64,000 nt of DNA. Origin: an uncultured virus (IMG/VR IMGVR_UViG_3300021135_000008) (Duplodnaviria; Heunggongvirae; Uroviricota; Caudoviricetes). The stretch is taken from IMG/VR virus record IMGVR_UViG_3300021135_000008. One strand, 5' to 3'. Every line of letters starts with the position of its first letter. Within the stretch, counting starts at the first letter, position 1. Shown here piece after piece: positions 1-64,000 of the stretch. Below the pieces are notes generated by a model. The model was not told the DNA's origin and made no database searches. It worked only from the letters and a program-made list of their open reading frames with translations. Made by a program: the position numbers and the translations under genes.

Positions 1-2043
1 GTCGGATTCATCGGAGGCCTCGGCGCAGGTCTCGCAGCCGACTATATGCTCGGTGACTCTACCGACAAGATAGTAAACGCCATCATCGACAAGCTGTGGC
101 CGAGCGGTGCAGCTCCGGTTGCTAAGCCAAGTCCAGCATCTGACCAGAAGATAAAGGGGAGATCAGATAGGGATCAGACCGGCGGAAAGACGTCGGGGAT
201 TACAGACCTGCGATCTGAGTACCAACAGAGCACTAAAGAACAGTCAGCAGCTGAAAGTAATCTCAGTGCCTTTGAAGAAGAGCAGAAGAAGAGTGGGTCT
301 AAGTTTACTGAAAAAGAAGACGAATTCTCTTATGGTAAGATCAAGACCTACAGCGATCCTGAGACTCAAAAGAAGTACAAAGAACTTCAGGACGCTGAGT
401 ACAAGGCTAGATCAAAGAAGACCGACATCTTCAACAAGGCTAGAATCAGAGTAGGTACCGGCAAAGACGAGCTAGGAAAAGACGACAACGGCTTTAAGAG
501 AAGCGCATCTACCTTTGGTAATCAGCTAGAAGACTCAGTACAGATGGTAGAGGCCCTCATCGACGCGGGCTATACCATCGATGAACTTCAGAAGCTTGGC
601 GGCGGGGCTAACAAAGACGCTGCGCTCAAGATCGGTGAGTATTCTTTCAATCCTGGAGCGATTCAAGCCTTATACAACAAGGTAATAGAAAAGACTCTAA
701 ACGCTCCTTCGGATATACAGGATCCAAAGAAGAAGGGTGCTAGGGAAGATCGCGATCGTCAAGGCGGGAATATATCAAAGAGTGTTGCGAGAGAAGATAG
801 AGATCACCAAGGTGGAGCTATATCTGATACCGGCACAGCTGCTCAGGCCCCAGGTGCAGGCGTCAATAGACTAGAGAGTGCTTCTGGCGTAGCTGGAGTC
901 AACGACAAGCTAATCAACGCAGACTCACTGACGTTCACTTCTAAAGAGATTAAGTTCTCGGCACAGAGCATCACGTTTGAGCAGACGGAGTCGTCAGAAG
1001 CTACTCCTGGAGTATCTGCCGGACCGTCTGGCGGAGGTGGCGGATCTGTACCTCCATCCGATGTAGTCCCGTACAACGCAAGGGAAGACCGCGACCGTCA
1101 AGGTGGTCCACCACCAGCTCCACCTGCATACAACGCAAAAGAAGACCGAGACCGTCAAGGCAGTCCACCACCAGCTCCACCTGCATACAACGCAAAAGAA
1201 GACCGAGACCGTCAAGGCAGTCCACCACCAGCACCTGTTGCGGCCCCTACTAAGTCTGCGGCTGGCTCTGGATCTACTGGTGCCGGTGCTGGTCCTGCCG
1301 GCGGTCCTGCTGGAGGCAAGCCTGTAGCTAAGCCTAACCTAGTAAGGATCAAGACCAAGGGCGGTAAGTCTGCCGAGGTCGCTGGTGCATACGCAAAGAA
1401 CTTCCAAGGATTCATCGATGAGCTAGAGTCCTCGGGCTACAACATCAGAAGACTCGGTGGCTATGCCGACAGGGCAAATGTCAACAATCCTAAAGTAAAG
1501 AGCTACCACGCTTCGGGCGCGGCTATCGACATCAACGACGACACCAACCCAAACAACTCAAGGAAGACTGACCTTCCGTCAAACGTCGGTGCGATAGCAG
1601 CTAGGTACGGTCTCGGCTGGGGTATGAACTTCAGCAAGACTCCAGACCCGATGCACTTCTCTATTGCGAAGGAAGAGCACGGCTCAGTCGACATTCCAAG
1701 GAATGGTCAGATCGAGGCAGGGGAGGCGGCTGGAGGGTCGATCACCGGAGGCGGTGGGGATTCTACCAAGACTGGAGACAAGCTTGGTGGCGGCGGTGGC
1801 ACGACTATGGCCATGGCGACGCCTACTACCGGATCTACTCTTATGAGTAAGTCGCAAGACGCAGCTGCTCCCGACATCAAGGCACCTTCTGCGCCTAGCT
1901 CAGGTACTGCCTCACCTAATGCGCCGTCGGGCGGTGGAAGCAGCGGCAGTGCAAATCTATTGGACAACAAAGAAGTCCCAGCGGTCAGGCCGTCAGACCA
2001 AGTCATCGCTAGGATGTTCGACTCGAGAGCCTTTGCGGCATAA
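1..2043 (+). CDS. Virion (tail/baseplate-associated) protein with C-terminal M15-family peptidoglycan peptidase domain; 5'-truncated by window edge
   Basis: Frame open from base 1; motif SYHASGAAIDIN...WG...DPMHFSI matches the M15 (D-Ala-D-Ala/L-Ala-D-Glu peptidase) Zn-binding pattern; low-complexity G/P/A linkers. Confidence 0.65.
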   Translation, partial: VGFIGGLGAGLAADYMLGDSTDKIVNAIIDKLWPSGAAPVAKPSPASDQKIKGRSDRDQTGGKTSGITDLRSEYQQSTKEQSAAESNLSAFEEEQKKSGSKFTEKEDEFSYGKIKTYSDPETQKKYKELQDAEYKARSKKTDIFNKARIRVGTGKDELGKDDNGFKRSASTFGNQLEDSVQMVEALIDAGYTIDELQKLGGGANKDAALKIGEYSFNPGAIQALYNKVIEKTLNAPSDIQDPKKKGAREDRDRQGGNISKSVAREDRDHQGGAISDTGTAAQAPGAGVNRLESASGVAGVNDKLINADSLTFTSKEIKFSAQSITFEQTESSEATPGVSAGPSGGGGGSVPPSDVVPYNAREDRDRQGGPPPAPPAYNAKEDRDRQGSPPPAPPAYNAKEDRDRQGSPPPAPVAAPTKSAAGSGSTGAGAGPAGGPAGGKPVAKPNLVRIKTKGGKSAEVAGAYAKNFQGFIDELESSGYNIRRLGGYADRANVNNPKVKSYHASGAAIDINDDTNPNNSRKTDLPSNVGAIAARYGLGWGMNFSKTPDPMHFSIAKEEHGSVDIPRNGQIEAGEAAGGSITGGGGDSTKTGDKLGGGGGTTMAMATPTTGSTLMSKSQDAAAPDIKAPSAPSSGTASPNAPSGGGSSGSANLLDNKEVPAVRPSDQVIARMFDSRAFAA
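1072..1236 (+). repeat. 57-bp tandem repeat x~3 (coding, YNA[R/K]EDRDRQG[G/S]PPPAPPA)
   Basis: Copies start at 1072, 1129 and 1186. Confidence 0.95.
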
Positions 2044-2046
2044 GAG

Positions 2047-2072
2047 AAAGGGGGCCGAAGCCCCCTTTTTTT
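2047..2072. terminator. Bidirectional intrinsic terminator
   Basis: AAAGGGGGC-CGAA-GCCCCCTTTTTTT between convergent genes. Confidence 0.85.
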
Positions 2073-2074
2073 AT

Positions 2075-2998
2075 TCAGCGATTTGCGAGACTCTTGAAGA
2101 AGTCGAGTCCATCGTCCTCGTCATCGTCGGTAGCCGCCTGACGCGGTGCCGGCGTAGAGCGGGCCTTAGGTGCCTCAGCCTCTTCACTCCATGGAAGGTC
2201 GTCCTCGTCAGCTGCCTTAGCCTTGGCATTTGCACGGGCGCCAGAAGACGAACCGTCAGTGCCGAGTACCTTGGCGAGCTTCGCGGAGAGCTCCTCGTAG
2301 GTCTTGAAGTTGGAAGGTGAGAGGAACTCCTGAAGGGAGTGCTCCTTCTTCCATATGTTCTCGAGTTCCTTGTCGTCGTCCAGCAGAGGGCTAGGCTTTG
2401 CAAACTCAGACTTGTCGTAGTTGCGATAGCCTTCGACCTGACGGATCTTCAACTTGAAGTTGGCACCGGCCCAGAAGTCGAATGGGTTGATCGCCTCTTC
2501 GTCCTGGAACTGTGGGTTCATGAGCTCGTTGAGCTTGTCAAAGATCTTCTTGCCGTACTTGTAGAGGAACACCTTGCCCTCGTTCTCGGGGTTACCCGGA
2601 TCGTTGACGATGTAGACGTTGCTCACGAAGTGAAGGCGACGCTTCTGCTTACGAGCGATCTCCTTGTCGGACTCAAGGCCAGAGTTCCAGAGCTTCGAGT
2701 TGTGCTCGGAGACCGGATCGTTCTTGCCGATTGTCGTGAGGGAGTTCTCGATGTACCAAGTACCAGTTGGGCCTTGGAAGCCGTGGTCCCAAACGCGGAC
2801 GAACGGCATGTCCTCGCCAGCAGGCGATGGGAGGAAGCGGATGACTGCGTAGCCGTTGCCGGCCTTGTCAACCGTAGGGGACCAGAAGCGGTCGTCGGAC
2901 TTACGCTCCTGTTGATTGGAGTTCATCTTGCTGAGATCTGATGCGATCTTCTCAAGAGATGATTTACCCGACTGCTTCTTGAGCTGTGAAAAGTCCAT
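2075..2998 (-). CDS. 32: Single-stranded DNA-binding protein (T4 gp32 family)
   Basis: DDRFW..DKAGNGYAVIRFLP, GKVFLYKYGKKIFDK, NYDKSEF, acidic tail. Confidence 0.97.
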   Translation of the reverse strand: MDFSQLKKQSGKSSLEKIASDLSKMNSNQQERKSDDRFWSPTVDKAGNGYAVIRFLPSPAGEDMPFVRVWDHGFQGPTGTWYIENSLTTIGKNDPVSEHNSKLWNSGLESDKEIARKQKRRLHFVSNVYIVNDPGNPENEGKVFLYKYGKKIFDKLNELMNPQFQDEEAINPFDFWAGANFKLKIRQVEGYRNYDKSEFAKPSPLLDDDKELENIWKKEHSLQEFLSPSNFKTYEELSAKLAKVLGTDGSSSGARANAKAKAADEDDLPWSEEAEAPKARSTPAPRQAATDDDEDDGLDFFKSLANR

Positions 2999-3079
2999 GT
3001 GTATTCTCCGTATGTTTAGTATTGCGATGTATATCGTATTGGGCTGGATGATTCGCCCATACTATATATAATAACACTT

Positions 3080-3673
3080 TCATTGAAACTTGTCAACTAC
3101 GATGTTCTTCATCTTCTCCTCGTCATATTTCAAGAAAGCATTATACTTGACGATTAGAAGCTTGATCTCTTCCCAGACCGGATCGTCAGCCATCTTCTTG
3201 CTCCAGTGCTTTAGGCACTTAGTCAAGTTGACCAAGATGACGAGTGTCTCAAGAGATATCTCACCCTGCATGAACAGCTTGAGGGCGTAGGGATGCTCGT
3301 TGTCGAGCACCTTAAAGTTGCTGTCGAAGTCGTCCCTAAGCTTACCGACCTCGTTCTTAAAGAGGTACGTGAGGGACTGGTTCTTCTTCATCCAGTCCTC
3401 GTATACACGATGGGCTGACTCGTTGTACGCGATGTCCTTGATCCAGACCTTAGGGTTCTTGACCATGTTAGACAGTAAGAAGTTGTGTGGGTCTGGATGC
3501 TTTGAGAGCTTGGCAAAGAAGATCTTGTCTCGCCGTCCCTCAAAGCTGGAGAGCCTGGCGTTGACCTTGCCGTTGTACTTTACGTAGTCGTAGTCTGGGC
3601 GGCTGAAGTGCTGCTTTAGTGCAAGGTAGTCTTGGTAGCATTCAAAGGGTGACACGCTCTTCCTCACCATCAT
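3080..3673 (-). CDS. 59: Helicase loader (T4 gp59 family)
   Basis: YLALKQHF..YDYVKYNGK..ISLETLVIL; synteny 33-59-32; start trimmed to ATG overlapping the gp33 stop. Confidence 0.9.
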   Translation of the reverse strand: MMVRKSVSPFECYQDYLALKQHFSRPDYDYVKYNGKVNARLSSFEGRRDKIFFAKLSKHPDPHNFLLSNMVKNPKVWIKDIAYNESAHRVYEDWMKKNQSLTYLFKNEVGKLRDDFDSNFKVLDNEHPYALKLFMQGEISLETLVILVNLTKCLKHWSKKMADDPVWEEIKLLIVKYNAFLKYDEEKMKNIVVDKFQ

Positions 3674-3906
3674 ATCGGCAGTCTCGCACCCTTCTTCAAG
3701 ACGTTGATGTTCTCGGCCTCGACCTGCACCTTGGACTTGAGCACGGGGTCCTTCTTGATCATACCTGCTGCGTACTCGACTTCCAAGTTGTTCCGCTCGC
3801 ACCAGAGAACGATGGCGTCGATGTAGTCGATGTTCTTAGTGCTTACTAGCTTTTCAATCTCACTCGAGAAGGTCGAGTTTGAGTTAACGATTCCAAAAAT
3901 ATTCAT
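3670..3906 (-). CDS. 33: Late transcription coactivator (T4 gp33 family)
   Basis: IEKLV..IDYIDAIVLWCERNNLEVE..LKSKVQVEA; synteny. Confidence 0.9.
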   Translation of the reverse strand: MNIFGIVNSNSTFSSEIEKLVSTKNIDYIDAIVLWCERNNLEVEYAAGMIKKDPVLKSKVQVEAENINVLKKGARLPI

Positions 3907-4094
3907 TGGTCAGCATCATCTTCCGTCTTATCCATAAACACCAGCGAGTAGGTGTTCTTCATAACTAAGGCTCCGGCGAAGGCCATGAAAGCCAAGAATC
4001 CAAAGATGTAGTCTTTAATAAGAAAGTCGTGAGCTATTAGAACTACGACCGCAACGAGGTAGACGACCCATACGGGTACGACCTTCATATTCAA
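3903..4094 (-). CDS. Small membrane protein, two hydrophobic helices
   Basis: AAGGAG RBS, overlaps gp33 start. Confidence 0.6.
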   Translation of the reverse strand: MNMKVVPVWVVYLVAVVVLIAHDFLIKDYIFGFLAFMAFAGALVMKNTYSLVFMDKTEDDADQ

Positions 4095-4110
4095 TAGCCC
4101 ACTCCTTGAT

Positions 4111-4187
4111 TGGTGATCTCAGTTGGACTCTAACCAACGACCTGCCGCTTAGAAGGCGGCTGCTCTATACAGCTGAGCTATGAGACC
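4111..4187 (-). tRNA. tRNA-Arg(TCT)
   Basis: Cloverleaf GGTCTCA...GCCGC-CTTCTAA-GCGGC...TGAGATCACCA. Confidence 0.93.
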
Positions 4188-4195
4188 GTTTTAAT

Positions 4196-4399
4196 TTACT
4201 TTTTATCGATGAAGGTCTTGAGATCTTCTGCTAAGAGGATAATGTCACTCTTAGTCGGATAGCTGGGAACTGAATCGACGGGTAAGTCGAGATCTTTCTG
4301 CATGCGAATACGCTCCATCTGAGCAAAGTACTCGCCTTGAAGCTGGCCCTGGGCGAAGTTCAGAACGTCGAGACGGATCTCGTAAGGTGTCTTAGTCAT
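4196..4399 (-). CDS. Hypothetical protein (MTKTPYEIRL...)
   Basis: AGGAG RBS before ATG at 4399. Confidence 0.7.
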   Translation of the reverse strand: MTKTPYEIRLDVLNFAQGQLQGEYFAQMERIRMQKDLDLPVDSVPSYPTKSDIILLAEDLKTFIDKK

Positions 4400-4427
4400 T
4401 TTAGTTCTCCTGTGTGATGTGTGAAGT

Positions 4428-4577
4428 TGCAACCATTTCTGTTTCGAGGCTGGTTGCCCACCCAAGAGATTAAGCCGCTAGGCGCATCTCAAGAAGTGAA
4501 TTATCGTTTGCAGATAACTTATTTATGCTTCTGTCTCGGTCCGCCTTTAACACACCTGTCGATCCTATTTCCGGCCC
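4428..4577 (-). ncRNA. ssrA: tmRNA coding piece of a two-piece permuted tmRNA; tag (A)ANDNSLLEMRLAA at 4470-4511; 3' end approximate
   Basis: Begins GGGCCGGAAATAGGATCGAC; resume frame GCA AAC GAT AAT ... CTA GCG GCT TAA. Confidence 0.92.
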
Positions 4578-4589
4578 AACATAAGAACT

Positions 4590-5036
4590 TCAAGCTTTTT
4601 TGACATGAAAGTTAAGTCCAGGATTCTTAGACTTTCTTCCTTGTCCACGTACCCATCCTTCTGGTGGATTTTGATCTGATTTTATACAACATTTTTCAAT
4701 GGGATTATTAGGATTGTGATACCAGATACTTCCTCCAGTACCAACTGGCTTCCAGTTTCCACCATTTTTAACGCGCCGATATTTCATACCTTTGCGTTTT
4801 ATATTGGCAGCAGCTGCTCCTCTTTTACCAGCTTCACTTAACATTTCTTTAACTAATTCTTCTTGAGTAAGAAGACCAGCTAAACCTTGCCAAGCTAATT
4901 TATCTTCCCATCTTCCATGTTGTTCCCAAAGTATCCTGTGAGCCTCAGCATGTTCTTCAACTGTTAACTCAATCAGATTCTCCGGATCATCAGTTCCACC
5001 CAAATGTTTGGGTATTATATGATGTATATGTTTCAT
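4590..5036 (-). CDS. HNH homing endonuclease inside the tmRNA intervening segment
   Basis: HIHHIIPKHLGGTDDPENLIELTVEEHAEAH; AT-rich; GGAGG RBS; own TATAAATA at 5055-5062. Confidence 0.88.
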   Translation of the reverse strand: MKHIHHIIPKHLGGTDDPENLIELTVEEHAEAHRILWEQHGRWEDKLAWQGLAGLLTQEELVKEMLSEAGKRGAAAANIKRKGMKYRRVKNGGNWKPVGTGGSIWYHNPNNPIEKCCIKSDQNPPEGWVRGQGRKSKNPGLNFHVKKA

Positions 5037-5091
5037 TTGAACCTCCATCGATCCTATTTATATTAGGATCGACTTAAGCTCAAAGTTCTTA

Positions 5092-5160
5092 TGGTGGACC
5101 GGGCGGGTACCGCCCCCGCGTCCAGAATGTCTATTTCGCTTTCGTCATCGACATCAGCAT
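5092..5160 (-). ncRNA. ssrA: tmRNA acceptor piece; 5' end approximate
   Basis: ...GACGCGGGGGCGGTACCCGCCCGGTCCACCA; CCGGTCC pairs with GGGCCGG of the coding piece, including the G3:U70 Ala determinant. Confidence 0.92.
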
Positions 5161-5164
5161 ATAT

Positions 5165-5195
5165 TATTTATATCACGACTTGCTATTTTTGTCAA
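5165..5195 (-). promoter_or_regulatory. Overlapping sigma70-type and T4 late promoters for tmRNA
   Basis: TTGACA-N17-TATAAA, where the -10 is part of TATAAATA. Confidence 0.8.
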
Positions 5196-5664
5196 CACCT
5201 TTTGTAGTGATCGTGTGGATCTCTTTAGTCAGCTTCTCGATCTTCTTGACTAGCTTGTTGTTCTCGTGAAGCATCTCAAGAAGGATGGCCGTCTGCTCGG
5301 CTGCGATCTGCTGACGCTGGGCCGCAGCCAGCGCTAGGTCTTCTCGGTGCTGGGCGTCTGCCTCGGCGTGTGCCTTGTCTCGGTCGGCCTGTCGAGTCTG
5401 TGCCAGCAAGATCAATGGTGCCGCATAGGCTGCCTGAGTAGAGAAGGCGAGGTTGAGAAGGATGAACGGGTAGACGTCGAAGTCGGTGTAGCCGAAGACG
5501 TTGAGTCCCATCCAGATAAGCACCAAGGCTGTCTGGATGATCAAGAAGATCGGGGTACCGAAGAACCGTGCGAACCTCTCAGCCAAGATAGCAAAGCCGT
5601 CGTCGCCGAACGGACTCTGAAGGTGGACGTGTGGAAAGTGGAATCTAAAGTAGTTGTCTTTCAT
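5173..5664 (-). CDS. DUF1003-like membrane protein
   Basis: FDVYPFILLNLAFSTQAAYAAPLILLAQTRQADRD. Confidence 0.85.
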   Translation of the reverse strand: MKDNYFRFHFPHVHLQSPFGDDGFAILAERFARFFGTPIFLIIQTALVLIWMGLNVFGYTDFDVYPFILLNLAFSTQAAYAAPLILLAQTRQADRDKAHAEADAQHREDLALAAAQRQQIAAEQTAILLEMLHENNKLVKKIEKLTKEIHTITTKGVDKNSKS

Positions 5665-6092
5665 GCTGCTTCCTGTTTGTCGACCACCGTAACAGTGGAT
5701 CCCTCGATCTTAAGTTGAACTGTCTGTGGCATCTCTGGCCCGCCGAGACGGACGTAGTCGCGACCGCCGTCGATGCAGTACGCCCCATCGAACTCGACGT
5801 AGTCGTGTCTGAAGCGGCTGTAGACGATGTCGCCGTTCTTCTTGACCGCACCTACGAAGGGTGCCAGTGCCGACTCTGCGTTGCAGATAAATGGCTTCTT
5901 ATCACGCATGAAGATTCCAAAGTAGTTGGAGCCTTCAGGGTGAGGCTGGGCCGTATAGAAGACTGCGACAGGGTTATCTGACCAGCCGCTCTTTGTCTTG
6001 ATCTGTGAGTCACAGACGTACACTGCTTTATATATCTCCTCGAGACGCCTGATGGTATCTTCAGAGAAGAGGATAGACTCGTTCTTGATCAT
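5661..6092 (-). CDS. Hypothetical protein
   Basis: ATGA overlaps with neighbours; SRFRHDY..IDGGRDY motif. Confidence 0.75.
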   Translation of the reverse strand: MIKNESILFSEDTIRRLEEIYKAVYVCDSQIKTKSGWSDNPVAVFYTAQPHPEGSNYFGIFMRDKKPFICNAESALAPFVGAVKKNGDIVYSRFRHDYVEFDGAYCIDGGRDYVRLGGPEMPQTVQLKIEGSTVTVVDKQEAA

Positions 6093-7195
6093 GGCAGCAC
6101 CTTGATTAGGATCGTGTTCTCGTTGATGCGAGCGTTGAATGCGTGGGGTTTGAGTGTCTCGACTGCCTTCTTGACGCCGGCCTTGGTTGCCTTGCTGAAG
6201 CGGTCGACCACTTCTCCGGTCTTGCGTCCGGTCTTGTAGCTGAAGGACTGCTTCTCGTCGAAGCCGGCGATGGACGTACCCTTTACCTTGAGGCCGCCAC
6301 GGTCGAGTGCGCGGAAGATGGTTAGGATACCATACTTGGAATTAAAAGTCCAGAGCTCCTGAGCGCCGATGATCTTCTGTGGATCAATGGACGCCAGCTT
6401 GTACTCAGCCGACTCTTTCTGGTACTTGAGTCCTTTGAGCTGCTTCTCGACAGAGACTGGACGAGGCTTGCGGACTGCCCGAGTCTTCTTGGCGACGCTG
6501 CCGTAGCGCTCTGCGTCGGTCACTAGACCATTGTAGAACTCGACACGAGCCTTGAGCTTAGCCTTGGTCCACTTCTCATAGCCGTCGAGCTTGCCGGCGT
6601 GTGCCTGCACCATCTCGTTCCAGATAGGGCCGTAGTAGTCGCCGACCTTGACGGCGTACATGACTGGGATCTCGTTCTTCTTGAACCAGTCATAGAGCGA
6701 GAAGGGCTCGTTTTTGTCGATCATCTCCTCGATGTCGCCGATGATGTCGTCGAGACGGTCCTTGATGCGGTCTTGGATAGACGGCTTAGCTGTCTTCTTA
6801 TCGTCAGGCTTCTCTTCCTTGATATGTGTGAAGACATCGTCGAGAGTCGCCATGAACTTAACATAGTCTTCAATGTCGAGGATAGCTTTCTGGTTCATAA
6901 CGATACGGGCGCGCCAAGCAGCTGACAGTGGAACCCAGTTATCAGGGATCTTATCGACTCGCTTAGCCTTATCGAACTCTTTGTTATGTATTAAGTAGTC
7001 CTTGAGATACTCACGAGCGTCCTTGGTGTCGCACATCGAGCCATACCAGCTAAGAGCTCGAATATAATCAGAAAAAGTCTTAAACTTATTAGCATCGGGC
7101 TCCTCGCCGAGGTACTTGACGTTGACCAAGTAGGCCTCAGAGCGAGTGACCTTGGGCTTCTTCTTAGTACGTACGGAGAGGAGACTCTTTGCCAT
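6089..7195 (-). CDS. Conserved T4-like hypothetical protein
   Basis: 368-aa ORF with phage codon usage; C-terminal IIGAQELW..RINENTILIK. Confidence 0.8.
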   Translation of the reverse strand: MAKSLLSVRTKKKPKVTRSEAYLVNVKYLGEEPDANKFKTFSDYIRALSWYGSMCDTKDAREYLKDYLIHNKEFDKAKRVDKIPDNWVPLSAAWRARIVMNQKAILDIEDYVKFMATLDDVFTHIKEEKPDDKKTAKPSIQDRIKDRLDDIIGDIEEMIDKNEPFSLYDWFKKNEIPVMYAVKVGDYYGPIWNEMVQAHAGKLDGYEKWTKAKLKARVEFYNGLVTDAERYGSVAKKTRAVRKPRPVSVEKQLKGLKYQKESAEYKLASIDPQKIIGAQELWTFNSKYGILTIFRALDRGGLKVKGTSIAGFDEKQSFSYKTGRKTGEVVDRFSKATKAGVKKAVETLKPHAFNARINENTILIKVLP

Positions 7196-7327
7196 TTTAG
7201 TTGTCCTTGATTAAGTTCTCAAACGTCCACTTGGGTGCGATGACGCCGCTCACGATGATGATGAGCCCCATGAAGACGACGAGGAGGCGCAGGGCCACCT
7301 CGGCGTAGATCTTATAGAAGAAGTCGT

Positions 7328-8317
7328 TCATGCCGCGTCGGCGAACTCAATCGCCGTCTCCAGAGCCTTGATCTTCATGTTCTTGCTGGCGCCGTACCAA
7401 GCCGACTGGAGTCGGGTATCGGCCGAGCGACCAAGGGTATGGTCGGTCATGTAGGTGACCGTGTTGAAGGCCTGCCACCAAGTACCCTCGCCGAGCTCAG
7501 CACCAGGCTGAGTGAACATGACGTTGAGTGCCTGCTTGGCGTTGCGCGACAGCTCGGTAGCGCCGACGATCACGCCGTCGACTGACGACTCAGCAGTCTT
7601 AGCACTGCCAGCAGGGAAGACGCGCTTGAAGTACTCGACGATGTTCTCACCGTTGTAGCGCTTGGTCGAGAGGTACTGAGCCATCTCTTTATACTTGGCC
7701 ATCTTCTCGTGTGCCACGCCGAGCATTACCTTGACGTTCTCAGGGTCGAACTTCTTGCGGTGAGAGATCTTCACCATGTTCTGGACCTTGGCGTTGAGTG
7801 AGGCAGTCAAGGTGTTGTTGCAAACGACGCGGATAGGGGAGAACCGGACGTCGGTAGCGAAGCCGAAGCGGTGGAAGTTGGTGAAGAGGAGGTAGGAGTC
7901 GACAACGTCCTTGCCGTTGAAGAGCTCAAAGGACTCCTTGACCTTCGCCAAGCCCCAGACGATCTGACCGTCACGAAGCGAACCGGCGGTCTCCATGGCC
8001 ATGTCACCGGCCATCACGAAGTCGTTGAAGAACTCAAAGGCCTCGTCGTTCTGGATAGGGTTCCAGTCATCGGACACGACGTCGAGCATCGAGTCGTCGA
8101 AGGAGCGGACGAGCGCCGACTTACCGACGGCGATCTTCTTGCCGTTGATCTCGGCGTAGGCTGGGACCTTGGTCACAGTCCAGTTGAGGCCAGCAGCCTC
8201 GAGCATCTGAGCAGGGGTAAGGTCGGCTGGTACTTGAGTACCAAGTCCATGCCAAGGCTTCTCGCCAGCGTATGCCATCTGAGCCTTGCCGTTGATCTCT
8301 TCAATCATGTGTGCCAT
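7328..8317 (-). CDS. DUF932 / TIGR03299-like phage protein
   Basis: PWHGLG..AGLNWTV..METAGSL..PIRVVCNNTL..GTWWQAFN. Confidence 0.9.
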   Translation of the reverse strand: MAHMIEEINGKAQMAYAGEKPWHGLGTQVPADLTPAQMLEAAGLNWTVTKVPAYAEINGKKIAVGKSALVRSFDDSMLDVVSDDWNPIQNDEAFEFFNDFVMAGDMAMETAGSLRDGQIVWGLAKVKESFELFNGKDVVDSYLLFTNFHRFGFATDVRFSPIRVVCNNTLTASLNAKVQNMVKISHRKKFDPENVKVMLGVAHEKMAKYKEMAQYLSTKRYNGENIVEYFKRVFPAGSAKTAESSVDGVIVGATELSRNAKQALNVMFTQPGAELGEGTWWQAFNTVTYMTDHTLGRSADTRLQSAWYGASKNMKIKALETAIEFADAA

Positions 8318-8388
8318 AGTGTAGGTTCCTTAGGTTGGTTGGGGTCTTTGTCGTATTCAGCTTATATTCTTATAATAACATATTCTAC

Positions 8389-8868
8389 TTATTTGTCAAC
8401 CCTTCGGGCTAACTTTTTTTGATTACGTCTCCAAGAGAAGAACTCCTTTGAGAGGGTCTTCTCGAGTTCATAGGCCTCGATCTCCCACGGGCGGTCACGA
8501 TATGGCATGTCACGGTCGACAGGCTCACCGAACCACACGTCAGGCTTGCGGGAATACTCTTTGAGGTCGCCTTTGGCCCACTGCTTGACATGGACCATCT
8601 CGTGCGCTAGGGTACGGATTAGGCGGATAGGACCCTGCTCGTCGTCCAGCTCAATCTCGAAGAACCGAGGGCGAGACTGGTTGTCGACGAAGTCGCACCA
8701 ACCTAGGGCACCGGTCTTACGGGCAAGCTTGCGCTTGACGATGACGTCGATGCACACGTTTCGGCTGAGTCGCTCGCCGAGGAGCTTCTTAGCAAAGAAC
8801 TCTGTAGCCTTCCGGATCTCGGAAGGCGTAGCACTTTCTGTTCTGGAACCTCGGACTACGACTGACAT
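8389..8868 (-). CDS. Putative zinc metallopeptidase-fold protein
   Basis: LAHEMVHVKQ..PWEIEA (HExxH plus distal E). Confidence 0.7.
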   Translation of the reverse strand: MSVVVRGSRTESATPSEIRKATEFFAKKLLGERLSRNVCIDVIVKRKLARKTGALGWCDFVDNQSRPRFFEIELDDEQGPIRLIRTLAHEMVHVKQWAKGDLKEYSRKPDVWFGEPVDRDMPYRDRPWEIEAYELEKTLSKEFFSWRRNQKKLARRVDK

Positions 8869-8952
8869 TCAGCTTCTTTTCCTATTATAAGATTATTATA
8901 TCATAGGGATCAATTATTGTCAACCCCTATTTTATGATAACTTTAAGGATAT

Positions 8953-9639
8953 TTAGCTGAATATCTCTCTTACCCTGTCCACGTACTTGGACTTGTCTTT
9001 ACGGAAGACCAGAGGCTCTGGTGCGTCGTCCACCATGATGATGATGACGATCTGAGGGACCTCGATCCCGTACCTCTCCTCGGTCATTAGGGCGTAGCAG
9101 GTGGCCTGTAGGAAGTAGCTCTCGATCATGGCCTCCGTCTTGACGTTCTTAGACGTCTTGAAGTCGATGATGGAGTTGATGCCGTCGTACTCGGCGACCA
9201 CGTCGGTGGCCCCAGCCGTCATAAGATCGTCTGAGTACAGGAATAGCTCGATGCCGTAGACGACGTCGACGTGCTCGTCGAGGACCTTCTTGGCCATCTT
9301 GAACGTCTCGATGTTGGCGGACATCGCACCCTTAGACCAAGCCTCTTCGTTCAAGAGGTACTTCTCTGCGATGTCATGGACCGCCGTACCACGACGAGCA
9401 GCGAGGAGAGAGACCTTCTTAGCCTCTTCCTCGCCTACTCGCTTCTTCCACTTCTCAAGACCGTCCTTGTTGAGCTTCTCGCCTAGGATGGTCGTAACTG
9501 ACTTGTAAGCGGCACCCTCTGGTGTGATGTAGTGCCGCTTACCTTCTATCTCGACTCGGTCGAGCTTCTCACTCGGCAAGAACCTGTGGTCGAAGATCTT
9601 CCCTTCGATCCTTGTTTCGTTCGTGTCTGTCCTTAGCAA
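8953..9639 (-). CDS. PD-(D/E)XK exonuclease (start uncertain)
   Basis: SVTTIL..RGTAVH..AGATD..IIDFKTS..YFLQATCYA. Confidence 0.85.
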   Translation of the reverse strand: MLRTDTNETRIEGKIFDHRFLPSEKLDRVEIEGKRHYITPEGAAYKSVTTILGEKLNKDGLEKWKKRVGEEEAKKVSLLAARRGTAVHDIAEKYLLNEEAWSKGAMSANIETFKMAKKVLDEHVDVVYGIELFLYSDDLMTAGATDVVAEYDGINSIIDFKTSKNVKTEAMIESYFLQATCYALMTEERYGIEVPQIVIIIMVDDAPEPLVFRKDKSKYVDRVREIFS

Positions 9640-10363
9640 TGATATATTCCTTCACCATTCGTGATCTTACGATGTCTTGTATCTCAAACTCAATGAACGC
9701 GAACGAGTTCATGGACTTGATGATCTTAATGAAGTCCCTTAGTCCGGACTTCTCTTGCTCTCTTGTAAAGTCGGTCTGTCTAAAGTCGCCCGAGAATATG
9801 ATTCGGCAGTTCTCGCCGACACGGGTAATGATCGAGTCGATCTCATGATAAGTCATGTTCTGGACTTCGTCGACTATGATGATGCAGTCTGAGAGTGTGA
9901 TACCTCTGATATACGACGTCGAGATGAACTCGACCATGTTCTTGTTCTTTAGAACGTCGTAGGCGTCGCCTCGACCGAATAGCTCGGTGGCGATTGCCAT
10001 GTATGGGGCCTCATAGACCTTTGCCTTCTCGGCATTGTTTCCTGGAAGGAAGCCCATGTCGCGCGTCGGGACCGCAGACCTGACGATGACCACTTTCTTA
10101 TAAGGGGATCCAGTGTTCAAGACTTCTCTGGTAGAGAGATACAGAGATAGAAAAGTCTTACCGGTACCGGCAATCCCATGGAGCAGGAGATTCTGCCCAT
10201 CTTCAAACGCTTCATAAGTCTTTCTTTGATTCTCAGTAAGAGGACTAAAGTGCTTAATTTGAAAATTGGACTTAAAGGTATTCTCCTGAGTGCCTAGTAC
10301 TCCTTCCTGTCGTAGCTGCCTTCTCTGTTTCTTTGTTAGTCTCTGACCGGCGGTTAGTGGCAT
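9569..10363 (-). CDS. phoH: PhoH-family ATPase
   Basis: GIAGTGKT, MGFLPG, IRGIT, DEVQN, GDFRQTD. Confidence 0.95.
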   Translation of the reverse strand: MPLTAGQRLTKKQRRQLRQEGVLGTQENTFKSNFQIKHFSPLTENQRKTYEAFEDGQNLLLHGIAGTGKTFLSLYLSTREVLNTGSPYKKVVIVRSAVPTRDMGFLPGNNAEKAKVYEAPYMAIATELFGRGDAYDVLKNKNMVEFISTSYIRGITLSDCIIIVDEVQNMTYHEIDSIITRVGENCRIIFSGDFRQTDFTREQEKSGLRDFIKIIKSMNSFAFIEFEIQDIVRSRMVKEYIIAKDRHERNKDRREDLRPQVLAE

Positions 10364-10394
10364 TAAATGCTCTTTCTTATTATTGAAGAGCGCC

Positions 10395-10646
10395 TTAGAA
10401 AGTATTGACAGTAGACTTAGATAGTCCTTTAGAGTTCTTCTTCTTGATCTCTCTCAAGACGTCTCGAAATCCATCCTCGGGCTTACTCGATTTGCCAACG
10501 AGAATGTTGGTACCGATCATAGGCGCTCCATTTACCTGTTGCGTTAAGTTTGGATTTTCCTTGAGGTAGTCATCCAATTGCGATATCATCATGAACTCAG
10601 TGAACTCTTCACCCGTCTCATTATTTAGGAAAAGATACGTCGGCAT
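10395..10646 (-). CDS. Conserved T4-like small protein (MPTY..., FmdB-like N-terminus)
   Basis: MPTYLF..TGEEF..GFRDVL. Confidence 0.7.
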   Translation of the reverse strand: MPTYLFLNNETGEEFTEFMMISQLDDYLKENPNLTQQVNGAPMIGTNILVGKSSKPEDGFRDVLREIKKKNSKGLSKSTVNTF

Positions 10647-10837
10647 CAGTCATACTCTCGGTCATATTCGTCATAATCATCCAGCTTGTCAACATTTTTT
10701 GTCTTAGCTGCGTGTTGTAGTCTCTTCATCTTCTTCTTTCGACGGTCTTCCTTTACTGCCTGTGAGAACAGGAAGTCTTCGTTGTCGAGGCGAAAGTCGT
10801 TCTGACGCAGAGAAAAGTTATGCTTTGTCTTGCTCAT
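10646..10837 (-). CDS. Hypothetical protein
   Basis: Tightly packed ORF in operon. Confidence 0.55.
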   Translation of the reverse strand: MSKTKHNFSLRQNDFRLDNEDFLFSQAVKEDRRKKKMKRLQHAAKTKNVDKLDDYDEYDREYD

Positions 10838-11246
10838 CGATAAGCCCAGGATATGCTTCTTTCACGAGTGCCGCGGTGATTCCCTTGTAGGGAAGCTTCT
10901 TGTCCTTGATAGCAGCAAGGAGCTCGGCGTCTTCAGGAGATACAGACTCAAGAAGTTGAATGAAGAGGGTCTCTCGTCTCAGCTGCTTGAGGTTGGAGTT
11001 GCCGCCCTCGACGAAGAGGTACAGCTTCCTGATCTCATTGTATAGAGATCCCTGAAGGTCGGGCAGGTCACTCTTCTTATAAGGGACGTCGCCTGGAGGA
11101 AGGAGCCACTTGATTCGAGGATCAAACGCTCCCTGTAAGATAGTCCTGATAGCAAATGAGTCGACCTGCCTGAGGGCGTTGATCTTCTCGTCCTTAGTCT
11201 TCAGTCCTGAGACCTTCTGTAGGATCTCGGCTATACCTAATTTCAT
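10818..11246 (-). CDS. Conserved T4-like hypothetical protein
   Basis: WLLPPGDVPY..RRETLFIQLLE..KDKKLPYKGIT. Confidence 0.8.
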   Translation of the reverse strand: MKLGIAEILQKVSGLKTKDEKINALRQVDSFAIRTILQGAFDPRIKWLLPPGDVPYKKSDLPDLQGSLYNEIRKLYLFVEGGNSNLKQLRRETLFIQLLESVSPEDAELLAAIKDKKLPYKGITAALVKEAYPGLIDEQDKA

Positions 11247-12097
11247 TAGAACTCCCCTAAGTGTTCTGTAAGCAACTTCAGTTTATTAGCCATAAAGTAG
11301 TCAAATAGCTTTGATCTATCTTTATCTTTCTGGTCTATATATGATTCTTGGATCTTCACCGTGATGTCTGCAGGGATCTTATCAAGGTTGATGAGGGTAT
11401 CGTTGCGGACGTAGTTGCGGAAGTTTGGATGGTCAAACTTACCGATGATACCCAGCTCAATGAAGGAGTCGATCTTCTTCTGCGTCATAGGCTTCTGTCG
11501 CTCACCTACCACGAAGCAGTTGTCTGATGATAGGATGTTTGGGATACCGTCACCTGAGTCGCCCTTGAGGATGTGCTCTTCAAGGTAGCGTTCTGGATTG
11601 TCGTTGACGATGTTCTTCTTGCGCACCGGATCGTACTGGGTGACGTGAGGGTACTTATGGAGCTGGATAAAGTCCTTGTCACCAGAGAGGATGAGGACCT
11701 TCTCACCGGTACCGATGGCCATCTTGGTAAGCGTGGCGATGATGTCGTCGGCCTCGGCCGACTCGACGTCGATCACCTTGTAGGGAAAGAACTCCTTGAG
11801 CTCGGCACGGATCTTGTTCATGCACTCAAAGATCGAGGCCCAGTCGAGTTCCGACTTCTCGATGTTCTTCTTGCGGTTCGCCTTGTAGTAGGGGAACAGC
11901 TTACGACGCCAGTAGTTCTTGTTGTCACACGCAATCACGATCTCACCGAACTCTGAGAAGAACTTTGAGCGGTAGGCGCGGATCGAGTTGAGCACCATGT
12001 GTCGAACCATGTTCTCCTCGATCTTCGTGTTGGTGTGGTTACCTATCTGCACCATAAGATTAGAAATCATCACCTGTGATAGGTCTAGAATGATCAC
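11246..12097 (-). CDS. rnh: T4 RNase H / 5'-3' exonuclease
   Basis: YWRR..YYKANR, EADDIIA, SGDKDFIQL, GDSGDGIPN. Confidence 0.95.
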   Translation of the reverse strand: MIILDLSQVMISNLMVQIGNHTNTKIEENMVRHMVLNSIRAYRSKFFSEFGEIVIACDNKNYWRRKLFPYYKANRKKNIEKSELDWASIFECMNKIRAELKEFFPYKVIDVESAEADDIIATLTKMAIGTGEKVLILSGDKDFIQLHKYPHVTQYDPVRKKNIVNDNPERYLEEHILKGDSGDGIPNILSSDNCFVVGERQKPMTQKKIDSFIELGIIGKFDHPNFRNYVRNDTLINLDKIPADITVKIQESYIDQKDKDRSKLFDYFMANKLKLLTEHLGEF

Positions 12098-12100
12098 GTA

Positions 12101-12502
12101 TTATTCCTCTTCTTCAATATCTTCTTCAGGTCCATCAAACTCAAACTTAGAAGCGAACTTTATATTCAACTCTTCGACTATCCTGAGGCCACCGGTCTCA
12201 GCGTCTTCTTGAAAGACTGCCCCGGCCAGTTCCTGGAAGGGGTGAGCCATGTCGTAGCTTCTCATCAGCATCGACCTGATCGACTCGACGATGAAGGCTC
12301 CGTACTTTAAGTCCTCGCTGTCCTCACTGAAGTCGAAGCCAGCGAGTGATAGCTGCTCGAACAGCATCGGCGCTATAGTAGAGAGTGTCTCACCGACGTG
12401 GACGTGACGAATTAGATCCATGTTACTGCTTATCTGTTCCCTCGTGATAGGAGGGGCCACCTTAGATGCCTTGGGAAACGTGATTACGTTGTTAGATTCC
12501 AT
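12101..12502 (-). CDS. Hypothetical protein (NVITFP motif, acidic tail)
   Basis: ORF directly after a sigma70-type promoter. Confidence 0.7.
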   Translation of the reverse strand: MESNNVITFPKASKVAPPITREQISSNMDLIRHVHVGETLSTIAPMLFEQLSLAGFDFSEDSEDLKYGAFIVESIRSMLMRSYDMAHPFQELAGAVFQEDAETGGLRIVEELNIKFASKFEFDGPEEDIEEEE

Positions 12503-12561
12503 TTTTATTATATCCCAATATAACACGAGAGCGAGATCTTGTCAACCCCACTCTCGTATTT

Positions 12562-13533
12562 TTACGTTGTTCTATATGAGAACGTCTGCGACGGCAGAGC
12601 CCTCGGCTCGTTCAGCAGGCTCTTCAAGAGGGCCGTCCACTGACTAGAACGGCTCTGCCAGTTATAGAAGGCGTCGGTGTACCCCTTCTGGTTAACCAGT
12701 CGAACGTCCATATCATCACGATCGTATTCCTCGATTGCTGACTCGAGGACCGTATAGAACATCTTGGCGTGCTCGTTCTTGTTCTCATTGAACTGATACA
12801 TGAAGGTCCAGTTCGCTGCAGTCTCGTACAAGGCGCCGAGGTTAGGGTGAACGCAGACCAGCCCTGCAGACATCGCCTCGATGAGACAGAGACACGAGGT
12901 CTCTACCCAAGTCGACGGGTATGCAAAGACGTGGGCGTTCTCAACTGCCTCACGGACTACAGAGTTTGGCTGCGTACCGTGGTAGTTGATCTTAGGGTGG
13001 TTCTTGAGTGCGTCGAACAGGGGCTCGAACTGCTTGTCCCTGTCCGGCCATCCGTAGAGCTTGAACGACGAGAACACGTCGAGCTCAAGGTTGTCGTACT
13101 TCTCACAGAGCTTGTCGAAGACGGGATAGAGGATGTCGAGACCACGGTGAGGGGTCGAGGTATAGATCAGCTTGATCTTGTCCTTCGGCTTCTGCATCAT
13201 GCGCATCGGGTCGATGGCGTTCTGGATGACGATGCACTTGGACCATGGGATGTTGTAGTGGTTTACGTATGCCTGCATCTGCCAGTTAGACACGAACACG
13301 ATCTTGTGGAACTTGTTCCATCCACCGTTCTTGAGGTGGTCAGACTCAGGGTCGCCTGGAAGGTCGTGGCACCAGAGGATGCGGACCTTGGTGTCGTCCA
13401 GATCACGGACTCGAGAGGCGATGATCTGGAACTCTTTAAGGAGCTCAGGATCGACGCGGTCCTGAAGCCCGAACTTCATCAACTCAGTTCCGCCCATGGC
13501 GTTGGCTGAGACTTCATCAATCGCGATCGCCAT
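12562..13533 (-). CDS. Glycosyltransferase (GT4/GT-B fold)
   Basis: GGTE, YTSTPHRGL, ETSCLCLIEAMSAG (EX7E). Confidence 0.9.
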   Translation of the reverse strand: MAIAIDEVSANAMGGTELMKFGLQDRVDPELLKEFQIIASRVRDLDDTKVRILWCHDLPGDPESDHLKNGGWNKFHKIVFVSNWQMQAYVNHYNIPWSKCIVIQNAIDPMRMMQKPKDKIKLIYTSTPHRGLDILYPVFDKLCEKYDNLELDVFSSFKLYGWPDRDKQFEPLFDALKNHPKINYHGTQPNSVVREAVENAHVFAYPSTWVETSCLCLIEAMSAGLVCVHPNLGALYETAANWTFMYQFNENKNEHAKMFYTVLESAIEEYDRDDMDVRLVNQKGYTDAFYNWQSRSSQWTALLKSLLNEPRALPSQTFSYRTT

Positions 13534-13536
13534 GGA

Positions 13537-13899
13537 TCAAGCCTGTCTGTTAATGAACGCTGCCTTGTGACCCGTGACCTTGAAGTACTTGATGCAGAGT
13601 TCGAGTACTACCTGAGGGTCGAAGGTCTTGCACGAGAACACGTCGAGGTAGAAGGTATCTGTGTCGTCACAGAAGTGAGCGCAGATGTTAGAGGTCTCGA
13701 TGAGCTGGACGAGCGTGAAGCCGGCCTTGTTACCTGTGCCGAACTTAACGATCTGTGGTTCACCGTAGGCGACCATGTCGATCTTCTCGACTACTTCTTT
13801 AGTAAAGTTGTAGACATTATCATGACTCGTGATCGACTCATGGTCGGCACCCGAGCAGTCAAGGATGAGGTGGTAGCCCCAAGGCTGAACATCTTCCAT
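13537..13899 (-). CDS. speD: S-adenosylmethionine decarboxylase proenzyme-like
   Basis: GYHLILDC..QLIETSNICAHF..DVFSCK. Confidence 0.88.
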   Translation of the reverse strand: MEDVQPWGYHLILDCSGADHESITSHDNVYNFTKEVVEKIDMVAYGEPQIVKFGTGNKAGFTLVQLIETSNICAHFCDDTDTFYLDVFSCKTFDPQVVLELCIKYFKVTGHKAAFINRQA

Positions 13900-14116
13900 T
13901 ATATTTCACTCCAAATTGTAAGGGGGGTTTGTCTTCTGACGTCTTATTTATCTCATAAGGGAGGAGAAGAGCGAAGTCCTTACCCTCCCTAGTAATGATC
14001 ACTCTCTTCTTGTCGTGCTCGACTAAGTCAAGGTAGTATTCAAAGTCTTTGTCAGCCTCGGACATTGTAACCCTGATAGTTCTCCACTCATCGTCTTCAC
14101 GATGATCATAGGACAT
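13859..14116 (-). CDS. Phd/YefM antitoxin-like protein
   Basis: VTMSEADKDFEYYLDLVE..RVIITREGKDFALLLPYE. Confidence 0.55.
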   Translation of the reverse strand: MSYDHREDDEWRTIRVTMSEADKDFEYYLDLVEHDKKRVIITREGKDFALLLPYEINKTSEDKPPLQFGVKYNGRCSALGLPPHP

Positions 14117-14394
14117 CAGAAGTTATCCAGGAACTGGACGTACTGTACTGTGTCGATGCGGAACGAGCGCCATCCACCCTTCTGGGTATCCCACACAGCG
14201 AGGACGTCAGGGTTCTTGGTATGGAACTCCTTCTCCTCGTTGACGTTGTGGTTAGGAGGAAGGAGGTCCGGCATCAGCGTGCATCTCATCACGCGATTAG
14301 AGCCGTCGACCTTTGTAAAGTGGACCTCACACACGCCGCGCTTTAAGTCGGCAAGGAGGTTGATGCGTCCCTCTGCAGTCAGTCCGGTGGTCAT
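14116..14394 (-). CDS. DUF2693/WYL-like SH3-fold protein
   Basis: FTKVDGSNRVMRCTL..VWDTQKGGWRSFR. Confidence 0.8.
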   Translation of the reverse strand: MTTGLTAEGRINLLADLKRGVCEVHFTKVDGSNRVMRCTLMPDLLPPNHNVNEEKEFHTKNPDVLAVWDTQKGGWRSFRIDTVQYVQFLDNF

Positions 14395-14654
14395 AGCGAA
14401 ATCCTCTCATTCAACAGTTGTTGGTTAGACTCAGAACCCTTGAGGTGCTCAGTGAGCTGACTGTATCCACCGATGTTGTATCCGTCGACCACGATGACCG
14501 GAAAGGTCTTGGCCGTTGGAAACTTCTCAAGCAAGTACTCGCGGGTAAAGTTAACGTCGAGCTTGTGCTCAAGGAAGTCAATGTTCTTCTGCTTAAGCAG
14601 CTCAGCTGCCATCTTGCAGTACTGACAGCCGTCTCGACTATAGATCTCAATCAT
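14391..14654 (-). CDS. nrdC: Glutaredoxin
   Basis: CQYC, TFPVI, IGGY. Confidence 0.92.
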   Translation of the reverse strand: MIEIYSRDGCQYCKMAAELLKQKNIDFLEHKLDVNFTREYLLEKFPTAKTFPVIVVDGYNIGGYSQLTEHLKGSESNQQLLNERISL

Positions 14655-14777
14655 CTTCGTATTCTCCTAGTTTCTCTTGCCAGTACATCTCGACGCTGTA
14701 GCTGTTGTGGGGATCATAGCCAAGACGCTCCATGTCTCTCATTACCAGAATCTCAAGATCGCTGTAGGTTCCGAGTA

Positions 14778-14978
14778 TCATTCTTCTATCCTGTAGATCT
14801 TATAGGTTATGAAGTCTATGAAGACGTTGAGCTTGGTATGGTCCTCAGCCTCTTCGTACTTGATGTTATGATAGTTGTCGAAGATCAGATTGATGGTCAG
14901 ACCACGCTTACCGGCCTCATGCTGCAGCTTGTCCGCTGCAGTGTCGTAGAAGTCGCCGATAAACTGTTCAAACCACAT
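14778..14978 (-). CDS. Hypothetical protein
   Basis: AAGGAAG RBS. Confidence 0.55.
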   Translation of the reverse strand: MWFEQFIGDFYDTAADKLQHEAGKRGLTINLIFDNYHNIKYEEAEDHTKLNVFIDFITYKIYRIEE

Positions 14979-14993
14979 CTGATCTTCCTTGTT

Positions 14994-15068
14994 TGGTGGA
15001 CCCGGTAGGACTCGAACCTACACTCGTGCTCTTATGAGGAGCCGGCTTCACCTTTAAGCTACAGGTCC
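14994..15068 (-). tRNA. tRNA(CAT), probably Ile2 (lysidine type); Met not excluded
   Basis: GGACCTG...GCTC-CTCATAA-GAGC...CGGGTCCACCA; C4:G69 and C5:G68 as in TilS substrates. Confidence 0.85.
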
Positions 15069-15075
15069 CTATTAC

Positions 15076-15564
15076 TTATTTCCGTGCCTCTTTTGGATAG
15101 GTCAGCACGATGATACGAGGCTCGATGTACTGCGGCTCTACCTTGTCAGATCCAGGAACTTTGCAGAGGACCCAAGTACCCTCAGCCGATGCTGGGCTGA
15201 ACAGACCGTTCGGGTCAGCTTGAGGGATACTCATACGACCCTCGATAGGACGCATTGGATTGGTGTACTGAGTAGCAGACGAGATGCCGTAGCCGAGGCT
15301 GTCGCATACCTTCTCACCGATGTTTCCGTTCATGTCACCCGCGAGGTAGGTGTATGTCGGAAGCATCTTGTCGCGAAGCTCGAGGATGTCCTTGAGGATA
15401 CGCTTCTCGGCGAACTTCGTGATGGCGGGCATTCCCACCGACATGTTGCCCTGCTGAGAGAGCGCTTCCTGTGCCTGACGCTGAACTTGGTCAGCAGACG
15501 GTCCTGGAGGCTCACAGCCTGCGAGGCCGAGAGACATGATGCCGATCATGATATACTTATTCAT
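15076..15564 (-). CDS. Lipoprotein, unknown function
   Basis: Lipobox LAGC; QADPNGLFS. Confidence 0.8.
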   Translation of the reverse strand: MNKYIMIGIMSLGLAGCEPPGPSADQVQRQAQEALSQQGNMSVGMPAITKFAEKRILKDILELRDKMLPTYTYLAGDMNGNIGEKVCDSLGYGISSATQYTNPMRPIEGRMSIPQADPNGLFSPASAEGTWVLCKVPGSDKVEPQYIEPRIIVLTYPKEARK

Positions 15565-15574
15565 TTTTCACCTG

Positions 15575-15892
15575 TTAGTTTGCGACTGAGAAGTAGAAGG
15601 TCTGAAGATCTGCTGGCAAGCGGTTCTTGTCAAAGATCTCGAAGCGATGGATGATGAGTGCCTTCATCGCACCCTTGTGCTCAGCGTCCGCAGTATTGTA
15701 CTCACGCTGCAGGTCGTAGAGGTCACGAAGCATCCCGTCGTTGTATGCCTGACTCTGCTTGAAGGTGTCGTAGCGGACCTGCTCGTAGCGAGGAGCAAAG
15801 AACTTATAACCCTCATAGCTGAGGAGGCTGAATATCATGATCACAGCGACAAACAAGATGAACGCTCCGACCGCACTAAAGAAGTCTCTCAT
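15575..15892 (-). CDS. Membrane-anchored hypothetical protein
   Basis: GGAG RBS, N-terminal TM. Confidence 0.75.
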   Translation of the reverse strand: MRDFFSAVGAFILFVAVIMIFSLLSYEGYKFFAPRYEQVRYDTFKQSQAYNDGMLRDLYDLQREYNTADAEHKGAMKALIIHRFEIFDKNRLPADLQTFYFSVAN

Positions 15893-15909
15893 TGTATACT
15901 CTCCAAAGT

Positions 15910-15986
15910 TGGTGCCCACGGTGGGGGTCGAACCCACACTTCCAAAATTTTAAGTCTTGTACCTCTGCCTATTGGGCTACGTGGGC
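15910..15986 (-). tRNA. tRNA-Leu(TAA), short variable loop
   Basis: GCCCACG...CAAGA-CTTAAAA-TTTTG-GAAGT-GTGGG..CCA. Confidence 0.88.
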
Positions 15987-16034
15987 ATATCTCTAATCTA
16001 TCATGGATCTTATTTTTTGTCAACCCATAAAGAA

Positions 16035-16445
16035 CTATATCTTCACGTGTGACTTGTGAACTTTGACTGAGATCCATGAATTATAGTACAGGTCGCTCTC
16101 TAGGACTCTGTAGTCAAACTGGTACTTTGCTTCCCAGTAGTTGCAGTCGCCCTTGGTCTTACAGAGCTTCAAGACTACTCTCTTGAACTTATCTGCGCCA
16201 AGCTTCTCGACGTCTTCCTTCAGCTCGTTGTTAGAGCCGTAGTAGTCTTTCCAGTCGGAGTCGATCTTGAACCTCTTCTTCTTTCCCTTGACCTGCTTAG
16301 ATCTAGAGAACTTGAAGAGCTTCTTTCCGATGTACTTCTTACCTGACTCTACGTTGGTGATCTCGTAGACGAATCCGATGTAGTCCTCGGTCAGCTCTGT
16401 AGTCAGCGGTGCTCCAAAGTAGAGCCATGGGTTATCGTATGACAT
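16035..16445 (-). CDS. GIY-YIG endonuclease (endonuclease II-like)
   Basis: GFVYEITN..KKYIGKK..WKDYYGS. Confidence 0.85.
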   Translation of the reverse strand: MSYDNPWLYFGAPLTTELTEDYIGFVYEITNVESGKKYIGKKLFKFSRSKQVKGKKKRFKIDSDWKDYYGSNNELKEDVEKLGADKFKRVVLKLCKTKGDCNYWEAKYQFDYRVLESDLYYNSWISVKVHKSHVKI

Positions 16446-16475
16446 AGTGGGAGACTCCTTATCTCCCACTATATA

Positions 16476-16736
16476 TTAGAATACTTCGCGGTCCTGGTCG
16501 TCCCAGTCGTCGTAGTCTTCCTCTTCTTCCTCTACCTCTTCCTCGTTGAGGGCCTTGTAGATGAAGTCGTAGGTCGAGTCGATTCCCTTGGCAGACTTTG
16601 GATCGATGTCGATCTCACTGTTGTTGATGAGGCCGATGAGCTCCTCGTACAGTGTATGCCTCTCAGCACGGTCTGATACGCTGCCCTTGATTGCCTCGAC
16701 TAAGTCGATTAGAAACCTGTCATGCCATCCCATCAC
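16476..16736 (-). CDS. Acidic hypothetical protein
   Basis: Operon-packed ORF. Confidence 0.65.
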   Translation of the reverse strand: MMGWHDRFLIDLVEAIKGSVSDRAERHTLYEELIGLINNSEIDIDPKSAKGIDSTYDFIYKALNEEEVEEEEEDYDDWDDQDREVF

Positions 16737-17209
16737 TTAGTCTCCACGTACTTCTTGTAGGCAGCGACCCAATCCTTAGCGATCTCCTGCTGAGCAGTCT
16801 TCATGTCGATCGTGCCGTCGCAGATGAGCTTGTGAAGCCTGTTCTCGAGGGCGTCCTTGACGTGGGCATTGTACGGGGTAGTCGTATACGACTGTGGCCA
16901 AAGGTTCTTGATGTCGTTAGCGCCGCCGAGCTCGAGTGAGATGAGGTGGTCGACCTCGAACTTATCGGACGTCGAGTCGATGTGGTACTCGGCGAACACC
17001 TGCTTCTTGAGCGACTCGGGTACGTCACGCACTCCTGGCTGTGAAGTATATCCAGGAACGCAGATCATCTCCTTGGTCGCAGCAGGGTTTACTGCGCCGG
17101 GAGTCAACTTAGGGTCGGGAGTCTGTGGGAGGTCTCCGGCAAACGCCATCGATCCCATAGCCCCGACGACGAGTACTAGACTATAGAGAAAAGCCCTTGA
17201 AAGTCTCAT
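16733..17209 (-). CDS. Signal-peptide-bearing HNH-like protein
   Basis: Hydrophobic N-terminus ending AFA; EVDHLISLELGGANDIKNLWPQ. Confidence 0.75.
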   Translation of the reverse strand: MRLSRAFLYSLVLVVGAMGSMAFAGDLPQTPDPKLTPGAVNPAATKEMICVPGYTSQPGVRDVPESLKKQVFAEYHIDSTSDKFEVDHLISLELGGANDIKNLWPQSYTTTPYNAHVKDALENRLHKLICDGTIDMKTAQQEIAKDWVAAYKKYVETK

Positions 17210-18266
17210 TGGTAACATCCTTTCTAACACCGCCACCGATGTAGCTGGTAATCTCAGTTTCTTGTGGCGCAACCTGAACGTCTGATCCGCTGATCCACTT
17301 CTGTGTCCATGGGAGTGGGTTGGCGTTTACCTTGTAGGGGCAAGGCAGTCCCACAGCAGTCATCCTCTTGTGTGCGATCCACTCTATATATTCACTCAGT
17401 AGCTTCTCATTTAGACCGATCATAGACCCGTCCTTGAAGAGGTAGCGAGCCCATGCCTTCTCCTGATCGACCGCGGATATGAACATGTTGATGCACTCTT
17501 CCTTGGTCTCTTCGCGGATCTTAGCAAAGTCAGGGTCGTCAGTAGGCAGTACCTTGAGCAGCTGCTGAGTACCCGCTAGGTGAAGGTTCTCGTCGCGAGC
17601 GATCAGCTTGATGATCTTGGCATTGCCCTCCATCTTCTTGACCTCGGCGAACGCCCACGAGCAGGCAAAGCTGACGTAGAAGCGTACGCCCTCAAGGATG
17701 TTGACCGACATGAGAGTCTTCCATAAGACTGTCTTGTGTCCGTACCCGCCGCCGACTAGCTCGTCGTTGTTGAGGGAGATCAGCTGGTCGTAGCACTCGC
17801 TGATGTCGCCTGCACAGTCAACGATCTCCTGCATGTCCATCATACCGTCGAAGATGATTGATGGGTTAGCATATACGTTTCTAATGATATGGGTGTAAGA
17901 GCGCGAGTGGATGGACTCAGAAAATGCCCATGTAAGGATCCAGTTCTCGAGTTCTGGTAGACTACAAATTGGACCGAAGGCAGCAGTGGGAGCGCGACCC
18001 TGTACGCTGTCCAGTAAGATCTGTCGCTTGAGGTTTGATGTGAAGATGTGCTGCTCATGGTCTGTCAGTGCCTTGAAGTCCTTGCCGTCACGAAACACGT
18101 CGATCTCTTCCGGCCTCCAGAAGAAACCGAGCTGCTTCTCGGTCAACTTCTCGAGGAACGGATACTTCTGCTTATCATAGCGAGCGATTGTTGGAGGGCT
18201 GTCAAAGAAGGCTCGAACCTTAGTCGAGTCCTTCTTGTTAGTTGCGTCGAATACCGAAAAACTCAT
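17181..18266 (-). CDS. nrdB: Ribonucleotide reductase class Ia beta subunit
   Basis: FFWRPEE, LDSVQGR, ESIHSRSY, EGVRFYVSF, DENLH, VAPQE. Confidence 0.97.
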   Translation of the reverse strand: MSFSVFDATNKKDSTKVRAFFDSPPTIARYDKQKYPFLEKLTEKQLGFFWRPEEIDVFRDGKDFKALTDHEQHIFTSNLKRQILLDSVQGRAPTAAFGPICSLPELENWILTWAFSESIHSRSYTHIIRNVYANPSIIFDGMMDMQEIVDCAGDISECYDQLISLNNDELVGGGYGHKTVLWKTLMSVNILEGVRFYVSFACSWAFAEVKKMEGNAKIIKLIARDENLHLAGTQQLLKVLPTDDPDFAKIREETKEECINMFISAVDQEKAWARYLFKDGSMIGLNEKLLSEYIEWIAHKRMTAVGLPCPYKVNANPLPWTQKWISGSDVQVAPQETEITSYIGGGVRKDVTNETFKGFSL

Positions 18267-18268
18267 AG

Positions 18269-18475
18269 TTAAATCCCTGCGATCCTGCGTCTTCTTTGAA
18301 AGTTGTCGTTGTCGAACTTCATGTATCCCTCTGGTGGTACGTAGAGGGTCTTGGAGTCTTGGTCGTAGATCCTTGGCTCCATCGACTCCTTAAGGTGTAC
18401 GATGCAGTAGTCGCCTATCTCCATCTTTCTAAAGATTACGTTGTTGGCCTCTTCTAGAACTTTATGATCGCTCAT
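18269..18475 (-). CDS. Hypothetical protein
   Basis: Packed between nrdA and nrdB. Confidence 0.55.
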   Translation of the reverse strand: MSDHKVLEEANNVIFRKMEIGDYCIVHLKESMEPRIYDQDSKTLYVPPEGYMKFDNDNFQRRRRIAGI

Positions 18476-18675
18476 TAGTAGCTCCCGTCGTCTAAGATTA
18501 CGTTTAACCTGAACATGATAAACCTAATGCTTAAGCAGTAACTACCCGGATCCATGTCGGTCGGGCCTTGTACGAACCAGCTAGCCATCCACCAACGGAT
18601 CGGATTAAGCTGGATCGCCAAGTCGATACTGGACCACCTTGCATATTTAGCAATCTTGATAATTAGATCTTGCAT
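18475..18675 (-). CDS. Hypothetical protein
   Basis: Packed between nrdA and nrdB. Confidence 0.5.
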   Translation of the reverse strand: MQDLIIKIAKYARWSSIDLAIQLNPIRWWMASWFVQGPTDMDPGSYCLSIRFIMFRLNVILDDGSY

Positions 18676-20951
18676 GCCACACAGTCTTCGTCGTCCATCT
18701 CACCTAGGGCCAACTCGGGCTTGACGTCGATCTCGCCGGCGCCGTCGTTGGTGTTGAAGTAGTAGAGCTGCTTGCCGCCATACTTGTAGAACATCAAGAT
18801 GTGCTGGAGCATGGTCGACATTGGGATCTGCTCACCCTCATAGAACTTAGGGTTGTACGAGGTGTTTACCGATATTCCTTGATCGATAAACTTTTGTAGG
18901 ACGGCGACGATCTTAAGGTAGCCTTCAGGGGATACTTGGTCCCAAAGTAGATCGTACTTTTTCTTAAGCTTTCTGATATCGGGTACCACCTGCTTGAGAA
19001 CTCCGTCCTTGCTCTGCTTAACCGTGACCAGAGACCTAGCAGGCTCAATCCCGTTTGTCGAGTTTGAAATCTGAGCGGAGGTCTCCGCGGGCATGAGCGC
19101 CATGAGCGTGGAGTTGCGGATGCCATACTTCTTTGCCCTCTCTCTTAAGGCTTCCCAGTCCAAGTTGTAAACTGGAGTTACAAGTTCATCGACTTCTCGC
19201 TTATAGGTGTCGATTGGGAAGATTCCCTGTGAGTACTTGGTCTCGTTTGACTTGCTCGGTGCACCCTTCTCCTCAGCTAGGTCGATCGACGCGCTGATGA
19301 GGTAGTAGGACCAGGCCTCGGCAAACTCATGGATCTTTGCGAGACCCTCAGCGCTGATGCCCTGATACGTAAAGTCGTTCTTGGCAAGCCAGTAAGCGAG
19401 GTTGATGATGCCGATGCCGAGTGGGCGACGAGCCATAGTCGAGTTCTTTGCCGCGAGGACTGGATAGTCTTGGTAGCTGAGGAGCTCGTCGAGTGCTCGG
19501 ACGACCAGAGTGCACGGACGCTCGAAGTCGGCTGCTACACGGATCTTGCCCCAGTTAATGGCGGCGAGTGTGCACAGTGATATCTCGCCGTCGGGATCGT
19601 TGAGGTCCTTGAGCGGCTTGGTCGGGAGGTCGATCTCTGAGCAGAGGTTCGACTGACGAATCGGCGCGAGTTCCTTGATGAATGAGCCGTGGTCGTTCGC
19701 GTGGTCGACATTCATCAGGTAGATGCGGCCGGTGTCCTTGCGCTCCTGCATGAAGGCAGAGAACAGGTCGATGGCCGAGATTACTTTCTTCCTGATCTTG
19801 GGGTTTCGCTCATACTTTTCATAGAGTTCTCGAAACTTGTCATTGTCAACATAAAAGGCATCATATAGATCTGGTACATCGTTAGGGCTGAAAAGAGTGA
19901 TGTTGAGCCCAGAAAGAAGGCGCTCGTACATAACCTTGTTAAACTGGACTCCGTAGTCGAGGTGTCGTACACGATTGTCCTCCGTTCCCTTGTTGTTCTT
20001 GAGGACTAGGATGTCCTCTACTTCCAGATGCCAGATAGGATAGTACAGAGTAGCCGCACCACCTCGTACGCCTCCTTGACTGCAAGACTTGACTGCTGAC
20101 TGAAAGTGCTTATAGAACGGAATGACGCCAGTGTGAGACGCGTCACCGTTACGAATAGGACTACCGACAGCGCGAATGCGACCAGCACCGATGCCGATGC
20201 CAGCTTTTTGGGATACGTACTTAACGATAGAAGAAGCCGTCGCATTGATGGAGTCCAGTGAGTCGTCGGTCTCGATGAGCACGCAGGAGCTGAACTGCTT
20301 CTGCGGGGTGCGGAGTCCGGCCATGATGGGGGTCGGTAGTGAGATCTCGAACTTGCTAACCGAGTCGTAGAGCTCGCGTACCCACTTGAGACGGGTGCCC
20401 TTTGGATACTCGCGGAACAGGACCATCGCGATGAGCATCGACGACATCTGAGGCGTCTCGTAGTACTTGCCGGTCACTCGGTTCTTGACGAGGTACTTAC
20501 CGCGAAGCTGCTCCATGGCAGCGTAGGTCAAGTCGAAGTCGCGGTCGTGGTCGATGAAGTCGTTGAGATTTGACAGCTCGTCATCGGTGTACCACTCTAG
20601 GATCTCGGGATCGTAGTAGCCCTCGGAGACGACGTAGCGGATGTGGTCTTTTAAGTTTGCAGGCTCATAGCTGCCGTATACGTTCTTGCGCAGGTGGTAG
20701 TTGATGAGTGAGCCTGCGACGTACTGGTAGTTCGGTGCCTCGTCGCTGATCAGGTCGGCGGCTGCCTTGATGAGCGTCTCTTGGATGTCAGAGGTCTTGA
20801 TTCCGCTGTAGAACTGGATCTGAGACCTGAGCTCGATCTCGGACTCAGAGACCCCGCTGAGGTCCTCGCACGCCCAGCTTACTACTCGGTGAAACTTCTC
20901 TAGGTTAAGGGGCTCTTTAGATCCGTCCCTCTTGGTTACTGTTATTGTCAT
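18663..20951 (-). CDS. nrdA: Ribonucleotide reductase class Ia alpha subunit
   Basis: ATP-cone VTKRDG, FSSCVL, SNLCSEI, C-terminal CVAC. Confidence 0.98.
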   Translation of the reverse strand: MTITVTKRDGSKEPLNLEKFHRVVSWACEDLSGVSESEIELRSQIQFYSGIKTSDIQETLIKAAADLISDEAPNYQYVAGSLINYHLRKNVYGSYEPANLKDHIRYVVSEGYYDPEILEWYTDDELSNLNDFIDHDRDFDLTYAAMEQLRGKYLVKNRVTGKYYETPQMSSMLIAMVLFREYPKGTRLKWVRELYDSVSKFEISLPTPIMAGLRTPQKQFSSCVLIETDDSLDSINATASSIVKYVSQKAGIGIGAGRIRAVGSPIRNGDASHTGVIPFYKHFQSAVKSCSQGGVRGGAATLYYPIWHLEVEDILVLKNNKGTEDNRVRHLDYGVQFNKVMYERLLSGLNITLFSPNDVPDLYDAFYVDNDKFRELYEKYERNPKIRKKVISAIDLFSAFMQERKDTGRIYLMNVDHANDHGSFIKELAPIRQSNLCSEIDLPTKPLKDLNDPDGEISLCTLAAINWGKIRVAADFERPCTLVVRALDELLSYQDYPVLAAKNSTMARRPLGIGIINLAYWLAKNDFTYQGISAEGLAKIHEFAEAWSYYLISASIDLAEEKGAPSKSNETKYSQGIFPIDTYKREVDELVTPVYNLDWEALRERAKKYGIRNSTLMALMPAETSAQISNSTNGIEPARSLVTVKQSKDGVLKQVVPDIRKLKKKYDLLWDQVSPEGYLKIVAVLQKFIDQGISVNTSYNPKFYEGEQIPMSTMLQHILMFYKYGGKQLYYFNTNDGAGEIDVKPELALGEMDDEDCVACKI

Positions 20952-20961
20952 CTATTCCTCT

Positions 20962-21624
20962 TTATTGACCGATGTCTAGTGTGTCCCTAAGCGAGGGAAA
21001 TACCTCTGTGATCTTGTACCAAGCGTCGGTAGCGATCTCACGATGTTCTTTCTGCGTAGCCTTATCCATGCGGAGTTGGCAGTAGTGGATCCACGAGCGA
21101 AGAGTGCCGTTCATGTACATGCGAGAGACTGTCAAGCCTTCAGGGAGTACCGCTCGTGCCTGCTCCTTGGCGATACCGTTTCTGATAGCCCAATCGTATT
21201 GTTTTTGAGCATATTCAAGTACTATCTTTTGACGCTCATTCCAACCGTGTTTAAGTTCTAGATCGTCTTCTACTTCGATGGAGTTCTGTCTGTTCTTGTA
21301 GTCTTGGAGACGGGCTTCACGAGCTGTGAACCCGAGGTCTTTGGTCGGGTCCGCGTATCTCTGGCTAAATTCTTGGAAAGAGAAGCTACGGTGGCGTAGA
21401 ATCTGTCGAGCGATATCACGAGTGGTATTGATCTCCATTACGATATTTACCATCTCGAAGGGCGACCAGTGATGGTTCTTGGCTAGGTAGCGAAGTAATT
21501 TATTCGATGTGTCTACGTTGTTCTGGTTAGACGGGTTCGACACTCGAGCCACGTAGGCGATGAAGTCGTCGACGTCCATGTTGAGTGGGCGGGTTACCGC
21601 GATGATCTCTGCTGTGTTCTTCAC
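20962..21624 (-). CDS. thyX: Flavin-dependent thymidylate synthase
   Basis: HWSPFE, RHRSFSFQEFSQRY. Confidence 0.97.
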   Translation of the reverse strand: MKNTAEIIAVTRPLNMDVDDFIAYVARVSNPSNQNNVDTSNKLLRYLAKNHHWSPFEMVNIVMEINTTRDIARQILRHRSFSFQEFSQRYADPTKDLGFTAREARLQDYKNRQNSIEVEDDLELKHGWNERQKIVLEYAQKQYDWAIRNGIAKEQARAVLPEGLTVSRMYMNGTLRSWIHYCQLRMDKATQKEHREIATDAWYKITEVFPSLRDTLDIGQ

Positions 21625-21896
21625 TTCACTTCCTCGACTCTAGAGCCGTACTTGACTTCACCGTACTTCTCATGAAGGGTGTCGTACAGCTTGGTTTCAT
21701 AGCTCGCCATTCTCTCTGCCTCTCGTACGTCCTTGGCAATGACGACGGCGGTGATCTCCTCATGGTAGACGTATGTATACGGTTTGAAGGTGACCTTGTA
21801 CTTCTTCATCCCCTTCGTCTTCTTGTTATGGAACTTGAGGTAGCCGACCGGCTTGAAGTTCCAGATGTCTTCCATTTCCTGCTTAGTAAGGTTCAT
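21621..21896 (-). CDS. Hypothetical protein
   Basis: GGAGG RBS; overlaps neighbours. Confidence 0.6.
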   Translation of the reverse strand: MNLTKQEMEDIWNFKPVGYLKFHNKKTKGMKKYKVTFKPYTYVYHEEITAVVIAKDVREAERMASYETKLYDTLHEKYGEVKYGSRVEEVK

Positions 21897-22930
21897 GCTC
21901 GCCTCCACCGCTGCAGCGCCAGCTTTGCCTGCAGGTCCCGAACTGTATTCTGATCTATTATATACTGAATGAAGTCAGATGTCAACCCCGCCATCACCAT
22001 GTCGTTGACGTCCTTGTGCTCTAGGTTGTCTGGCCAGATGCATACGGCGAAGCCCTGAAGGATCGCCTTGTCGATCTTCTTGATCGTCTCGATCGACCTC
22101 GGCTCGTTGTCGTACACGATCACCATGGAAGGTTTGGAGGACTGAACATCACCGAGAGCAGAAACCAGATCACCGCCAGCAGTAGCAATACTATTAGGGA
22201 TAAACATACTATCAATTGGACCCTCCATCACGTACGTCGTCTTACTTAGGTCGGCAGAATCGAGGCCGTAGAGCTTGGGCTGGGTCTCGTCGTTCACCAC
22301 GGTGATGTACTTGGTGCGGCTCTTGGGGTTGAGCGACCTGCCCTGAAAAGCGTGCATGTTCTTCTCCTTGTTGAAGAACGGGATGAGCAGTCGAGTCTCG
22401 TCGTGGGATAGAGCCGACGTCTCGAACTTTCCAGGCACGACCTCGTTGACCCAAGCGAAGAAGTTGGGGCACTTGAACATCTTGGCGTGGTAGGGGTTTG
22501 GGATCCTGCGCGAGTCGACGTACTTCTTGATAGGGTCGTCGGGCGAGAGCTGGCTGACCTTCTTGAGGCCCTTGAGCGGACCAGAGCTCATGAACACGGG
22601 AGTCTTCATCTTCATGACGAACTCCTCGAGCTCGACCTGCTGAGGTGACTTCTCCTCCTTGAGTCGCTCGATGGAGTACTCAGAGTAGAGGGACGCGTCG
22701 ATGGACTTGATCAGGTTGGGTACACTGGCCGATGCCGAGCAGTTGAAGCAGTGGAACATGAGTCGTCCCTGCTTGGTATAGATGTTGCCTCTGGCCTTGC
22801 GCTTGTCGGTCTCAGAGTCGCCACAGATGGGACACGAGAACGAGTAACGCCCTGCACCCCTGCGCTTGAAGTTCCTCAGTCTTCCGGACATCAGTCCGAT
22901 ATACTTCTCTTCAAGCCAACTCATAAACAA
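21893..22930 (-). CDS. 61: DNA primase (T4 gp61)
   Basis: CPICGDS..HCFNC zinc finger; EGPIDS; YDNEPR; KDVND. Confidence 0.96.
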   Translation of the reverse strand: MFMSWLEEKYIGLMSGRLRNFKRRGAGRYSFSCPICGDSETDKRKARGNIYTKQGRLMFHCFNCSASASVPNLIKSIDASLYSEYSIERLKEEKSPQQVELEEFVMKMKTPVFMSSGPLKGLKKVSQLSPDDPIKKYVDSRRIPNPYHAKMFKCPNFFAWVNEVVPGKFETSALSHDETRLLIPFFNKEKNMHAFQGRSLNPKSRTKYITVVNDETQPKLYGLDSADLSKTTYVMEGPIDSMFIPNSIATAGGDLVSALGDVQSSKPSMVIVYDNEPRSIETIKKIDKAILQGFAVCIWPDNLEHKDVNDMVMAGLTSDFIQYIIDQNTVRDLQAKLALQRWRRA

Positions 22931-23001
22931 TATCCTTTGTCACTGTGCATATAGCTATTATACACGGTTTAGAATATTTGTAAATAGGAAAAGTGAATTA
23001 T

Positions 23002-23424
23002 TTAGTGCGCGACGGCAATTATTTTAGACAGACCTGGAAGCCCGTACGCGATTAGCCATGATAAGAATCCAGTACCGCCGATGGCGATCCAGATATACTT
23101 CTCCATGTGGGAGATCTTATCGTTGATCTTATCATATTGTGAGAGAGACTCCTCGCGAAGCTTCTTGATCTCATTGAGGACGCTGTTGTCTTGTTTTCTC
23201 ATGGTATTATAGACTGCATCGATCTTTAAGTCTAGGTCTTGTTTTCTCTTCTCGAGCTGGTCATCGATGTAGTCGTGAAACTTCTCGTGCTGTCCGAGAC
23301 GCTGCTCGTGTACCGCGAGCATCTGCTTTATGTCTACGGATACTTCACTGAGTCGCTCAAGTACGCTCTCCATTCTATCGAGGCGCGGATTGACTATGTC
23401 TAGAGTTCCCAGTGACGGTTCCAT
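23002..23424 (-). CDS. Coiled-coil protein with C-terminal TM (holin-like candidate)
   Basis: MLAVHEQRL coiled coil; YIWIAIGG TM. Confidence 0.65.
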   Translation of the reverse strand: MEPSLGTLDIVNPRLDRMESVLERLSEVSVDIKQMLAVHEQRLGQHEKFHDYIDDQLEKRKQDLDLKIDAVYNTMRKQDNSVLNEIKKLREESLSQYDKINDKISHMEKYIWIAIGGTGFLSWLIAYGLPGLSKIIAVAH

Positions 23425-23425
23425 G

Positions 23426-23614
23426 TTAGACTCCCGTTGGTGGCTTGCGCTTGATAGGAGTCTGTGTCAGGATAGCACTCAGCGGCCTACGCTTCTTCTT
23501 AGAAGCAGGGATTCCTGGCGGCTCGCCAGAAGCACCGCCTAGACCCGCGACTCCACCGCCTCCAGCCTGAGCCGAGTTTGCTGGTACCGCCGATGCTGTG
23601 TCTTCCTTGATCAT
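23426..23614 (-). CDS. Small Gly/Pro-rich late protein
   Basis: MIKEDTA..GVAGLG..EPPG. Confidence 0.65.
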   Translation of the reverse strand: MIKEDTASAVPANSAQAGGGGVAGLGGASGEPPGIPASKKKRRPLSAILTQTPIKRKPPTGV

Positions 23615-24000
23615 CAGATCTTCCTTAGTACTGTAATGATTCCCTCGTCCATGGGAATCTCATCCATATTTATGATAACTTCGTCGTTAACGTTCTTTAT
23701 AGTAGACGGCATGATGTTGAGAAGTATGATGAACGGCTTCACATACTTCATATGCTTATTTACCTTCAAGTACAGTATCTTACATAGGTGTTCTGGCTTA
23801 AATACGTTGCTTAGGACTATGAGGTGATTCAATATCAACCTCTCCTTGAGCTCACCGGTCTCAATATATCTAGTAATCAACTTCTTGATGTACTTTATTC
23901 TCTTGAGGTCTTCAAGGAACTCCTCAGTGGACTGACACTGAGGATTATCATAGTACTTTGCGCAGTATATCAAGAAGTTAGAATCATCAAGTCTGTCCAT
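23614..24000 (-). CDS. Conserved T4-like hypothetical protein
   Basis: KYYDNPQC..EEFLEDLKRIKYIKKL..LILNHLI. Confidence 0.85.
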   Translation of the reverse strand: MDRLDDSNFLIYCAKYYDNPQCQSTEEFLEDLKRIKYIKKLITRYIETGELKERLILNHLIVLSNVFKPEHLCKILYLKVNKHMKYVKPFIILLNIMPSTIKNVNDEVIINMDEIPMDEGIITVLRKI

Positions 24001-24009
24001 GTTACTCTA

Positions 24010-24825
24010 TCAACTGAAGACTGCGTGAGGAAGGTTCCAAGCACCATCGGTGAAGATTAGAGTAACTACTGCTGAGTTACCGTGGAACGGCTTCCAAGTA
24101 GTGACAGGAGATCCGACATTAACGTATCCACCGGTCGTCCAGCGAGCGACGTTGAAGCTCATGGTAGTAGACTCAGAACCGTCATTTGGACCGCTGTCGT
24201 TAGGGGTAAGATACATGATCTGTCCCTCTGCGCCGTTTGCTAGGTGATAGTGCGGGGCACCGGCTACTGCGTTTGGAGTCAGCTTGTTTATGGTCTTGGT
24301 GACGTCTAACTCAACTGTAGTGCCAGTAAACTGGTTTAACTGAGTAGCTCCAGTGATTGGTCCTGGAATCATTAGCATGTTATTGGCATTAAAAGTCCAC
24401 TGGGCAAAGTCGGCGCTGAAATCGCCTTTCCACAGCTGAATAGCTAGAGCGTGTGGACTCGATGCAGAGTTACTGCCTGTTTTGTACAGTGTAATGTAGC
24501 TAGAATTACCGCTGACCGGATTAGGTCCATACGTCATGCTTACGTAGTCTAGAGTCGAGGGTGAGTAGACGTCAAATCCAACAGGATCTCCCTCGATGTT
24601 AGCTCCGATCTGAGCACCATTGGTAAAGGTCAGCGCTCCGCTGTTGGACAGAGCTACCGACTGACCACTGTTGTGAAGGGTGCTGATTGAATTAGCGAAG
24701 TTGGTGAAGCTGATAGTCCTGGCCATCGGGGTAGATGCAGAGTTCTGAAGGAAAACGATCCTATCAGAACCCTGCAGTACCGAGGCTTGAGGAAGATCAG
24801 AAAGTCTTCTCTGCTCATTAGCCAT
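24010..24825 (-). CDS. Probable virion structural protein
   Basis: N/T/S/G-rich beta-strand composition; LSDLP N-terminus. Confidence 0.65.
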   Translation of the reverse strand: MANEQRRLSDLPQASVLQGSDRIVFLQNSASTPMARTISFTNFANSISTLHNSGQSVALSNSGALTFTNGAQIGANIEGDPVGFDVYSPSTLDYVSMTYGPNPVSGNSSYITLYKTGSNSASSPHALAIQLWKGDFSADFAQWTFNANNMLMIPGPITGATQLNQFTGTTVELDVTKTINKLTPNAVAGAPHYHLANGAEGQIMYLTPNDSGPNDGSESTTMSFNVARWTTGGYVNVGSPVTTWKPFHGNSAVVTLIFTDGAWNLPHAVFS

Positions 24826-24841
24826 TACAGAATCCTAGTTA

Positions 24842-25585
24842 TTAGACGCCAGGATACTGAGTATTATCCGTAGAAGCGTCAGTGACAGTATCTGGGTTAC
24901 CGACCGCGCCAGTAGCTGAGACGCTGTTTGCACCGAGAGTTCCGAAAGCTACGAGAGTCTCAGTCTGTACGCGACCTGCACGTCCGCCGACTGTTACTGT
25001 GATGTTGGTCACAGAAGAGTTACCAGCAGCGGTACCACCGGTTGAGTTGGTGATTGCAAGTGTGCCAGAGTTGAGGGTCGAGTTAGTAAAGCCTGCGCCA
25101 GGAGTCGTGATGGTGAAGCTTAGGCTACCACCAGTCGAGTTGGTAGTAAAGTTTACTGTTGAGTTGCCGCCCGACTGCTGTGAAGCAACAGTGAGGATGT
25201 CGTTGTTGTTGTATGCCGTAGGAGTTCCGCTGATCGATACGCCAGTGACTGATCCTGTACCTGCCTTACGAATTACCCAACCGGCATGGGCTGGACGTTC
25301 CTTTGATGCATTGACGATGTTGTTCGACATCTCAGTTACGCTGACACCGAAGATGCCGACCGACTGTCCAGGAATAAACGCTCCTGGAGATGTGTTGTTG
25401 AACATAGCTACGTCAACGTTCGCGCGAGATCCACCTGACGTGTTGCCGAAGTGTGCGTTGGCGTCCATGCTTGAAGTGCTGCCCTTGACGAGGGCGTAGG
25501 TTCCAATCGGCGCGCCGTTAGATGCTTCCTTAGTGGTCGTGCTGTTAGCAGTAACCGACTGATCGTTTCTTCCCCACTGGGCCAT
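24842..25585 (-). CDS. Probable virion structural protein (MAQWG family)
   Basis: MAQWG..AHAGWV..GGRAGRVQTETLVA; AAGGAG RBS. Confidence 0.75.
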   Translation of the reverse strand: MAQWGRNDQSVTANSTTTKEASNGAPIGTYALVKGSTSSMDANAHFGNTSGGSRANVDVAMFNNTSPGAFIPGQSVGIFGVSVTEMSNNIVNASKERPAHAGWVIRKAGTGSVTGVSISGTPTAYNNNDILTVASQQSGGNSTVNFTTNSTGGSLSFTITTPGAGFTNSTLNSGTLAITNSTGGTAAGNSSVTNITVTVGGRAGRVQTETLVAFGTLGANSVSATGAVGNPDTVTDASTDNTQYPGV

Positions 25586-25617
25586 AGTCGTGTCTCCTTA
25601 TGAGTTTCTTTGCTTAT

Positions 25618-25815
25618 TTATTCATCATCAAGAGTCAACATGTCGAGTAGGTAACGAGACTTCTTGCTTATCTTCTTCTCCACACCGTTCACAATCAGGA
25701 TGTGGTACTTCTCATCATGCGTGTTAGGGGGAGCTGGAGACCTCATGGTCCTGCGCTCCTCAAAGTCCTGAGCCGGCTCTGAAGCCGGCCCTGAATCTTC
25801 ATCATCAATCGTCAT
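25618..25815 (-). CDS. Hypothetical protein
   Basis: Operon-packed ORF. Confidence 0.55.
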   Translation of the reverse strand: MTIDDEDSGPASEPAQDFEERRTMRSPAPPNTHDEKYHILIVNGVEKKISKKSRYLLDMLTLDDE

Positions 25816-25816
25816 G

Positions 25817-27997
25817 TTACTTGATTCCCATTGTACTCTTTAGACCGCCAGCGCTGCCGTGGATAGACTGTACGGCGTCGTGACGCTCTTTTGGCTTGAG
25901 GCTATTGAGGTGGGCGACGATCGACCTGCCCATAGGGGCAGTGATCTTGGTTGAAGATCCGTCGTCGTGCTTGAAGTCGATGACGCGACCTGCACCGGCC
26001 TGGCCAGCGATGACCTGGATGTGCTGACGCGGATCACGACCTGCTGGACGTGGCTCGTCGCCTTCTGGGTTCTTCTTAGGACGACCTTTACCGCGCTTGG
26101 CTGCCTCTGCCTCGACGATCGCGTTGAAGCGCTCGATCTGCTCTGACGAGAGAGGAGTCAACTCGGTTCCTTCCTTGTACATTCTTGATCGAATAATATC
26201 AGGCTTCTTTTCTTCAGCAGCGATTTTTCTCTGCTTTGACATAGGTAGTGACGCTTTAGTCGCAGCTTCAAGCTCTTTTGCTTCTTTATCACGAGCGTAC
26301 TTGTCAAAAACACCAGCCTGCTTTTTGTAGATTTTTGAGGCTGCTTTTCCAGATGAAGTACCATTATCATAATCATAAGCCTTCACTAGTGCACCATGTC
26401 TAGCACGCTTTGCAAGATCTGATGAGACCTCATCGAGTTCAAATTCTTCCTTTACAGCTTTTAAAGCACCGGTAGGTACAATTGTGTGTGTACCGCCTAG
26501 GAGTTTACCGCCATTTGGAAGTTTTACTCTCTGGCCATTAAACATGCCATTAAGTGTCATGTGAGTTTGTACGCCAGTTCTACCTCCGTCAAACGCTACA
26601 GTGGCACTACCGTCTTCAATTTTTTTAATAGTACCTTTTTGACCATGAGCAGCCGATCCAGGAAGATGAATTTGTACAGTATCGCCTACTTTATGTGCTT
26701 CATCGAGCTCGAATTCTTCAGCAGCGATTTTTCTCTGCTTTGACATAGGTAGTGACGCTTTAGTCGCAGCTTCAAGCTCTTTTGCTTCTTTATCACGAGC
26801 GTACTTGTCAAACTTTTTAGCTTGACCTTTATAGATTTTTGAGGCTGCTTTTCCAGATGAAGTACCATTATCATAATCATAAGCCTTCACTAGTGCACCA
26901 TGTCTAGCTCTTTTCGCAAGATCTGATGAGACCTCATCGAGCTCGAATTCTTCAGCAGCGATCTTGCCGTTGTGGTTCTTGTCAAGGTTCTTCTGACCAC
27001 CGACGAGCTTCTCGTCTAGCTCTTCGACTTCTTCTTTGTTGTAGTACGCGCCATAACCAGACTTATTACGCATATCTTTTAACACTTCACCCGCTTTTTT
27101 ATTGTTATAAGAAGATTGGGCAGCATCGTTCTTCAACTTTTCACCGGCGTCGTTGACTTTCTTGGTATACAGCTTATTGCCAGCCATTCTCTTTCTTTGG
27201 GTATTTTTATCAAAAGTCAAAGCAGACTTAATAGCAGAACCAGCTGCCTTCATTCCATAGTTCAGTCTCTTCTGTGCTGTGTCAAGCACTTCATCGACAT
27301 ATTCGACGTCGTCGCTGATGTCGTAGCGAGCGGTGTTGTTAGTTGGGTTCTCGCCGCGCTGGTCACCCTTCTCGCCGGCTTGGTTGCCGACTGTAGGCTT
27401 GTTGCTGCCTTCCTTGATCTTCTTACCTTCCGAGAATGAGGCTGCGATCTCCTCAAGAGCTGCCAGCTCTTTCTCCGATAATACTGCGTCTGACATCTCT
27501 TCTTCCTCCATTTTTGGTTTTAACTTGTCCATTTGTGACTGGGTCTGACTCTTAGTCTGAAGGTCTGCGCGACGACGCTTTGCTTCGTTCTCTTTGTGTG
27601 CTAGTCCGGTCCCGACCGCGCCGTAGTGAGTCTCAGCTTCCTTGATAGGGGCGTTGAAGTTGCTCTTGAATACCGGCTTCTTCTTGGCCTGCTGCTCGAT
27701 CTCAGCGCGGTCGTCGGTCTTAGGGTTAAGATCGATGTCGGTAGTACCGCCAGTGATCTTCCTAGCATCGTTTGCCTTAGGGTTGGTCATCTTGAGAATA
27801 GACTCGTCGACGACTTCGTCTTCGTCGATGATCTTTGTCTTGATCTCAGCCTGCTTGGCGAGCTTAGACTTCTCGTCAGTAGGAGCCGCGTCGTCTTCTC
27901 TAGAGACGTTTACTACCTTCTCACGCGCCTTGGTGTTGCGATCGATCTTCGCTTCCATGACTCTTCTGATCTGCGCTTCTAAGCTCGTGAACTTCAT
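25817..27997 (-). CDS. Large modular head-internal protein candidate with acidic EEFELDE linkers
   Basis: K/A/E-rich modules separated by (I/L/V)xE-ending linkers; internal duplication. Confidence 0.75.
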   Translation of the reverse strand: MKFTSLEAQIRRVMEAKIDRNTKAREKVVNVSREDDAAPTDEKSKLAKQAEIKTKIIDEDEVVDESILKMTNPKANDARKITGGTTDIDLNPKTDDRAEIEQQAKKKPVFKSNFNAPIKEAETHYGAVGTGLAHKENEAKRRRADLQTKSQTQSQMDKLKPKMEEEEMSDAVLSEKELAALEEIAASFSEGKKIKEGSNKPTVGNQAGEKGDQRGENPTNNTARYDISDDVEYVDEVLDTAQKRLNYGMKAAGSAIKSALTFDKNTQRKRMAGNKLYTKKVNDAGEKLKNDAAQSSYNNKKAGEVLKDMRNKSGYGAYYNKEEVEELDEKLVGGQKNLDKNHNGKIAAEEFELDEVSSDLAKRARHGALVKAYDYDNGTSSGKAASKIYKGQAKKFDKYARDKEAKELEAATKASLPMSKQRKIAAEEFELDEAHKVGDTVQIHLPGSAAHGQKGTIKKIEDGSATVAFDGGRTGVQTHMTLNGMFNGQRVKLPNGGKLLGGTHTIVPTGALKAVKEEFELDEVSSDLAKRARHGALVKAYDYDNGTSSGKAASKIYKKQAGVFDKYARDKEAKELEAATKASLPMSKQRKIAAEEKKPDIIRSRMYKEGTELTPLSSEQIERFNAIVEAEAAKRGKGRPKKNPEGDEPRPAGRDPRQHIQVIAGQAGAGRVIDFKHDDGSSTKITAPMGRSIVAHLNSLKPKERHDAVQSIHGSAGGLKSTMGIK
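26210..26953. repeat. 240-bp direct repeat (26210-26449 and 26714-26953)
   Basis: Near-identical copies offset by 504 bp, encoding EEFELDEVSSDLAKRARHG...KIAAEE. Confidence 0.92.
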
Positions 27998-28008
27998 CTT
28001 AGCCTGCC

Positions 28009-28443
28009 TTACTTGATAATGGATGTCAGCATCCAGTTGTGTTTCCAGTGCTTGTCTAGTCTGTCTTCAAGAAAGTTGACTAGACCAAAGGCGCCGTTTG
28101 TGTCAGCGAGCTCTCTAGCCTTCTTCAACTCTCCGATGACGATCATGTTGTCCATCTGAAGGATCTTCATCATCCTCAAGGGATCCGGCACGTTGAGCTC
28201 GTCCTCGACGAGAGTAAGCTCAGAGAAGCGCTTCAGCGATCCTGGAGCGTATGATCCAAGAGTCCTGGTCTCCTCGGCGATCGTGTCGATCGAGCCGTAG
28301 ATCTCTTCGTACAGGTCACCAAGAAACTCATGGTACTGAGGAAAGTTTGGTCCCTCTACGTTCCAGTGAAAGTAGTGTGCCTTTAGGTACAGCGAGAAGA
28401 CGCTGGCCTGAAGTACCTTCATCTTCTCGATGAGTTCATTCAT
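28009..28443 (-). CDS. dps: Dps / ferritin-like protein
   Basis: AHYFHWNVEGPNFPQYHEFLGDLYEE..D..AE..HWKHNWML. Confidence 0.9.
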   Translation of the reverse strand: MNELIEKMKVLQASVFSLYLKAHYFHWNVEGPNFPQYHEFLGDLYEEIYGSIDTIAEETRTLGSYAPGSLKRFSELTLVEDELNVPDPLRMMKILQMDNMIVIGELKKARELADTNGAFGLVNFLEDRLDKHWKHNWMLTSIIK

Positions 28444-28444
28444 C

Positions 28445-28696
28445 TTACTGCGCCGCCGAGTTTGCAGTCGGAGCCTTCTTAGCCCTGACCTTCTTAACGA
28501 CCGTCTCGACCGCAGCCTCAGCGACTGCAACTTCTTTGACGACAACCTGTTCAAGCTTCTCAGCGTCGGCTTCCGCTACGACGTCTAAGTCAGCGAGAGC
28601 GTCCTGAAGACCTTCCTTCTTGGTCATCATCGTATAGATGATCCATACGCCGAGCAAGGTCAGAAGACCAAGTAGTGAGAATGCAATAAATTCCAT
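28445..28696 (-). CDS. Membrane-anchored hypothetical protein
   Basis: N-terminal TM, AGGAG RBS. Confidence 0.7.
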   Translation of the reverse strand: MEFIAFSLLGLLTLLGVWIIYTMMTKKEGLQDALADLDVVAEADAEKLEQVVVKEVAVAEAAVETVVKKVRAKKAPTANSAAQ

Positions 28697-28711
28697 TTTA
28701 ACTTCTCCTGT

Positions 28712-28867
28712 TTATTTTCCACCACCGCCAGAGCTTCCGCTCTTACCGGGATCCTTCATCTTGATAGTACCGTCAGCCATCCTGATCGGCACCTTCTTTA
28801 TATGTATAACTTTACCAGAAGCGTCTCTGACGTCCAGCTCAGCTATATATTCTCTAAACTTCTTCAT
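28712..28867 (-). CDS. Small internal-protein candidate (MKKFREYIAE...)
   Basis: 51-aa ORF below the track cutoff, with capsid-targeting-like N-terminus. Confidence 0.7.
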   Translation of the reverse strand: MKKFREYIAELDVRDASGKVIHIKKVPIRMADGTIKMKDPGKSGSSGGGGK

Positions 28868-29280
28868 TTATTTAGTATTCTTCTCATCGTATCAACGTGA
28901 TCCCTGTCCTTCTGCTTCTCGGGCTCGGGGAGCTCTGAGTAGGGGACGTGCTGGGCAGCGTTGTAGTCGGCTTTAGGGTTTCTCTTCATCCACTCCTTGT
29001 GCACGTGCTCGGCTGCAGCCTCGGTGTCTTTGCCGTGCTTGCGAAGAGCTATCAAAGCAGTCTTGCCTGCCTCGATGTTCTCTTTCTGCCAGTCAGGATG
29101 AAGCTTGTTGAACGGAACGTTGATGTTACCCTCGGTGCCGTCGCTGTTCTTCTTAACCCTCTCTTTACCCGTATTCTCGGGATCAAAGGTCTTACGCCAC
29201 TTGTCATGTTGAATTGAAGCGAACTGTGTCACCGCGTCCCTACCTCTTCCTTCAATGATGTATTCAATGAACTTCTTCAT
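28864..29280 (-). CDS. RyR-repeat-like protein with capsid-targeting-like N-terminus
   Basis: MKKFIEYIIE; QHDKW..VPFNKL..KENI and VHKEW..VPYSELPEPEKQKDR. Confidence 0.7.
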   Translation of the reverse strand: MKKFIEYIIEGRGRDAVTQFASIQHDKWRKTFDPENTGKERVKKNSDGTEGNINVPFNKLHPDWQKENIEAGKTALIALRKHGKDTEAAAEHVHKEWMKRNPKADYNAAQHVPYSELPEPEKQKDRDHVDTMRRILNK

Positions 29281-29281
29281 A

Positions 29282-30274
29282 TCAGCACTCCCAAGCGCGA
29301 CGTGACCAGTAGTTAGCCTTGGTCTTGTCTGTGAGGTTACCCTGACCGCTCGAGCGTGCGCAGTAGGAGCGCTTGCGAGCTGGCTGGTTCTTCTTGATGC
29401 TGAGTGTCTTGTCGCCGAAGTTTACTTTCTTGACGTTTCCAGTCGATGGGTCCTTGACGAACACCTTAGACTTCTTGACGTCGCCTTTCATAGGCTTGTT
29501 GAGCGGGACCTCTCTGCCCTGAAACTTGGCCTCGCTGACCATGCATGGGCATGTACCGTTCTCACACTCGGACTTCTCGGCCGACTCGTGAACTGCCTTC
29601 TTGATGGTGTCAACGTATCCGGGAGTGTCTTTCTTGTAGATGTTGACTAGAGACTCTGTTCCGACAAACCTTGAGCTGGGATCGTCCGAGTTCTTTGACT
29701 GAGCTTCTGAAGTCTTCCTGCCGATCGCGAGCTGAACTTTCCTGACGGCGCGGTCGCGGGTCTCATTGCCAGCAGACGTCTTGCTCTGCTTAGGACCAAG
29801 TGCTCTAGCTTTGTTGACTTTTCCTATAAGCTCGGGAGAGATCTCACTGATGACCTCCTCGCTAGCAGCTTTAAAGTCTGCGTCTGTAGGTGCGCCCTTA
29901 GATCCCGGCTGTCTCATGTGCTCGCGCGAACCGCGCTTGATTCTGTTTTGCTTGGCATGGATGTTGTCCCATAGACCGCGCTTCTCTTGTAAGTCTCTAT
30001 CCATATCTGCTGCAGCTCCACCCGCTATAAATGAGTTAACCCTGTTGAATGCGTACTGTTCAGGCGTCTCTGTGATCTCGACGCTCTCGTATAGTGAATA
30101 GAAGCTCTCGAGCCCGCGAAGGTACACTTCCTCGAGCGTGTCCGTGTCGAACCCGCTGGATTTAGACTTCTTGTATAGGGAGAGCTTGATCTTGTCGGTG
30201 AGGACTACGACATCTCCTGCGCCATGCTCAACCAATTCTAGCTGAGGACTAGGGAGATCGTTCTTTCTTAGCAT
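29282..30274 (-). CDS. Modular head-internal protein candidate (C-terminal DUF6321-like)
   Basis: GLWDNIHAK..KGAPT module; VFVKDPSTGNVKKVNFGD..SYCARS..ANYWSRRAW. Confidence 0.7.
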   Translation of the reverse strand: MLRKNDLPSPQLELVEHGAGDVVVLTDKIKLSLYKKSKSSGFDTDTLEEVYLRGLESFYSLYESVEITETPEQYAFNRVNSFIAGGAAADMDRDLQEKRGLWDNIHAKQNRIKRGSREHMRQPGSKGAPTDADFKAASEEVISEISPELIGKVNKARALGPKQSKTSAGNETRDRAVRKVQLAIGRKTSEAQSKNSDDPSSRFVGTESLVNIYKKDTPGYVDTIKKAVHESAEKSECENGTCPCMVSEAKFQGREVPLNKPMKGDVKKSKVFVKDPSTGNVKKVNFGDKTLSIKKNQPARKRSYCARSSGQGNLTDKTKANYWSRRAWEC

Positions 30275-30360
30275 TGGAGTTTCCCTTGGGCTTATCCATG
30301 AACATCGCGCAGGATTGCCGTAGCCTTTTTACTGCACCGCATGTTTATTTATAAAATAAC

Positions 30361-31647
30361 TTATGTTATAGCAGCTACGAACGTATTATTTGCAGTTCCA
30401 TCTAAACAGAAATACTTGACATACATCGTATTGTGAGAGCTTAGATAAAAAGATGAACCGCCTGTAGCTTGTGTTGAGGAAACGCCATGATTGAACTGCT
30501 GAGTACCGCCGACATTGTTGAAGATGAATAGCTCAACAACTTTACCAGCAGTAAGATTTTGTAAGTTAGCAGTAACTGTTCCATCGTTAGTATGAATGTG
30601 AACAAAGTTGTCAGTTGAAAAGTCAATCAAAACGCTGTTTGATATTACGTTTGCTATTCTTACGTTAGGAACCTCGTAAGCTGTATTTTGTACTGTATTG
30701 TCAGTAAAAGTAATTGTTGTATTTGCTTTGATGTTTTGGTTAAAGATAACGCTTGTATTTACCGAAGTAGAACCGACTACCAAGTTTTGCGATGTATTTG
30801 CTAACTGAATAGTATAGTTTTGCAAAATGATACCGCCAGCATTGAATCCCGCATTGGCGTTATATACCGTGTTTGTTCCTGAACCTTGAGTGATATAGAA
30901 TACCTGATTCGCAACTGACAATATCTGATCTGGACCACCTAGAGTGTCCGAAAAGGTAATGGAGTTAGAACCAACATATATTGAATCCCAGCGATTTGTT
31001 GTATTGCCAATAGTATATGTTAGAGTCGTCGCTGGTATAATATCAGAGGCGACATTCAATAAGTTTGGACTGGAAACTGGATCGTCAAACACAAACTTCT
31101 TTGTGGCTGCATCGTAGCGAAGATAGAGACCGTCAGCGATAGAAGATCTATTGACGTCATCTAATCTTGCTAACTTGACTTCACCACCACCACCCATTTG
31201 AGATGCACGTGATGCGTAACGGTGAAGATCAGTAACAGTTTTCTTTAAAATATCAATTTCTTTACGAACACTGTTCGGTATAGCATCGACAGCCGCTACG
31301 TATTCATCTCTCGATTTTTGCGATAAAGTATCAACTGATCTGGTAATTAAATCTTTATGAGGAAGCTGTGGTAATGGTTGTGCACCAAGAGGAATTGGTT
31401 TTGGCTCATTTGGTTTTGACGCTGGAGCTGGCAATCCAACTGGAATATCTTCAGTAATTAATGATACTGGTTCTTTAAAGTTTTCTTCAACAACTAGCTT
31501 CTCACCAACCGTTAATTTGGTAAGTGCATTATTTAAACCTTCAAGAAGATTCTTCTCATTTATCTTCTTCTGTTCGATCTCATCAAGAACATTTTCCGCG
31601 CCGAGGGCCTTGGCAAAACTTTTTAGAAGCTTCTCTTCGTTTATCAT
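30361..31647 (-). CDS. Probable virion structural/fibre protein (AT-rich)
   Basis: GGGGEVKLARLDDV..LRYDAATKKF; N/T-rich C-terminus. Confidence 0.7.
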   Translation of the reverse strand: MINEEKLLKSFAKALGAENVLDEIEQKKINEKNLLEGLNNALTKLTVGEKLVVEENFKEPVSLITEDIPVGLPAPASKPNEPKPIPLGAQPLPQLPHKDLITRSVDTLSQKSRDEYVAAVDAIPNSVRKEIDILKKTVTDLHRYASRASQMGGGGEVKLARLDDVNRSSIADGLYLRYDAATKKFVFDDPVSSPNLLNVASDIIPATTLTYTIGNTTNRWDSIYVGSNSITFSDTLGGPDQILSVANQVFYITQGSGTNTVYNANAGFNAGGIILQNYTIQLANTSQNLVVGSTSVNTSVIFNQNIKANTTITFTDNTVQNTAYEVPNVRIANVISNSVLIDFSTDNFVHIHTNDGTVTANLQNLTAGKVVELFIFNNVGGTQQFNHGVSSTQATGGSSFYLSSHNTMYVKYFCLDGTANNTFVAAIT

Positions 31648-31649
31648 TG

Positions 31650-32255
31650 TTAGGCCTTGTAGTGGTCCATCGTCACGCCATCGGGTCCGTGCTTCACGTG
31701 GTGACCGTGAAACTCGACGTCAGGGTGATCTTTCTTGAGATCGAGCATAGCCTGGATGTTAGGCATGTGGTCGTCGTACAGGTGAACTTTCTTGTATCCG
31801 TTCTTCTTGATCTGGTCAGAGATGATCTTGGCCTTGGCCTCGTGCGTCGGAAGCTTGATGTTTCCTGCGCGTCTGACGTGTGTCTGTCCCGGACCGATGT
31901 CGACGCCGAATGACTTCCACTTCTTAGCGAACTTGTCCTTGTCGTCGAAGTCTGCGCGGGCAGTCAAGATCTCGGTCTTGCCACCGTTCTTCTTGATGGC
32001 CTTCATCTTGGCAAGCACCTTACGGATAGGCTTAGCCGACTTAGCAAACTTTTCAGACGACCCAAACTCATGGAAGTCGTAGCTGTGTCCCGGCTTGAGC
32101 TTGTGGTGATTGTACTCCTGCGGGTCGAGCTTCTCTACTGTGTTGCCGTGCTCGTCCTTGACGTGGACGTGCGTGTTACCGGTGTCCATGAGGGTCTTGT
32201 CGACGTCGAAGAAGTGGACGCTGTTCTCAGCGATGTATTCGTTAAATCTCTTCAT
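31650..32255 (-). CDS. HAD-superfamily phosphatase with capsid-targeting-like N-terminus
   Basis: MKRFNEYIAE; FDVDKTL, LTAR, K, YDD. Confidence 0.82.
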   Translation of the reverse strand: MKRFNEYIAENSVHFFDVDKTLMDTGNTHVHVKDEHGNTVEKLDPQEYNHHKLKPGHSYDFHEFGSSEKFAKSAKPIRKVLAKMKAIKKNGGKTEILTARADFDDKDKFAKKWKSFGVDIGPGQTHVRRAGNIKLPTHEAKAKIISDQIKKNGYKKVHLYDDHMPNIQAMLDLKKDHPDVEFHGHHVKHGPDGVTMDHYKA

Positions 32256-32470
32256 TTCTTCTTCTTGTCTCCTCTATGTAGATCCGTGTGATATTTCTTT
32301 ATGATCTTGAACAGAAGGTTGTTTCGCTGGTCTGAGTCGACGACGTTACCACCTATATAGTCGGTCCCGTCTCCGGTGGTATCGGAGCTGCCGCCGAAGC
32401 CCATTCCGGCTACGGCACCAGACGACGAGGTGTTGTCCTCACTCATAACGTATTCGCGAAACGTCTTCAT
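32252..32470 (-). CDS. Small internal-protein candidate
   Basis: MKTFREYVMSE. Confidence 0.7.
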   Translation of the reverse strand: MKTFREYVMSEDNTSSSGAVAGMGFGGSSDTTGDGTDYIGGNVVDSDQRNNLLFKIIKKYHTDLHRGDKKKK

Positions 32471-33951
32471 CTCTTTAACGGGATCTTTCCAGATAGGATC
32501 CCAGACTTGATCTTGCTCTTGATGTTGTTTGACTCGTCACGGCTGAACATCGGTCCTAGGTGACGATGGAACTCTTTCTCTGCAGCATCGCCGTCCTCGT
32601 TGGCAGCAGCCCTCATCTTGGTGCCGCTCATGCCGTGTGTCCTCTCGGTGTCTTCGGGATAGTGGATGTGGATCTCATCAAACTTGCGACCCTCCATCTC
32701 CTTGATCTTACCCTGCTCGAGCGACCTCTTGAGACCCTCGGCGAAGGATGCCCTGTCCTTGCCTACCAGTATATGTAGGATCTTTCTTCCAGGACCGGTC
32801 ATCGAGTCGTGGGCTCTCCTGATCGTCTCGCCTGCGCCGCTGACGATGTGGATATGGTTGTTGTCGGTGTCGCCCCACTGTCTACCGAGGATCGACTTTC
32901 TCTCTTCAGGAGTAAACGCGTCAGCCTTAGATGAGATGCCGATGTGCTTTGATCCAGGAAGCTTCTTCAAAGCCCCTCCGAGGTCCTGTGCGTGGCCCAT
33001 GTGGGAGATAGGGCTGAACCCTACCATAGGGATGGCCGAGGCGTGCTGGTCACCCATGCTCTCCTCGCTGACGGCGTCCTTGACGTCTAGTTCTTTTCTA
33101 AGAAGGGCGAGCGCGGCTGCGTGGTCCGTACCCTTCATCTTGCTGACGCTGTCCCTGAACTTCTCGTAGATGGCCTGATGCTGTTCTTTAGGGATGTGCT
33201 TCTTGATGAGCTGGGTTACTCCGTGGAACGAGGTAACCTGATTCGGATCGGCCTTGTCGCCGAACAGACCTTTGGTGACTTGATCGGGCTCCTTGACTCC
33301 CATGTCTGAGTCGTCAGTCCTAGACCTGAGTCCGTGGCTGATCGAGAACTTATGATGGTCGAGACCGACGGCGTTCAGGAGCACCTTGTGGTGCAGACCC
33401 TTGATGCCTGCCTTGGTGTCTTCCCATGATGAGTTGTGGAGGAGCTGCTCGCCAGGAGTAGGCTCGTCGTTGTTGTAGTGAACAGGCTCGAAGTCGATCT
33501 GGTGATGCTCACCGTTCTCGTGTCTCAGAACTGCCGAGACCTCGGTGCCGTGCTTCCTCGTGCCGACTACGGTGTACTTACCGAACTTGCGTCCAGGAGT
33601 CAGGTGTGCGACAAGCTTATCCTTATGCTCTGCTGGGAACTGAGCGTCGATGTCACCGACGGTAGGCTTGTGCTTCTTGAACTCTTCGTCGGAAATACTG
33701 GAGTCCATGAACTGGTTAGTAGAGCCGGCAAACATTGACCCAGAAGTAAGGGCCTTCTTACCCTTGCCAAAGAGTGGCTGACCGTGCTCTTTCTCGAAGG
33801 AGTCGTGGATCTCACCGAGTGCGTCTCTGACGTCTCCAGCCTGCTGTGACCTGTTCTTTACCCTGAACGGCGCAGCGGCGACTTCTCCTTCAGGAGTCTT
33901 GATCTTGATGTTGCCGCCTTCTTTGAGTATGAAGTTCTTAAATGAGATCAT
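32467..33951 (-). CDS. Pol-beta-type nucleotidyltransferase fused to a HIGH-type (cytidylyltransferase-like) domain
   Basis: MISFKNFILKE; AGS..GDIDA..QIDF; HMGH..VGKDR..MSGTKMR. Confidence 0.75.
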   Translation of the reverse strand: MISFKNFILKEGGNIKIKTPEGEVAAAPFRVKNRSQQAGDVRDALGEIHDSFEKEHGQPLFGKGKKALTSGSMFAGSTNQFMDSSISDEEFKKHKPTVGDIDAQFPAEHKDKLVAHLTPGRKFGKYTVVGTRKHGTEVSAVLRHENGEHHQIDFEPVHYNNDEPTPGEQLLHNSSWEDTKAGIKGLHHKVLLNAVGLDHHKFSISHGLRSRTDDSDMGVKEPDQVTKGLFGDKADPNQVTSFHGVTQLIKKHIPKEQHQAIYEKFRDSVSKMKGTDHAAALALLRKELDVKDAVSEESMGDQHASAIPMVGFSPISHMGHAQDLGGALKKLPGSKHIGISSKADAFTPEERKSILGRQWGDTDNNHIHIVSGAGETIRRAHDSMTGPGRKILHILVGKDRASFAEGLKRSLEQGKIKEMEGRKFDEIHIHYPEDTERTHGMSGTKMRAAANEDGDAAEKEFHRHLGPMFSRDESNNIKSKIKSGILSGKIPLKR

Positions 33952-34895
33952 TGCTTTGGTGTCCTTGACTTGAACTTCAGGGCGTTCTCAGGGTCAGCCT
34001 TGTACTCCCTGAACGCGTCCGATGTGACCTTGAACCTCGGTGCTGTCGAGCCCTTAGGCGGGTGGACTACGATACCTTCGGATCCTGAACCCCACTTAGG
34101 AGAGAAGCCGCGAGACTTGATGTGAGCGTCGACCTTGTCGGATACCCTCTTCTTGATCTCCATCAGCTTCTGAGTCTCGGCTTCCTTGGCTGCCTTGTTC
34201 GTGGGGGTGGTCCTTGATGAGAGGAGCTCCCTGTTCACGCCCTCAAGGTCCTTGGCTTCCTTGGCGACGTCGACCTCGCTGGGTGAGAAGCCGTTGATGT
34301 TGTCGTCGTCGAAGTTGAGTCCCGGCGTAGACAGCTCGTTCTTGAACTTCTCGACGTCGTGGCCTTGGTTCTCTGGAAGCTTGGTATGGATGACAAACTT
34401 GCCGACGCTGCCCATGTGGCTAGGGTCGTAGGACGTTCCGACGAACTTGATCTCGCCTGGAGTCTCTGACGGTCTGGATAGTCTCTTTGAGAACAGCTCA
34501 CCGCGGACCTTGGTCTCGCCGCCGGACTCTTGGGCCCTCTGCTTTAGGTGATCTGTAAGTCTCTTGTTGGCCTGCATCTGTGCATGGGCCTCGGCAAACG
34601 CGTTAGCAGCGGTCAAGTCGAGAGGCTTACCCGTCTGCTCAGCTCGTCTCTTGGCTCTATCGATGTAGTCGGCTGGCTCCCTCATCCTCTCGTCACCAGA
34701 ACCGGAACTCTGTGTATAGAACCCGTGCTCGTCGTGTCCCATCATCATGGTAGAGCCGTCGGTCTTCTCAGTCGCCTGATCGATCCTGACTTTTCCACCC
34801 TGAACCAGATCGCTTATCTGGTTATGGTCCATGGTAGTGATGTGTGGAAGGCCTTGTCTTATACCCTCAGTGATAAAGCTCTTAAAAGACTTCAT
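33948..34895 (-). CDS. ATP-dependent RNA-ligase-like protein (DUF6267-like)
   Basis: MKSFKSFITE; TEKTDG, RGEL, EGIVV, RFKV. Confidence 0.72.
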   Translation of the reverse strand: MKSFKSFITEGIRQGLPHITTMDHNQISDLVQGGKVRIDQATEKTDGSTMMMGHDEHGFYTQSSGSGDERMREPADYIDRAKRRAEQTGKPLDLTAANAFAEAHAQMQANKRLTDHLKQRAQESGGETKVRGELFSKRLSRPSETPGEIKFVGTSYDPSHMGSVGKFVIHTKLPENQGHDVEKFKNELSTPGLNFDDDNINGFSPSEVDVAKEAKDLEGVNRELLSSRTTPTNKAAKEAETQKLMEIKKRVSDKVDAHIKSRGFSPKWGSGSEGIVVHPPKGSTAPRFKVTSDAFREYKADPENALKFKSRTPKQ

Positions 34896-34941
34896 GCTTA
34901 ATCCTATTAGCTCATAGCCGCGATATGGTATTTATTCAAAT

Positions 34942-34971
34942 AAAAAAGGGAAGCCCTCTCGAGCTTCCCTT
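34942..34971 (-). terminator. Intrinsic terminator
   Basis: AAGGGAAGCTC-GAGA-GGGCTTCCCTTTTTT. Confidence 0.85.
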
Positions 34972-35099
34972 ACTTTACAACGCGGACAGGAGGAACCCCA
35001 CCTACCTAGAAGGCGACCTGTCAATTCCAATCCTTACGGCTTGCCACTTGTGCTGCAGACACAAACACGTCGAGATGATCAAAAAATATAATCATGAAG

Positions 35100-35315
35100 T
35101 TATTTATACGAGTCTCTCGTATTTTCTAGCTCGTCTACATTTATTTTTTGCAAAATAAAGAAGGGAGTCCAGCCATCGAACCCTCCACCCATGTTGAGGA
35201 ACCTAGCATAGTTCTTTGCATCCTTTTGATTAGTAAAGTCAGATAAGATGCACTCAGTCCTCTTCTCGAGTACGGAGAACTTACGGTCGTTCCACTTGAC
35301 TACTTCGCAGTTCAT
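35100..35315 (-). CDS. Conserved small T4-like protein
   Basis: ARFLNMGGGFDGWTPFF; directly downstream of gp41. Confidence 0.75.
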   Translation of the reverse strand: MNCEVVKWNDRKFSVLEKRTECILSDFTNQKDAKNYARFLNMGGGFDGWTPFFILQKINVDELENTRDSYK

Positions 35316-36715
35316 TTGAATCCCTCAAACTTTGACTTGTCGAACTTCTTACCCTTCTTGCCGCGCTCGCTGTCCTCGTCGCCGAACTTAGACGAGTCGA
35401 ACACTGGACCGTCGAGAAGGTCCTCCTGCGCGGACTCCTCTACGTCGTAGAGCCTCATCTTAGACCTATCTATGCCGACAACGAACTTTCGGTTCTTGGC
35501 GGGGTCGTTGAACCTGTTCTTGAGCTGCTTGACCAGCAGCTGACTCAGGTCGGCCAGCTTCTCGTTGGAGACTAGGGCGAACATGAAGTCGGCAGTCGCC
35601 GGAAGACCAAACGACTCAGACGTGTCGGTCAACTCGACATCGCTCGAGGCGTAGCCGGAACGAGTCGTCTGGGTAGCGGTGACGATCGGGACGTTGAACT
35701 CGACGGCCAGACCACGAAGCTCCTCGGCGATTGCCTTGACGTAGGTGTAGGAGTTGACGTTGGCACTGAGCTTGAGACGAGACGACAGACAGATGTTTAG
35801 GTAGTCGATGTAGATGATGTCCGGCGTGAAGTTCTTCTTGATCTTGAGCTCGTTGAGCAGGTGCCTGAAGTTAGCAGAACCCGCACCGGCAGTCGGGTAC
35901 TCCTTGATGATGAGCTTGCCGACCGTCTTAGCCCTTACCTTTGCCACCTTCTTGTCGTATAAGTCCTTGGGAAGCAGCGAGAGCTCGTCCATCGTCACAT
36001 CGAGAAGGTTAGCATCGACGCGCTTTGCTATCTCCTTCTCAGCCATTTCCATAGTGATGTAGAGCACTCGCTGTCCCTTGGTCAGGTTGCCTGCGGCACA
36101 GTGACACATAAACAAAGACTTACCCACGCCTGTACCGGCTAGAGCAACGTTAAGTGTTTTGTTCGGCAACCCTCCGTTCGTTATCGTGTTGAAGTACTCG
36201 AGATCGAACGGAACCCTGTTTAGTTTTTGGTGATAGAAGTCAAATCGCTCGGTGGCGTCCTCGATGAAGTCGTGGCCGATGTTCGTGTCGAAGCTTACAC
36301 CCAGTGCGTCGCTGAGGAGTTGGGGGATGGTCCCCGGCGACAGCTTACCCGTCTTGTCGTCGATGATCTGGATAGACGCCATGATCGCGTTGTAGACCGC
36401 CTTGTCCTTGCAGAACTTCTCAGTCTGGTCTACGAGCCAGTCGACGTTGGTCTCGCCCGTGACGTCGAGTGACTCGACAGTCTCCTTGATTGACTTGTAT
36501 TGGTTCTCACCGACTCCCGACTTGTTCGAGAGCTCGATGAGAAGCGCTTCCTTGGAAGGGAAGCCGTTGTACTTGTTGACGTACTCGTTGATGACGTCGA
36601 ATACTACCCGATCACCGTGGTCGAGAAAGTACTCAGACTTAAGGAATGGGATTACCTTCCGTCCGAATCCCTCCGTCGCCAGCAGGTTCGCGAAGATCAC
36701 CTTCTCTATCGACAT
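35312..36715 (-). CDS. 41: Replicative DNA helicase (T4 gp41)
   Basis: AGTGVGKS, IKEYPT, IDYLNI, ATQTTR, SESFGLPATAD. Confidence 0.97.
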   Translation of the reverse strand: MSIEKVIFANLLATEGFGRKVIPFLKSEYFLDHGDRVVFDVINEYVNKYNGFPSKEALLIELSNKSGVGENQYKSIKETVESLDVTGETNVDWLVDQTEKFCKDKAVYNAIMASIQIIDDKTGKLSPGTIPQLLSDALGVSFDTNIGHDFIEDATERFDFYHQKLNRVPFDLEYFNTITNGGLPNKTLNVALAGTGVGKSLFMCHCAAGNLTKGQRVLYITMEMAEKEIAKRVDANLLDVTMDELSLLPKDLYDKKVAKVRAKTVGKLIIKEYPTAGAGSANFRHLLNELKIKKNFTPDIIYIDYLNICLSSRLKLSANVNSYTYVKAIAEELRGLAVEFNVPIVTATQTTRSGYASSDVELTDTSESFGLPATADFMFALVSNEKLADLSQLLVKQLKNRFNDPAKNRKFVVGIDRSKMRLYDVEESAQEDLLDGPVFDSSKFGDEDSERGKKGKKFDKSKFEGFK

Positions 36716-36902
36716 TCAGAATCCCCAGTGTAAAGTTCTCAGCTACGTCACGCGCCCACCAGATACTCTTACCTGAACATGATTGGACGCCAATCAATCT
36801 ATTATCCTCAAAGAAGAGGCAGACGTAGACGTCGCCGTCTGCTCTGACCTCACCCTTGCGCTTTCGGTCTAGACTATAGAAGACCTCATTCGTCAGTCTC
36901 AT
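36639..36902 (-). CDS. Hypothetical protein
   Basis: Between uvsX and 41; GKSIWWARDVAENF. Confidence 0.55.
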   Translation of the reverse strand: MRLTNEVFYSLDRKRKGEVRADGDVYVCLFFEDNRLIGVQSCSGKSIWWARDVAENFTLGILNVDREGDLREPAGDGGIRTEGNPIP

Positions 36903-37959
36903 TGATCTCTCCAGTCTCAGGGTCATACTTGACTGGCTCTTCACCGGAGCCGTAGCGGAACTCTTTGTTGGCGGCGACCTCGAGCATGGCCATCACGTCC
37001 TTGGTGAAGTACTTCTCGGGGTTGTCGTTGATTGTCTTGCCGAAGACCTTAGTCCCGTCAGGCATCTCGAAGCGAGTGCTGACCTTCTTGAACACGCCGT
37101 GGCGCTCAGCCAGCTCGAGAAGACCGTACCAGCGATCGAGACCGTCCTTGTAGGTAAGGAGCACGTCGACCATCTTGTTCTCCTTGGAGAGACGAGACTT
37201 GTACATCTTGACGTGGACGATGTTGCCGATGACCTCGTTGCCGTCCTTCTCCTTGCGCTTCGAGAGCATGGCGATGGTGGAGGCCGAGTACTTGAGGCCC
37301 GAGCCGCCGGCCATCTCGTTGGTCGGGAACATCGATCCCATCGCGGCGTAGACGTGGTTAGTGACAAGCAGCGGGACGCCGACCTTTGCGAGGCGGAGAG
37401 TCAAGACGCGGAAGGCTGCCTTGATGATCTGTGCCTTGGTCATGTCGCGGGTCTCCTTGCCCTCAGCGGTGTCTTCCATTTCCTTGGTAGACGACAGCTG
37501 ACCGAGCGAGTCGAGGATGAACATCATCGGAGGACGCTCCTTCTCCTTGACCTTCTCGTACGAGTCGATCATCTTGAGAGCGTGGTGACGGAACTTCTGG
37601 ACTGTGTCGACCTCGGCGATGACGACTCGATGTGTGTCGATGCCGCGCTCCTCCATCATGTTCTTGGTGACGGCAGCCTCGGTGTCGTAGTAGACCACGC
37701 CGGCATTGGGGTTCTGATCAAGGAACGACTTGACGATGCCGAGCACGAAGAACGTCTTGCCGGTAGCCGACTCACCAGCGAACGCAGTGATCTTGTTGTT
37801 TGGGATGCCGCCATACAGACTTCCAGACAGGACGGCGTTCATGATGTAGCTGCCGGTATCGATGGTTCCACTGAACTCAGCCGAGCCCTTACCGTCGGCC
37901 ATGATCGACGTGTCATCGTCCTTGATCTGCTCAACGAAGTTACGAAAGAAATTACTCAT
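36886..37959 (-). CDS. uvsX: RecA-like recombinase UvsX
   Basis: GESATGKT, YDTE, DSLG, GGSGLKYSAS. Confidence 0.96.
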   Translation of the reverse strand: MSNFFRNFVEQIKDDDTSIMADGKGSAEFSGTIDTGSYIMNAVLSGSLYGGIPNNKITAFAGESATGKTFFVLGIVKSFLDQNPNAGVVYYDTEAAVTKNMMEERGIDTHRVVIAEVDTVQKFRHHALKMIDSYEKVKEKERPPMMFILDSLGQLSSTKEMEDTAEGKETRDMTKAQIIKAAFRVLTLRLAKVGVPLLVTNHVYAAMGSMFPTNEMAGGSGLKYSASTIAMLSKRKEKDGNEVIGNIVHVKMYKSRLSKENKMVDVLLTYKDGLDRWYGLLELAERHGVFKKVSTRFEMPDGTKVFGKTINDNPEKYFTKDVMAMLEVAANKEFRYGSGEEPVKYDPETGEINETDE

Positions 37960-38810
37960 GGCTTCTCCTTGTCTATGAACTGCGTAATGTTGTTATTGTC
38001 AATCTTTAATATATTATCACGTTTTGGCTTATTTGTCAACTGTTTCTTTTTAGGTTTAACTTCTTCCTCGTCTTGGTTGCGAGCCAGTCCACTGTTGGCT
38101 GCGATAAGCAGCACTACGGCTAGAGGGTCGAACACGATCACCAAGAGAAGAATGACACCTCTAATGGCTCTCTCGAGATTCTCGCTGCCAGCGTCTGTAA
38201 ATATAAGCTGCGCGATGTACTTGATTGGTCCGACCTCAGCCTCCATCTTCTTGAGACTCGACTCAAGAGGTATCTTCTCTTCCCTGAGTGTAGATACTGT
38301 CTCTGAGTGTGCATTCTTTTGTTTAGTGAGATCATCGCGAAGCTTCCTCTGTTTTTCTGCAGCGTTCAGCGACGACTGGGCCTGTCCCTTGTCGGTCATC
38401 TTTGTGACTGCGTTGTCGATCTGTGATATTCGAAGGTCGAGGTCCTTGATGACTTGGCTCTCGGCCTCGATCTTGGTATCGATTATCGATATCTGGTCAG
38501 CGTTGCCCGTAGTCAAGTTTACCTGTTGATCGATGTGTGCCTTTGACAGGAACCCAAAGATGCCCATACTCGTGATGATCATCAAGACTATCACGGCCAG
38601 CGTGAGGTATGACTTTAAGAAGAGCGGGGCCGTCTTCCAGTTGCGGTAGAGCCAGGAAGCTGAGACGAGCTTACCCGCCTCGAGCACACAGCCCATTACC
38701 ACGACTGGCCAGAAAGAAGCAGAGAAGATGCTAGTCAACCCGATGATTGAGTAGTATCCCGAGACTGCTGAGACCGAGAGGGCTACTAGCAGAGCGATGT
38801 AGTCGATCAT
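37956..38810 (-). CDS. Conserved multi-TM / coiled-coil protein
   Basis: ITSMGIFGFLSKAH..EVGPIKYIA..VFDPLAV. Confidence 0.82.
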   Translation of the reverse strand: MIDYIALLVALSVSAVSGYYSIIGLTSIFSASFWPVVVMGCVLEAGKLVSASWLYRNWKTAPLFLKSYLTLAVIVLMIITSMGIFGFLSKAHIDQQVNLTTGNADQISIIDTKIEAESQVIKDLDLRISQIDNAVTKMTDKGQAQSSLNAAEKQRKLRDDLTKQKNAHSETVSTLREEKIPLESSLKKMEAEVGPIKYIAQLIFTDAGSENLERAIRGVILLLVIVFDPLAVVLLIAANSGLARNQDEEEVKPKKKQLTNKPKRDNILKIDNNNITQFIDKEKP

Positions 38811-39085
38811 TTCTCATCCACGAAGGCGTTGATCTTGTTAATGAATGCTTGGATCTTGGCTGCACGGTCCGGCCACAGGATGTACTCCTTGGCTGGATCC
38901 TTTGACAGGTTGTTGAGAAGGGGCATGATCATGTCGCGAAGCGTGTGGATCTTGTCCTTAGCGTCCTTAGAGGTCTTCTCGACTACTCGAGACTGTTCCT
39001 CGACCTTCTTCTTAAGCGTCTCCTCGTGAGCCTTGAGCTCAGTCTCAGATACTAGTGAGAATCCAAAGTCGTCGTCGATCTTCAT
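38807..39085 (-). CDS. Conserved small protein (DFGFS..YILWPDR)
   Basis: AAGGA RBS; start trimmed to MKIDDD. Confidence 0.75.
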   Translation of the reverse strand: MKIDDDFGFSLVSETELKAHEETLKKKVEEQSRVVEKTSKDAKDKIHTLRDMIMPLLNNLSKDPAKEYILWPDRAAKIQAFINKINAFVDEK

Positions 39086-39095
39086 CTGTATTTCC

Positions 39096-41612
39096 TTATC
39101 CAAAGAAGTCTTCAAGAGTCGACTTCTTCTCAGTCGACCAGCCGATAGCCTCGAGAATTGACCGCATAGGTTCAAGGAACCCCTTGTCAAACTGCATGTC
39201 GCGGTCGAGATACTTGTTGAGATCAAACTCATCAGGCATCTCATCAGGTACCGCGATGACCTGCTCATGAACGATGTTGGGGACCTTGAGGTATGCAAAC
39301 TTTACCTTATCACCGTCCGCGATCGGCATGTACTTGTTGCCGAACTTTTGGACGAACTTATTATATATCAGGGCGCCCTTGACCTGAATAGGAGTCGCCT
39401 TCTTGTAGATCGTCAAGCTGTCACGATACTTGTTCATGTTCTTGATGCCGCGAGGGAAAGCGATCTCCTCGAACGGAAGCGTCTCGAACTCTTCCCTGAA
39501 CTTCGCGATGAACTCGATGATCGACTCCTCATCCTCGTTCATGATCTTGGTGATGCCGATCTCGAGGGCCGAGCGACACGAAGACGGTGTAGAAGACCTG
39601 ACGGACGCGATGCCCATTACCTTCTGCTTTGGCTTGTCGTAGCGTACGCCCTCGATGTCCCAAGCGTTGAGCATGTACATCTTCTTGGCGATCCAGATCC
39701 CCTTGTCGGCGATCGTCTCACGCTTCATCTTCATCTTCTGCTGACGAGCGTTCATATGGTCGGCGAGGTCTTGATACGTCTTGTCCATGAACGGCTGGAT
39801 CTTAGCCTCGATGAACTTGTCGAGGGCGTCGACGATCTTAGGCTTGTCGGTCTCGCCGGGAAACACCGAGTTGACCAGCGGCTCGAGGTTGACGTAGATC
39901 GAGTCGGTGTCGGAGGCGATGACGAAGTCGAAGCCCTCGGTCTTAAGAAGCTTGTTGAGGAACTCGTTCATACGCTTCTCGATCCAGCGAATGGACAGCT
40001 GACCGGAAGTGGTGATGGCCTCGGCGTGGTTGAAGTTGAACCAGCGGAAGTAGGCGTTGCCGAGTGCACCGTAGGCCGAGTTGAGCTGGATCTTCTTGGC
40101 AAGCTGAAGGTTGTGGTATCGAGCGATGTCGTTCTCGTCTTTGCGGGAGTGAGTCTCCTCGTACCTCTTCTTTGCCTCGATCATCATGACCTTGTACTTG
40201 GCGCGATCGTCGTACATCTTCTGCATGAGCTCGGGAAGGAACCCAAGCTTGTCGCGACGGTACACACAACCGTTGGCAGCGTAGGACCACTCATTGTTGT
40301 ACTCGTAGTCGGTCGACCTGTCGAGCAGGGCATCGATGCTTGGGAAGGAGTCGAGCTTCTCGACGAACGTCTCAGGCGAGATGTTGTACTGCATGATCAA
40401 GTGAGGGTAGAGCGAGTTCAAGTCAAAGGACGCGACCCACTTGTGCATCCCGAGCTGAGGTTCCTTGACGTGACCGCCGACGAGGTTGAAGTCGTCGTCA
40501 CCCTTCTCGAACTGTGGGATGACGGTCTTCTTGCTCATAAGGTAGTTGTGGATGATGACGTCCCAAGGGCGCACGGTGGTCAAGACGTCGACGTAGTTCA
40601 CCTTGGCGTCGTAGGCCATGGCGAACACCTGCTTGATGAGGCCGAGCTTCTCCTCGAGTCTGTCTACCAAGACGACGTCGTGGATGTTGTAGTCGATGAA
40701 GAGCTCGTAGTTCTTCTCATAGAGGTCGTTGAGTGAGCCGTACTCAGAGTAGTCCAGCTTCCTCTCACCGAGCTCGACGTTGGCGATGTGGTCGAGCTTG
40801 TAGGACGCTTGGTTCTTAAACGAGAACTTCTTGTACAGTTGAAGGTAGTCGAGTACCGCGATGCCGACCATGTCGTAGACGTGCTCCACGCGACTGTCGA
40901 GGTCCTTGCCTGAGTTGGAGGAGGACTTGCCGCGGATGATCTCACGCTCGTGGACACGACCCCAAGGCGACAGCATCTTAGCGTTCTTCTCGCCGAGCAC
41001 TACTCGGATGCGGTTGTAGATGTACGGGATGTCGAACATCTCGACGTTCCATCCGGTCACGACGTCGGGAGCCCAGTCCTCGTGAGTCCACACGACGAGG
41101 AACTTGCTGAGCAGGTCCTTCTCGTCCTTGCACATCCTGTAGGTGACGTCGTTGGACTTTGACTTATAGAAGCGAGTACCCAAGACGATCTTCTTGCCGT
41201 TCTTGGATATCGAGATAGCGGTGATCGCCTTGTCGGCTTCCCTGATGTTAGGGAACCCACCGCTCGAGTCGGTCTCGATGTCGAGGCTTACTACCGAGAT
41301 CTGGCTCGGGTCGTACTCAAGCTCGCCTGGATACTCGTCGTTGAGGAAGACGTACTGGAAGTTAGTGAGCCCGTAGACTCGCTTGCCCATCGTGTCTTTG
41401 TAGAGCTCGACGTAGTCCTTGGCCTCGCGCATGGACTTGAAGGAAATCTTCTCGGCGGGCTTGCCGGCGAGGGTAGAGTATTCTGACTTACGGCCTGTGA
41501 CCTCGAAGAGGTACGGCTCATAGTCGATAGTTTCCTGAACGCGCCTTCCATTGGAATAGCCGCGGAGGTAGATCGAGTCTCGCATAACGTGGACGTGTGT
41601 ATAGAAATTCAT
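39096..41612 (-). CDS. 43: DNA polymerase family B (T4 gp43)
   Basis: DIET exonuclease; DLNSLYP, KIQLNSAYG, SDTDS. Confidence 0.98.
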   Translation of the reverse strand: MNFYTHVHVMRDSIYLRGYSNGRRVQETIDYEPYLFEVTGRKSEYSTLAGKPAEKISFKSMREAKDYVELYKDTMGKRVYGLTNFQYVFLNDEYPGELEYDPSQISVVSLDIETDSSGGFPNIREADKAITAISISKNGKKIVLGTRFYKSKSNDVTYRMCKDEKDLLSKFLVVWTHEDWAPDVVTGWNVEMFDIPYIYNRIRVVLGEKNAKMLSPWGRVHEREIIRGKSSSNSGKDLDSRVEHVYDMVGIAVLDYLQLYKKFSFKNQASYKLDHIANVELGERKLDYSEYGSLNDLYEKNYELFIDYNIHDVVLVDRLEEKLGLIKQVFAMAYDAKVNYVDVLTTVRPWDVIIHNYLMSKKTVIPQFEKGDDDFNLVGGHVKEPQLGMHKWVASFDLNSLYPHLIMQYNISPETFVEKLDSFPSIDALLDRSTDYEYNNEWSYAANGCVYRRDKLGFLPELMQKMYDDRAKYKVMMIEAKKRYEETHSRKDENDIARYHNLQLAKKIQLNSAYGALGNAYFRWFNFNHAEAITTSGQLSIRWIEKRMNEFLNKLLKTEGFDFVIASDTDSIYVNLEPLVNSVFPGETDKPKIVDALDKFIEAKIQPFMDKTYQDLADHMNARQQKMKMKRETIADKGIWIAKKMYMLNAWDIEGVRYDKPKQKVMGIASVRSSTPSSCRSALEIGITKIMNEDEESIIEFIAKFREEFETLPFEEIAFPRGIKNMNKYRDSLTIYKKATPIQVKGALIYNKFVQKFGNKYMPIADGDKVKFAYLKVPNIVHEQVIAVPDEMPDEFDLNKYLDRDMQFDKGFLEPMRSILEAIGWSTEKKSTLEDFFG

Positions 41613-41643
41613 AGTCTTAATATATCACTCTTTTCTATATTTG

Positions 41644-42255
41644 TCAACTAAAGATGGTAAGCGCTTCCTTGTAGAGTGCTTCTCGCTGGTCGAGTCCGAT
41701 GGTCCCGCCGTTGATCCTCTTCGTGCACGTCAGTACGTCTTCTTCATCTGCGAAGTGGTTGAGGTCTCGAGAGTTCCAGTACCATCCCGCAGACATGCAG
41801 GCACCGAGAGGCGTCTGAAGGTATTCGACAGTCTGGTCAAGCTCGTACCCTAGAGCGTGTGCTAGAGCCTCGTAGTTGTACTTTCCGGTGATCTGGATCA
41901 GACCGCGACCACGAAACTTCCAGCCGTCGCCTGAAGCCTCGTCTCCGTTGCCCATCCTGTTCTTATAGACGCGGTCGGCGATCTTCTCAGGGCTGTGAGC
42001 GTAGTCGTTCGGATCAACGGTCTTAAAGTATTTTGGAAAAGTACGAACGAGACCTTCTGCACTGTAGTCGAGGTTCTCCTCGATCTCACGAAAGCCACCT
42101 GACTCGACTCCTACTTGAGCCAAGAACATCGAGATCCTGTATGGGTTGTTGACGTGAAAGGTAGTCATCACAGTATTGAGAGGGTCGATGTATGCCTGAA
42201 GAGTCTCGTCAGGCGTGTCTTCAAAGAAAGAGTTCATCTGTTGAATAGTTATCAT
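41644..42255 (-). CDS. GH19 endolysin
   Basis: FLAQVGVESG..EENL..RGRGLIQITG..TKRINGG. Confidence 0.9.
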   Translation of the reverse strand: MITIQQMNSFFEDTPDETLQAYIDPLNTVMTTFHVNNPYRISMFLAQVGVESGGFREIEENLDYSAEGLVRTFPKYFKTVDPNDYAHSPEKIADRVYKNRMGNGDEASGDGWKFRGRGLIQITGKYNYEALAHALGYELDQTVEYLQTPLGACMSAGWYWNSRDLNHFADEEDVLTCTKRINGGTIGLDQREALYKEALTIFS

Positions 42256-42266
42256 TTAGATTCTCC

Positions 42267-42295
42267 AAAAGAAAAGAGGGGGAAGATCCCCCTCT
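42267..42295 (-). terminator. Intrinsic terminator
   Basis: AGAGGGGGA-TCT-TCCCCCTCT-TTTCTTTT. Confidence 0.8.
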
Positions 42296-42346
42296 GATTA
42301 CTTACCGTTTATGATTACCAGTTCTTCTACAGTGTAGGGCCACATG

Positions 42347-42499
42347 CTAGGCCTCCTTAGCGATTCTGTAGATATCGGACCTGTTGACGCCGATGTCTGC
42401 TAGTTCTCTGTCGTTTAGACAAGAGAGCTCATGGATAGTCTTTCGTACTCGCTCCTGGCGTCTAAGCCAAGAACGAACGTTCTTGATTATGTCGGACAT
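42347..42499 (-). CDS. DUF1127 small protein
   Basis: MSDIIKNVRSWLRRQERVRKTIHELSCLNDRELADIGVNRSDI (50 aa, below track cutoff). Confidence 0.85.
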   Translation of the reverse strand: MSDIIKNVRSWLRRQERVRKTIHELSCLNDRELADIGVNRSDIYRIAKEA

Positions 42500-43039
42500 T
42501 TATCTTACCTTATCTTCGTCTGTGTACGGCTGCTTTGCGCGGTAGAGGTCGGACTTAGACTTAGTCGTCTCCTCGTCGGTGATGTCGATCTTCTTGGGCT
42601 TCTTATCCTCGGGGATAATGTGTTCAAGCCAGATCTTAAGCAGGCCATTTACGAGTGCCGCGTTGTTAACGACGACGTTGTCAGCGAGGGTGAAGGTACG
42701 AGTGAATGGGCGGTCGGAGATGCCCTTGTGGAGGAAGGTCTGGTCGATACCGTCGGCTACGAGGTTGTCGATTGTAGTCTTTCCGTTGACGATGAGCTTG
42801 TTATCTTCAAGAGTCATCTCGAGATCGTTCTTACCGAATCCGGCTACGGCCATCTCGATAACGTACGTGTTCTCTTCTGTCTTCTTTAGATTGAAAGGGG
42901 GATATGCGGTGTTGACTGCGGTGTTGGCGAGCTGACTGACTGCGTCGTTCCAGCGCTCCGAGAACTTATCACTTCCGACAAAGAACTTGTTGAACTTGTC
43001 GAACTCAGCAAAAGTGTGATCAAAAAACTTATTAGTCAT
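42500..43039 (-). CDS. Small heat-shock protein (Hsp20/IbpA-like)
   Basis: YPPFN..AVAGF..KGISDRPFTRTFTLAD..NGLL..IPEDKKP; AGGAGG RBS. Confidence 0.95.
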   Translation of the reverse strand: MTNKFFDHTFAEFDKFNKFFVGSDKFSERWNDAVSQLANTAVNTAYPPFNLKKTEENTYVIEMAVAGFGKNDLEMTLEDNKLIVNGKTTIDNLVADGIDQTFLHKGISDRPFTRTFTLADNVVVNNAALVNGLLKIWLEHIIPEDKKPKKIDITDEETTKSKSDLYRAKQPYTDEDKVR

Positions 43040-43133
43040 ATAGACCTCCTGTAAGGCAAGGTTGAATGTATTATGGGTCCCGAAAGGCAACCCATAATAC
43101 TATTTAGTCATCTCTAGTAAAAAGTCAATAGTC

Positions 43134-43343
43134 TCAGTTCAATTTTTTATTGAACGTTTCCTTAGCGACACAGTAGACGTACTTGTTATCTGTGTCAAGC
43201 AGAAACAGGGGAGTCATGTCTGCTTCCCTATACTCGTCCGCGATACCCAGCATCCTAGTGAAGGAGCTGTTTCCTCCAAGGAACTCAGCTGCCTGTACGA
43301 CGATGTCCTCGTCGATGATCTGGATATTGCTTACTCGAGCCAT
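43134..43343 (-). CDS. Hypothetical protein
   Basis: GAGGA RBS before MARVSN. Confidence 0.6.
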   Translation of the reverse strand: MARVSNIQIIDEDIVVQAAEFLGGNSSFTRMLGIADEYREADMTPLFLLDTDNKYVYCVAKETFNKKLN

Positions 43344-43347
43344 TTCC

Positions 43348-44010
43348 TCAGTCCCAAAGACCACGATAGTACTTTCCGAATAAACGAAGACCGTTTGCGA
43401 TCTTGTCGTTGTACTCTTTGTATTTATCGGGATTGAACTTTCCGCGCTCGCGGGCTTCTTCTTTGGTCTCGATGTACTTGTCACCGACCTTTACGCGACT
43501 GACTTCTTCGTCTGGCTCGTACTTGTCGTAGTAGGTCTCTTCACCGTTGGTCCACTCTTTAGAGATCTGCTCAAAGGCCCAGATCATCTCGTCCATTATC
43601 CACGCCCAGCGCTCCTGGGCTAGGGTATCGGAGTGACCGAAGTCTTCTTCTTCACCCTTGCCGATAGTAGGGGCGTCTTCGGGGTCCGTGATCTGGAAAC
43701 CGTGGTTGGTCGCCTTGAGCTGCTTGAGCATCGGCACGATGATCAGGGCAAGGGTATGGTCCATGCTCCAAGTATCGTAGTAGTCGATGCGGACCTTCTC
43801 ACGACGACCGCGCCAAATGATGAACTTGTTGATAGTAGCGTCTAGGACGACCTGCCAAGCGTCGAGGACCTTCTCGATGATGAGGTCAAAGCCATCGGTG
43901 TCTTCGTCTTCAATGCTCCACATGTATTCGTCGTAGCGCCACTCGAGCCATCTCCTATAGGTATTATAGGTGCTCCATACAGAGGCGTACGGTCCAATAT
44001 CTACGCGCAT
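43348..44010 (-). CDS. Conserved phage hypothetical protein
   Basis: DTWSMDHTLA..MDEMIWAF..GLRLFGKYYRGLWD. Confidence 0.8.
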   Translation of the reverse strand: MRVDIGPYASVWSTYNTYRRWLEWRYDEYMWSIEDEDTDGFDLIIEKVLDAWQVVLDATINKFIIWRGRREKVRIDYYDTWSMDHTLALIIVPMLKQLKATNHGFQITDPEDAPTIGKGEEEDFGHSDTLAQERWAWIMDEMIWAFEQISKEWTNGEETYYDKYEPDEEVSRVKVGDKYIETKEEARERGKFNPDKYKEYNDKIANGLRLFGKYYRGLWD

Positions 44011-44501
44011 TATTTTTTCTCCTTGCAATTATCAAAATGCCAGCGCTTCATTGCTGGGTTTCCACCTGTTCTTCCACAATGTGGACACTGAAATTTAGGT
44101 TTAGATATATCTTTTAATGCTTTAGATCTTTTTTCATTAGCTTCAGGAGTAAGATTTTTTGTATCCCAAGTAAGTTTTCTTCCTTTTCTCGTCTGCGACA
44201 TTTTGATTCGAGTTTCTTTAGAAATTACCTGTTTTTTTCTTGCTTCTTTAATCTTTTGAATAGATATATCAGAGTGTTTTCTTCCAGTCCAAGTAACTAT
44301 TGAAGCTAATTTTCTTGCATCATCCGAATTTATCTGACCACTTAAAGTTTTCCAAGCTATTAAGTCTTGCCAGTTTCCTAATTCTTCATATAATTTACGA
44401 TGTGCTTCAGCATGTTCTTCAACGCTCAATTCTATCAAGTTGGATGGATCATTTGATCCACCCATATATTTTGGTATGATATGATGAATGTGTTTACCCA
44501 T
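44010..44501 (-). CDS. HNH homing endonuclease with NUMOD3-like and CPHC motifs
   Basis: HIHHIIPKYMGG..NL..EEHAEAH; ETRIKMS; CPHCG..WHFDNC; AT-rich. Confidence 0.88.
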   Translation of the reverse strand: MGKHIHHIIPKYMGGSNDPSNLIELSVEEHAEAHRKLYEELGNWQDLIAWKTLSGQINSDDARKLASIVTWTGRKHSDISIQKIKEARKKQVISKETRIKMSQTRKGRKLTWDTKNLTPEANEKRSKALKDISKPKFQCPHCGRTGGNPAMKRWHFDNCKEKK

Positions 44502-44543
44502 AGATAATCTTTTTAGAATATCTATAAAGTCTTGACTTCAATA

Positions 44544-44714
44544 TCAACCTTCATCTGCGTCCTCCCTACGAGGGTTGAACTCGTCTTCCTCGATCGCCTT
44601 CTTGAGTGCATAGATGATGCCGTAGCGGGCAAAGATCTTGATCTCTTCTGCGGTCAAGTCGAACTGAAATACGCCGCTTCCGTCTTCATTTTCACTGATC
44701 TCAACTACTTCCAT
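44544..44714 (-). CDS. Small hypothetical protein (ENEDGS motif)
   Basis: AGGAG RBS; 56 aa. Confidence 0.6.
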   Translation of the reverse strand: MEVVEISENEDGSGVFQFDLTAEEIKIFARYGIIYALKKAIEEDEFNPRREDADEG

Positions 44715-44724
44715 TTGCTTCTCC

Positions 44725-44732
44725 TATAAATA
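44725..44732 (+). promoter_or_regulatory. T4-type late promoter
   Basis: TATAAATA upstream of the spanin-like pair. Confidence 0.8.
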
Positions 44733-44757
44733 TCCGGTCTGAGACACGGAGGTTATC

Positions 44758-45138
44758 ATGTTTAAGTTCTTATTAGGCTTCATTAACTTTGGTAAGATAC
44801 AGCTGTATCTAGCCATAGGTACTTTCTTGATCGGTATGCTCACGATAGGGTACGTCGGTTGGAAGCACCAGATCGAGGCCGCGGCACTGTCCGACTACAA
44901 CCAGAGGCAGCTGGAACAGGTAATCCAAGACCAGCAAGACTTTCAGAACAAGATGAAGACCATCGAGGATACTGAGAAGTCGTTGTCCGATAATCTAGCC
45001 CAGCAGAACGAAGCTATCACGAAGAAGTTCAACAACATCGATGCTTTCTTATCTTCTCCTGAGGCTCAGAAGTCAAACAGACCTGCTTCGACGGTACTCA
45101 AGAATACTATCAAGCAGCTGAGTGGAGAAGTACAATGA
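44758..45138 (+). CDS. i-spanin (Rz-like) candidate
   Basis: N-terminal TM plus coiled coil; late promoter; followed by a lipoprotein. Confidence 0.7.
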   Translation: MFKFLLGFINFGKIQLYLAIGTFLIGMLTIGYVGWKHQIEAAALSDYNQRQLEQVIQDQQDFQNKMKTIEDTEKSLSDNLAQQNEAITKKFNNIDAFLSSPEAQKSNRPASTVLKNTIKQLSGEVQ

Positions 45139-45419
45139 AGAAGCTTCTGTTAATATCACTTCTCTTATCATTAGCAGCCTGTCAGAGTACTCCGGGAACT
45201 CAAGTAATCACTACTCAGAAGTTCACCGTAGTCGAGCCACCTGCCGGAATGTACAACTGCCCAGTGATGGCTAGCTATCCAAAGGTAGAGACGCTGACGG
45301 ACGTCGAGGTTGCTCAGATTATCGTTACTCTGCAGAGAAACAACAGGACTTGTAAAGTAAGCATCGAGTCGATTAAGTCATACATCGGCAGTGCCAAGAA
45401 GACTATCGAGAATCAGTAG
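45135..45419 (+). CDS. o-spanin (Rz1-like) lipoprotein candidate
   Basis: Lipobox LAAC, Pro-rich, extra Cys. Confidence 0.7.
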   Translation: MKKLLLISLLLSLAACQSTPGTQVITTQKFTVVEPPAGMYNCPVMASYPKVETLTDVEVAQIIVTLQRNNRTCKVSIESIKSYIGSAKKTIENQ

Positions 45420-47775
45420 TCGTAGCAGGCCTTACCGTTGGCCGCATAGTCGTTAGCGATCTCGAGGGCCTCTGCTTCTGTGAAGCAGTTTAGGTCTTCC
45501 TCGTCGACGTACGTTCCCATGTCGTACTCGTACTCATCTTCTATGTTCTCGACGTAGTAAGTGATAGCAGTGTCGCGCTCGGTGATCTGGATCTGAACGT
45601 CTACGATCTTCTTCTGCTTGACGAATGGGCTATACGTGGTCTTGATGTGCTCGTACTCGAGACCGTCGATGACCGACGTCAACCGCTCGTGACTTTCCTT
45701 CACGCGAGGGACGAAGAACGTAGTACCGATGTTATACTTGTACTGTGCCTGCATTATAAGTTCTCCAAGATCGGCTTTCCGATCAGCTGTTCACCAGACA
45801 ACACTTTAGCCTGAATACGCATTGCAAACTTAGTAGCCGACGAGACGTCGGGGAACTTGCACTCCTTAGTCACGATGACCCCATAGAGGCTGTGCTTAGG
45901 AGTTGTAAACTTGACGTCCCACTTGACTGCGTACTTGTATCCAGACATATTGACCTCCACACGATTGATCATACTATCAATATATATCAAAAAGAATTAA
46001 ATGTCAACCCTAGATATCGCGAATCGTCGCAAAATAATGTCTGACTAGGTTCTCTTCGACGTGCATTCCGAGATATATGTCGTCGTAGTCGACGTGTCTG
46101 TTGGGTCCTGGGTACGCGAGCTTGATAGTCCACTCCTCTTTGTCGCGAGAGTTGGGTTCTAGGAACCAAGCGACGATGTTTCCGAGGTGATCCGTCGAGA
46201 ACTCAAGGAATTTCGAGTTAGAGGGCACGACGATCGTCGTCTTTCCAGCTGCGCTGTACGGTTCTATCTTGATTATGTGTTTTACGACGTTCATTCGGCC
46301 TCTCTAGGTCAAAAAATGCGTGAAAACACGACTTTTGTCGCAAAATCACGCACTTTTCATCTTAAAAAGCGTCAGAAAGTCATCTTCTACCTATTTATCG
46401 TGCTTAGAATGAGCAAAACACGTGCGACGATACCTAGACTCACCCTCTGGAGTGGTTTGTGGCCACCCGCAAGAGGCAGTCATAAAGCATCCAGGCTCGT
46501 CACACAGCTCAAGAAGAGGTTTTAGCTCTTCTATCCGCTTATCTCTCACGACTTCTCTGAGTTCTTTGTCTCTAGTGAGGTCGAACTCGTTAGTGATGGT
46601 CATCCCGCCCGCCATGTAGAGCGGGACGTAGGCGTCCATGCCGAATCCAAGGCGATCGTAGATCATGTGACGAAAGGAACCTCCCTCGTTTGCATGGTCT
46701 ACGACGTTCTTGAACACCCAAGCAGTGACCGCGAGCCTAGTCTGGTAGTCGCAGGCCTCGACGAGCTTGAGATCCTCCTCGTCTACTTCGTCGCTCATAT
46801 CGCGTGACCGTCGACGAGCTCGAGGTGACGACCGTCGGTGACGTATCCCATGGCGTTGAGTAGGTCCTGGAACTTACGAAGCATGACGCCCATGTGCGCG
46901 TCGGTGGCGTCAAAGGTGATCGACACTCGGTTGCTGGGAAAGTCGGGATCGTCGCTTCGAGAAGTGGCGATCATGGTTACTGTAGTCTCAAATTCTTCGT
47001 CGAACATCTCGTGTCTCCTGATTTAGTCGTTGATCTTTACGTCGGCTACTTCCTTGGCTCGACGACGCCACTCGTCTCGCTGAAACTTGACCATCTCGGG
47101 CGCTACATCAAGCTCCTCCGTAGAGATAGAGAACAGGACGTTGTAGAGCTTTCGATGCTCCTGCTCCAAGAACTTGCAGTACTCCGAGTCTGCCCAGACC
47201 GCGGTCTGAGTCTTGCTTATCCAGAGGTCGCGGTCGGCTCGAGTCACTCGAAGCTCGTTCACGATCTCACGAATATCTTCATCTAGTGGGCCCTCGCACT
47301 GTTCTGCCCACGCTTCTAGTCGATCTGTAATGTCCATCTGTCTTCCTCTGTTACCACATAGATGTGCGGAAATTTTTTGGAGCACTTACTCCATGTAGTC
47401 CAAGACTTCCTTGAGGTCCCTGATGGGGATTGCCCCAGAGGCGACTGCCTTTCCGGCGACCGACACCGTGGTCACCAGACAGACCTGCTTCTTACCGTGC
47501 CCCGTGATCGAGACTCTCTCTATATGATGAGAGATAGTCAAGTCGGCGAGCATGTCCATTACGGCATACTTACCTTGCTTGTAGGCTATCTCCTTGACCT
47601 CACTCTTCTCCATCTCGGAGGCCCTCCCTGAGCTTCTGTGTCAGACGGTAGATCTCGTCTTCCTTGTCGGAGATGGTCTGCTTGAGGTCCATGAGAGACC
47701 GCTCGAGGTACCTGTTACGAGAGACGAGCTCCGCAACCTCCTCCCTCAGGGCCAGAGTGTCGACGTACTCCTCGG

Positions 47776-48072
47776 TCATTCCGTCACCACTCGCTTCCAC
47801 TGACCGCCCTTAGACTTGAGCCAGAGCATGCCGTCGTCACCCACCGCCATCGCCACGGACTTGTTAGGGTCGACAGGTAAGTTAAGGTTAAAGGCAGGGC
47901 CGCTGCTGAGGTACATGAGATCGTTCTGTTTCTTCTCCTTCTCGGCGGTACCCATGAGGGTGAGGTTCACCGCGTGCTCGGGAGGGGCACCAGTGACCTC
48001 CTCCTTAGCGAAGGCAGCCGCTGCCATGAAGGGTGAGAGGGCAATTGCTCCAAACAGGCTTCGACGGTTCAC
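47776..48072 (-). CDS. Putative Tat-exported protein
   Basis: MNRRSLFGAIALSPFMAAAAFA twin-arginine signal; AGGAG RBS. Confidence 0.65.
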   Translation of the reverse strand: MNRRSLFGAIALSPFMAAAAFAKEEVTGAPPEHAVNLTLMGTAEKEKKQNDLMYLSSGPAFNLNLPVDPNKSVAMAVGDDGMLWLKSKGGQWKRVVTE

Positions 48073-49589
48073 TTGTGATTCTCCTGAGAAAGATAAAACA
48101 TGTTTTATACTTTGACTTGCAATAGGGAAGAAGTAAAGCGGATTTGCTTTTTGAAGGCAGATTTAATGTAGGATGAGATGAATGCAATCATAGTTTACCA
48201 CTCCGTTCCTGAGGTCATACCTGTGTTCTCGTATACGTAGCTGAAATCGACGCCGTAGGCTGGACATACCAAGATGTTGTCGGGCATGCCGTTCTTGTCC
48301 TTCTTGCCTAAGATGCCTGAGATGAACAGCGTGTCGGGATGCGTCTCGGGAGTCAGTCGACGGAGGATGTTTGCCTGCATGTCGCACTTATCACGGAGGC
48401 GAGCAAACTCATCCTTCAGCAGCTTGAGGCTCTTGTAGTCGAAAGGCATGCTGTCGACCCAGATTACGGTCTTCTGTTCAGTCTCGTCCATCACTCAGTG
48501 TCCTTGTTGTACTTGTAGTGCATCTTCTCTAGGAAGTCGATGATCTTGTCGTCGAGCTCTACCCAGTCCTCGTCCTTGAGCTTTAAGAAGAGGGTTCGAT
48601 ACATCTCGACTACTCGCTGGGATACTTCAACCTGTAGCTGACTACCCTCAAACCGATTGTCCATTACCGATCTCCTCGATCAAGTCACGGACGAACTGGC
48701 GCCAGTGCTCCTTCTGTTCCTCAGTATAGTGAGTAGCCCACTCGCCACCGTTGTTGCCTAGGGCTAGTCGTATGGCGAACTTCTCAATCGTTTCTTGTGA
48801 CACTGTATCGTCCTTCGGTGCTGTAGTACTCTTCGAGGGCCCGAACGCAGCGCTTCTTCCAGTCGTCCCGCTGCCACTGAGCCTTCTCGTAGCTGAGCTC
48901 GATGTAGTCGTTGCGGATGAACGTCACCAGGTCCTTGAACTTGTTGAGACGCTCGATCTCGTCCTCGTAGATCATGGACACCACCGCCTTGAGAGGGAGC
49001 TCCTCGTACGCGTCACTCATCACTCAGACTCCCGCCAAGCGACCACGTTCTTGGGGTCGTCGGGATAGTCCTTCACGGGGACCCGAGTGCGCTCCATCTT
49101 AGTCACCACCTCGCCGTCCGCGAGCATGACGTCGATGAGCCTGCCGCTGACGGCGAAGAATGCGGGGCTGTTATGGTCCGTCGTGTGGACCATCGGGCGC
49201 CACAGACGGGGCTTCTTGTCGGGGAGCGAGTCGACCTTGTCGGAGATCTTCTTGAGGAGGGCCTCGATCTCACCGAGCTGCCTACGAACTTCATTGTCCA
49301 CTTTCTTGACCTTTCTTAGAACAGGGTGCGGCATACCCTCGCTAGAGATGACTTCTACCTTGCCATTGATGACCTGCCAGTCCAGCACGTTGTCGATGGC
49401 ATAAAAACTAACGTGAACGTCATTGGTGTTCAATTCATTAAAGATGTTCTCGCGAGTGAACGTCCGATCATCTCGCAGCATGTCGATCCAGTGCACTACC
49501 CGCCGCGCCTCTTCAATTCCAGTGTCCATCACAAGTCTCCATTACCAATATAGCCATACTACACCAGTATCTATTATTTGTCAACCCGC

Positions 49590-50210
49590 TCACGCCACGC
49601 TCCACTCGTACTCGTCCTGTGTGACCACAGTCTCCATCCCGTCGTACTCCTCTATGCGGTACAGCGTACCAGAAGGGAGCTCTTCGATCAACAGAGTAGT
49701 GAAGTCGCCTGCGTCCTCGCCCATCTCCTCGACTACCTGTACTAGGAAGGGGTCCGTGCGCTTCAGATCATGCTCAGACCAGTAGTCACCCTCGGGAGTC
49801 TCCCAGTGAAGCGACTGTTCTAATCCGGAGAAAGACCTCTGAACCAACCCAAGGCCAGCCAAGTCACTGTACCGCTGCACTGCCTTATCGGACAGGCCGA
49901 ACCCTCCGTAGCTGGCGTTGTATACTATCTTAGTCATAGGCCTGGCCTCCTCGTACATCTCCTCGAAGATCTCTCGCCTGTTGAACCAGAACTCACCCTT
50001 GGGACCCCTGATGAGGTAGTCGCCTTCGTCGGCCACCATCATCCCCTCTAGGGTAAGGATACAGAGACTATGCTTGTCGACGCTCATCTTGATCTTACGA
50101 CTCTTCAGCGCCTCGTGCACCCATACAGGGTAGTTCCCCTGATGCTCGATCTCCAGAGTGTCGATCTGCCACGCGTCGACTGGGATGGGCTTCTTGACGT
50201 ACTTCATCAC
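49590..50210 (-). CDS. Two-domain hypothetical phage protein
   Basis: KKP..TLEG..GDYLIRGPKGEF domain followed by KIVYN..YGGFGLS..EEYDG domain. Confidence 0.7.
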   Translation of the reverse strand: MMKYVKKPIPVDAWQIDTLEIEHQGNYPVWVHEALKSRKIKMSVDKHSLCILTLEGMMVADEGDYLIRGPKGEFWFNRREIFEEMYEEARPMTKIVYNASYGGFGLSDKAVQRYSDLAGLGLVQRSFSGLEQSLHWETPEGDYWSEHDLKRTDPFLVQVVEEMGEDAGDFTTLLIEELPSGTLYRIEEYDGMETVVTQDEYEWSVA

Positions 50211-52477
50211 TTCTTCTCCATGAACATGTCTATATCATATCACACAGTCGAATTTATGTCAACTGTGGCCGACGTACTCACCGCAGAAGTCCGTCTTGTC
50301 CTTCTTGACAGACTCGGGAAAGCGATGGCACGTGATCATATTCTTAGACTCTTTGACCTTACGCTCGAGCTCAGAGATGCCGACCACGTACATGCCCTCC
50401 ACGTAGAAGTTGCGACTCATGGTCGGCTCCATTTGAAGCTCGGCGAATCGCTCTCGCTTTCTCTCGATGAGGGACTCGATAGAGTCGACGTCGACCTCGA
50501 TCTCCCTTGAATATATGCAGCGCTCACATTCATTCACTTCTCGTCAATCCTCATCTTGTCTTGGAGAGCCATCAGCCTGTCGCTGACCTCACTGCGCATC
50601 CGATAGCTGCCGTCGCCCCACAGCATGGCGTTGATGTCGCTCAAATCCTTGATGTACTCGCCGAACACCTCGTGTATCAGCTGCTTGCGACTGTTGGAGA
50701 CGACGCGGTCGATGTACCCATCCAAGGAGGCATCGTGATAGTGTATCTTCGTCCTGCATTGGAACTTCAGAGAGGCGTCGACCTGTGCCGACCCGCCCGC
50801 GAACCTATGTACGCTAGTCTCGATCGCCTTGGACAGCTTACTCATCACTCACTCACCACTGCATGCCAGACAAACCCAGCGCCGTCGATGACAGTGCCGA
50901 CGTACTCACCCTCAAAGTCCGCGCCCTGAAGTTTAAGTAGGGTGTTGATTTTATCGATGCTATCCATCACTCTACTCCAAAGTGTTGCCTGATCAGATCC
51001 ATTGCTAAATCGATATCGGAGTTCCAGAACTTTTTATCCATTACCTTCAGGCATTCCTTCACGATCAGCTCAGCGAACCTATGAACGTCATCGAGGTCTG
51101 CATGACCATGGATGAAGACCTCACGAGGAGTCTCATGGTCGATGTAGTTCAGCAGCCCCGCCTCCAGTCCCAGTTCATCAATCTTCTTGTTCATCTTCTT
51201 CCTCCCTACCAAAGAGCACGCTCCGAGCTTTTTCCACCGCCATCGCCTCCACTCCGTGGATTACCGTTCGCATCAGCTGAGACTCGATGGTCATGCCTCC
51301 CGCTCCCATCTCAACCCACCTGCCCGCATCACAGGCAGCGATGAGATTTGCCAACGCCTCCTCCAACTGCTCGACCCTATCGCGAAGATCTTTATTGTCA
51401 TCGACGACGTTCTGCATGCCAGTGCTCAGTGCCTTGATCATGTCCTCTACATCACTCATTGTTCTTCTCCTCAGCGATCATCTCGTCTATGTCCTCCACC
51501 AGCATGTCCAGCGCCTGCATCGTCTTGTATGGCACCTCTATGGAAGTGGCGACTACGTAGAGGTCCTCCGCCTCCTCGAACGGCACGTGGACTAGTCTGT
51601 AGCTCTTGTTCACGGCTCTACTCCAAACTCTCTCTTCACGATGAACTTAAAGAGGTCCACGTATTCGCCCTCGCTTCTCTCTAGGGCGTCCATGACCCGC
51701 TTGAGGGTGTCGTGCTCCACGCGCCTGGCGAAGATCTTAAGCCGCGACTCCCACTTCTCCCTGTCGTGTCCAAGGGCGTAGATGTCTAGCCAGCTGTCGC
51801 TGGCGTGGCGACGGAGGGTGTCCATATAGAGGCTCATATGTCCTTCTCCTTGATGTTGCCCCATTGATCCTGCATCACGTAGCGGACGCCGTTTGGCATA
51901 CTATTTTCATCACCTCTTTTATAGAGGCCATGTTTGCTTATGATCGTCCACCGAGTGCGAGTGAACAGGAGGTCCCATATCCATCGAAGCATCACCTCAC
52001 CCCTACGTTGAGGGCCGACCATGCCATGACAACCCCTAGGACCAACCCTATGACGGCGTTGACGTAGTTGCCCGCGAGGAACCCGAGCGCCGCGCCGACG
52101 AAGTTGATGAGGGCGATGCCCAACCCTATCTTGACCTCGTTCTTAAAGAACCATTCCATCGTGTATCTCCTTTATCAGTCCTTGTATGGATCGAACTCAC
52201 CCGCGCCCGCCATGCAGACGACGATGCCATTCCTGTTCTTCTTCTTTTGTAAGACCTGCTTGCAAACGCATCACTCAACTCCAACATTTTTCATTTTTGT
52301 CGCGAGGTATGAGATTCTTAGAACAGAGAAGAATCTCAAATGCCTCTCTCTTACTCACACCGCTCCAGTCTTTATTCTCGTGACTGTCATGTACCCAGTT
52401 ATCAGGGTTCCACAGATCAGACCACCCGTTGGCTCTCAGGGCGACGTCAATCATCTCATCATCAAATGAGAACGACA

Positions 52478-52774
52478 TCACTCGACTCCAAATCTCTGGC
52501 GCAGAAGATCAGAGGCCCGCCAGAGCGCTGCTCCATTATGACCAGCCAGTAAGTCCTCGCTCAGCTTCTTCTCTGATTTACCGAAAACGTCACCGTTCTC
52601 TAAATCACTACCAAATTCGTCGATGAAGTCTGTGCACTCCTTGACGATCAGCTCAGCGAACTCACGCGCCCAGATCTCACTGGGCATTCTAATTTCTAAT
52701 TTCTCACCGGTGAAATTCTTTGCCGCGGCATTAATTGCAGCCTGCTCAGCCAACTCCCTGATCTTTAAGTTCAT
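52478..52774 (-). CDS. FAELIVKEC-family small protein
   Basis: Paralogous to 50967-51212. Confidence 0.7.
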   Translation of the reverse strand: MNLKIRELAEQAAINAAAKNFTGEKLEIRMPSEIWAREFAELIVKECTDFIDEFGSDLENGDVFGKSEKKLSEDLLAGHNGAALWRASDLLRQRFGVE

Positions 52775-52775
52775 A

Positions 52776-53351
52776 TCACATCACTCCCAGTTCGCGGAGG
52801 TCGAGACGCTCATCCTGCTCCTCGATGGCGTCGAAGGAGGGGAGGACGTCCTGCTCGTCGCCCTTGAGCCGAGCCGAGACCTTCTTCATGAGCTCGAGGT
52901 TGCGGGCGCGGATGGCCTGCTTCTCCGAGAAGTTCTTGCCGACCACCTTGAGGATCGACGTCATCTTGACCGTCTTGGGAGCGGCGGCCTTGGGAGCCTT
53001 CTCCTTAGGGGCCTTAGCGGCCTTAGCCTTGAAGGGAGTCACCGCGCCGACCTCGTGGGCCAGACGGATGAACGAGGCGACGACCTCAGACGAGCCCGAG
53101 ACGCCCATTGCAGGGATCGCGATGACCGTCCAGCCCTTGTTGCGGGAGACGATCGTCCAGTCCGTCAGGGCGTCCGTGATGGCTGCCAGTGGGGCGCCGG
53201 CGATGACCTTGAACGTACCGGAGTTGCAGTTGAACTCGACCTTGACCGAGCCGACCTTGACGAAGTAGATGGAGTCCGACTGCTTGACGGGGGTGAGGCC
53301 GGCAGCGATGACCTGATCCGCGAAGAGGGAGTAGGGGGTGGAGAGCTTCAT
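52776..53351 (-). CDS. Early hypothetical protein with Lys/Ala-rich linker
   Basis: Own promoter and AAGGA RBS. Confidence 0.75.
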   Translation of the reverse strand: MKLSTPYSLFADQVIAAGLTPVKQSDSIYFVKVGSVKVEFNCNSGTFKVIAGAPLAAITDALTDWTIVSRNKGWTVIAIPAMGVSGSSEVVASFIRLAHEVGAVTPFKAKAAKAPKEKAPKAAAPKTVKMTSILKVVGKNFSEKQAIRARNLELMKKVSARLKGDEQDVLPSFDAIEEQDERLDLRELGVM

Positions 53352-54448
53352 GGGGTAGTCCTTTCCTTGATTATGATTTAATATACCATGGATCTGGTTA
53401 TTTGTCAACCCATTCTGGGCATGGGAGGTATACCGAAAAGTCATACCTCGATCTTCAACCAGTCGACGTGGTAGCGGATGAGGGTGGCGACCATGGGCTC
53501 AGTCAGGGGACCACCCTTGAGAAGCCCCTGGACGTAGTACTCGAGGTCGAGGTTGCGGGAGGCGCAGTAGTCCACCACGAGCTCGGCTAGACGGTCGTAA
53601 CCCATCACTTGCCCCTCAGCGAGACGACGATGGAGACGAGCACGCCCGCTACGAGGAACTCGATCCAGATGGGGGCCAGCACCCACAGCCACGACCAGTC
53701 GACGTACCCTACGAGCTTGAGGGTGATGAACACTATGGCTAGGAGGCTTGTGAACGTGAGCTTCATGCTGATTCCTTTGTCACTGCTGATAGATCTATTA
53801 TACCACAGTCTGGGTATTTGTCAACCCACGACCGCGTTCCAGCGGTCGTCGAAGTCGAGGACCATCATGTGGCATGAGCTCGGGGTGGCCCCGCTCGAGC
53901 GGTCGTGGTAGATGACCAGACCGTAGTTGTACTCAGGCCCGTACCACGGGGTGAAGGGGATGAAGGAGGTGCGGTAGCGGTTCATAGGGAGTCCTTTTCT
54001 GATCATGATTTAATATACCATGGGATCGAATTATTGTCAATGGGCTGTCTCGTCCATCAAGACCGTCAGGAAGAGGTACGCCCCCTTCTGCTTGAACTTG
54101 AGGGACTCCATACCCGCGAAGTTCGTGACGGCCACGAGCTCGAAGGGGTTGCCGTTGGTCCCGAGACCGTCGACCTCGACCAAGTCGGGCTGAAAGTCAG
54201 GGTTCCAGTTGAGCTCGGAGGCGAGGGCCGCGAACTGAGCGTAGCCCGTGGTCCGGACCGCGGTCATAGGGATGGCTGTCTTGATCATCTGTTTTTCCTT
54301 TGTCTTTATCATAAGAATAATATACCACGCCCACCATTAAATGTCAACCCCCTAACGGTATACCTCCTATGACAAAAAGTCATGGCTCAGGGGTTGACAA
54401 ATATCCCATCCCATGGTATATTAAATCATGATCAGAAAGGAACCTCAA

Positions 54449-54649
54449 ATGTCTCAGACCGCCATGTCCGCCATCTACTCCGACCCCACCCTCCTCGTCT
54501 CCTACCGGATCGGGGTCATCGACACCCGCCTGACCGCCCTCGACACGTACTCCCGTCCCACCGAGGCCCAGATCACCGAGATCAACTGCCTCGACGACGA
54601 GCTCACCACCCTCTTCCTCCTCCGCGACCTCCTCACGAAAGGTAAGTGA
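54449..54649 (+). CDS. Early hypothetical protein
   Basis: Promoter plus AAGGA RBS. Confidence 0.7.
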   Translation: MSQTAMSAIYSDPTLLVSYRIGVIDTRLTALDTYSRPTEAQITEINCLDDELTTLFLLRDLLTKGK

Positions 54650-55247
54650 CCAATGGTTAAGATCTTCATCGCCGTCAGCATCCTCGCCTCCGTCTACCTC
54701 GTCATGCAGGACGACGTCGCCATGTCCCAGTGCGAGGTCAGCCACTCCCATGGAACGTGCCTCTACTCGCTCTCGCGATAGAACGCAGGGTTCTACACGG
54801 GCTAGCCATGGTACCCTACCCAAAGCACTGCAATGCAGGGTTTCTGGACTTGCCTCAAAAATGGCCTAAAAACTGCCCTCGAAACCCTGCTTTCAGGGCG
54901 ACAAGTGGGCTTTTCAGGGCTGTTTTCTGACGATTTTTGAGGCCTCTCTCCAGAACACATTCTATCGCGTGGGTGGGGTTGACATTTAATCGTTTCTGTG
55001 ATACTATAATCTTAATCCAAAGAAGGAAAGACGAGGATAAGAACGCTGGACCTGCGCGCTTCACGAACTGGCACCATCCACCGCACCGGCTCTGGCCCCA
55101 TTGACAAATATTCTTTCTTATGATATAATGGTTCTGATGCGCGCTTCCGGAGCCATGACAAAAAGTCATACCACCTATGCCCAAAAGGTGGTTTACATTT
55201 AATGAGAACCGTGATAGATTTAATCATAATCAAGGAAAAGATTACCC

Positions 55248-55466
55248 ATGAAGCTCGACTTTACTCTCTCCGTCTCCATCCCCGTCCACGTGAGTACTCT
55301 GACTATTCACAACGACGCCAAGTATAACTTCGACGACTACTATGAGGAGCACCTAAGGGAAACCCTCGAAGACATGGTCAAAGCTTTCCTCACAGAGAAG
55401 ATGCACAGTATTGTCGTAGAAGCCTCCAAAGAGGTCGAGGAAAATATGTCTGAGATGATGGGTTGA
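55248..55466 (+). CDS. Early hypothetical protein
   Basis: Promoter plus RBS. Confidence 0.7.
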   Translation: MKLDFTLSVSIPVHVSTLTIHNDAKYNFDDYYEEHLRETLEDMVKAFLTEKMHSIVVEASKEVEENMSEMMG

Positions 55467-55520
55467 CATTTATTCCAATCCGTGTATAATAGCTATATCG
55501 AACAAACAAAGGACACACAC

Positions 55521-55862
55521 ATGGCCAATCGTACACCTGCATACCGCTTCACCGCGGCCACTGACGAAGACGCCCGCATCGCCGAGCTTCGAGTCAAGGC
55601 CCGTCTCATGGGTCTCGAGCAGAAGGCCACTGAGATAGTCGCCGAGTCGAAGGGTAAGCCCAAGATGTACACCAAGCGGTTCCGTGTAGTAGTGCGGGCT
55701 CGTCTCGGCAAGGACTCTCCCTATGCCTCGCTCTACCGTCGTGGTGGTCAGTACTACCGCTGGTCTTCTCAGTGTATTCGCGCGGAGCACGGCTCTCGGT
55801 TCGACGTATACTTGCAGGAAGTCTTGGCCCCTACCAAGTACTCGAAGTACTACCGCCGCTGA
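55521..55862 (+). CDS. Basic early hypothetical protein
   Basis: Promoter plus AAGGA RBS. Confidence 0.7.
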   Translation: MANRTPAYRFTAATDEDARIAELRVKARLMGLEQKATEIVAESKGKPKMYTKRFRVVVRARLGKDSPYASLYRRGGQYYRWSSQCIRAEHGSRFDVYLQEVLAPTKYSKYYRR

Positions 55863-56099
55863 TCTGGTCGGACTCTAGGTAACGCTAGTCAGCTCAGGCT
55901 GCTGGCCGCTATATAGGTGTGCTCTCTGGCGGCCAATTTGGCTCTGGGCTGCCGCAGGCATAGTCATACTAGTATTACAAACTTTGGCCTTTTTTAATAA
56001 ATAGGTCGGAGAATAGGCCCAACTGTAGGTCTCTATACTGGTCTAATGGCTGGTATTGATGCTGGTCTATACTCTGATCGTTTAATCCTTTACTATCGA

Positions 56100-56447
56100 A
56101 TGGAAGACTATATGCGTAAGAGGGAAGATAAGCCTAGGAAGCATCGAAAGCACGACGAGGCTACTACTTTCTATACTAATAAGAGAGGTATGGAGAATAG
56201 GATCGTATCCTTTAGAATGAACGAGATCTTGTACGAGAGGCTGTATGACTATGCGGTGTCTATTGGTAAGGATCCTTCTGCTTGTATTCGTGAAGCTGTC
56301 GGTGTATATCTTCGGGAAAGGTACAGTGCAGGTCGTGAGCCGGGTAGTGTTCCGGGTCGATTGTCAGCTCCGCCGGTAGGTCATACTCGTAGGTCGGAAG
56401 ACCTGATGGGTTGGACTGCAGTCAGTAGGAAGCTCTTAGATGAGTAG
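56100..56447 (+). CDS. Ribbon-helix-helix DNA-binding protein candidate (start uncertain)
   Basis: IVSFRMNEILYERLYDYA..DPSACIREAV. Confidence 0.6.
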   Translation: MEDYMRKREDKPRKHRKHDEATTFYTNKRGMENRIVSFRMNEILYERLYDYAVSIGKDPSACIREAVGVYLRERYSAGREPGSVPGRLSAPPVGHTRRSEDLMGWTAVSRKLLDE

Positions 56448-56844
56448 TCTACTGGTAGTGAGTCACCTGATGCTGGTCTTCTACTTGGTCACTACTCTGG
56501 TCAGGGGCTAGGTCATGGTACAGGTGCTTGAGTGTATGCTGGTCTTCTTGCTGGTCGTGGTATTGGTCATAGGGTAGGTCGAGATGAAGAAGAAGAGATT
56601 GGTCAGGTCTAGGGATACGTTCACGGAGGCTCAGGGTCATGCCTACCTTGCGATGCTCATCCGTAAGTATAACGTCAAGCCGCTGACACTACCTACCTAC
56701 ATGGGGAAGCCCAGCCCTGTCGGGTACTGGGTGTTTACGTTCGAGGAGCCATGACTTCTCGTCATGGCAGGTATGCCTAGAATGAGTTGACAAAAAATCG
56801 TTCTCATGATAATATAATATCATAATCAAGGAAGGGCTACCGAC

Positions 56845-57039
56845 ATGACCTACTACATCCTCACGTTCCACAAGATCGGCACCGACCGGTCGTTCGGCCG
56901 CATGATCGGTAAGCCGATGGTGTTCGACTCATGGGCTGGTGCCCACGACTACGGCCGTCACCACGTCGACTATACCCGCACGAACTTTCGCATCACCGAG
57001 ACGGTGCTCTTCTCGTCGCCAAGGACGGTTGACATTTAA
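56845..57039 (+). CDS. Early hypothetical protein
   Basis: Promoter plus RBS. Confidence 0.65.
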   Translation: MTYYILTFHKIGTDRSFGRMIGKPMVFDSWAGAHDYGRHHVDYTRTNFRITETVLFSSPRTVDI

Positions 57040-57087
57040 TCCTACCTGTGATAATATATTCTTATGATGACAACTAGGAAAAACACC

Positions 57088-57402
57088 ATGACCGACTTCA
57101 ATACCGTTCTCTCCTTCGTCACCCTCGACGCCACCCATGACCAGATCCAGACACTCGTGGAGGCGATGAAGTTCCGCCGCGAGTGTCTCGCTAAGCTTGC
57201 AAAGTACTCCTTCAAGGCCGGCATGACCGTCGTCTTTACTCACAAGGGCGTCACCTACAACGGTACCCTTAAGTCTGTCAAGGTAAAGAAGGCCGTGGTC
57301 GAGTGTCTCATGCCCAACACTCGAGCATACAACTCCAAGATGCAGCCGGTCCCTGCGACTGTACTGTACAACGTTCCCCTCAACATGCTGAAGGCTGCCT
57401 GA
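57088..57402 (+). CDS. Early hypothetical protein
   Basis: Promoter plus AGGA RBS. Confidence 0.7.
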   Translation: MTDFNTVLSFVTLDATHDQIQTLVEAMKFRRECLAKLAKYSFKAGMTVVFTHKGVTYNGTLKSVKVKKAVVECLMPNTRAYNSKMQPVPATVLYNVPLNMLKAA

Positions 57403-57404
57403 TC

Positions 57405-57821
57405 ATGTCAACACGCTCGATGATTGCTTTCGACAACGGCTCGAACATCACCGCCATCTACTGCCACTTCGATGGATACATCGAGGGCGTAGGCATGACG
57501 CTCCTCCGCCACTGGAACACACTCGAGAAGGTCGAGTCCCTGATGGAGCTCGGCGACCTCTCCGTCCTAGGTTCCGAGATAGGTCAGAAGCAGGACTTCA
57601 ACCTGCCGACCGACAAGACTTGGTGTCTGGCCTACGGTCGCGACCGAGGTGAGTCCAACGTCGGCTCTCGAGACTTCCACTCCCTCCACTATGCCGAGGG
57701 TAACTACGGGGACGTCGACTACCTCTACGTGTTCGACGGTACTTACTGGTCGTTCAAGCGCAGGGGAGCCAAGGAGTACACCGACCTCGGTCAGTACGCT
57801 CTCGAGGAACTATTCGGTTGA
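57405..57821 (+). CDS. Conserved phage protein (MSTRS..IYCHFDGY)
   Basis: IYCHFDGY..GDLSVL..YGRDRGE..YLYVF. Confidence 0.8.
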   Translation: MSTRSMIAFDNGSNITAIYCHFDGYIEGVGMTLLRHWNTLEKVESLMELGDLSVLGSEIGQKQDFNLPTDKTWCLAYGRDRGESNVGSRDFHSLHYAEGNYGDVDYLYVFDGTYWSFKRRGAKEYTDLGQYALEELFG

Positions 57822-57873
57822 CATTTAATTCGAACTGTGGTACTATCTTCTTATGATGATGAAAGGACAACAG

Positions 57874-58095
57874 ATGAGCAGATACTCAGACCTCACGGTG
57901 GACCAGATCCGCTACTCCCTCTCCTTCATGGAGAAGTCCTACGGGATAGCCATGGAGGCCGAGGCCTATGGGTTGGCCAACGCCCTCATGGACAAAGTCG
58001 AGGGCCTCCGTGAGGCTCTGGTGAGCCGCATCCGTGCCGTGGATCCCTACACGTCCGAGGCCGACATCCGCTTCTTCGAGGGATTGGCCTATTGA
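57874..58095 (+). CDS. Early hypothetical protein
   Basis: Promoter plus AAGGA RBS. Confidence 0.65.
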   Translation: MSRYSDLTVDQIRYSLSFMEKSYGIAMEAEAYGLANALMDKVEGLREALVSRIRAVDPYTSEADIRFFEGLAY

Positions 58096-58148
58096 CAATA
58101 ATTCGATCCCATGGTATATTTAATCATGATCAGGAAAGGGATAACGCA

Positions 58149-58355
58149 ATGACAGTCAATGAAGCAGTGGACGTCGCCGAGCGTCTCGAGTCTCTCGTCC
58201 GCCGCTCACGTACGTACTTCTACGATGTGGACGACCTCCGCTATGAGATCCGCAAGATCGCGAGCGAGTACCGCAAGATCGCTGACGAGCTTGACCTCGA
58301 GATGTCGACGTTCGCCGAGGAACAGTACCTCGATAAGATGGTGGCCGCCGCATAA
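58149..58355 (+). CDS. Early hypothetical protein
   Basis: Promoter plus RBS. Confidence 0.65.
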   Translation: MTVNEAVDVAERLESLVRRSRTYFYDVDDLRYEIRKIASEYRKIADELDLEMSTFAEEQYLDKMVAAA

Positions 58356-58418
58356 AGGGGTTGACAATAATTCGTTCTTATGATAAGATCTTAATATAGT
58401 CAATCAGGAGTCTATCTC

Positions 58419-59252
58419 ATGCCACGTGGTGTCTACGCTCGCAAGTCCCAGTCCAAGTCGGTTCCGTCCTTCACCAACGTCGTCAAGTTCGAGTCTGACG
58501 AACAGATCTCAAAGCGTATCGGTGAGCGGTTCGAGGTTCTGTCGACCTTCACCGAGGCCTGTGCCATGGGCTCCTGCCGCTCCATGATCGTCTCGGGTCC
58601 GGCCGGCCTCGGCAAGTCCCACACGGTCGAGCAGGTCCTCAACGAGATCGACCCTACTGGCGAGCGCTACACCTTCGTCAAGGGCTTCGTCCGCGCCACC
58701 GGCCTCTACAAGCTCCTGTACCAGCACTCCAACGAGGGTCAAGTGTTGGTGCTCGACGACGCCGACTCGGTGTTCTTCGACGACATCAGCCTCAACCTGC
58801 TCAAGGCGGTATGCGACACCACCGGTGTCCGCCGTGTCGGCTGGCGCGCTGAGGGTTCCCTGATCGACGAGGATACCGGTGAGCGCATGCCTCGGTCGTT
58901 CGCTTTCAACGGCACCGTGGTGTTCATCACCAACCTCGACTTCGATGCCCTGATCGACAAGGGCCACAAGCTGGCCCCTCACCTTCAGGCCCTCGTGTCT
59001 CGGTCGCACTACATCGACTTGGCCATGAAGACCAAGCGTGACTATCTGGTCCGCATCAAGCAGGTCATCGATGCAGGTCTCCTGTCAGGTCTCGACGCTG
59101 GTCAGCGGTCCGACGTCGTGTCCTTCATCGAGGAAGAGCAGGACCGCCTCCGCGAGCTCTCGCTCCGGATGGTCATCAAGATCGCCGACGTCCGTAAGAT
59201 GGGCGCCGCCAACTTCCGCAAGGTGGCCCGAGTCACCTGCTGCAAGAACTGA
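58419..59252 (+). CDS. AAA+ ATPase
   Basis: GPAGLGKS Walker A, LVLDDAD Walker B, FITN, ALVSR. Confidence 0.88.
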   Translation: MPRGVYARKSQSKSVPSFTNVVKFESDEQISKRIGERFEVLSTFTEACAMGSCRSMIVSGPAGLGKSHTVEQVLNEIDPTGERYTFVKGFVRATGLYKLLYQHSNEGQVLVLDDADSVFFDDISLNLLKAVCDTTGVRRVGWRAEGSLIDEDTGERMPRSFAFNGTVVFITNLDFDALIDKGHKLAPHLQALVSRSHYIDLAMKTKRDYLVRIKQVIDAGLLSGLDAGQRSDVVSFIEEEQDRLRELSLRMVIKIADVRKMGAANFRKVARVTCCKN

Positions 59253-59263
59253 GGAGAGAGAAG

Positions 59264-59506
59264 ATGAGTGAAGAGTACAAAGACGGGTACCGCGACGGGT
59301 TCAAGGACGGGTATCTCGAGGGCTTGGGTATAAAGCCACAGCTCCCTCCAGTTCCCTTCCCGAGCATCCCTGCCTATCCGACCAGCCCTGAGATGCAGGC
59401 CTGCTGTCGGGTATGCGGCAAGTCGTTCACTGACTCGATGGGTCGTACTATTGCTTTAAGCATGGTGTGTAACCACTCACGGTGTCCTAGCGCCGTCACC
59501 TGCTGA
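59264..59506 (+). CDS. Hypothetical protein with Cys pairs
   Basis: DGYRDGFKDGY; CRVC..C..C. Confidence 0.65.
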   Translation: MSEEYKDGYRDGFKDGYLEGLGIKPQLPPVPFPSIPAYPTSPEMQACCRVCGKSFTDSMGRTIALSMVCNHSRCPSAVTC

Positions 59507-59695
59507 GTATAAATAAAATTATGTCGGACCTAAAGAGCCGACTAGCTAGACTGCTGCACTCCCTAGCGGCTGTCTGGGACCTGGGCCCGCCCAGCTTGTC
59601 GGGGAGTGCTGTGCGGCTGCGTGGGGGTCGTGCTTAAGACAACGGGAGTCTCCAGAGACGAGCGTAGCCCACGCCAAATTAGATAGGTGGTGAAG

Positions 59696-59983
59696 ATGAA
59701 GAAGTTCTTATTGGTTACTACATTGGTGTCTACTCTGGTCACCTCTCAGGCCGCCCATGCAGGTGGTAACCCTTGGCCGTTCGTAGGTGGTCTGTTCGCA
59801 GGTGCCATCCTCAATGAGGCAATCAACCACCCTAGGTACGATCACTACCAGCGCTACAACAACTATCAGCGCTACGACTACCCGATGGACCAAGACGGTC
59901 CGGTCGTCATCTGCTTCAAGCGTCCGGTGTACGACGAGTCAGGTTATCAGGTAGGTTGGCGTCGAGTGTGTCAACAGAATTGA
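59696..59983 (+). CDS. Secreted hypothetical protein
   Basis: Signal peptide ending AHA; Gly-zipper-like segment; C-terminal Cys pair. Confidence 0.7.
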   Translation: MKKFLLVTTLVSTLVTSQAAHAGGNPWPFVGGLFAGAILNEAINHPRYDHYQRYNNYQRYDYPMDQDGPVVICFKRPVYDESGYQVGWRRVCQQN

Positions 59984-59989
59984 GTTCAT

Positions 59990-60062
59990 TGCGGGGTAGT
60001 GGAAAAGTGCCACGCTAGCCTCATAAGCTAGAGAACTGGAGCGTCACCAGCGACCGCAACCA
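59990..60062 (+). tRNA. Divergent tRNA(CAT), Met-like
   Basis: CTAGC-CTCATAA-GCTAG arm, CCA end; mismatched acceptor stem and atypical T-loop. Confidence 0.6.
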
Positions 60063-60082
60063 AATTTACTGGAGACTTTGCT

Positions 60083-60490
60083 ATGAAGATCGGTTTCACC
60101 TGTAGTACGTTTGACCTGTTACATGCCGGACACGTGGCTATGCTGCGTGAGTGCAAGGAGAACAGTGACTGGCTGATCGTAGGTCTCCAGACAGATCCCA
60201 CTATAGATCGACCCGACACGAAGAACAAGCCGGCACAAAGTGTGTACGAGCGGTTCGTTCAGCTTCATGGCTGTAAGTTTGTCGACGAGATCGTTCCCTA
60301 CTCTACCGAGAAGGACTTGATGGACATGCTGGCCACCATCCCGATGAACGTCAGGTTCGTGGGTGAGGAGTACCGTCCGGTCGAGTTTACTGGTAAGCAG
60401 TACTGCCTCGACAACGGCATCGAGATCTTCTACAACCAGCGCAGGCACGGTTGGTCGACGACTGAGCTTCGCAAGCGAGCAAAGATATGA
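60083..60490 (+). CDS. Glycerol-3-phosphate cytidylyltransferase-like (TagD family)
   Basis: FDLLHAGH..RRHGWSTT. Confidence 0.88.
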   Translation: MKIGFTCSTFDLLHAGHVAMLRECKENSDWLIVGLQTDPTIDRPDTKNKPAQSVYERFVQLHGCKFVDEIVPYSTEKDLMDMLATIPMNVRFVGEEYRPVEFTGKQYCLDNGIEIFYNQRRHGWSTTELRKRAKI

Positions 60491-61215
60491 TCAAGTATCG
60501 AGCCGTCTTCATCTCCGACGTACACCTCGGGACCAAGATGAGTCGACCCGACTTACTTCTTCAGTTCTTGAAGACGTTCGAGTGTGACCAGCTCTACCTA
60601 GTCGGTGACATCATCGACGGCTGGGCACTCTCTCGGAACTTCTTCTGGCCACAGGAGAACAACGACGTAGTACAGAAGATCTTGAGGCGCGCTAGGAAGA
60701 ACACGCACATCACGTTCATTCCTGGGAACCACGACGAGTTCCTTCGGTCCTTCTGTGATAACCAGTTCGGCAACGTCTCTCTTCTTAAGAACGACGTGTA
60801 CGTGTCTGGTACCGGTAAGAAGTACATAGTGATGCACGGCGACGAGTTCGACGCGGTCATAACCAACGCCAAGTGGCTGAGTCACATGGGCAGCTGGGCA
60901 TACGACCAGTCCATCGCTCTCAACGTCTTGCTGACTAGGATAAGGAACATCTTTGGCCTGCCGTACTGGTCTCTGTCGAAGTGGCTCAAGTACAAGGTCA
61001 AGGAAGCGGTCAACTTCATCGGCAGCTACGAGGAGAACCTATCATCATATGCGAAGGCTAAGTCTGCTGATGGGATCATATGTGGTCATATCCATCATCC
61101 AAATATTCGTAAGGTTGGTGAGATTGACTACATGAACTGCGGTGACTGGGTCGAGAGCTGCACGGCTCTGGTAGAACACATGGATGGTACTTGGGAGATC
61201 ATCTACTGGAAATAA
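60487..61215 (+). CDS. LpxH-like metallophosphoesterase
   Basis: SDVHLG, GDIIDGW, GNHD, HGD, GHIH, NCGDWVE. Confidence 0.88.
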   Translation: MIKYRAVFISDVHLGTKMSRPDLLLQFLKTFECDQLYLVGDIIDGWALSRNFFWPQENNDVVQKILRRARKNTHITFIPGNHDEFLRSFCDNQFGNVSLLKNDVYVSGTGKKYIVMHGDEFDAVITNAKWLSHMGSWAYDQSIALNVLLTRIRNIFGLPYWSLSKWLKYKVKEAVNFIGSYEENLSSYAKAKSADGIICGHIHHPNIRKVGEIDYMNCGDWVESCTALVEHMDGTWEIIYWK

Positions 61216-61225
61216 ATAACAACAC

Positions 61226-61309
61226 GGAGGTATGCGAGCAAGGTGCTCAAAGAGTCTTGAAAACTCTGCCACCGCAAGGTTGATGGTTCGATTCCTTGTA
61301 CCTCCGCCA
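61226..61309 (+). tRNA. tRNA-Ser(TGA)
   Basis: AGAGT-CTTGAAA-ACTCT, long variable arm, GCCA end. Confidence 0.8.
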
Positions 61310-61315
61310 ATTCAC

Positions 61316-61342
61316 GGTCACGTAGCTCAGCTGTATAGAGCA
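61316..61342 (+). repeat. 27-bp duplicate of the 5' end of tRNA-Arg(CCT)
   Basis: GGTCACGTAGCTCAGCTGTATAGAGCA, identical to 61707-61733. Confidence 0.95.
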
Positions 61343-61381
61343 TAGGTATAAATAAACCGATGCTACTGCATAGGAGTTAAT

Positions 61382-61729
61382 ATGCCGAATCAATTTACAA
61401 AAGCTAAACACCTTGGGCTTCCTCAACCAAAAGTATATCATTCTAAATCTTTAGAAGAAGTATTCAAGAAAGATTCTACTTATCTTCCACAAAAACTAAG
61501 ATCTAGGTTTCTAAAAGAGAATTTAGTTCCGTATGAATGTACAGAATGTGGTAACACTGGTGAATGGAATAACAAGCCTTTAGTTTTACAGTTAGATCAT
61601 ATTAACGGAGTAAATACGGATAATAGGATTGAAAATCTTAGATGGCTTTGTCCGTCTTGCCATACACAACAACCAACGTATGGTAAAAAGAACTACACAT
61701 ATCAGAGGTCACGTAGCTCAGCTGTATAG
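61382..61729 (+). CDS. HNH endonuclease
   Basis: CTECG..LQLDHINGVNTDNRIENLRWLCPSCH; TATAAATA at 61347-61354; AT-rich. Confidence 0.92.
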   Translation: MPNQFTKAKHLGLPQPKVYHSKSLEEVFKKDSTYLPQKLRSRFLKENLVPYECTECGNTGEWNNKPLVLQLDHINGVNTDNRIENLRWLCPSCHTQQPTYGKKNYTYQRSRSSAV

Positions 61730-61783
61730 AGCACGAATTTCCTAAATTCGGGGTCGCAGGTTAGAGTCCTGCCGTGATCACCA
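61707..61783 (+). tRNA. tRNA-Arg(CCT)
   Basis: CGAAT-TTCCTAA-ATTCG; CCA end. Confidence 0.92.
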
Positions 61784-61788
61784 ACGAC

Positions 61789-61863
61789 GGTCCGATGGCG
61801 CAGCGGTAGCGCAGCTCCTTTACACGGAGAAGGTCGGGGGTTCGATCCCCTCTCGGACTACCA
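61789..61863 (+). tRNA. tRNA-Val(TAC)
   Basis: CTCC-TTTACAC-GGAG; GGTTCGATCCC; CCA. Confidence 0.93.
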
Positions 61864-62092
61864 ACAACTGAGGATATAAGATGAAGCTTATCGAATACAA
61901 AGACAAGTTCGTTACTGAGCCGTTCTGGCTCTGGGTAAACGACAAGGACAAGGCACTCTCTCCCTCTTTCTCTTCTCAGAAGAAGGCCGAGAAGTGGATG
62001 GACCGCATCCTCCTCGAGATCAGGAAGAAGGTCAAGAGGGGTTGACAAATAATCCAACCTGTGGTATGATATATCATAATGAGGATTTAGCC

Positions 62093-62497
62093 ATGTCAAT
62101 GCACCTAGCACCAGTCTACTTCACGACCACCGGCTCGACCAAGCGCAAGCCGTCCAAGAGCAAGAAGCTCGCTGAGTCTACCGCCAAGCATGAGCAGTGG
62201 CTGCGCGACCGCGGCCTGCATCCCGAGCAGCGTAACCTGCAGCGAGCATTCAAGGGCAAGCACAGTATCGCCCTGCCTGACCTGCGAGTCGAGACCAAGT
62301 ACGAGCTGTCCAACGGCATCGGCAACGGCTTCAAGCGCGGCATCATGGAGAACCTACACAAGGAGTCGCCTGAGGTTCAGAAGGCTATCCTTGAGAAGGC
62401 TCAGCGTACCACGGTAGCCTATAACAAGGGACCTATACAATATTTTAGTCCCGAGTCAGACAAGACGAGCCTCGGCTCGGGATCGCGGAGGGGATGA
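62093..62497 (+). CDS. Conserved basic hypothetical protein
   Basis: MSMHL..AYNKGPIQY; promoter at about 62042. Confidence 0.75.
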   Translation: MSMHLAPVYFTTTGSTKRKPSKSKKLAESTAKHEQWLRDRGLHPEQRNLQRAFKGKHSIALPDLRVETKYELSNGIGNGFKRGIMENLHKESPEVQKAILEKAQRTTVAYNKGPIQYFSPESDKTSLGSGSRRG

Positions 62498-62691
62498 TGG
62501 ACTACGTCGACATTCAAGCGTGTGACCCTACGGGCATCTGGCGTACGTACAGCAACACCCCAGCTGGTAACTCACAGCGTATCCGTCAGCTCATGCAGGA
62601 GCTCAAGGGCTCTAAGAACTGGCAGGTGCGTGCAGTGGATAAAAAAGGAAATATCGTCGACTTTTTATGTTGATGCTGTATAAATAAAACT

Positions 62692-62799
62692 ATGAACAAG
62701 ACAGTTAAACATCCTCTTCCCTATAATATGCCGAGCGCGTTCTGCGTCATTGCCCAGACATGGGATAATGGTCGCGAACCAACGCGAGGGCGATCTTGA
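62692..62799 (+). CDS. Putative attenuator leader peptide, 35 aa, containing all 20 amino acids
   Basis: MNKTVKHPLPYNMPSAFCVIAQTWDNGREPTRGRS; ATG 5 nt after TATAAATA (62679-62686). Confidence 0.65.
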   Translation: MNKTVKHPLPYNMPSAFCVIAQTWDNGREPTRGRS

Positions 62800-62824
62800 A
62801 TATCTGACTCAGAAGAGTAAGTTC

Positions 62825-62867
62825 AAGGGGCGCCCACAGTAAAGAGTGAGGCGCCCCTTCTCTTTTT
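62825..62867 (+). terminator. Intrinsic terminator with overlapping antiterminator
   Basis: AAGGGGCGCC...GGCGCCCCTT-CTCTTTTT. Confidence 0.8.
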
Positions 62868-62939
62868 AGTTGACAAATAACTCAGACTATGGTACTATCT
62901 TAATATAATCTGAGTGGCTGATTGACATTGTTAAACGAA

Positions 62940-63388
62940 AGACAACTTCGGTTGTCTCTCCATGGATACACCAGTGGCCGTCCGTGTCTTAAAGTACGGC
63001 GTAATCACGTGTGACACCAATCTGGTGTATCCTTGTAGAGACAATTGTTGTCTCTCCACAGATACTACACGGGGTACCGTGCATGGACGCATGCACTATG
63101 GATGATAGGGCCATCTTGCCATCCTGAGACAACCCGATCAATGGCTAAGGAAGGGAAGCACCCGACTCCGAAATTCGATTCTATGTAGTATCTTTGCAGA
63201 GACAATGGAATTTGGACGGTACTGGCCAGCGCGCTGGTATCTGTGTCCTCTGGCAGGGACACGAACGAGGGATGCCAGTCCCACTAGTAGCCAAACAACT
63301 AATCGTGGCAGCGTGGCACTGCCGGTGAAGCACCTACGGAGATGGTAGGAATGCGGTTGATCATCGATCATCAAACAGAACAAATGCC
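62940..63388 (+). ncRNA. Candidate structured ncRNA(s) upstream of the tRNA cluster
   Basis: No credible ORF; long closing stems, repeated TTGTCTCT/AGAGACAA, complementary hairpin loops; sigma70-type promoter at 62870. Confidence 0.65.
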
Positions 63389-63397
63389 AACTAATTC

Positions 63398-63473
63398 GAT
63401 CACTTAGCTCATTAGGTAGAGCAGCGGTCTTTTAAGCCGTAGGTGCTGGGTTCGAGTCCCAGAGTGATCACCA
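63398..63473 (+). tRNA. tRNA-Lys(TTT)
   Basis: GCGGT-CTTTTAA-GCCGT; CCA. Confidence 0.95.
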
Positions 63474-63482
63474 ATAGATAAC

Positions 63483-63557
63483 GCATCCTTAGCTTAGCGG
63501 TAGAGCGCTACGTTGACATCGTAGAGGTCGTAGGTTCAATCCCTGCAGGATGCACCA
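63483..63557 (+). tRNA. tRNA-Val(GAC)
   Basis: CTACG-TTGACAT-CGTAG; CCA. Confidence 0.95.
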
Positions 63558-63685
63558 AGTTTGTATGAGACGATTCGAGTACTCGACTGCCAATTCGTTG
63601 AACCCAGAATCGAAAGGTGGAAAAGACTCTGGTCTACTATCCTCGTCGTGCCACCTTAACATCATACGATGATATTTATGAATAA

Positions 63686-63762
63686 GCGGCGTTCTTCTAA
63701 TGGAATAGGAATCCTCCCTTTCAAGGAGTTCAATATCGGTTCGAGTCCGATACGCCGCGCCA
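63686..63762 (+). tRNA. tRNA-Glu(TTC)
   Basis: CTCC-CTTTCAA-GGAG; CCA. Confidence 0.92.
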
Positions 63763-63768
63763 GTATAA

Positions 63769-63843
63769 CAGGGTGTAGCTCAATGGTAGAGTGCTGTGTT
63801 TGGAACGCAGATGCTGGAGGTTCGAGTCCTCTCACCCTGACCA
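63769..63843 (+). tRNA. tRNA-Pro(TGG)
   Basis: CTGTG-TTTGGAA-CGCAG; CCA. Confidence 0.93.
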
Positions 63844-63849
63844 ATACCC

Positions 63850-63925
63850 GCTCCCATCATCTAGCGGCTTAGGATACCCGCCTCTCACGCGGATCACACC
63901 GGTTCGAATCCGGTTGGGAGCACCA
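63850..63925 (+). tRNA. tRNA-Glu(CTC)
   Basis: CCGC-CTCTCAC-GCGG; CCA. Confidence 0.93.
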
Positions 63926-64000
63926 ATCTTTCTAGTTGACAAATAATCTAAACTATGGTAGTATTAGATAGTGGGAAGAGCCCACGGATTAAATCGTAAT

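Follow-up and report, generated by a model that had tools for sequence, protein, structure and literature searches.

Closest described systems

Permuted two-piece tmRNA has been published for a phage, Methylophilales phage Melnitz (PMC9004378). In the accessible part of a 2025 tmRNA database paper, the only spacer contents named are a repetitive element and a gene for tRNA-Ala, and the endonuclease genes reported in tmRNA are LAGLIDADG genes within group I introns in the T-loop (36/883; PMC11915505). Further precedents are found in T4-like phages, namely the MobA–E nucleases, intronless homing, and SegB in a tRNA cluster (PMC2988022, PMC2790892). For I-TevI, a copy of the binding site with autorepression is documented, and hairpins covering the ribosome-binding site are known for T4 endonucleases (PMC2988022); for MobE, a model with a conserved binding block and a polymorphic nick site has been proposed (PMC2790892).

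Here, we analyze a tmRNA locus in a 64,000-nt stretch of DNA from an uncultured virus (IMGVR_UViG_3300021135_000008), hereinafter the window. It shares with Melnitz the gene order, the acceptor stem, the tag, and the alphaproteobacterial type, and its tmRNA likewise lies upstream of the gene for a late-transcription coactivator. It differs from known permuted tmRNAs (RF04321/RF01849) by a 514-nt spacer containing a nuclease gene. What it has in common with the LAGLIDADG-bearing group I introns is a homing endonuclease gene within tmRNA that would be removed at the RNA level, whereas in the window there is neither a ribozyme nor ligation, the gene is permuted, the nuclease is of the HNH type, and the carrier is a phage.

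As far as the accessible texts on MobA–E go, the likeness comprises an N-terminal HNH domain joined to a predicted distinct C-terminal domain, the lack of an intron, a late promoter with a hairpin covering the ribosome-binding site, and a predicted immunity that derives from polymorphism beside a conserved binding block. In contrast to the Mob genes, the window gene is situated inside a single RNA gene, in the segment that RNA maturation would remove; its predicted cut lies directly at the insertion, in the manner of enzymes encoded in introns, and not hundreds of base pairs away; and its cassette carries both strands of the acceptor stem. The presumed binding-site copy resembles that of I-TevI in overlapping a late promoter and in having no cut motif at the right distance, but I-TevI is a GIY-YIG enzyme encoded in a group I intron, while the window copy is an inverted pair forming a putative operator.

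In Aeh1, mobE splits nrdA, and archaeal enzyme-spliced introns contain endonuclease genes. Fractured genes with split inteins (PMC2677866) similarly have an endonuclease gene between halves that assemble without cis self-splicing. All these cases split proteins or are re-ligated, whereas tmRNA is naturally two-piece and the site pre-exists. By analogy, the window nuclease resembles an intronless HNH homing endonuclease in what appears to be a new kind of site. In the literature available without subscription, we encountered no report of permuted tmRNA with an endonuclease gene in its spacer, and a text search of the supplement to PMC11915505 gave no match. Such a site would add to introns, inteins, and intergenic gaps one more harmless landing place, a segment discarded without splicing.

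The permuted tmRNA gene

The promoter-like stretch, the acceptor piece, the spacer, and the coding piece follow each other in this order on the minus strand (Table 1). A preliminary description of this DNA had claimed a permuted two-piece tmRNA with a full acceptor stem including G3:U70 and a spacer of about 515 nt, and all three claims held. The Rfam family RF04321 (tmRNA_permuted) matches 5152–4470(-) with 57 bits against the gathering score of 47 (E = 3.6e-10 in a local search), its alignment taking the whole nuclease gene as a single insertion. The acceptor stem pairs at 7/7 positions, G3·U70 among them. The acceptor piece consists of a pairing arm, the T-arm, the acceptor 3' strand CCGGTCC (5102–5096), the discriminator A, and CCA, with the ACCA end at 5092, while the tag frame translates to ANDNSLLEMRLAA followed by a stop, with the hydrophobic AA-stop ending of the RF04321 type. 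Hence, the permuted order, the 7-bp stem, G3·U70, CCA, and the T-arm are all present. The two pieces co-fold via their outer arms (-70.5 kcal/mol), and the fold of the whole precursor has z = -8.9. The locus is confirmed as a genuine member of the permuted tmRNA family. A 100% identical protein is encoded at the same locus in five other contigs (L001–L003, L269, L270), so an assembly artifact is unlikely.

Table 1. Features of the tmRNA locus in the window
Feature	Position	Strand	Basis and details
tmRNA promoter	5165..5195	-	TTGACA 5195-5190, 17 bp, TATAAATA 5172-5165; by eye
Acceptor piece	5092..5162, 5' end approximate	-	Rfam alignment and co-folding with coding piece
Closing stem, 5' arm	5076..5092	-	Folding; can alternatively pair over the endonuclease ribosome-binding region in the nascent transcript
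Intervening segment (IVS) with endonuclease cassette	4578..5091, 514 nt	-	Sequence; 74 nt in L281
Inverted repeat, putative operator and RNA hairpin	5047..5073	-	Around internal late-promoter motif TATAAATA 5062-5055
Shine-Dalgarno GGAGG of endonuclease gene	5042..5046	-	Sequence
HNH endonuclease gene, 148 aa	4590..5036	-	ATG with Shine-Dalgarno; PF01844, phrog_655
Closing stem, 3' arm	4581..4597	-	Folding; overlaps last HNH codons and stop (4592-4590)
Junction, resistant version of predicted target	4558..4581	-	Acceptor 5' strand 4577-4571, D-loop 4570-4558
Coding piece	4429..4577, 3' end approximate	-	Starts GGGCCGG; tag frame 4511-4470; terminal paired element 4457-4429

Of the checks that the preliminary description had proposed, those amenable to computation spoke for it; the covariance model RF04321 accepts the locus, as stated above. 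ARAGORN called no tmRNA at 4428–5195, and RF01849 (alpha_tmRNA) matched only piecewise (44 and 13.7 bits, both below the cut-off of 50); on the HNH-less allele L281 the latter model scores 113.6 bits. Standard tmRNA callers miss nuclease-bearing genes, as exemplified by ARAGORN in the window and by several carriers below the Rfam cut-off. A group I intron-borne endonuclease in tmRNA was considered and rejected: the T-loop is uninterrupted and contains no ribozyme core, the gene is permuted and not of the standard form, and no Rfam intron family, RF00028 included, matches at 4200–5400 up to E = 10.

The ends of the spacer form 17 consecutive pairs, two of them G·U, without a bulge (-21.3 kcal/mol). 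The predicted pairing of the ends was thereby recovered, but not the looping-out of a complete open reading frame (ORF), as the last HNH codons and the stop lie within the 3' arm of the closing stem, the stop being 12 nt from the coding piece. The closing stem is common to such spacers generally and is visible by eye in HNH-less ones as well. The ORF and its leader occupy the whole spacer, and the G+C content of the cassette (about 39–40%) is below that just downstream (about 45–50%) and just upstream (47–62%). In 22/22 carriers, the ORF ends at most 12 nt before the processing site or beyond it (8/22). The "safe site" would thus carry a higher cost than the preliminary description implied, since the ORF overlaps the processing site and is read through it in these eight carriers.

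RNase P is expected to cut at the junction of the spacer and the coding piece, and it may favor the leader bases found there. According to the literature, RNase P and tRNase Z "probably" process permuted tmRNA (PMC3985003). Small non-nuclease ORFs were observed in other phage tmRNA spacers, including an 86–87-aa cysteine-rich protein in L362 (1029–1292, minus strand), a 77-aa hydrophobic ORF in L149, and shorter ORFs following a Shine-Dalgarno sequence in L136, L148, L159, and L170.

The HNH protein and its homologs

The protein, scanned as a 152-aa version of the ORF, matches PF01844 (25.9 bits, cut-off 21.4) and the phrog_655 family "homing endonuclease" (E = 7e-15). It is composed of an N-terminal HNH core (H5, H6, N20, H29, H33), a long helix, a basic linker, and a small C-terminal beta domain at residues ~100–135. 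The catalytic residues of the HNH domain are present, and the gene is outside any self-splicing intron or intein. At E ≤ 0.001 we found 831 homologs, about 72 of them full length. N20, H29, and H33 are invariant across the alignment of 72 homologs, as are W105, C117, P125, W128, and G131 of the C-terminal block in the alignment of full-length homologs. The median dN/dS is 0.146 and the maximum 0.34 for 82 usable pairs of 136, the rest being saturated or near-identical. As judged from these sequences, the HNH gene is intact and evolves under purifying selection.

In the AlphaFold model (pLDDT 82.5, pTM 0.52), the HNH core is followed by the long helix, a linker modeled with low confidence, and the small beta domain. 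Its HNH core overlays known HNH cores with an rmsd of 0.6–1.3 over 33–42 residues (Z 3.5–4.0; Foldseek E-values non-significant). A PDB fold search returned no matches at E ≤ 0.001, and a comparison with 48,161 chains gave none at Z ≥ 5; the overlay is limited to the short HNH core, and these searches barely probed the C-terminal domain. A Pfam search with the C-terminal domain produced no match, whereas the ESM Atlas yielded clusters without names and a weak NUMOD3 lead at 0.86. The model is consistent with a conserved, separate C-terminal beta domain, which is assumed to bind DNA.

No close full-length homolog was found in cultured phages; among 222 records, 12 reach a query coverage of 80%, with 29–34% identity among the matches listed, and the homolog in S-SKS1 has no adjoining tmRNA. 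Ten matches in bacterial genome contigs are partial, mostly to the N-terminal domain, and none of the ten is localized beside a tmRNA.

Localization of the homologs

The position of the HNH gene in relatives, a comparison called for by the preliminary description, is mostly the tmRNA spacer for full-length homologs. Among 19 full-length viral loci (L189–L207, three identical to the window), 17 have the gene between both tmRNA pieces. In L205 the upstream part is cut off and the coding piece follows the nuclease gene, and in L206 a gene of the main family is located just upstream of an intact short-spacer tmRNA, together with an operator-like hairpin (1450–2190). All 11 metagenome loci have the same site, L279 being seen from the 3' side only. 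Rfam confirms the tmRNA of carriers L004–L006, L192, L195, L198, L200, L202, L204, L207, and L233, and that of L199 on the coding side only; L194, L201, L203, L205, L208, L209, and L212 are below the gathering score and were assigned by parsing the stem, the D-loop, and the tag, with L205 and L212 read by eye. Homologs sharing only the N-terminal HNH domain are mostly found elsewhere, as expected for modular homing endonucleases.

The same spacer harbors a second HNH clade with another C-terminal domain (L208, L209, L224, L233, and probably L257). Its spacers are 482–531 nt long, and its C-terminus is characterized by the motifs W-F-N...EGQ-F/Y-SL and GRL-K/R-SVM. The promoter copies differ in this clade, its target is probably another one, and L233 has no leader hairpin.

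Several further arrangements were observed. In L237 (1400–2420) and L240 (1400–2240), the acceptor piece is truncated in or after the T-arm, and behind it come a related HNH gene with a different C-terminal domain, a complete replacement acceptor piece, and a short-spacer tmRNA; the same gene may be invaded here by a second route, perhaps with the T-arm as the target. In L221 (1133–1990), an HNH gene is head-to-head with a permuted tmRNA. In L029, a group I intron match (1582–1805) is situated just upstream of a homolog sharing only the N-terminal domain.

Empty alleles and exchange of the cassette

HNH-less alleles with a short spacer, which had been suggested as a comparison, are the rule in related phages, and the near-identical L281 has one. 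Pattern scans identified 114 unique HNH-less alleles of phage permuted tmRNA among the matches listed, with spacers of 4–264 nt (median 80.5). Nuclease carriers are rare: in two pattern scans, they account for 2 of 150 resolved alleles among the matches listed (160 loci with full flanks).

L281 belongs to the same phage lineage as the window, with flanks identical at 94.8% over 2587 bases and at 89.1% over 2913 bases. Its spacer contains no HNH gene, and its acceptor stem is different but self-compensated. From the promoter to the tag stop, the spacer aside, the two alleles differ by two single bases and two complementary acceptor-stem triplets, and from the D-loop through the tag stop the coding pieces are identical. 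The exchanged unit is thus the spacer with both acceptor-stem strands, which flank the spacer only owing to the permuted gene order. In L271 the situation is reversed, with a cassette almost like that of the window but another tmRNA around it: the protein is 83% identical and the spacer leader near-identical, but the tmRNA body is only 0.64 similar. Both empty cognate alleles and co-exchange of flanking bases are therefore seen in these comparisons.

On a larger scale, carriers are scattered across the tmRNA tree. In a tmRNA-body tree (n = 234; about 145 nt, FastTree, no shuffle control), 22 carriers require 19 state changes, and the nearest tmRNA is an empty one for 15 of them. Protein identity only weakly tracks tmRNA similarity (rho 0.2). 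All 22 carriers retain the 7/7 acceptor stem with G3·U70 across many stem sequences.

Four empty alleles (L164, L287, L288, L145) have an altered acceptor stem or the spacing typical of carriers, and are possibly former carriers or resistant alleles. The terminal paired element of the coding piece (4457–4429 in the window, about 3105–3135 in L281) has been exchanged as a unit between alleles that are otherwise identical, with its CCTCGAAACAGAA core conserved; in Melnitz, the 3' domain of ssrA is described as a glutamine riboswitch (PMC9004378).

Predicted target at the junction

Alleles were aligned at the D-loop TCGA, so that positions -22 to -20 cover the final two bases of the spacer plus the base with which the coding piece begins. 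At this fixed distance before the D-loop TAGGATCGA, ATG is present in 115 of 205 empty alleles (seven of 212 were left out as too short) and in none of 18 main-clade carriers (p = 1e-6); the motif was selected post hoc, the target was derived from the same pattern, and, as the carriers share ancestry, this and the following p-values overstate independence. Within the GGCRGTA T-loop class the corresponding numbers are 88/106 and 0/10 (p = 1.6e-7), and outside it 27/99 and 0/8 (p = 0.2, not significant). The longer motif ATGGGG is found at the junction of 103/205 empty alleles and 0/18 carriers.

The motif is lost in different ways. Fourteen main-clade carriers retain AT but have altered spacing (12, 14, 15, or 16 nt, the normal one being 13), whereas the four carriers with normal spacing all lack AT, having TT in the window, AC in L204, and CT in L277 and L278 (p = 3e-4 for the contrast, or p = 1.5e-3 with the last two counted once). 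In the protein tree, these AT changes belong to three different branches. At the window junction, in addition to the TT before the stem, stem position 4 is occupied by C and not by G. An initial rule, "GGGG plus 13-nt D segment" (1/22 carriers, 136/212 empty alleles), was dropped because of the exception L204. In P0012, which has C at stem position 4, and apparently also in P0048, AT is retained although the spacing is normal (protein tails decoded by eye for both). AT alone is hence not the whole rule, and the determinant may span ATGGGG.

For 13 of 18 carriers the nearest empty allele has the junction motif, and the empty L164 already has the "immune" junction of L271. Second-clade carriers L208 and L209 keep ATG. 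The Rfam consensus of alphaproteobacterial tmRNA bears the same AU-GGGG...GAAAUAGGAUCGAC junction. We consider the AT/GGGG junction beside the conserved D-loop somewhat more likely than not to be the exact target. The T-arm was rejected as a target of the window enzyme, being identical in the window and L281.

Promoters and regulation

At the tmRNA promoter, the -10 region TATAAAT overlaps TATAAATA, which doubles as a sigma-70-like -10 and a late-promoter motif and which we take to be the T4 late-promoter consensus. The same layout is repeated in L281 and many relatives. The promoter claimed earlier is thus visible by eye in its elements, but was not called by a sigma-70 scanner in the region upstream of the tmRNA.

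The right arm of the inverted repeat in the endonuclease leader (5059–5048) copies the tmRNA D-loop word. ATAGGATCGA with at most one mismatch occurs no more than 70 nt from the start of 17 out of 23 tmRNA-spacer genes and one out of 62 other homologs (p = 5e-12), the single exception being L206, beside a tmRNA; the 62 include L257, a second-clade spacer carrier with four mismatches, and moving it results in 17/24 and 1/61. None of the listed promoter copies of the D-loop word has ATG at the target distance. This suggests autorepression of the endonuclease at the D-loop copy in its own promoter, a prediction for which we see even chances.

In the nascent RNA, the leader pairs over a part of the Shine-Dalgarno sequence and the start region (-25 kcal/mol, z = -6.8), while the transcript from the internal promoter has no such leader pairing (z = 0.5). 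As the ORFs end near or past the processing site, translation of the excised spacer would in many carriers be inefficient or lack a stop codon, which makes a separate late transcript the likelier mRNA.

Proposed mechanism and alternative explanations

Starting from the anatomy, the intact gene, its presence and absence, the co-exchange of stem strands, and the two statistical patterns, all read from the sequences, we infer a cycle of processing, late expression, binding, nicking, homing, and autorepression. The locus is probably a homing endonuclease cassette free of introns, which would be cut out during RNA maturation. Homing of the tmRNA locus had been suggested in the preliminary description, and the comparisons support it. 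Once the precursor has adopted the tRNA-like fold, the tRNA-processing nucleases of the host would remove the spacer without ligation, so that the insert would cost little. The nuclease would be made late from its own TATAAATA promoter, with the hairpin covering the ribosome-binding region in longer transcripts. In a mixed infection, the C-terminal domain would bind an empty allele at its conserved D-loop sequence AATAGGATCGA, placing the nick by the HNH domain at a fixed distance upstream, at the AT|GGGG junction of spacer and coding piece. Repair would then copy the spacer together with both acceptor-stem strands flanking it, so pairing would be kept, and carriers would be immune due to altered AT/G4 bases or D-loop spacing. 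The protein could also repress itself at the promoter D-loop copies, which have no cut motif.

A broader proposal, toward which we lean slightly, is that endonucleases from at least two HNH clades, differing in their C-terminal domains, have repeatedly settled in the permuted tmRNA spacers of aquatic T4-like phages, a hitherto undescribed niche equivalent to an intron but removed by ordinary tRNA maturation. The main clade would target the processing junction, repress itself via the D-loop copy, and drive diversification of the acceptor stem and the D-loop, carrying both strands as a self-compensating immunity module; the host ssrA site may be cut as well. Selfish genes may, as suggested here, shape the most conserved part of phage tmRNA, i.e., the acceptor stem and the D-loop spacing. 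For a nuclease of this small size, the system offers a target that is predicted sharply, alleles that occur naturally in sensitive and resistant forms, and a candidate operator.

Could the nuclease mainly attack the chromosomal ssrA gene of the host, or the ssrA of rival phages while making no copy of itself? The phage tmRNA would then replace that of the host, and the spacer would link a poison to a resistant substitute. The junction in the Rfam alphaproteobacterial consensus makes host genes probable substrates, and this reading is equally compatible with the pattern of immunity and with the copy at the operator. Still, both the exchange between unrelated phage tmRNA bodies and the rarity of carriers would be left unexplained, and T4-like phages commonly degrade host DNA anyway. 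We consider this explanation unlikely; host ssrA cutting can be a side effect of the homing cassette. It is very unlikely, in our estimate, that the HNH gene is passive cargo with another target in a tolerant spacer, the D-loop copy being a leftover duplication from the first insertion. Other small ORFs do occur in phage spacers (77 aa in L149, 86 aa in L362), the same family is found just outside the tmRNA in L206, and T4 free-standing endonucleases usually cut hundreds to thousands of base pairs away (PMC2988022, in its accessible part). Loss of the junction motif by several routes is, however, not predicted by such tolerance, and a leftover copy should decay, whereas it stays within one mismatch while pS reaches 0.4–0.65 in the closest distinct pairs, an argument limited by hairpin pairing, which could partly hold the copy.

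The overlap of the ORF with the closing stem, and its passage through the 5' processing site in 8/22 carriers, mean that translation could block maturation, in line with an insert that broke the tmRNA, leaving a pseudogene or an RNA that dominantly inhibits the system of the host. The complete stems with G3·U70 in all 22 carriers (a tag-like motif having been a precondition of the carrier parse) and the identity of the window coding piece, from the D-loop to the tag stop, to that of the empty L281 make this highly implausible. The homing cassette in an intact tmRNA gene is the explanation that we prefer.

Genomic neighborhood

In this aquatic phage, the neighborhood of the locus is T4-like and includes gp32, gp59, the gp33 coactivator, and tRNA-Arg. 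The top match of gp32 among cultured phages is Melnitz (59%). No SmpB gene was found in either of the two virus records searched. Directly upstream of the tmRNA is a gene for a DUF1003 membrane protein (5173–5664, minus strand), whose last codons overlap the tmRNA promoter. A 665-aa ORF at 46–2043 (plus strand), opposite in strand to its neighbors, contains repeated (A/K)EDRDRQG motifs, and its C-terminus gives the impression of a peptidase-type domain. Eleven tRNA genes are localized in three places (4111–4187, 14994–15986, and 61226–63925), and the same unusual T-loop, GGTT-A-GA, is seen in two tRNA-Arg genes.

Follow-up and report, generated by a model that had tools for sequence, protein, structure and literature searches.

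We found a conserved RNA switch in front of a tRNA gene cluster in an uncultured T4-like freshwater phage, and the cassette that carries it is a probable translation-sensing attenuator. The DNA that we analysed, which we call the window, is a stretch of 64,000 nt (IMGVR_UViG_3300021135_000008), and the cassette lies close to its end. Judging from the arrangement of its parts, we lean, with modest confidence, towards an intrinsic terminator gated by ribosomes on a leader ORF and placed between a T4-type late promoter and a unit of non-coding RNA (ncRNA) and tRNA genes. The tiny gene and its terminator would then probably tie late transcription of the tRNAs to the performance of the ribosomes. 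If this is true, these phages have a built-in sensor of translation failure, and leader-peptide attenuation extends from amino-acid and resistance genes to viral RNA genes. To our knowledge, next to nothing has been established about how phage tRNA genes are regulated, and we found no publication on control of this kind in the open-access literature that we searched. At about 190 nt the element is compact and self-contained, which makes it easy to test with reporters.

The original prediction, made from the sequence alone, was of an attenuator that senses every charged tRNA by means of a short ORF containing all 20 amino acids. All of the elements that it described (TATAAATA, the ATG, the ORF, the pairing, the terminator and the promoter at 62870) are present at the positions given below. 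Taken as a whole, its attenuator architecture held up and its idea of full amino-acid coverage did not.

The window contains the replication and nucleotide-metabolism arm of the phage, with a T4-type DNA polymerase, a DnaB-like helicase and a ribonucleotide reductase among its gene products, and the sequencing runs carrying its DNA are freshwater metagenomes, with no RNA run among the 24 listed. We found no DNA match to the window in a phage GenBank collection with either near or distant search modes. In the same collection, the 59-residue protein next to the cassette had no protein match, and a 136-residue neighbor had a sole match in Caulobacter phage Cr30 (43% identity, without synteny), which makes Cr30 the closest named relative through that one neighboring protein. 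Uncultured relatives were reached through the upstream gene and through conserved words of the downstream ncRNA. One record (G001) is the same phage as the window at 100% identity and added no information, and another (G002) is a 150.6-kb relative that is 91% complete.

All of the features described here are on the plus strand. A 59-codon ORF with no assigned function (62494-62673) has its stop 19 nt before the ATG of the short ORF. The entire cassette (62674-62868) is an insertion/deletion unit of about 195 bp with an identical 5-nt word at both ends; it is present in L005 and absent from L006 and L007, where the homologue of the 59-codon ORF directly abuts the sigma70-like promoter. It contains the T4-type late promoter motif TATAAATA (62679-62686), followed after 5 nt by the ATG of the putative leader or sensor ORF of 35 codons (62692-62799, with TGA at 62797-62799). 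A hairpin inside the ORF (62730-62792; -29.3 kcal/mol, z -2.6) could be a region 1:2 or a pause hairpin. The antiterminator hairpin, which we call P2 (62788-62835), has a 5' strand made of the last three codons and the stop (62788-62801) and a 3' strand at 62821-62835. It overlaps the intrinsic terminator (62825-62867), which has its stem-loop at 62825-62859 and its T-run at 62860-62867. The sigma70-like promoter of the ncRNA/tRNA unit follows at 62870-62898 (TTGACA, 17 nt, TACTAT and an upstream TG), and at 10/12 of the consensus it bears out the separate sigma70-type promoter that had been proposed there. After it come a conserved, structured ncRNA region (62900-63390), which would be the first part of any read-through transcript, and the first five tRNA genes (63398-63925; Lys-ttt, Val-gac, Glu-ttc, Pro-tgg and Glu-ctc).

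The terminator of the window folds at -24.7 to -25.3 kcal/mol (z -5.1), and 0/200 shuffles were as good. Its arms (62825-62834 and 62850-62859) form 10 perfect pairs and another 3 past a one-base bulge, and 6 of the 8 positions in the T-run are T. For the RNA that exists up to the point where the 3' arm of the terminator is transcribed, P2 is the fold of lowest energy. On its own it folds at -21.4 kcal/mol, with a z of -4.4 (0/200 shuffles) or -3.5 (1/300), and it takes 9 of the 13 nucleotides of the terminator arm. We looked for pairing between arm and stop region at the eight terminator-like hairpins of the window and found it at this one, where the paired fraction is 0.70 compared to 0.00-0.12 for the other seven. 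The RNA switch in the window is beyond chance. The whole transcript also folds better than shuffles (z -3.8). As a conserved region 1:2, the ORF-internal hairpin is not consistently better than shuffles: the folding z of the ORF body is below -1.8 in only 4/11 cassettes. The stretch 62730-62792 is identical in the 92% relative described below.

From these structures we propose the following order of events. Late RNA polymerase would start at or beside the ATG. As the RNA emerges, 62788-62801 would pair with 62821-62835 and remove the base of the terminator stem, so that with the ribosome absent or lagging, transcription would by default continue into the ncRNA and the tRNA genes. Once a ribosome has come to the end of the 35-codon ORF, it would cover the 5' strand of P2, which would allow the terminator to form, and the late transcript would then end at about 62867. 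Because the position of the ribosome would set the fold, read-through would report slow, stalled or absent translation of the ORF. The 5' strand of P2 begins 9 nt before the stop, and from the known size of the ribosome footprint we estimate that this strand would stay free if the ribosome stalls at a distance of more than about 9 codons upstream. We infer that the ORF is translated and that ribosome position decides between the two folds; tRNA shortage may be the natural signal.

We checked whether TATAAATA should be read as a T4-type late promoter, and this reading stands because the motif is enriched and relatives have gp55 homologues. There are 8 sites in the window against 0.59 expected (0/100 shuffles reach 8), as the original prediction of a late promoter would have it, and 17 in G002, many of them ahead of genes led by a Shine-Dalgarno (SD) sequence. 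Using as the query the Cr30 protein whose annotation is T4 gp55, the late sigma factor, we found homologues in 3/4 related records searched (E 1e-31 to 1e-34), the fourth record being a 24%-complete fragment. The motif, exact or with 1-2 mismatches, precedes the ORF in 11/11 cassettes of the family described below.

The spacing of 5 nt between TATAAATA and the ATG is in keeping with a T4 late start site, and the ATG at 62692 has no SD-like run ahead of it. This had been described as leaderless geometry, and the ATG is indeed 5 nt past the motif, but an ATG in that place is a general habit of these sites: it is found 3-6 nt past TATAAATA at 7/8 sites in the window and 8/17 in G002. The frames opened by most of these ATGs are only 4-24 codons long, and one in the window begins an RNA gene with no ORF: a permuted tmRNA gene (Rfam RF04321; 57 bits, threshold 47), which thus also has a late promoter in front of it, follows at a distance of 13 nt. 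Since ATGs are common next to the motif and one of them belongs to a tmRNA, an ATG there is a habit of the promoter and no stand-alone proof of a leaderless gene. In 6/11 cassettes, 3-8 nt separate the promoter motif and the ATG, and where the ATG is 22-47 nt away (L029, L075 and L055) it has a purine-rich SD-like run ahead of it.

The sigma70-like promoter right after the terminator is kept in relatives and has a near copy at 63936-63964; most cassettes of the family are followed by such a promoter with the TTGACA word. Another sigma70-like promoter, with 11/12 consensus matches, is upstream at 62042. Read-through is not required for tRNA expression, because a strong sigma70-like promoter adjoins the terminator and another is found 1 kb further on. 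It could also reach only part of the tRNA array. We suggest that read-through would still contribute appreciably to the supply of tRNA in addition to the promoters of the cluster itself.

The size of the array can be seen in G002, which has 29 tRNA genes for 19 amino acids plus a permuted tmRNA. Downstream of the cassette and on the same strand, 24 of these tRNA genes (19 amino acids) are spread over about 14 kb, interspersed with ORFs and further promoters. We did not find tRNA-His in this 91%-complete contig. Matching the codons of the short ORF to the phage's own tRNAs was uninformative by inspection, as 29 tRNA genes read most codons. The ncRNA region (62900-63390) had no Rfam match at E up to 1, and its conserved words were found in 15, 26, 16 and 29 stretches of public phage and metagenome DNA.

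In uncultured phages, we found 11 sequence-distinct cassettes in about 8 subgroups, all upstream of the same promoter and ncRNA (the window, L041, L042, L037, L040, L029, L051, L075, L045, L055 and L061). Every cassette has TATAAATA or a variant of it, an ORF with a length of 26-42 codons, and a terminator. A hairpin is on the stop region in 11/11, and the distance from the stop to the terminator is 28-37 nt. In the 10 cassettes that were folded from the start of the ORF, P2 is part of the lowest-energy structure that the RNA has ahead of transcription of the 3' arm, with 3-9 nt of the terminator's 5' arm taken up. Across the family, P2 has energies of -16.9 to -25.2 kcal/mol (z -1.7 to -10), and the terminators have -13.5 to -24.7 kcal/mol, with a hairpin and a T-run in all of them. 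Sequestration of the arm by the stop region beats shuffles in 7/11 cassettes (at most 12/200 reach it) and is not significant in L040 (24/200), L037 (77), L045 (83) and L055 (146), with a small overlap in the last three. In several full-length folds, a shortened P2 coexists with the terminator.

The tails of the 11 cassettes aligned too poorly in MAFFT for covariation to be scored column by column, so we used folds of each sequence and swapped partners between cassettes, which was possible because the terminator sequences of the subgroups are unrelated. Matched duplexes of stop region and terminator average -19.0 kcal/mol, and 5/20,000 partner permutations over the 8 subgroups were as good. 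L029 and L051 are set apart by a three-way compensatory change, one step each at the end of the ORF and in the two terminator arms, and both pairings are kept. Both structures exist, and they compete in a conserved way in which each stop region is matched to the terminator of its own cassette. The claim that an antiterminator over the stop excludes the terminator thus agrees with all 11 cassettes and with the permutations.

The closest relative (L005/L041) is 92.5% identical over 478 nt and has kept the cassette. All 6 of the differences within the ORF are confined to codons 1-13 (by a rough count, 4 are synonymous and 2 non-synonymous), and there are only 3 changes in 62729-62867. L006 and L007, whose upstream protein is 75% identical, are missing the whole 195-bp cassette and have kept the tRNA cluster, and other relatives too have the promoter, ncRNA and tRNAs without a cassette. 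The cassette is therefore dispensable for having or expressing the tRNA cluster. Where it is present it travels with the downstream unit, since the upstream gene is a different one in L040, L029 and L075.

The short ORF is likely to be translated, because its frame is open throughout the family and SD-like runs are found where there is a leader. We counted 0 in-frame stops in the 370 codons of the 11 ORFs, compared to 19 and 30 in the other two frames (359 codons each). The peptide of the 35-codon ORF had no Pfam or PHROG match. Identity between subgroups is 13-30%; what the peptides keep is a Trp that never varies, a Pro-Ile/Val-Ala/Val triplet and a His, which is present in 11/11 peptides and aligned in 10. 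The conserved triplet varies at third codon positions. These patterns point to some constraint on the peptide itself. L029 and L051 differ in their ORFs by about 5.5 synonymous to 10.5 non-synonymous changes.

The amino-acid composition of the ORF was the most unusual part of the original prediction. The ORF reaches its 20th amino-acid type at residue 29. Its 31 different codons take in the four for Pro, the two for Lys and the two for Asn. No residue occurs more than 4 times, the 20 types are spread out and there are no tandem regulatory codons. Under an iid null, the chance of finding all 20 types is P = 0.0013 for 35 codons and 9.5e-5 for 29 codons, and full coverage is found in 1/360 ORFs of 25-45 codons in the window. 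However, in the 48,430 stop-free 29-residue stretches of the window, all 20 types are found in 6 overlapping stretches, compared to about 4.6 expected. All six are at one place, the 35-codon ORF, and nowhere else in the window. The calculation that had been proposed as a check thus speaks against the claim: coverage of 20/20 by itself is at chance level, with about one such place expected per 64-kb window.

For the relatives, we used the nine homologues that had not been used to find the family, which have 20/42, 18/35, 19/36, 19/35, 18/29, 18/34, 18/35, 17/26 and 16/28 amino-acid types out of codons. The frame is open in 11/11 copies and the antiterminator pairing recurs, as predicted, but 20-amino-acid coverage is not conserved (16-20 types) and is complete in only 1/9 independent homologues (L042, 20/20 in 42 codons). 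Asp is present in 5/9 homologues, Val in 6/9, Phe in 5/9 and Gln in 5/9. The four Pro codons and the two Lys codons had also been put forward as a feature, and they are already lost in the 92% relative through a Lys-to-Thr change and changes in Pro codons. There is some signal of diversity. The number of types is above the null mean in 9/9 homologues, with Fisher P between 3e-7 and 1e-5 depending on the null, and Cys is present in 8/9 at non-aligned positions compared to 0.24 expected. Much of the raised diversity comes from conserved rare residues, and with the six family-conserved residue types held fixed, Fisher P is 0.004 for the nine homologues and 0.009 for seven subgroups; all of these tests treat related homologues as independent and so overstate their independence. 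The comparison does not support selection for complete 20-amino-acid coverage, though there may be some pressure towards a diverse composition or towards certain rare residues.

A further set of relatives has, at this position, a late promoter, an SD and a gene for an 81-93-residue winged-helix protein (Pfam HTH_39), followed by P2 and a terminator. In these cassettes P2 has a z of -2.8 to -5.9 in 9/9, and sequestration of the arm beats shuffles in 7/9 (at most 2/200 reach it). The outer helix of P2 is 93% paired, compared to 35-60% for slid controls. Covariation in this set is clear in the terminator (0/500 shuffles) and there is little in the outer P2 helix (24/500), part of which could be inherited sequence held in place by the constraints of the protein and the terminator. 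The mini-ORF peptides have no profile similarity to the winged-helix protein (probability 0.1% in a profile-profile comparison), and we rejected the idea that the mini-ORF arose from the winged-helix gene by an internal deletion; between L042 and L095 only the last codons and the switch look common.

An unbiased search with the winged-helix protein gave 66 distinct loci from the best 80 of 358 relatives, and 57 of them had at least 600 nt downstream. We scored a switch where there was a terminator 20-40 nt past the stop with at least half of its arm paired to the stop region. Among these 57 loci from the best 80 of 358, with one locus that has a weak hairpin excluded from the counts, all 21 with a switch have tRNA genes within 1.5 kb, 12 of the 13 with another kind of terminator have no tRNA genes, and 7 of the 22 without a terminator have them; this association is largely the synteny of one clade and not 21 independent events. 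The switch accompanies tRNA genes, not the winged-helix gene as such, and a specially composed ORF is unnecessary. An ORF with all amino acids can thus no longer be held to be a requirement, since the same switch is found on an ordinary gene of 81-93 residues. The ORF of the cassette is conserved and the switch is linked with downstream tRNA genes.

There are other ways of reading the cassette. It could be a small late gene that stands by itself, like a moron, with its own promoter and terminator around a gene for 35 residues; the peptide would then be what counts, the terminator would end both the unit and the upstream operon, and the stop hairpin would be there for mRNA stability or translation termination, or as a by-product. 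We think this is improbable but worth keeping in mind, as the unit is a self-contained indel, a late promoter and terminator in the same slot also flank a real winged-helix gene, the peptides have the His, Pro-Ile-Ala-like and Trp positions in common, and the rough count against the closest relative is 4 synonymous to 2 non-synonymous changes. In addition, the window has a unit of late promoter, 24-codon ORF and terminator at 35108-34946 (-) that has no switch. An autonomous gene would leave unexplained why each stop region matches its own terminator arm, and why this pairing is found at 1/8 window terminators and only where tRNAs follow. The identity of 13-30%, the L029 and L051 changes that are mostly non-synonymous (about 5.5 to 10.5) and a peptide without a known family also argue against it. 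More doubtful is an untranslated small RNA, expressed late and about 175 nt long, that has three hairpins and only by coincidence an open frame. The fold of the whole transcript (z -3.8), the 3' two thirds that are nearly invariant between the window and its relative, and the other TATAAATA-adjacent ATG that starts a tmRNA and no ORF would all fit. We consider this very improbable given that the frame is open in 11/11 diverged copies with 49 stops in the other frames, the stop is always within the 5' half of P2, SD-like runs are present where there is a leader, and third-position variation in the conserved triplet points to a coding constraint.

If the ORF is translated and the switch is real, there is still the question of what the switch responds to. 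The terminator might discriminate between promoters, so that early transcripts, in which the ATG is internal and has no ribosome-binding site, stay untranslated, fold P2 and read through, and leaderless late ones terminate. Its role would then be to keep late transcription out of the tRNA unit, with no sensing of tRNA. The upstream promoter at 62042 could supply such early transcripts, the ATG at 62692 has no SD-like run, the ATG is 3-8 nt from the motif in 6/11 cassettes, and P2 is at least as stable as the terminator in most cassettes, which would make read-through the untranslated default. Nevertheless, L029, L075 and L055 have a long leader and an SD-like run and would be translated from any transcript, and they have the same switch, as does the winged-helix gene with its clear SD. 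We judge promoter discrimination to be unlikely. About as doubtful, and if anything slightly more so, is the strict form of the pan-tRNA sensor, an ORF built with every amino acid and many synonymous codons in which loss of any charged tRNA leads to read-through. The window ORF and L042 do have 20/20 types, the 9/9 homologues are above the null mean (with P 0.004 after fixing the six residue types), Cys recurs in 8/9 at non-aligned positions and the downstream array spans 19 amino acids. Set against this, chance alone would give roughly one ORF of this kind in each window, 1/9 independent homologues is complete and Asp, Val, Phe and Gln are often missing, the four-Pro and two-Lys codon sets are gone in the 92% relative, and the relatedness of the homologues makes the Fisher tests look more independent than they are. 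His is in 11/11 peptides, yet no tRNA-His was found in the 91%-complete relative, and elsewhere the sensed ORF is an ordinary protein gene.

Coming back to the ribosome-gated terminator, it may be part of something larger, although this is tentative and we would not rely on it. T4-like freshwater phages may have a feedback loop on their own translation supply, in which late transcripts pass into the ncRNA and a 24-gene, 19-amino-acid array only when the ribosome on an amino-acid-diverse ORF lags, and loss of host tRNAs (from starvation, heavy late synthesis or anticodon nucleases) raises phage tRNA, with the switch fitted to two unrelated ORFs. Three recent papers describe phage tRNAs that can rescue infection when tRNAs are cut by host defences (eLife 2023, PMC10264068; Nature 2024, PMC11464382; Nat Commun 2024, PMC11555353).

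We also compared the cassette to known attenuators. T-boxes likewise link tRNA status to read-through of a terminator, but a T-box binds the tRNA directly without translation, and we found no T-box or other Rfam cis-regulator in 60000-64000 at E up to 1. In class I attenuators of the trpL, hisL, pheL and thrL type, the position of the ribosome on a leader ORF picks the antiterminator or the terminator. Like them, the cassette has a short ORF upstream of a terminator and an antiterminator with one strand in common with it, and termination is predicted to be favored when a ribosome has come to the last codons. Unlike them, it has no run of codons for one amino acid, and its stop codon is inside the antiterminator strand. 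It also has no consistently supported 1:2 hairpin, so the predicted default without translation is read-through and not termination. Other differences are that a phage late promoter drives the cassette, often with the ATG at the start site, that the genes to be controlled are RNA genes with their own promoter, and that in relatives the sensed ORF is a full gene for an 81-93-residue protein.

Coupling attenuators of the pyrBI type use the distance between RNA polymerase and the first ribosome as their signal, and a close ribosome prevents the terminator. The cassette would also use this distance and no specific ligand, but the sign is opposite, as a ribosome at the stop is predicted to permit the terminator here. 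The bacterial systems vmlR (PMC9226507) and msrD (PMC10314930) are ribosome-mediated attenuators that are triggered by ribosome-bound antibiotics and control resistance factors. They resemble the cassette in having a leader ORF without amino-acid-specific runs and in that the controlled genes aid translation, and an upstream stall lets their antiterminator form, as the geometry of the cassette would also allow; they differ in that the cassette is in a phage and stands before an ncRNA and tRNAs.

The octamer TATAAATA, read as a T4-type late promoter motif, occurs at eight sites in the window (5055, 5165, 30346, 35101, 44725, 59508, 61347 and 62679). At seven of these an ATG lies 3–6 nt 3' of the motif, as it does at 8 of the 17 sites in the 150.6-kb relative, and the frames that such ATGs open are 4–35 codons long. 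The ATG-adjacent class of sites is located in early, replication and tRNA regions, and SD leaders are present where the motif precedes structural-type genes.

One of these sites belongs to a second unit of late promoter, short ORF and terminator at 34946–35108 (-). Its ATG is 5 nt past the promoter and opens a 24-codon ORF, the terminator is strong (-18.2 kcal/mol), and a 315-codon gene (34895..33948) lies downstream. This unit has no pairing between the stop region and the terminator. The stop-overlapping switch of the cassette at 62679 also occurs in one clade of a small winged-helix gene (Pfam HTH_39, 81–93 residues), with tRNA clusters directly downstream; the gene has 358 relatives in IMG/VR, and the loci are L114–L193 and L088–L112.

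Two HNH endonuclease genes sit behind the motif within RNA-gene regions, at 61347–61729 (+) and 4590–5062 (-). At the 61347 site, the promoter-adjacent ATG opens a 6-codon frame that ends 1 nt upstream of the HNH start codon. The region at 4470–5172 (-) matches the Rfam permuted tmRNA (RF04321; score 57 bits, threshold 47), which is apparently interrupted by the HNH ORF (5048..4590), and a copy of TATAAATA is located 13 nt upstream of the tmRNA start. ARAGORN did not call this tmRNA, yet it called the homologue in a relative (L202:16207–16573).

A relative without the cassette (L105, about 1400–1500) retains a 12-nt word coding the conserved Pro-Ile-Ala..Trp stretch of the mini-ORF family, in a different reading frame; this may be a decayed remnant. 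Among the internal residues of the mini-ORF peptides, His is conserved best. In the 91%-complete relative G002 there are 29 tRNA genes covering 19 amino acids, and we did not find a tRNA-His gene.

A conserved structured ncRNA region (62900–63390 (+)), also present at L012:5040–5560, separates the sigma70-like promoter from the first tRNA. An Rfam search of it gave no match at E up to 1. Words conserved in this ncRNA are found across dozens of phage and metagenome contigs, and some copies are directly 3' of tRNA genes. Flanked by tRNA-Val and tRNA-Glu, the stretch at 63563–63671 (-) gives a match to the Rhizobiales sRNA Atu_At1 just below the Rfam threshold (58.7 bits against 60).
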